Source: an uncultured Eubacteriales bacterium
GTDB taxonomy: Bacteria > Bacillota > Clostridia > TANB77 > RGIG9151
DNA length: 17,122 nt
Assembly: GCA_964475435.1 (NCBI GenBank)
Contig: CAYYWT010000023.1
Location: 1 to 17,122, forward strand
Reading direction: 5' to 3'
Positions within the stretch are counted from its first letter, which is position 1. Every line of letters begins with the position of its first letter. The position numbers were made by a program, and so were the translations under genes. Of this stretch, positions 1-17,122 are shown one piece after another. The notes beneath the pieces were generated by a model, which did no database searches, was not told where the DNA came from, and saw only the letters and a program-made list of their open reading frames with translations.

Positions 1-9
1 CAGAACGAC

Positions 10-51
10 AAAAAAGACTAAAGCCATATGCAAACGCATAAAGCCTTAGCC
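10..51 (-). terminator. Rho-independent terminator downstream of the rel / small-ORF unit
   Basis: On the minus strand, GGCUAAGGCUUUAUGC (plus 36-51) pairs with GCAUAUGGCUUUAGUC (plus 16-31) around a GUUU loop. That gives 15 of 16 pairs, 3 of them G-U wobbles. A U6 run follows (plus 10-15). On the plus strand the wobbles become A-C mismatches, so the element is minus-strand specific. Confidence 0.7.
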
Positions 52-73
52 TTTTTTTATTCACTATTTTCTT

Positions 74-175
74 CTATAACTGGATTACCCCCCCATTTAC
101 ATTATTTACCATTTTAATATCGTACAAACGGCTTGAATTAGCCATTTTACAAACTTCAACTTTTGGTAAAAACAT
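74..175 (-). CDS. Candidate 33-aa small protein (MFLPKVEVCKMANSSRLYDIKMVNNVNGGVIQL), function unknown
   Basis: The ORF is below the track cutoff. ATG at 175-173 follows GGAGGG (plus 183-188) with a 7-nt spacer. TAG stop at 76-74. It lies between the rel stop (267) and the terminator at 10-51. I recognise no family. Confidence 0.35.
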   Translation of the reverse strand: MFLPKVEVCKMANSSRLYDIKMVNNVNGGVIQL

Positions 176-266
176 AGGGTAACCCTCCTCTCTAATTAAA
201 ACTACTCAACTAAATTATCGTCAAAAAGAAGTTTTAAATTAACTAGTAAATAAGAAATATTCACAT

Positions 267-2438
267 CTACTTCTTTCTTCTAACCTCATAAACGCTATCT
301 ACCTTACGAATAGCCTTTATTACCTTGTTTAAATGTTCGATATCAGTAAGCTGAACCTCAACTTGGAACACAGCCACTCTCTCTTGAGTAACACGTGCAT
401 TAATAGCATTAATCTTCCCCTTCGCATCATTAACAGCAGCAGACACCTCTCCGAACAATCCGTTTCTATCGTTTGCAAAAACCTCTATCTCCGCAACATA
501 CTCAGAATCTTTAGCCTTAAACCATTCAACATCAATTAACCTATTTATATCATCAGTATAATTAGTAACATTAGGGCAATCACTCCTGTGAATCGAAACT
601 CCACGCCCCTTAGTAATATAACCCACAATCTCATCGCCAGGTAACGGATTACAACACTTAGACAACCTTACCAAACAATTATCTATACCCTTTACTATAA
701 TTCCACTAGGCGGTGCCTTTCTAATCTTTTTCGCATCATCATTTTTTACATTAACTTCAGGCGGAATTTCCGTCTTTTTCTCTTTGTCATATTCTTCTCT
801 TAACCTTCCGATAATCTTCCCAACCGGAATAGCCCCATAACCAATCGCAGCAAAACAATCATCCAATTTATTAAACGTATACTTATTTAAAAGAATTTCC
901 ACCCATTCCGGTCTAAATAAATCATTAAACTGAAGTCGAAGTCTCTTTAATTCTCTTTCAACAACCTCTTTTCCGCTCTCAACATTCTCATCATATCCTT
1001 CTTTCTTAAACCACTGTATCATCTTAGCACGCGCATTAGCACTCTTTACAATATTAAGCCAATCTCTACTAGGTCCTTTAGAATTAGCAGAAATAATAAT
1101 TTCCACAACATCACCATTTTGTAACTCATATCCTATCGGTACCATCTTATCATTAACCCTTGCTCCAACCATTTTATTACCAATTTCACTATGAACACGA
1201 TAAGCAAAGTCAATAGGAGTAGAATGAACCGGAAGCTGGTAAACATCCCCCTTAGGAGAAAAAACAAAAACATCATCGCTAAATAAATCAAGCTTTAAAC
1301 TATCTAAAAACTCTTTACCATCTTTCGTTTCTTTTTGCCATTCAACAGTACGTCTTATCCAACTCATCTTTTCATCAAAAGAATCCGTCTTATCAGTAGT
1401 CTTTTCTTTATACTTCCAATGAGCAGCAAGTCCATACTCCGCGGTTCTATGCATATCCCAAGTCCTAATTTGAATTTCAAAAGGATGTCCGGTCTTTCCA
1501 ACTAAAGTAGTATGTAAAGACTGATAACCATTAGCCTTAGGCATAGCTATATAATCCTTAAATCTACCCGGAAGAGGTCTATACATCTCATGAACAATTC
1601 CCAAAACTGCATAACAATCCTTTACCGAATTAACAATAACTCTTAATGCGAACAAATCAAAAATCTGATCAATTTCTTTATTCTGTTCCTTCATCTTTCT
1701 ATATATACTATAAAAATGCTTAGGTCTTCCCTCAATATCCGCCTCAATATTCACTTCCGCAAGTTTTACCTTTATAGCCTCAATAATATCCTTAATAAAC
1801 TTTTCTCTCTCATTACGACGCTGAGAAATAGCCTCAACCAATTTATAATAAGCATCAGGATCAATAAACCTTAAACATAAATCTTCAAGTTCCCACTTAA
1901 TAGAATACATACCAAGCCTATGAGCTAAAGGAGCATAAATCTCCAAAGTCTCCTTAGCCTTATCAATTTGCTTTTGCTTGTCCGTATATCCCAAAGTTTT
2001 CATATTATGAAGTCTATCCGCAAGTTTAACAAATATAACTCTTATATCCATAGCCATAGCCATAAACATTTTTCTTAAATTCTCAGCCTGTTGTTCTTCC
2101 TTCGTATTATACGGGATTTTACCAAGTTTCGTAACACCGTTAACCAACGTCGCAATTTCCTCGCCAAATTCCCTTTTTATATCATCATAAGTAACATCTG
2201 TATCTTCAATAACATCATGAAGTAAACCGGCGCAAATAGACGCATCATCTAACTCAAAACTAGTTAAAATAAGCGCAACTTTAGCTGGATGTTTAAAATA
2301 AGGCTCACCGGACTCTCTTAATTGTCCTTCGTGAGCATTTTTAGCAAAATCATATGCTTTTCTAATTAAATTATGATCTTTAGACTTAGAATAAACATTA
2401 ACACGTTCAATTATCTCATCAACTGTAGGAATACCCAT
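267..2438 (-). CDS. rel: Bifunctional (p)ppGpp synthetase/hydrolase, RelA/SpoT (Rel) family
   Basis: The 726-aa ORF shows an HD hydrolase motif (HDVIEDT), the RelA/SpoT synthetase core, then TGS and a C-terminal ACT-like region. The track start at 2447 is a GTG. The ATG at 2438 (MGIPTVDEI...) sits 6 nt after GAGGTG and is the more likely start. Confidence 0.96.
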   Translation of the reverse strand: MGIPTVDEIIERVNVYSKSKDHNLIRKAYDFAKNAHEGQLRESGEPYFKHPAKVALILTSFELDDASICAGLLHDVIEDTDVTYDDIKREFGEEIATLVNGVTKLGKIPYNTKEEQQAENLRKMFMAMAMDIRVIFVKLADRLHNMKTLGYTDKQKQIDKAKETLEIYAPLAHRLGMYSIKWELEDLCLRFIDPDAYYKLVEAISQRRNEREKFIKDIIEAIKVKLAEVNIEADIEGRPKHFYSIYRKMKEQNKEIDQIFDLFALRVIVNSVKDCYAVLGIVHEMYRPLPGRFKDYIAMPKANGYQSLHTTLVGKTGHPFEIQIRTWDMHRTAEYGLAAHWKYKEKTTDKTDSFDEKMSWIRRTVEWQKETKDGKEFLDSLKLDLFSDDVFVFSPKGDVYQLPVHSTPIDFAYRVHSEIGNKMVGARVNDKMVPIGYELQNGDVVEIIISANSKGPSRDWLNIVKSANARAKMIQWFKKEGYDENVESGKEVVERELKRLRLQFNDLFRPEWVEILLNKYTFNKLDDCFAAIGYGAIPVGKIIGRLREEYDKEKKTEIPPEVNVKNDDAKKIRKAPPSGIIVKGIDNCLVRLSKCCNPLPGDEIVGYITKGRGVSIHRSDCPNVTNYTDDINRLIDVEWFKAKDSEYVAEIEVFANDRNGLFGEVSAAVNDAKGKINAINARVTQERVAVFQVEVQLTDIEHLNKVIKAIRKVDSVYEVRRKK

Positions 2439-2566
2439 TAAAAACACCTCTAATATAATATGTCATTTTTTTATAATATTTGCAATATAATTTATCAACC
2501 AAGTAAACTTAAGGTTGCTACTAAGATTTACCATTCAACAAATTTGATTTCGAAAGGAACATAAAC

Positions 2567-3685
2567 ATGAGAAAATATATACCCGCTATTTTTATAGCAA
2601 TACTCTCTATATTTTGCATACTAAATCCACAAAATATGATAAATTCAACAAAATCTTCTCTTACCCTTTGGGCAACAGTAATAGTTCCTTCATTATTTCC
2701 TTTTATGATACTCAGCGACTTAACCCAAAAAACAGCAATTCCATTCATACTAAACAAATTTCTCTCGCCACTAATGAAAATACTTTTTAATCTTCCCGGA
2801 ATTTCATCACTCGCCATTTTTTTAGGAATGACAGGCGGTTACCCAATAGGAGCAAAAATTACATCCGACTTATTAAAAGAAAACTCCATCACTAAAGATG
2901 ATGCAAATCACTTAATAACCTTTGTAAACAATACAGGGCCTTTATTTATGCTAGGAGCCATAGGAATAGGAATATACAAAAATAGTTATGTAGGATTACT
3001 TTTACTCATCTCACATTACACATCTGCAATACTTATCGGCTTTATATGTAAATTTATTAAGTCCAAAAGCGAAATAAAAAACCATAATAACTATCAAATA
3101 TCATTTAACGTAATAAAACTCTCAAATATAGGAAGTATTTTAACCGAAACAATAAAAAAGTCAATTGATACAGTTTTATCAATCGGAGGATTTATAGTTC
3201 TTTTTTCCATAATTTCCTCATTAATAGAGCAAAGTAAAATTTTTTCCTTTATAAAAATTCCGGGACTAACTACCGAAGTTTCGACATCATTTATAACAGG
3301 ACTTCTAGAGGTTACAAATGGAATAAATAAAATAGCAACGGTAAACAATATACCGTTGCTAAATAAGCTAATCATAACATCAATATTAATAGGGTTCGGA
3401 GGAATGAGTATCCACTTTCAAACACTCAGTATAATATGTAATTCACAAATAAGTTTCACAAAATACCTAATCGGAAAAACCGCTCAAGGCATCTTATCCG
3501 GAATAATAACATTCCTTTTATTAAGCTACACCAATTTCGCAAAACTAATTCCACTCAATGTATCCGGTTCATTTGCCATCAATCCAACAGAATTAATACA
3601 AATTCAAAATACATTATTAATATTTTTCATATTTGTAGTAATATTTAAGCTCCTCCAAACACTCTTCCATTATAAACGTCATTAA
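2567..3685 (+). CDS. ylbJ: Sporulation integral membrane protein YlbJ family (nucleoside-recognition/Gate domain membrane protein)
   Basis: The 372-aa protein is polytopic and hydrophobic. The N-terminal LWATVIVPSLFPFMILSDL segment is typical of YlbJ/Gate-domain proteins. RBS GAAAGGAA lies upstream of the ATG at 2567. Confidence 0.8.
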   Translation: MRKYIPAIFIAILSIFCILNPQNMINSTKSSLTLWATVIVPSLFPFMILSDLTQKTAIPFILNKFLSPLMKILFNLPGISSLAIFLGMTGGYPIGAKITSDLLKENSITKDDANHLITFVNNTGPLFMLGAIGIGIYKNSYVGLLLLISHYTSAILIGFICKFIKSKSEIKNHNNYQISFNVIKLSNIGSILTETIKKSIDTVLSIGGFIVLFSIISSLIEQSKIFSFIKIPGLTTEVSTSFITGLLEVTNGINKIATVNNIPLLNKLIITSILIGFGGMSIHFQTLSIICNSQISFTKYLIGKTAQGILSGIITFLLLSYTNFAKLIPLNVSGSFAINPTELIQIQNTLLIFFIFVVIFKLLQTLFHYKRH

Positions 3686-6390
3686 TTACCACAACTACAC
3701 TTTCCGCTTATAGGAACATATCTTCCACAACTACTACACTTACTAGGATAAGCTTCAGCCAAACCGAATACAGTAATCGCCCCCGGCGGATTTCCCAAAA
3801 CAGTTCCCTCTGTTAAAAACGCTTTGCCAACAGACGCATAAGACGCCATCGCATTATTATAATTAGTCTTCTCATCTATATTTCCTGCAAATAAAACAGA
3901 ATTGCCAATTATACTATTTACCTCTTGAGAAACAGAATTATTGTTAATAATATTCGCAAGACCAAGCACTGCATTATTACTATAATCAGTAGTAGTTTTT
4001 ACCGCAGCATATGAAGTATTACCATAGAGCATTTCATCCATACTCTTATTTAAATACAAATGATTATTTAATAAAACTTGAGCAACCGCAGTAGCAAGTT
4101 CAGGCGTATAAGAACATTCACCGTCTACCTTATTAAGTAATATTTTAGCCTGTTCATTAGTAAGCGATACAGTCTTTCCTTTATAACTATACGTTATACC
4201 TTTTCCTTCTTTAAGCAAACTTCTCAATTCATCCGGAGTAATTTTATCATACTTAACATTACTTTCATTTGTTGGCTCGTTATCTTCTTTTGTATACTTA
4301 TCCTCCAATTTATTAGTATCATCAGTAACCGTTGGATATTTACCAAGCACACTACTCTTTGAAGTATCAACATACGGAACACACTTTTCACAAAAATACG
4401 AACCACTATATTTTACAGGTTCAACACACCCATCTGTATCACATAAATGCCAATAACAATACCTCTTTCCATCTACACATCTCTCTCCGCAAAGCGATGT
4501 ATCATCTCCGGAAAATCTTTGAATATTAAACTCACATCTTCTCTCACGTTGAGTTCCTCTAATATTCAAATAATTATAAGCATCAACATTTCGGTGAGAA
4601 AGTGAAAATTGTCTAAAATCTATACAAGTAGCACACCATTTACCATCATTGCAATCAAATACATTAACACCGGTATCTCCACAATTAGGACATTTAGCAA
4701 TATTGAAATTACCATTCTCAGATTTTAATTTATTCTTCCCCATAGCATTATAGCAACTTTCACATATCATCGCATCAGGCTGTATATATGCATAATAAGT
4801 TTGGGTAACTGTTCCATTACAAAAGCTAAATTTCCCTTCACGTTTATCTTTTTCTATTTGTTCTATTATTGTATCTCCGCCATTTGTTGTATATTGTTCA
4901 TAAGGTTGAGTTTTATAAGATTTCACTACCCTACATCCATTCTTATGGGAAGTACAATATTCATTAGCCATACTAACCATATTTTTTTGTTTATCATACT
5001 TTGCTGAATAAGATTCTGAATCTTCTCTCGGAGAATTACAGAAAAACGAATTACACATATGATTAGAACAATAATCCGAATAGCCCCCATCAATAACTGT
5101 AGCATTTCTATTCATATAAATAATCCCTTCATCAACTTGACCAGTATAACGTATTAACTTCGCACCAGAACTAGTATCTGTAATAGCACGTCCCGCAATA
5201 ACCCTTGTACACGTTTGAGGGGCAAAATTTTCTCTGTAATCCGAATGTTCAAGCCATTTCTTACAAGTATGTGCTTCACAAGCAATATACTTATCCCCTT
5301 CAAGTTTTAAATCCGGACATTTTATTCCTTCGTATTCATCAGGTAACGCAACGGGATAATCATAAACAAAACAACAAGAATGTACCGAACAACCTCTAGA
5401 CAAATAAAATTCAGGCACTTCGCCGTAAGTAACATATACATTCAAATTTCCATACCCTGTAGTCATACACCTTTCACAAGTCGAACAAGAATTACAAGCT
5501 AACAAAAATCTATATACCGTTTTCGTTCCTTCTACCAAAGTATCTTCATAAAAGGCTTCGCCTTTTAACGACTTTTTATCAATAGGACTAAAATACTCCA
5601 TTCCGGTTAGCTCCTCTTCAGCCCCAGTCAATTTCGCAGCAGTATGCTTTATATGAGGATTAGAAGTCGAATCAAAAATTTGAAATACCCCGGAATTATA
5701 TAATCTCAACTCTGAATCAACGCTAAAAACTGCCACCCATAAATCAGAACTTGACGGATCAATAGAAGTAACTAAAGCAATGGCAGGAATTCCAACAGGC
5801 ATACCACCACAAACATAATACTCCACCTTACTGTTACTACTTTCTCTAATTTTTTCCTTTTCATAGTTCTCTATAAAACCTAAATAACTACTTTCAGCAT
5901 GCTCACACCATGAAGAATCAGTATATGTCTTTATATTTTTTTCAAACTCATTTTTAGTATATGCTTTATATCTATCATTCGACCAGGAATCTTTATAATT
6001 CGAACACCCTTTTTCATCACACGTAAAACTCCAACCGACCAATTTTTGACTATAATTTTGGATATCCATTCCTTTATGTTCTACTTTAGAATACTTTCCA
6101 TCTTCATTACTAACAAAATCGAGACGACCAGTAATACTATAACCACCTTCTCCGCCATCAATTTCTAAATAATCTTCTCCTCTACAACCATAACTAAAAC
6201 TTTCAAAACCCATACCATTAAAATCTTCAGTAGTAGACGTTAAATATGTATAATCACTTCTACGCTCTGTTAACGTATCTTCCTTATTTTCAGTATTCTT
6301 AGGATCCTTTAAATTAGTATATTCCTCTTTTGCATAACTAAAGTTAAATATAAAACATAACATAAGAAAAGTAGACAAAATTTTTTTCAT
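3682..6390 (-). CDS. Secreted cysteine-rich protein of unknown family (902 aa; multiple CxxC / C-x2-H-x-C metal-knuckle-like motifs)
   Basis: This is the longest ORF in its region. RBS GGAGGG lies 7 nt before the ATG at 6390. There is a Sec-type signal peptide (MKKILSTFLMLCFIFNFSYA|KEEY). I count 43 Cys, of which 32 fall in residues 299-670. I recognise no homology. Confidence 0.85.
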   Translation of the reverse strand: MKKILSTFLMLCFIFNFSYAKEEYTNLKDPKNTENKEDTLTERRSDYTYLTSTTEDFNGMGFESFSYGCRGEDYLEIDGGEGGYSITGRLDFVSNEDGKYSKVEHKGMDIQNYSQKLVGWSFTCDEKGCSNYKDSWSNDRYKAYTKNEFEKNIKTYTDSSWCEHAESSYLGFIENYEKEKIRESSNSKVEYYVCGGMPVGIPAIALVTSIDPSSSDLWVAVFSVDSELRLYNSGVFQIFDSTSNPHIKHTAAKLTGAEEELTGMEYFSPIDKKSLKGEAFYEDTLVEGTKTVYRFLLACNSCSTCERCMTTGYGNLNVYVTYGEVPEFYLSRGCSVHSCCFVYDYPVALPDEYEGIKCPDLKLEGDKYIACEAHTCKKWLEHSDYRENFAPQTCTRVIAGRAITDTSSGAKLIRYTGQVDEGIIYMNRNATVIDGGYSDYCSNHMCNSFFCNSPREDSESYSAKYDKQKNMVSMANEYCTSHKNGCRVVKSYKTQPYEQYTTNGGDTIIEQIEKDKREGKFSFCNGTVTQTYYAYIQPDAMICESCYNAMGKNKLKSENGNFNIAKCPNCGDTGVNVFDCNDGKWCATCIDFRQFSLSHRNVDAYNYLNIRGTQRERRCEFNIQRFSGDDTSLCGERCVDGKRYCYWHLCDTDGCVEPVKYSGSYFCEKCVPYVDTSKSSVLGKYPTVTDDTNKLEDKYTKEDNEPTNESNVKYDKITPDELRSLLKEGKGITYSYKGKTVSLTNEQAKILLNKVDGECSYTPELATAVAQVLLNNHLYLNKSMDEMLYGNTSYAAVKTTTDYSNNAVLGLANIINNNSVSQEVNSIIGNSVLFAGNIDEKTNYNNAMASYASVGKAFLTEGTVLGNPPGAITVFGLAEAYPSKCSSCGRYVPISGKCSCGN

Positions 6391-6423
6391 TTTAATCCCT
6401 CCGCATGGATATTAGATATACTA

Positions 6424-6452
6424 ATTTTAACACATTTTTGGACTTTTTTCAA
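6424..6452 (-). promoter_or_regulatory. SigA-type promoter for the cysteine-rich protein gene
   Basis: The minus strand reads TTGAAA (plus 6447-6452), a 17-nt spacer, then TAAAAT (plus 6424-6429). A TGn extended -10 (TGTGTTAAAAT) precedes the -10. The predicted leader to the ATG at 6390 is about 25-30 nt. Confidence 0.5.
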
Positions 6453-6540
6453 TATATTGTCTACCAATTGTTCCCCAACCCAATACACTACAAAAGGAAA
6501 AATATTCGGTCAAAGAACGGGTTTTTCAGGTAAAAAAATC

Positions 6541-6568
6541 ACTTCCTATTTCAATTTTTCATATACTA
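6541..6568 (+). promoter_or_regulatory. SigK-like (mother-cell late) promoter candidate upstream of dpaB
   Basis: AC at 6541-6542, a 17-nt spacer, then CATATACTA at 6560-6568. This fits the Bacillus SigK consensus AC-N16/17-CATAnnnTA, and spoVF is SigK-dependent in B. subtilis. Caveat: the implied start site would fall almost on the RBS. Confidence 0.35.
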
Positions 6569-6590
6569 TCAATAAAGGAAGGTGAAACTT

Positions 6591-7169
6591 ATGACACTCG
6601 AAGGAAAAAACATAGGACTTGGAATTACCGGATCTTTTTGTAATTTCTCCAAAGTACCGGATATAATACTATCTCTCCAAAAAGCAGGAGCAAACGTTCT
6701 TCCCATCCTTTCATCTCACGTTCAAGTATACGATACCAGATTTAACAACGCAGTAGAATTCCAAGAAAACATAAAAGAATTAACCAAAAATGAACCTGTT
6801 TTAACATTAGTAGATGCTGAACCTGTAGGGCCTAAAAATATGATAGATTTAATGCTAATAGCTCCATGTACAGGAAATACAGTCGCCAAACTCACCTACT
6901 CAATAATAGACGATACCGTTCTCATGGCTACAAAATCTCACCTAAGAAATAACAAACCTGTAGTTTTAGGAATTTCAACAAACGATGCATTAGGGCTAAG
7001 TGCAAAAAACATAGGAACATTACTCGCTACCAAAAACTTCTACTTTGTACCATTCGGTCAAGACGCCCCACTTGCAAAGCCAAATTCACTTACATTTGAC
7101 GTAGAAAAAATTGTCCCGACAATAGAAATGGCATTAGAAGGTAAACAACTTCAGCCAATCTTAAAATAA
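6591..7169 (+). CDS. dpaB: Dipicolinate synthase subunit B (SpoVFB/DpaB, flavoprotein family)
   Basis: GITGSFC flavoprotein N-terminus, VVLGISTNDALGL, PFGQDAP..KPNS and C-terminal QLQPIL all match my recollection of B. subtilis SpoVFB. The track start at 6582 is a GTG inside the RBS AAAGGAAGGTG. The ATG at 6591 (MTLEGKN...) is the likely start. Confidence 0.88.
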   Translation: MTLEGKNIGLGITGSFCNFSKVPDIILSLQKAGANVLPILSSHVQVYDTRFNNAVEFQENIKELTKNEPVLTLVDAEPVGPKNMIDLMLIAPCTGNTVAKLTYSIIDDTVLMATKSHLRNNKPVVLGISTNDALGLSAKNIGTLLATKNFYFVPFGQDAPLAKPNSLTFDVEKIVPTIEMALEGKQLQPILK

Positions 7170-7219
7170 ATTATTTTTCAGACTAAAAGGAGCTACAAAA
7201 TTTCATTTGTCATTAGTAT

Positions 7220-7403
7220 AAAGCACTGTACTTTACCAAGAGAAATAAAAATTGCTTTTTTGTCCCTCTATGTAGTTCATATTTTAAAGCTGTCCAGGAT
7301 GTGAGCGTAAGCTCCGTTCCGTACTTTAACTTAATACTACACTTTCCATACTACACTTTCCACAAAAAATATTTTTGTGAAGCGAGGTACAGTACAGTGA
7401 TTT
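7220..7403. repeat. Imperfect 18-bp inverted repeat pair enclosing about 148 bp of the dpaB/spoIVB convergent intergenic region
   Basis: AAAGCACTGTACTTTACC (7220-7237) pairs with GGTACAGTACAGTGATTT (7386-7403) at 16 of 18 positions. The interior holds a GAGC-GUAA-GCUC hairpin (7302-7313), the tandem repeat below, and an 8-bp A/T palindrome (7361-7379). Confidence 0.6.
7335..7362. repeat. Perfect tandem duplication of a 14-nt unit (TACTACACTTTCCA x2)
   Basis: Read directly from the sequence: 7335-7348 and 7349-7362 are identical. Confidence 0.9.
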
Positions 7404-7443
7404 GTATTTTTTTACAGTTCCTTAATAACATTCTTTACTCTTA

Positions 7444-8670
7444 CTACCCCGCTTTTTCCAACATGTTTTCTATAAAAATTCCATACCCTCTCGTCGGATC
7501 ATTTATTAAAACATGCGTCACAGCTCCAATAATTTTGCCATTTTGAATAATAGGACTTCCACTCATTCCTTGGACAATCCCTCCTGTTTTTTCCAAAAGT
7601 CTTTTATCTGTAACTCTAATTACCATATCCTTCCTATCTATTTCATTATTATAATTTACTTTTTCAATCTTTATATCATATTCCTCACAATCATTTCCGG
7701 ACACTGTGCATAAAATTTTAGCATCTCCTGTTGTAACCTCATTTTTTAGAGAAACCTCATATTGATTATCACTAATATCAACATTTCCGCTCAAATAACC
7801 AAAAATACCACAATTAGTATTTTGAGTAACGGTTCCATAAACTTTTCCTTCTCTCATAGCCCCTCTAATCTCTCCGGGTGTTCCTTTTTTACCTTTATTA
7901 ACAGACAAAACAACCGCTTCATAAGCTTTCCCGCCTGTAATTTTAAGTAAATTACTCTCATCAATATCATTTATGCCGTGACCCAAAGCTCCAAATTCTC
8001 CATTTTGAGGGTTAATATAAGTAACAGTTCCAACACCTGACGTAATATTTTTAACCCAAATTCCAAGCTTGTATTTTCCATCATTTCTATCAATTTTTGC
8101 ATAAAAATTTTCTGTAAATCTAATATCATTTCTCATAATCTCAAGTGTAATTTTTTCATCCTTTATCTCTTGTATTTCATTTATAAACTCATCAACACTC
8201 TCTATATCTTTACCGTTTATGCTTAAAATCATATCACCTCGCTGAATATTTTTCCCTTCATAAGGCTTTACCTTACTATAATCTCTACCTGTAAAACTTT
8301 CAAAAGAAACAACGGTAAGACCCGGAGTATTAAGCTTTATTCCGATAACATTTCCACCGGCAATAACAGTATTTGCAGAAATAACATTTATATCAACCGT
8401 CTTTAGCGGAATAAAACCAAACAAAGAAAGCTTTACATTCTCTTTTCCGACATTAGACGAAATAAGTTTATTGTTAATAGTCTTTACACTACACTCCGCA
8501 TCCAAAGATAAAGTAACAAAATTATGAAATGGGTAAGACATTTCTTTACCTTCAATCATAGTAATCTTATCCGGAATTACAGAATAAATAGTAACATATA
8601 AGTACAAAAGAACCAAAAATGTAATAACACATATCCTAAAAAATTTATTATTTTTCAAATTGCTCTTCAA
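7444..8670 (-). CDS. spoIVB: Stage IV sporulation protein B (SpoIVB, S55 serine peptidase with PDZ domain)
   Basis: The 408-aa protein has an N-terminal membrane anchor, a PDZ-like region (GDMILSINGKDI) and a C-terminal S55 peptidase region (GIVQGMSGSPIIQNGKIIGAVTHV). The start is a TTG at 8670, 9 nt after AGGGGG. Confidence 0.92.
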   Translation of the reverse strand: MKSNLKNNKFFRICVITFLVLLYLYVTIYSVIPDKITMIEGKEMSYPFHNFVTLSLDAECSVKTINNKLISSNVGKENVKLSLFGFIPLKTVDINVISANTVIAGGNVIGIKLNTPGLTVVSFESFTGRDYSKVKPYEGKNIQRGDMILSINGKDIESVDEFINEIQEIKDEKITLEIMRNDIRFTENFYAKIDRNDGKYKLGIWVKNITSGVGTVTYINPQNGEFGALGHGINDIDESNLLKITGGKAYEAVVLSVNKGKKGTPGEIRGAMREGKVYGTVTQNTNCGIFGYLSGNVDISDNQYEVSLKNEVTTGDAKILCTVSGNDCEEYDIKIEKVNYNNEIDRKDMVIRVTDKRLLEKTGGIVQGMSGSPIIQNGKIIGAVTHVLINDPTRGYGIFIENMLEKAG

Positions 8671-8685
8671 TTTAATCTGCCCCCT

Positions 8686-8729
8686 AAAATAAAAAACTCT
8701 TCCGGATTATTATCTCCAAAAGAGTTTTT
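8686..8729 (-). terminator. Rho-independent terminator after the flavoprotein gene
   Basis: On the minus strand, AAAAACUCUUUUGGA pairs with UCCGGAAGAGUUUUU (with two U-G pairs) around a GAUAAUAA loop, followed by UAUUUU. It begins 14 nt after the stop at 8743. Confidence 0.7.
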
Positions 8730-8742
8730 ATTTAGTCAATTA

Positions 8743-9981
8743 TTAAATATTATTTCCTGCCAAAAATGCCGTAGAAAATGCAATTTGTAAATTAAAGCCA
8801 CCGGTATACGCATCAACATCAATAACTTCACCGCAAAAGTACAAGCCACTGACAATTTTAGACTCCATTGTAGACGGATTAATCTCATCAGTACAAATAC
8901 CACCTGAAGTAATAATAGCCTCATCAATAGGTCTTAATTCATTTATTTCCAACTCTAACCCTTTTAACACATCTACAATTTTCTTCCTTTCCTCAGCAGT
9001 TATTACATTTACTTTCTTCTTTTCATCAACTCCGGAAAGAGAAATTACAACAGGAATTAATTTTTCAGGCAACAAATCATATAAAGCATTCTTTAATTCC
9101 TTATTTATATATTTTTGGAAATCTCTTTGAACTCTTAAATCAAGTTTTTTAAAGTCAAGTGCAGGTTTTAAATCAATTTTCGCCTTTATTCCTAAAACTT
9201 TTCTATTTTCATCCATATACTTATGAAGAACTCGGCTACCACTAAGTACAATAGGTCCTGAAACTCCAAAATGAGTAAACAACATTTCGCCGAATTCGGA
9301 ATATACCTCTTTACCTCTAGAATCAACTAAACTAAACTGAACATTTTTAAGAGATAATCCTTGTAGTTCCTTTATCCAATTAGTCTTAGATATTAACCCT
9401 ACTAGCGAAGGCTTAGGACGTATTATCTTATGTCCTAATTTATTCGCCATCTCATATCCGTCACCCGTAGAACCTGTCGCCGGATAGCTCTTTCCGCCGG
9501 TAGCCAAAATAACTTTATCACATTTTATAACTTCTCCGTTATTTAATTTAACACCGGTGACTTTATTATCTTCCGTTAAAATCTCTTCAGCAACGGTATT
9601 ATAGCGGATTTTCGCATTATTATCATTAACAAACTTATTTAACGCATTTACAACGTCTTTAGCAGAATCTGAAACCGGAAAAACTCTACCGCCACGCTCA
9701 ACTTTAGTTTTTATGCCTAACTTATTAAAAAAGCTAATAGAATCCTCATTCGTAAAAGAATAAAACGCACTGTATAAAAATCTTCCGTTTCCCGGAGTAT
9801 TCTCGATAAACTCACTAATATCCGCACTATTAGTAATATTGCATCTTCCTTTTCCTGTAATAGCAAGTTTACGTCCAACTCTATCATTTTTTTCTAAAAT
9901 TAAAACTTGATCATTCTTTCCGGCAAATCCACCCGCCATAAGTCCAGAAGCTCCACCACCGATAACAACAACTTTTTTCAT
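8743..9981 (-). CDS. HI0933/YhiN/BaiN-family NAD(P)/FAD-dependent oxidoreductase
   Basis: N-terminal Rossmann motif VVVIGGGASGLMAG followed by GKGRCNITN, typical of the HI0933-like flavoprotein family. The track start at 9984 is a TTG. The ATG at 9981 follows GGAGAAG with a good spacer. Confidence 0.88.
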   Translation of the reverse strand: MKKVVVIGGGASGLMAGGFAGKNDQVLILEKNDRVGRKLAITGKGRCNITNSADISEFIENTPGNGRFLYSAFYSFTNEDSISFFNKLGIKTKVERGGRVFPVSDSAKDVVNALNKFVNDNNAKIRYNTVAEEILTEDNKVTGVKLNNGEVIKCDKVILATGGKSYPATGSTGDGYEMANKLGHKIIRPKPSLVGLISKTNWIKELQGLSLKNVQFSLVDSRGKEVYSEFGEMLFTHFGVSGPIVLSGSRVLHKYMDENRKVLGIKAKIDLKPALDFKKLDLRVQRDFQKYINKELKNALYDLLPEKLIPVVISLSGVDEKKKVNVITAEERKKIVDVLKGLELEINELRPIDEAIITSGGICTDEINPSTMESKIVSGLYFCGEVIDVDAYTGGFNLQIAFSTAFLAGNNI

Positions 9982-10047
9982 CAAACTTCTCCTTTAATTA
10001 CTACATTTCTTACTAATTTTATCACACATTCTATTCTATTTCAATTA

Positions 10048-10698
10048 TTACTTAGCAAAGCAGTGCTTACCGATAGTTTTAACAATTGGTCTGCTCCATA
10101 TCCATTTACTAGTACTAGTTGACGGATTAAAAAAATATATACAGCCTCCCGTAGGATCCCAACCGCTTAAAGCATCTTGAGCAGCTTTTATCGCAGTTGA
10201 CGTAGGTTCCATATTAATTTGACCGTCCTTTACAGAATCAAACGCACCGGATTGATAAATAACTCCGGATATAGTATTAGGAAATTGACTACTACTTACT
10301 CTATTTAAAATAACTGCTCCAACCGCAACTTGACCTTCATACGGCTCTCCTCTCGCCTCTCCGCTTATGGCTCGTGCAAGTAAATTTACATTATTATTTG
10401 CTGTACTTTTACCCGTAGAAATTCCTAAAGCCTCTAACGTCTTTGTTCCGGCTATCCCATCGACTGTCAATCCATTCTTAGATTGAAACCTTCTAACAGC
10501 TTGATAAGTCTTATTTCCATAACTTCCATCAATAGAACCATCATAATATCCCCATTGCTTTAATTTCGTTTGAATTTGAATTACCTCGTCCCCGTTTGAC
10601 CCCCAATAAGAAATAGTCTTAACATCAACTTTTTTCATCAAATTAGTTCCTATAAAAAAATAAGTAAAAATAACCAGTAACGCAATTTTTTGTCTCAT
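10048..10698 (-). CDS. sleB: Spore cortex-lytic enzyme SleB family (PG_binding_1 + Hydrolase_2 domains)
   Basis: Signal peptide, then a peptidoglycan-binding repeat (DGSYGNKTYQAVRRFQSKNGLTVDGIAGTKT). The C-terminus (GEARGEPYEGQVAVGAVILNRV ... GWDPTGG..YFFNP..SKWIW...IGKHCF) closely resembles B. subtilis SleB as I recall it. Confidence 0.88.
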   Translation of the reverse strand: MRQKIALLVIFTYFFIGTNLMKKVDVKTISYWGSNGDEVIQIQTKLKQWGYYDGSIDGSYGNKTYQAVRRFQSKNGLTVDGIAGTKTLEALGISTGKSTANNNVNLLARAISGEARGEPYEGQVAVGAVILNRVSSSQFPNTISGVIYQSGAFDSVKDGQINMEPTSTAIKAAQDALSGWDPTGGCIYFFNPSTSTSKWIWSRPIVKTIGKHCFAK

Positions 10699-10773
10699 AT
10701 TTTTCCTCCATAAATTTTTTTAGTTACTAGTTATTGTCTCTTTTATTTTCAAAAAAATACAATTTTCATCTAA

Positions 10774-13593
10774 TTAACCAAGTATTTTTTTCAAATACTC
10801 TCCCGTACCGGATTTCTTAACTTTAGCAACCTCCTCCGGAGTTCCTTTTGCAATTACTTGTCCACCTCTTATTCCTCCGTTAGGACCCAAATCAATAATA
10901 TAATCAGCAGTCTTAATTACATCTAAATTATGCTCAATAACAACAACCGTATTTCCGGCATCAGTTAATCTTTGTAATATGCTAATTAGCTTATCTACAT
11001 CCGCCATATGAAGTCCGGTAGTCGGTTCATCTAAAATATACATAGTCTTTCCGGTACTTCTCTTACTTAACTCAGTCGCAAGTTTTATTCTTTGAGCCTC
11101 ACCTCCCGATAATGTTGTAGAAGGCTGACCAAGTTTTATATATCCAAGCCCTACATCATATAATGTTTTTACCTTATTATAAATAGAAGGAAGATTTTTA
11201 AAGAACTCTAGAGCTTCTTCAACAGTCATATCCAGTACCTCGTGAATATTCTTTCCTTTATACCTTACTTCCAGAGTTTCTCTATTATATCTTTTCCCCT
11301 TACAAACCTCGCACGGTACATAAACATCCGGTAAAAAATGCATCTCAATTTTTATAATTCCATCTCCGCTACAAGACTCACACCTTCCGCCACGAATATT
11401 AAAGCTAAATCTACCTTGGTTATACCCCCTCATCTTCGCTTCGTTAGTTTCAGCAAACAACTTTCTAATCAAATCAAACATACCGGTATATGTCGCAGGG
11501 TTAGAACGCGGAGTCCTACCAATCGGCGATTGGTCAATATTAATTATTTTATCTAAATTTTCATATCCTTTTATCTCTTTAACCTTACCAGGGACTAAAT
11601 TCGCATGATTTAACTTATTCGCTAATGTCTTATATAAAATCTCATTAACAAGCGAACTCTTTCCCGAACCGGATACTCCTGTAACACAGGTAAATACGCC
11701 AAGCGGAATATCTACATTTACTTTCTTTAAATTATTCTCTTGTGCTTCTACTATTTTTAAGAAATTCCCGTTTCCTTTTCTACGTTCTTTAGGCACTTCT
11801 ATTTTTAATCTTCCACTTAAATAAGCCCCTGTAATTGAACGCTCATTCGCCTTTATTTCTTCAACATTTCCTTGTGCTATTACTTCCCCGCCATGTATCC
11901 CAGCACCCGGTCCAATATCTATAATCTCATCTGCCGCATACATCGTATCCTCATCGTGTTCAACAACAATTAACGTATTTCCTAAATCTCTTAAATGTTT
12001 TAACGTAGCAATAAGCTTTTCATTATCCTTTTGATGAAGTCCAATACTCGGTTCATCCAAAATATATAAAACTCCTGTAAGACCTGAGCCGATTTGAGTC
12101 GCAAGTCGAATCCTTTGCGCCTCTCCACCGGATAACGTACCCGACGCTCTCGATAAAGTTAAATAGTCAAGTCCTACATCAATCAAAAATTGAATTCTGG
12201 CTTTTATTTCTTTTAAAATTTGATATGCAATTTTTTCTTCTTTCTTCGTCATTTCTAAATTTTCCATAAAGTCTTTTATTTGTAAAACAGACATACTGGT
12301 TAATTCGTAAATATTTTTATTATTAACAGTAACAGCCAACGTTTCCCTTTTTAGTCTCTTTCCTTCACATTCAGGGCAAACGCAATCAGTCATAAGCCCT
12401 TCATAGTACTCTTTCATAGTTTGTGAAGTCGTTTCCTTATATTTTCTCATAAGAGAATTAATAATCCCTTCAAAACTACTCATAAAAGACCCTTGACCAT
12501 AACGACGTTCATATTCTACTTTAATTTTCTCACCCTTGGTTCCATAAAGCAAAATATCCCTTATCTTTTTCGGCAATTCATCAAACGGCGTATCCATACT
12601 AAACTTATAATGCTCCGCCAAAGCTTTTATATACATAGTAGAATACCCTTCCTCATTTCCGGAATTCCAACCTCCGACCTTTATAACGCCCTCATTTAAG
12701 CTTTTATGCGGTTCTGTAATTACTTTTTCAGGATCAATTTCCAATAAACTTCCAAGGCCTAAACATTTAGGACACGCTCCAAAAGGACTATTAAAAGAAA
12801 ATTGACGAGGTTCTATTTCTTCAATACTAATACCGCAATCAGGGCAAGCATAATTTTGAGAAAAAAGCATTTCTTCAGCACCGTTTACATCAACCAAAAC
12901 CAAATTATTAGCCAAAGCACAAGCAGTTTCAACCGACTCAGCAATACGTTTTCCCGCGTCTTCTTTCATAATAATTCTATCTACAACAATTTCAATATTA
13001 TGTTTCTTTTGTTTATCTAACGTTATTTCTTCCTCTAAATCTATAACTTTTCCATCAACTCTAGCTCTTACATATCCGTTTTTTCTCGCATCTTCCAATA
13101 TTTTTACGTGCTCACCTTTTTTCCCTCTTATAACCGGAGCTAGAATTTGAATTTTGCTTCCTAAAGGAATAGTTAAAATATTATCCGTAATTTGATCAAC
13201 AGATTGTTTAGTAATCGGTTTTCCACAATTAGGGCAATGAGGATGACCAATTCGAGCATATAATAATCTTAAATAATCATAAATTTCCGTAACTGTTCCA
13301 ACCGTAGAACGCGGATTTTTACTTGTCGTCTTTTGATCAATAGAAATCGCCGGAGATAATCCTTCTATATATTCAACATCCGGTTTCTCCATAAGCCCTA
13401 AAAACTGTCTTGCGTAAGCAGACAAAGACTCAACATATCTTCTTTGCCCTTCTGCATATATTGTATCAAAAGCCAAAGAAGACTTACCCGAACCGCTAAG
13501 TCCGGTAATTACAACAAACTTATCTCTTGGAATTGTTACATCTATATTTTTTAAATTATTTTCTTTAGCACCTTTTATCTTTATATATTCCAT
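10774..13593 (-). CDS. uvrA: Excinuclease ABC subunit A (UvrA)
   Basis: The 939-aa protein has two ABC ATPase modules (GLSGSGKSS and GVSGSGKSS Walker A, LSGGEAQR signature twice). Zinc-finger CxxC pairs sit in the canonical UvrA positions. Confidence 0.98.
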
Positions 13594-13720
13594 AAAAATC
13601 TTCCTTTCATCTAATTATTGTACCATAAATTCGACAAAAGTTACTATATTTTTTAAAACTTTAATTTTTCATACTGAAGGTTTTACGAAAGATAATATCA
13701 TTAAAATTCCATATTTTTCT

Positions 13721-13726
13721 TATAAT
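13721..13726 (+). promoter_or_regulatory. Possible -10 element (TATAAT) for a plus-strand transcript entering the structured region
   Basis: There is a perfect TATAAT at 13721-13726, about 14 nt before the first hairpin (13740-13758). No good -35 lies at 17-nt spacing; TTAAAA is only 14 nt away. A second weak candidate is TCGACA (13631-13636), 17 nt, TAAAAC. Confidence 0.25.
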
Positions 13727-13734
13727 AATTAAAA

Positions 13735-14360
13735 AAAATATGCACATAATAAGTGCATAAGGGTTTGTGATAGTTGAGCCAAGAGGAATATGGGGCGCTA
13801 AAATCGCTTTATATTTTTCGGTCAAAGGTTTGTACGGGATTATGAAGTTCTATACAAGCCGGCGAGCAGACTGCTTTGGGTAGTGGCAGGTGCTGTCGTG
13901 GGATATCCTCATCACAGTATCGTAAATTATCTCCTGTGGTCGAGCTAAGAGTAGTATTAGTTCCGTAGGTCAATTTGATAAAGAGGGGGCATCCTCCCTC
14001 TTCATCAAAGCTCTTACTTATTTTAAGGGTTATGGCTAACGAGTAATTGCGGTAAGCATGATTGCTATTATTCGTACAGGTACTTTTACTAGTCGAGTAA
14101 AGGTTTGTTGTAGTGGTGTAATGTCAGGTATTAGATTAAAGTTTAATCTCTGATGTGTAACTGCTTAAACAGGCTGTAGCGTAGATTATCCCAAGCTCTT
14201 AGATTACATATTGTTACTATTCAGTCTACTTGTTTTAAAAAGATAATATCATTAGTTTAAAGAGCGAGTCGTACCGGTAAAAAATTCAAAATAAGAATTT
14301 AATCGAATTTTTTACCGAGGACATGTTTGAGCGGGAAAACTAATGATATTATCTTTTGAT
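13735..14360 (+). ncRNA. Candidate large (about 600 nt) structured non-coding RNA, class not recognised
   Basis: - No ORF of 60 aa or more lies in any frame across 13594-14391.
- By hand count, GC is 40% for 13761-14230 versus 18% for 13601-13740, and G exceeds C on the plus strand.
- Discrete hairpins: 13740-13758 (6 bp); 13912-13916 with 13934-13938; 13974-14009 (15 of 16 bp, CAUC loop); 14040-14074 (13 of 14 bp, 3 G-U); 14082-14104 (9 of 9 bp, 1 U-G); 14121-14156 (composite); 14238-14357 (21 bp perfect with a nested 13 bp perfect stem).
- The G-U wobbles become C-A mismatches on the minus strand, so I favour plus.
- The boundaries are approximate. Confidence 0.45.
14238..14357. repeat. 120-nt nested perfect palindrome (possible bidirectional terminator, or the 3' domain of the RNA)
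   Basis: AAAAGATAATATCATTAGTTT (14238-14258) is the exact reverse complement of 14337-14357. Inside it, CGGTAAAAAATTC (14275-14287) is the exact reverse complement of 14305-14317. On the minus strand a U5 run follows the outer stem, 35 nt after the amidase stop. On the plus strand the 3' arm ends in UUUU. Confidence 0.8.
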
Positions 14361-14391
14361 AAGTAATTAAGTCTGACCTGTAACTACATAT

Positions 14392-15417
14392 TTAAAAACT
14401 TTCTAAAATTCCTTGAGCAATAGACTTACCCGCTTTTTCTAAAAAAGCACTATCTTTTAATTTCGCTAAATCTCCTGAGTTAGTCATATATGCAACTTCA
14501 ACAATAACTGACGGCATCTTAGTATGATTTAGTACATATAAATTATTTCTATTTATAATTCCTTTGTTATATGTTCCCGCTAAACTCGAAACAGTATCTT
14601 GCAACTTAGTCGCTAAGCTATACGAGGAAATCCCGTTTTTAACAATTGTACTGGTAGGATATAAAACCTCAGTTCCGTTTATGCTCGATTTATTAGGCAT
14701 AGCATTATTATGCACACTCACAAACAAATCAGCATTTATACTATTAGCTAAATTAGCTCTTGATGCAAGACTGGTCGTAACATCAGTCGTACGTGTCATA
14801 TATACTTTTACACCTTGCTTTTCAAGTTCCTTTTGAACAACTTTAGCTATGGCTAAGTTAATATCTTTTTCATATATTCCGCCATATGTTGCTCCAACTT
14901 CTGTACCACCATGTCCGGCATCTATTACTATTTTTTTATTTAACGCATTAGGATATTTTGTTCTATTAGCATAACTTCTGCTAACTGTTTCAGCTCTTTG
15001 CTTTAATTCCTCATTATTTATTATAAAGTTCACAATTCCGCTATCTTCATGCCATTCCACCTCAGCATCAACGTAATCCGAAATAAATCTTAGCGGAATC
15101 ATAGTAGTATCATTTTTTAAAATTGCCGGAGCATCTAGCTCATAAGTCTCTCTATTTATTGTTACCTTTGTAGAATTAATCGGCAAAATCAATTCACTCT
15201 CATTATTTGTAACGGTAACAACAAAACTCTCGTCCCATTTTACATTACAACCGAAAATCTCGGCAATTACTCTCAACGGCACTAAAATCCTATCATTAAC
15301 AACAACAGGATCTTCCGGCATATTAAAAGTACCCCAATTAAGTCTTACTTCCATTGCTGATGCTCTAGATAAAATCAGTCCTAAAAATACAAGAAAACAT
15401 ATACAGAATTTCTTCAT
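14392..15417 (-). CDS. N-acetylmuramoyl-L-alanine amidase (Amidase_3) with N-terminal copper-amine-oxidase-like (stalk) domain
   Basis: Signal peptide, then a Cu_amine_oxidN1-like segment (VNDRILVPLRVIAEIFGCNVKWDE ... TMIPLRFISDYVDAEVEW). The C-terminal MurNAc-LAA core follows (IVIDAGHGGTEVGA ... LFVSVHNNA ... VIVEVAYMTN). Confidence 0.9.
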   Translation of the reverse strand: MKKFCICFLVFLGLILSRASAMEVRLNWGTFNMPEDPVVVNDRILVPLRVIAEIFGCNVKWDESFVVTVTNNESELILPINSTKVTINRETYELDAPAILKNDTTMIPLRFISDYVDAEVEWHEDSGIVNFIINNEELKQRAETVSRSYANRTKYPNALNKKIVIDAGHGGTEVGATYGGIYEKDINLAIAKVVQKELEKQGVKVYMTRTTDVTTSLASRANLANSINADLFVSVHNNAMPNKSSINGTEVLYPTSTIVKNGISSYSLATKLQDTVSSLAGTYNKGIINRNNLYVLNHTKMPSVIVEVAYMTNSGDLAKLKDSAFLEKAGKSIAQGILESF

Positions 15418-15544
15418 ATGTACTCCAACCCCTTATGAAAAGTTATTCTATATATGTTTTCTATTTTTTTATTTCATTGCCTTTATGTAAATCTTAGCAA
15501 CACAGGAAATCTTAACTTTTATTTCAATACTTAATTTTTATTCA

Positions 15545-16819
15545 TTAAATTACCGCCCCCGTAATCAAAATTCCCTCATTCTCTGAATAAATAGTATTAA
15601 ACTGTGAAATCGGAAGAGGATTTGTTCCCCAGCCTACCTCTATCGTATATCCCGGCCTATTATAATTTTGTATAAACCAATCTTTGTATCCGGCGTATCC
15701 TGAAGAATAAGGCGTACTCTCCAAAAGATAACCGCTTATGTCAGCAAATTTTTCCCCAATTTCACGAGATTGTAGCGGTAAATAGTCCAAAAATCGCCAA
15801 TATATAACCCTTCCTTGCGTATGATAAGCTAAAATAAGCCTAAAATCGTGCGCTAATGTAAAATCATACATACTAATCGCTTCCGGTTGAGTAAGTGGCC
15901 CATTTCCAACATAATCACGCGGAGCCGGAGTTGTAAATCCTTGAGCAAACTTAATTTGTCTTGCATTTTCCCAACCGGCAGGAAATTGTAAATTTAAATC
16001 AACCCCATCAATATTAGCTTTCCAACCATCAGGAAAAGGTATAGCCGGATAATTTTCAGCAATTATTTTTGCGTTTTGGTATGCTTCTAACGATGTATCC
16101 ATTCCTCCGGTCACTAAATCTACTCCGTCCGGGTTTACCATCGGAACAATATATATCGACGAATTACTAAAAACTTCTCTAACATCAAATCCATACAATT
16201 TCGTATTATTTACATACGCTTTACAAAAATTCTCAATAAATTTCATTAATAAAACAGACGTTATCCATTCATTCGCATGAATAGAGCCACTATAAAATAC
16301 TTCATTTAATCCGTTTCCCACCCTAATACAAGTTATCTCCTTACCCAATACACTTTTTCCTATACTCGTTATATTTAAAAAAGGATATACAATTTTCAAC
16401 GATTCAACATTTCTACTAAAAATATCATATGTATAATTTATATTCGTTTTCACAATATTCCCAAAAGGGACAATAATGCTTTGCCCCGGCATAAGCCTAG
16501 TCGGAGAAACAGCAGGATTAGCAGCTGAAATTCTCCCATTAGTCGTAGAAAAACGTCTTGCTATATTGTAAAACGTATCTCCACGCCTTACTGTATATCT
16601 TCTATAGCCATTAATATATGGTATAAGTAAATTCCAAGTCATTTCTCCAACCACTCCATCATTTGGTAACGAAAAATTTCTTTGAAACCTTTTTACAGCT
16701 CCTTGTGTATTTGAACCGAAAATTCCGTCAACTTCTCCTGTATAAAAACCTAATGTTTTTAGTACACTTTGTATCAACATAACTTTAGGTCCACTCGAAC
16801 CAAACTTTAAAACTTCCAT
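15545..16819 (-). CDS. Gamma-D-glutamyl-L-diamino acid endopeptidase I-like M14 peptidase with PG_binding_1 and LysM domains
   Basis: PG-binding repeat (GEVDGIFGSNTQGAVKRFQRNFSLPNDGVVG), LysM (YTVRRGDTFYNIARRF ... GQSIIVP), then an M14 zinc-carboxypeptidase core (HANEW ... PMVNPDGV). The track start at 16882 is a GTG inside the rpmE terminator. The ATG at 16819 (MEVLKFG...) follows AAAGGAGTGGAG. Confidence 0.85.
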   Translation of the reverse strand: MEVLKFGSSGPKVMLIQSVLKTLGFYTGEVDGIFGSNTQGAVKRFQRNFSLPNDGVVGEMTWNLLIPYINGYRRYTVRRGDTFYNIARRFSTTNGRISAANPAVSPTRLMPGQSIIVPFGNIVKTNINYTYDIFSRNVESLKIVYPFLNITSIGKSVLGKEITCIRVGNGLNEVFYSGSIHANEWITSVLLMKFIENFCKAYVNNTKLYGFDVREVFSNSSIYIVPMVNPDGVDLVTGGMDTSLEAYQNAKIIAENYPAIPFPDGWKANIDGVDLNLQFPAGWENARQIKFAQGFTTPAPRDYVGNGPLTQPEAISMYDFTLAHDFRLILAYHTQGRVIYWRFLDYLPLQSREIGEKFADISGYLLESTPYSSGYAGYKDWFIQNYNRPGYTIEVGWGTNPLPISQFNTIYSENEGILITGAVI

Positions 16820-16882
16820 ACGCTCCACTCCTTTGGCATACTTATTCAAAACAAATATATGCGTAAAGAAAATTTTTAACAC

Positions 16883-16907
16883 AAAAAAAGAACCTTAATA
16901 AGGCTCT
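16883..16907 (-). terminator. Rho-independent terminator of rpmE
   Basis: On the minus strand, AGAGCCUU pairs with AAGGUUCU (8 bp, one G-U) around a 3-nt loop, followed by U7. It begins 6 nt after the rpmE stop. Confidence 0.75.
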
Positions 16908-16912
16908 TTCTT

Positions 16913-17122
16913 TTAGTCTTCATCAGTAATATTAAATTTCTTCTTAAATCTTTCACTTCTTCCACCAACAACTGTATTCTTTTGAGAACCGGTGTAGAAA
17001 GGATGACATTTTGAACAAATTTCAACACGTAGCTCAGGTTTAGTCGAAGTCGTTGTAAAAGTTTCTCCACAAGCACACTTAACAACTGATTCTACACATT
17101 TAGGATGTATTCCTTCTTTCAT
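16913..17122 (-). CDS. rpmE: 50S ribosomal protein L31 (zinc-binding type A)
   Basis: MKEGIHPK ... CxC ... [10 protein letters not shown] is the canonical L31 sequence. It has four Cys ligands (C16, C18, C36, C39). The ATG lies exactly at the window edge (17122-17120). Confidence 0.96.

Follow-up and report, generated by a model that had tools for sequence, protein, structure and literature searches.

OLE, ROOL and GOLLD are stand-alone, non-coding, multi-branched RNAs of Bacillota that are several hundred nucleotides long (about 610, 580 and 800 nt, respectively). They are GC-enriched relative to an AT-rich genome, their sequences are conserved, loops included, and their neighbours are uninformative on function. 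RaiA RNA is shorter (about 200 nt); it is a structured, stand-alone RNA of the abundant type, found in Clostridia and their relatives, and has no assigned function. Cryo-EM structures of OLE, ROOL and GOLLD are available (PMC12286853), the discovery of ROOL and raiA has been described (PMC5737381), and the raiA motif RNA is found in more than 2700 species (PMC12968392). Other motifs share the same signature, a long GC-enriched, ORF-free intergenic region with predicted structure, and were named only after many representatives with covariation had been gathered (PMC11109978, PMC8632094, PMC6429828); the 2024 paper among these makes no mention of uvrA or amidase.

Here we analyse a 17,122-nt stretch of DNA (the window) from an uncultured Eubacteriales bacterium, in which an intergenic block between an amidase gene and uvrA carries this signature and is predicted to resemble the large RNAs in the properties listed above. 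The block differs from OLE, ROOL and GOLLD in that it matches none of their models and has no oapA-type partner, tRNA or prophage context in the window. All three are longer than the block, which is ~475 nt, and they span hundreds to thousands of species, whereas the block is known from one narrow lineage. RaiA RNA likewise has a far wider distribution, and the Rfam raiA model does not match the block. The motif papers require many representatives, whereas the block has five distinct sequences.

The intergenic block and its plus-strand fold

The neighbours in the 17 kb examined are uvrA, an Amidase_3 gene and genes for an M14 peptidase, a SleB-like hydrolase, SpoIVB and RelA. The 798-bp gap between the amidase gene and uvrA (13594-14391) contains 0 ORFs of at least 60 aa, as the initial annotation had stated, and the longest frames are 54 aa with TTG starts. 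The GC content is 40.4% in 13761-14230 and 17.9% in 13601-13740, in exact agreement with an earlier hand count (40% and 18%), and the window mean is 33.5%. On the plus strand, the GC skew is positive inside the block, whereas the minus-strand genes on either side have a negative skew. A small protein gene at the block was considered and rejected: the substitutions in the small ORFs, read from the alignment, are mostly non-synonymous. No ORF calls over the RNA region were found in a collection of 5.8 billion proteins.

The RNA had originally been given an extent of ~600 nt. The real unit is ~475 nt (13739-14213; 475 nt, 40% GC, no ORF of at least 60 aa), because the nested stem at the far end of the original block sits in an insertion that is missing from every relative. 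In the candidate RNA, a 5' hairpin is followed by a closing helix, within which lies a multi-branched core, and by a 3' tail that is short and conserved. The features of the locus are as follows (L numbers designate relatives).

13676-13710, no strand: solo MITE-end-like fragment (TTTTACGAAAGATAATATCATTA...) between the uvrA promoter region and the putative RNA promoter, from a 20-mer count
13701-13729, plus strand: promoter-like site TTAAAA-17-AATAAT, a consensus match at an equivalent position in the window, L101 and L106
13739-14213, plus strand: candidate stand-alone structured RNA, from fold z, low divergence, a 161-pair consensus fold and no Rfam match
13739-13759, both strands: invariant 7-bp hairpin UAUGCAC/GUGCAUA, from terminator scans of the window, L101 and L106 and from the alignment
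13760-14199, plus strand: closing helix 13760-13775/14184-14199 plus ~8-9 enclosed helices, from the single-sequence minimum-energy fold and consensus folds
13827-13860, plus strand: hairpin with compensatory change 13830/13857, from the consensus fold
13858-14034, plus strand: central domain, 177 nt, with 13926 as the sole variable position in alignments of all variants
14039-14075, plus strand: hairpin with compensatory change 14049/14065, from the consensus fold
14121-14156, plus strand: hairpin with compensatory change 14126/14151, from the consensus fold
14205-14212, no strand: left 8-bp direct repeat TACATATT of a target-site duplication, with the right copy at 14385-14392
14213-14384, no strand: MITE-like insertion, 172 bp, 29% GC, with inverted repeats, absent in relatives and outside the RNA

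The core folds with -169 kcal/mol on the plus strand (z -8.1 versus shuffles) and with -97 kcal/mol on the minus strand (z -2.7), the latter at the level of coding controls (-0.6 to -2.8). Stability beyond composition on one strand, a generic property of structured RNA, is therefore present. For the longer segment 13735-14360, which includes much of the insertion, the plus-strand energy is -213.8 kcal/mol (z -9.5). Of the 170 pairs in the plus-strand fold, 41 are G-U, and the fold has only 2 A.C single mismatches, which would be G-U on the other strand; the initial annotation had argued for the plus strand from five wobbles, and its argument is now much stronger. The invariant central domain falls inside the region bounded by the closing helix. 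Among the individual hairpins proposed earlier, 13974-14009, 14040-14074 and 14121-14156 are found in the five-variant consensus fold. Formation of 14082-14104 is feasible, but the consensus fold has a competing long-range helix there (13944-13964/14079-14098). The proposed helices also include 14102-14175.

Three further observations concern the fold. The G-U share of 24% is high for a functional RNA and counts against an RNA reading. A search of the RNA for kissing-loop self-complementarity, or for loops suggesting homo-oligomerisation, found none. A CsrB-like protein sponge was rejected, as the hairpin loops lack GGA motifs.

Across the whole window, Rfam 15 has 0 matches at gathering thresholds. 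A permissive cmscan (E up to 10) of 901 nt (13550-14450) gives seven chance matches only, to miRNA, snoRNA and short sRNA models and mostly on the MITE hairpin. The covariance models of OLE, ROOL, GOLLD, raiA and HEARO have no match at either setting, which favours something new over a divergent OLE, ROOL, GOLLD or raiA, the two options that the initial annotation had offered. RNase P RNA, tmRNA, SRP RNA and 6S RNA, for which a check by eye had already found no features, are not recognised by Rfam, and ARAGORN, run on the window, predicts 0 tRNA or tmRNA genes. Rfam likewise recognises no group I or group II intron, and the block is intergenic, not within a gene. None of the OLE partner genes oapA, oapB and oapC is among the neighbours in 17 kb, which for oapA had been noted before. 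The block does not have the arrangement of a riboswitch or cis-leader, as the next gene in the plus-strand direction, the amidase gene, is on the opposite strand. A uvrA leader does not fit, as the minus-strand fold is not significant and uvrA of close relatives lacks the block.

The promoter-like site includes a perfect TATAAT (13721-13726) and would place the transcription start in the A-run 13730-13738. The count of such matches in the sequence is not above chance, so the promoter is only putative. On the minus strand, the hairpin 13739-13759 followed by a T8 run (13730-13737) is the sole intrinsic-terminator-like site from the amidase gene to uvrA. It is found by terminator scans in the window, L101 and L106, and on the plus strand the same hairpin would serve as the 5' stem-loop of the RNA. 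The same scans, of the window and of the relatives L101 and L106, find no terminator-like signal beyond the block on the plus strand, which counts against the RNA reading. The RNA had been described as convergent with the amidase gene; the orientation is correct, but the sole terminator-like signal of the gap is on the opposite strand.

Conservation and substitutions in relatives

Three lineages, recovered from other metagenomes, carry the block at the identical position. The related contigs L001, L085 and L101-L109 come from gut and digester metagenomes, and samples that carry the block include SRR33036523, SRR6824178 and SRR22923220. These relatives are close (97% amino-acid identity in UvrA and 95% in the amidase). 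The block differs from that of L101 and L085 at 18 of 461 bases (3.9%) and from that of L105 at 2 of 461 (0.4%). Four-fold degenerate sites of the flanking genes differ by 37-44% in the amidase gene and 29% in uvrA, and codon positions 1 and 2 of these genes differ by 1.8-3.4%. Constraint on the block thus exceeds that at neutral flanking sites by a factor of ~10 or more, a sign of the purifying selection that is generic to structured RNA (0.4-3.9% versus 29-44%). The spacer adjoining the block (13660-13705) is unalignable between lineages, and the sequence is kept in all variants from ~13706 onward. Absence of conservation outside the immediate strain had been named initially as an outcome that would refute an RNA; the block is conserved between lineages that differ by 29-44% at four-fold sites.

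To follow the substitutions on the fold, we use five distinct sequences (window, L105, L101, L104 and L085), which represent about three lineages. Their consensus fold has 161 pairs, and all 805 of the 805 pair cells are standard pairs. Pairing is retained at 17 of 17 variable stem positions; in three pairs both bases have changed, and in 11 a single base has, via wobble. Pair 13830/13857 is U-A in the window and L105 and C-G in L101, L104 and L085. Pair 14049/14065 is G-C in the window, G-U in L105, a wobble intermediate, and A-U in L101, L104 and L085. Pair 14126/14151 is A-U in one variant group and G-C in the other.

When the same substitutions are placed at random and the sequences are refolded, 120 times, the relocated sets contain on average 0.26 double changes versus 3 observed (P about 0.008), and 11.8 broken or unpaired variable columns versus 5 observed (P about 0.008). 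The test has no signal when applied to the minus strand, where double changes number 0 and 17 of the 22 columns are unpaired or broken (P 0.69). In a simpler permutation on the window's own minimum-energy fold, single changes preserve pairs no more often than expected (3 broken versus 3.9), and energy-based permutation tests of the observed substitutions are not significant; the latter we set aside as too noisy, because changes from G-C to G-U cost energy. Given these null results, the structural support consists of the three compensatory pairs and the refolding test, in five sequences. On the covariation asked for at the outset, the five sequences from about three lineages offer three compensatory pairs, and none of their pairs is broken. 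On this comparative evidence the block is a well-supported candidate for a structured RNA, not yet a proven RNA class, as the covariation comes from three pairs in five sequences.

Searches beyond the close relatives return no further homolog. Among 80 uvrA loci of species-representative GTDB genomes (UvrA identity up to 73%), nhmmer, blastn and a covariance model find none, and a covariance model of 13866-14034 returns the known copies only in 1.24 Mb of loci. In uvrA relatives at 95% and at 82-83% UvrA identity, uvrA has other neighbours and the block is absent; those at 95% identity keep the proximal 65 nt of the upstream region. The amidase relative L091 (87% identity) has no block but a 182-aa ORF and rpsB at that site, and L092 (66% identity) has no block but uvrC. 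Blastn in distant mode finds no match in phage records and, in plasmid records, only short AT-rich stretches outside the block. Each pattern scan used six degenerate 24-nt patterns, taken from open frames across the RNA; in JGI metagenomes (two scans, 12 patterns) and in viral contigs (two scans) no relative of the RNA is found, and two exact oligomers have no match in viral contigs. Within the loci and pattern searches made, homologs are known only in close relatives, suggesting that the RNA is probably lineage-restricted.

A MITE-like insertion beside the candidate RNA

The insertion 14213-14384 has imperfect terminal inverted repeats, GTTAC...AAAAGATAATATCATTAGTTT and AAACTAATGATATTATCTTTT...GTAAC, that fold into a 21-bp outer stem and a 13-bp inner stem. 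The arms are 26 nt long and 92% complementary, with a gapped extension to the GTTAC/GTAAC ends. The insertion is flanked by the target-site duplication TACATATT (14205-14212 and 14385-14392), the right copy of which shares one base with the amidase stop codon. In L085 and L101-L108, the insertion is missing from the same, uninterrupted site, and the block abuts the amidase stop codon with nothing inserted between. The position of either border could be off by one or two bases, because the empty sites differ by 2-6 bases. The long hairpin 14238-14357, formerly described as a nested stem of 21+13 bp and counted as part of the RNA, therefore exists but belongs to a MITE-like insertion unrelated to the RNA.

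Like MITEs, the insertion is small (172 bp), AT-rich and non-coding, can form a long hairpin through its terminal inverted repeats, is flanked by 8-bp direct repeats, is present or absent among close relatives, and breaks assemblies. It differs in that no autonomous parent element or transposase was identified for it, and elsewhere in the loci examined only partial copies of its end are seen (window 13688-13707, L105 3769-3796 and L106 649-676). The MITE-end 20-mer occurs three times in the window versus 0.02 expected. The solo fragment 13676-13710 is present in the window and the L105-L108 group, and L085 and L101 have other sequence instead. Contig L001 breaks inside the MITE, and L105, L107 and L108 end inside the solo fragment, as repeats cause. 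A single viral match to the MITE repeat, in a giant-virus bin, looks like chance. A composite transposon carrying the RNA was rejected, as L105 and L106 have the RNA with the left repeat fragment only. As this case illustrates, a conspicuous long hairpin next to a structured RNA may be of MITE origin, and then inflates the apparent size and folding statistics of the candidate.

Readings of the locus

We interpret 13739-14213 as the gene for a stand-alone, highly structured, non-coding plus-strand RNA of ~475 nt, and we rate this reading as having a better than even chance of being correct. An unclassified plus-strand RNA is the best reading because the folding is strand-specific, the sequence is constrained, and the structure-compatible substitutions are found on the plus strand only. 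It is unlikely that the block is instead a cis-antisense or convergent-transcription element, the plus transcript of which pairs with a long amidase 3' UTR reading through the block and controls amidase mRNA stability, or acts as a collision barrier shielding uvrA from read-through. The amidase mRNA of relatives would indeed read through the block, as it directly follows the stop codon and no terminator precedes the hairpin and T-run at 13759-13730; this only terminator-like site between the two genes shares their strand, lies where the block ends on the uvrA side, and is kept in the window, L101 and L106, and a plus-strand terminator is not seen. However, pairing between overlapping transcripts is automatic and needs no elaborate plus-strand fold, compensatory changes or near-invariant loops. 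In the window, moreover, the MITE hairpin and a T-run separate the amidase gene from a still-intact block, although the insertion may be recent. The minus strand could also carry the RNA itself, as a structured amidase 3' UTR or an attenuating uvrA leader that ends at the terminator 13759-13730. The order of structured block, terminator and uvrA recalls an sRNA gene or an attenuator, and the amidase stop codon directly precedes the block in relatives, but we regard such an RNA as very unlikely: the minus-strand fold (z -2.7) is at the level of coding controls, the minus-strand substitution test is null, nine one-sided changes pair on the plus strand and break on the minus strand versus two the reverse, and the uvrA relatives at 95% identity keep the proximal 65 nt upstream without the block.

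Low divergence could reflect recent spread or gene conversion, and not selection on an RNA, if the block were mobile or recently transferred DNA or a site acting at the DNA level, without function as RNA. Its position at a synteny breakpoint, its absence from equivalent sites in the next relatives, the MITE-related sequences on both flanks and the narrow lineage would agree with this. We consider it distinctly unlikely, as the block has the same site and boundaries in three lineages, with flanking genes diverged right up to the boundary. The block itself lacks terminal inverted repeats and occurs once per locus examined, and several contigs assemble straight through it. Its strand-asymmetric fold with 41 G-U pairs is unlike a DNA palindrome, and it shows compensatory changes. 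Highly improbable is a very divergent OLE, ROOL, GOLLD, raiA, HEARO, RNase P RNA or group I or II intron missed by the covariance models; size and ornate branching are in range and the Clostridia lineage hosts several such RNAs, but at E up to 10 the 901 nt yield no match to any of them, and the whole window has 0 hits at gathering thresholds.

For the plus-strand RNA, we propose that its own promoter at ~13701-13729 would drive transcription toward the 3' end of the amidase gene. The transcript would start with the small 5' hairpin, after which the closing helix 13760-13775/14184-14199 would enclose the multi-branched core. Nearly every base is constrained, including those in loops and junctions; therefore, the RNA most likely acts in trans as a compact tertiary fold or ribonucleoprotein, as OLE, ROOL, GOLLD, raiA and RNase P RNA would, and simple base-pairing to a target is less likely.

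The block is probably a real, large structured RNA that is new and lineage-restricted. Whether it is also the founding example of a new ~475-nt RNA class, unrelated to OLE, ROOL, GOLLD, raiA or any Rfam family, constrained like the non-synonymous sites of proteins and acting as a compact fold or ribonucleoprotein with a function new for RNA in spore-forming Clostridia, seems to us evenly poised. Large ornate stand-alone RNAs are rare in bacteria, and OLE, ROOL, GOLLD and raiA each opened unexpected biology, which for large RNAs includes RNA-only cages and membrane-associated ribonucleoproteins (PMC12286853). If the reading is true, a new, unrelated RNA in which every base is selected would be a tractable target for structure determination and genetics, and such RNAs could be limited to narrow uncultured lineages, where broad comparative searches overlook them.

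Two elements in the uvrA–amidase gap

The gap between uvrA and the Amidase_3 gene spans 798 bp. As the initial annotation stated, it contains no ORF of at least 60 aa (the longest, with TTG starts, has 54 aa), and its GC counts are reproduced (40.4% for 13761–14230 and 17.9% for 13601–13740; window average, 33.5%). The GC skew of the plus strand is positive within the block at 13739–14213 and negative across the flanking minus-strand genes. The remaining genes of the window encode RelA/SpoT, YlbJ, SpoIVB, a SleB-like hydrolase, and an M14 peptidase, a gene set usual for spore-forming Clostridia. A 902-aa ORF (3682–6390, minus strand) has no match in Pfam-A or NCBIfam. A stop-free minus-strand frame of ~105 codons (13809–14125) lies antisense to the block; its first start codon leaves 54 aa, and no protein resembling the frame was found in a collection of 5.8 billion proteins.

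Features of the gap and its borders
10774–13593, minus strand: uvrA
13676–13710: solo MITE-end fragment
14205–14212 and 14385–14392: 8-bp direct repeat TACATATT (target duplication)
14213–14384: MITE-like insertion (172 bp) bounded by terminal inverted repeats, starting GTTAC and ending GTAAC, right at the amidase stop codon and absent from all relatives
14392–15417, minus strand: Amidase_3 gene

The nearest relatives sharing this gene order, from other metagenome assemblies and retrieved via their UvrA and amidase proteins, form two groups of loci (L085 with L101–L104, and L105–L108). In all of them the amidase stop codon is followed directly by the conserved block, and 14213–14384 is missing. 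This segment has the features of a miniature inverted-repeat transposable element (MITE), with imperfect terminal inverted repeats (best part, AAAAGATAATATCATTAGTTT) and the flanking direct repeat. Therefore, the insertion is not part of the candidate RNA. The ~600-nt candidate initially annotated at 13735–14360 thus merges two elements: its core block stands, and its "21+13 bp nested stem" lies within the insertion. The insertion hairpin precedes a T-run on the amidase strand and may have become the terminator of the amidase gene.

Partial copies of the MITE ends occur at 13688–13707 of the window, L105 and L106 carry them in a further intergenic region, and solo fragments lie at 10661–10680 of L105 and at 7541–7560 and 649–676 of L106. 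In the window and the L105–L108 group, but not in the L085/L101 group, a solo fragment sits just upstream of the putative RNA promoter. Three independent contigs (L105, L107, and L108) end inside the solo copy, suggesting that a repeat family is present in multiple copies in these genomes. L001, the only contig with exactly the window's amidase, breaks within the insertion.

Constraint and folding of the block

Between the window and L101 or L085, 37–44% of the four-fold sites of the amidase gene and uvrA differ, compared with 18 of 461 positions of the block (3.9%); for L105 the values are 29% and 2 of 461 (0.4%). Codon positions 1 and 2 of the flanking genes differ at 1.8–3.4%, indicating that the block is constrained like the non-synonymous sites of well-conserved proteins. 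Across 13858–14034 (177 nt) a single position varies, and the spacer on the uvrA side (13660–13705) is unalignable between the two groups. Since the flanking genes have diverged up to the block boundary, a localised recent transfer is unlikely to account for the low divergence.

On the plus strand, the core has a folding energy of -169 kcal/mol, where dinucleotide shuffles average -122 ± 6 (z -8.1). On the minus strand, the values are -97 and -82 ± 6 (z -2.7), a z-score also covered by coding controls (-0.6 to -2.8); with the insertion, which inflated the first folding statistics, the minus-strand z was -7.0.

Predicted architecture, plus strand
13739–13759: 5' hairpin
13760–13775 with 14184–14199: closing helix
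13783–13819: 15-bp hairpin inside the closing helix
13827–13860: hairpin inside the closing helix
13869–13941: long interrupted hairpin
13944–14098: central region, alternatively local hairpins or a long-range helix
14102–14175: long three-part hairpin

Three copies of the motif AAGGTTTGT, a nonamer A(A/G)GGTTTGT, lie in the block (13759–13767, 13823–13831, and 14098–14106), each forming the 5' strand that opens a helix. Two copies extend into a 25-nt repeat of 72% identity, and the repeats may stem from a duplication within the RNA or represent a binding site present several times.

The plus-strand fold contains 41 G-U among its 170 pairs and two A·C single mismatches, in accordance with the earlier argument from wobble pairs for a plus-strand transcript; taken alone, the single-sequence substitution test does not bear that argument out. 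Single changes that preserve pairing are not in excess in the window's minimum-energy fold (3 broken against 3.9 expected under the same mutation spectrum), and energy-based tests of the observed substitutions are likewise not significant. In an RNAalifold consensus of the five distinct variants (window, L105, L101, L104, and L085), every change fits, with 805 of 805 pair cells standard. Eleven pairs are altered on one side via wobble and three on both sides (13830/13857, 14126/14151, and 14049/14065, the last with a G-U intermediate in L105). Because the consensus was fitted to the sequences being tested, the same substitutions were randomly relocated, keeping base identity and lineage pattern, and refolded 120 times. 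Relocated sets give a mean of 0.26 double changes against the three observed (P about 0.008), and 11.8 broken or unpaired variable columns against five (P about 0.008). On the minus strand, the identical procedure yields no double changes, and 17 of the 22 columns are broken or lack a partner (P 0.69). Covariation support is thin.

Putative transcription signals and distribution

In the window, L101, and L106, a promoter-like site (TTAAAA/TTAACT, a 16–18 nt spacer, and AATAAT) immediately precedes the 5' hairpin on the RNA strand, and a perfect TATAAT lies at 13721–13726; from this consensus match we infer a putative promoter, shuffled sequences yielding such matches at least as often. In the gap of these three loci, the RNA strand shows no terminator-like site. 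The sole terminator-like site there, the same 7-bp hairpin followed by T7–8, is on the amidase/uvrA strand, so that in relatives the amidase transcript probably extends antisense across the entire candidate RNA gene. It would terminate past that gene, and uvrA would be transcribed from a promoter region of its own. Of the whole gap, 95%-identity relatives lacking the block share only the stretch proximal to uvrA (13594–13658); by eye, its uvrA strand holds TGGTACAAT, which resembles an extended -10 element, and AACTTTTGT, an imperfect match to a LexA box.

The only relatives found to carry the block have 97% identity in UvrA and 95% in the amidase. The block is absent downstream of the amidase gene in 87% and 66% relatives, upstream of uvrA in 95% and 82–83% relatives, and from 80 uvrA loci of other Clostridia, phage and plasmid records, viral contigs, and JGI metagenomes (12 degenerate patterns). 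These searches cover the sites examined in relatives' genomes and homologs down to about 85–90% identity; a narrow distribution is likely.

The amidase–RNA–uvrA trio is kept while its outer neighbours differ between the window and relatives, and the block lies at a synteny breakpoint. Comparison of the window with L101, L102, L105, L106, L082, and L086–L091 shows extensive rearrangement of genes among close relatives: upstream of the amidase gene is the M14 peptidase gene in the window and hisS in relatives, and downstream of uvrA are the SleB-like hydrolase, HI0933, and SpoIVB genes versus csp, dpaA, and spoIVA. In L091, whose amidase is 87% identical, a 182-aa ORF without a Pfam family (6712–7260) takes the place of the RNA, followed by rpsB and tsf.

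Identity of the element

The block is best explained, with somewhat better than even confidence, as a stand-alone plus-strand structured RNA of ~475 nt acting via its fold or as a ribonucleoprotein. A leader RNA was rejected, as the plus strand has no downstream gene after the block, and so were a coding region, the block being non-coding, and a CsrB-type sponge, GGA motifs being absent from the hairpin loops. Convergent transcription antisense to the amidase 3' UTR would suit the read-through predicted in relatives; we consider it unlikely. Conserved mobile or otherwise non-RNA DNA would suit the MITE fragments and the breakpoint, less so the strand-specific fold, and is quite improbable. A minus-strand UTR or leader would share the strand of both flanking genes, where folding stays at coding-control level, and is very unlikely.

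Membership of a known family is hardly credible, even for a divergent member. The block is alike in kind to the large ornate RNAs OLE, ROOL, GOLLD, and raiA (PMC12286853, PMC5737381, PMC12968392), but fails the membership test of each. Rfam 15 at gathering thresholds gives no match in the whole window, and at E up to 10 only seven chance matches (miRNA, snoRNA, and short sRNA models), mostly to the MITE hairpin; ARAGORN found nothing. The block does fit the GC-rich intergenic signature used in RNA discovery (PMC11109978). The original observation is thus confirmed in part, and its interpretation is supported in part, for a structured RNA and not for the nested stem. The element is real and probably represents a new RNA family, albeit a small one.
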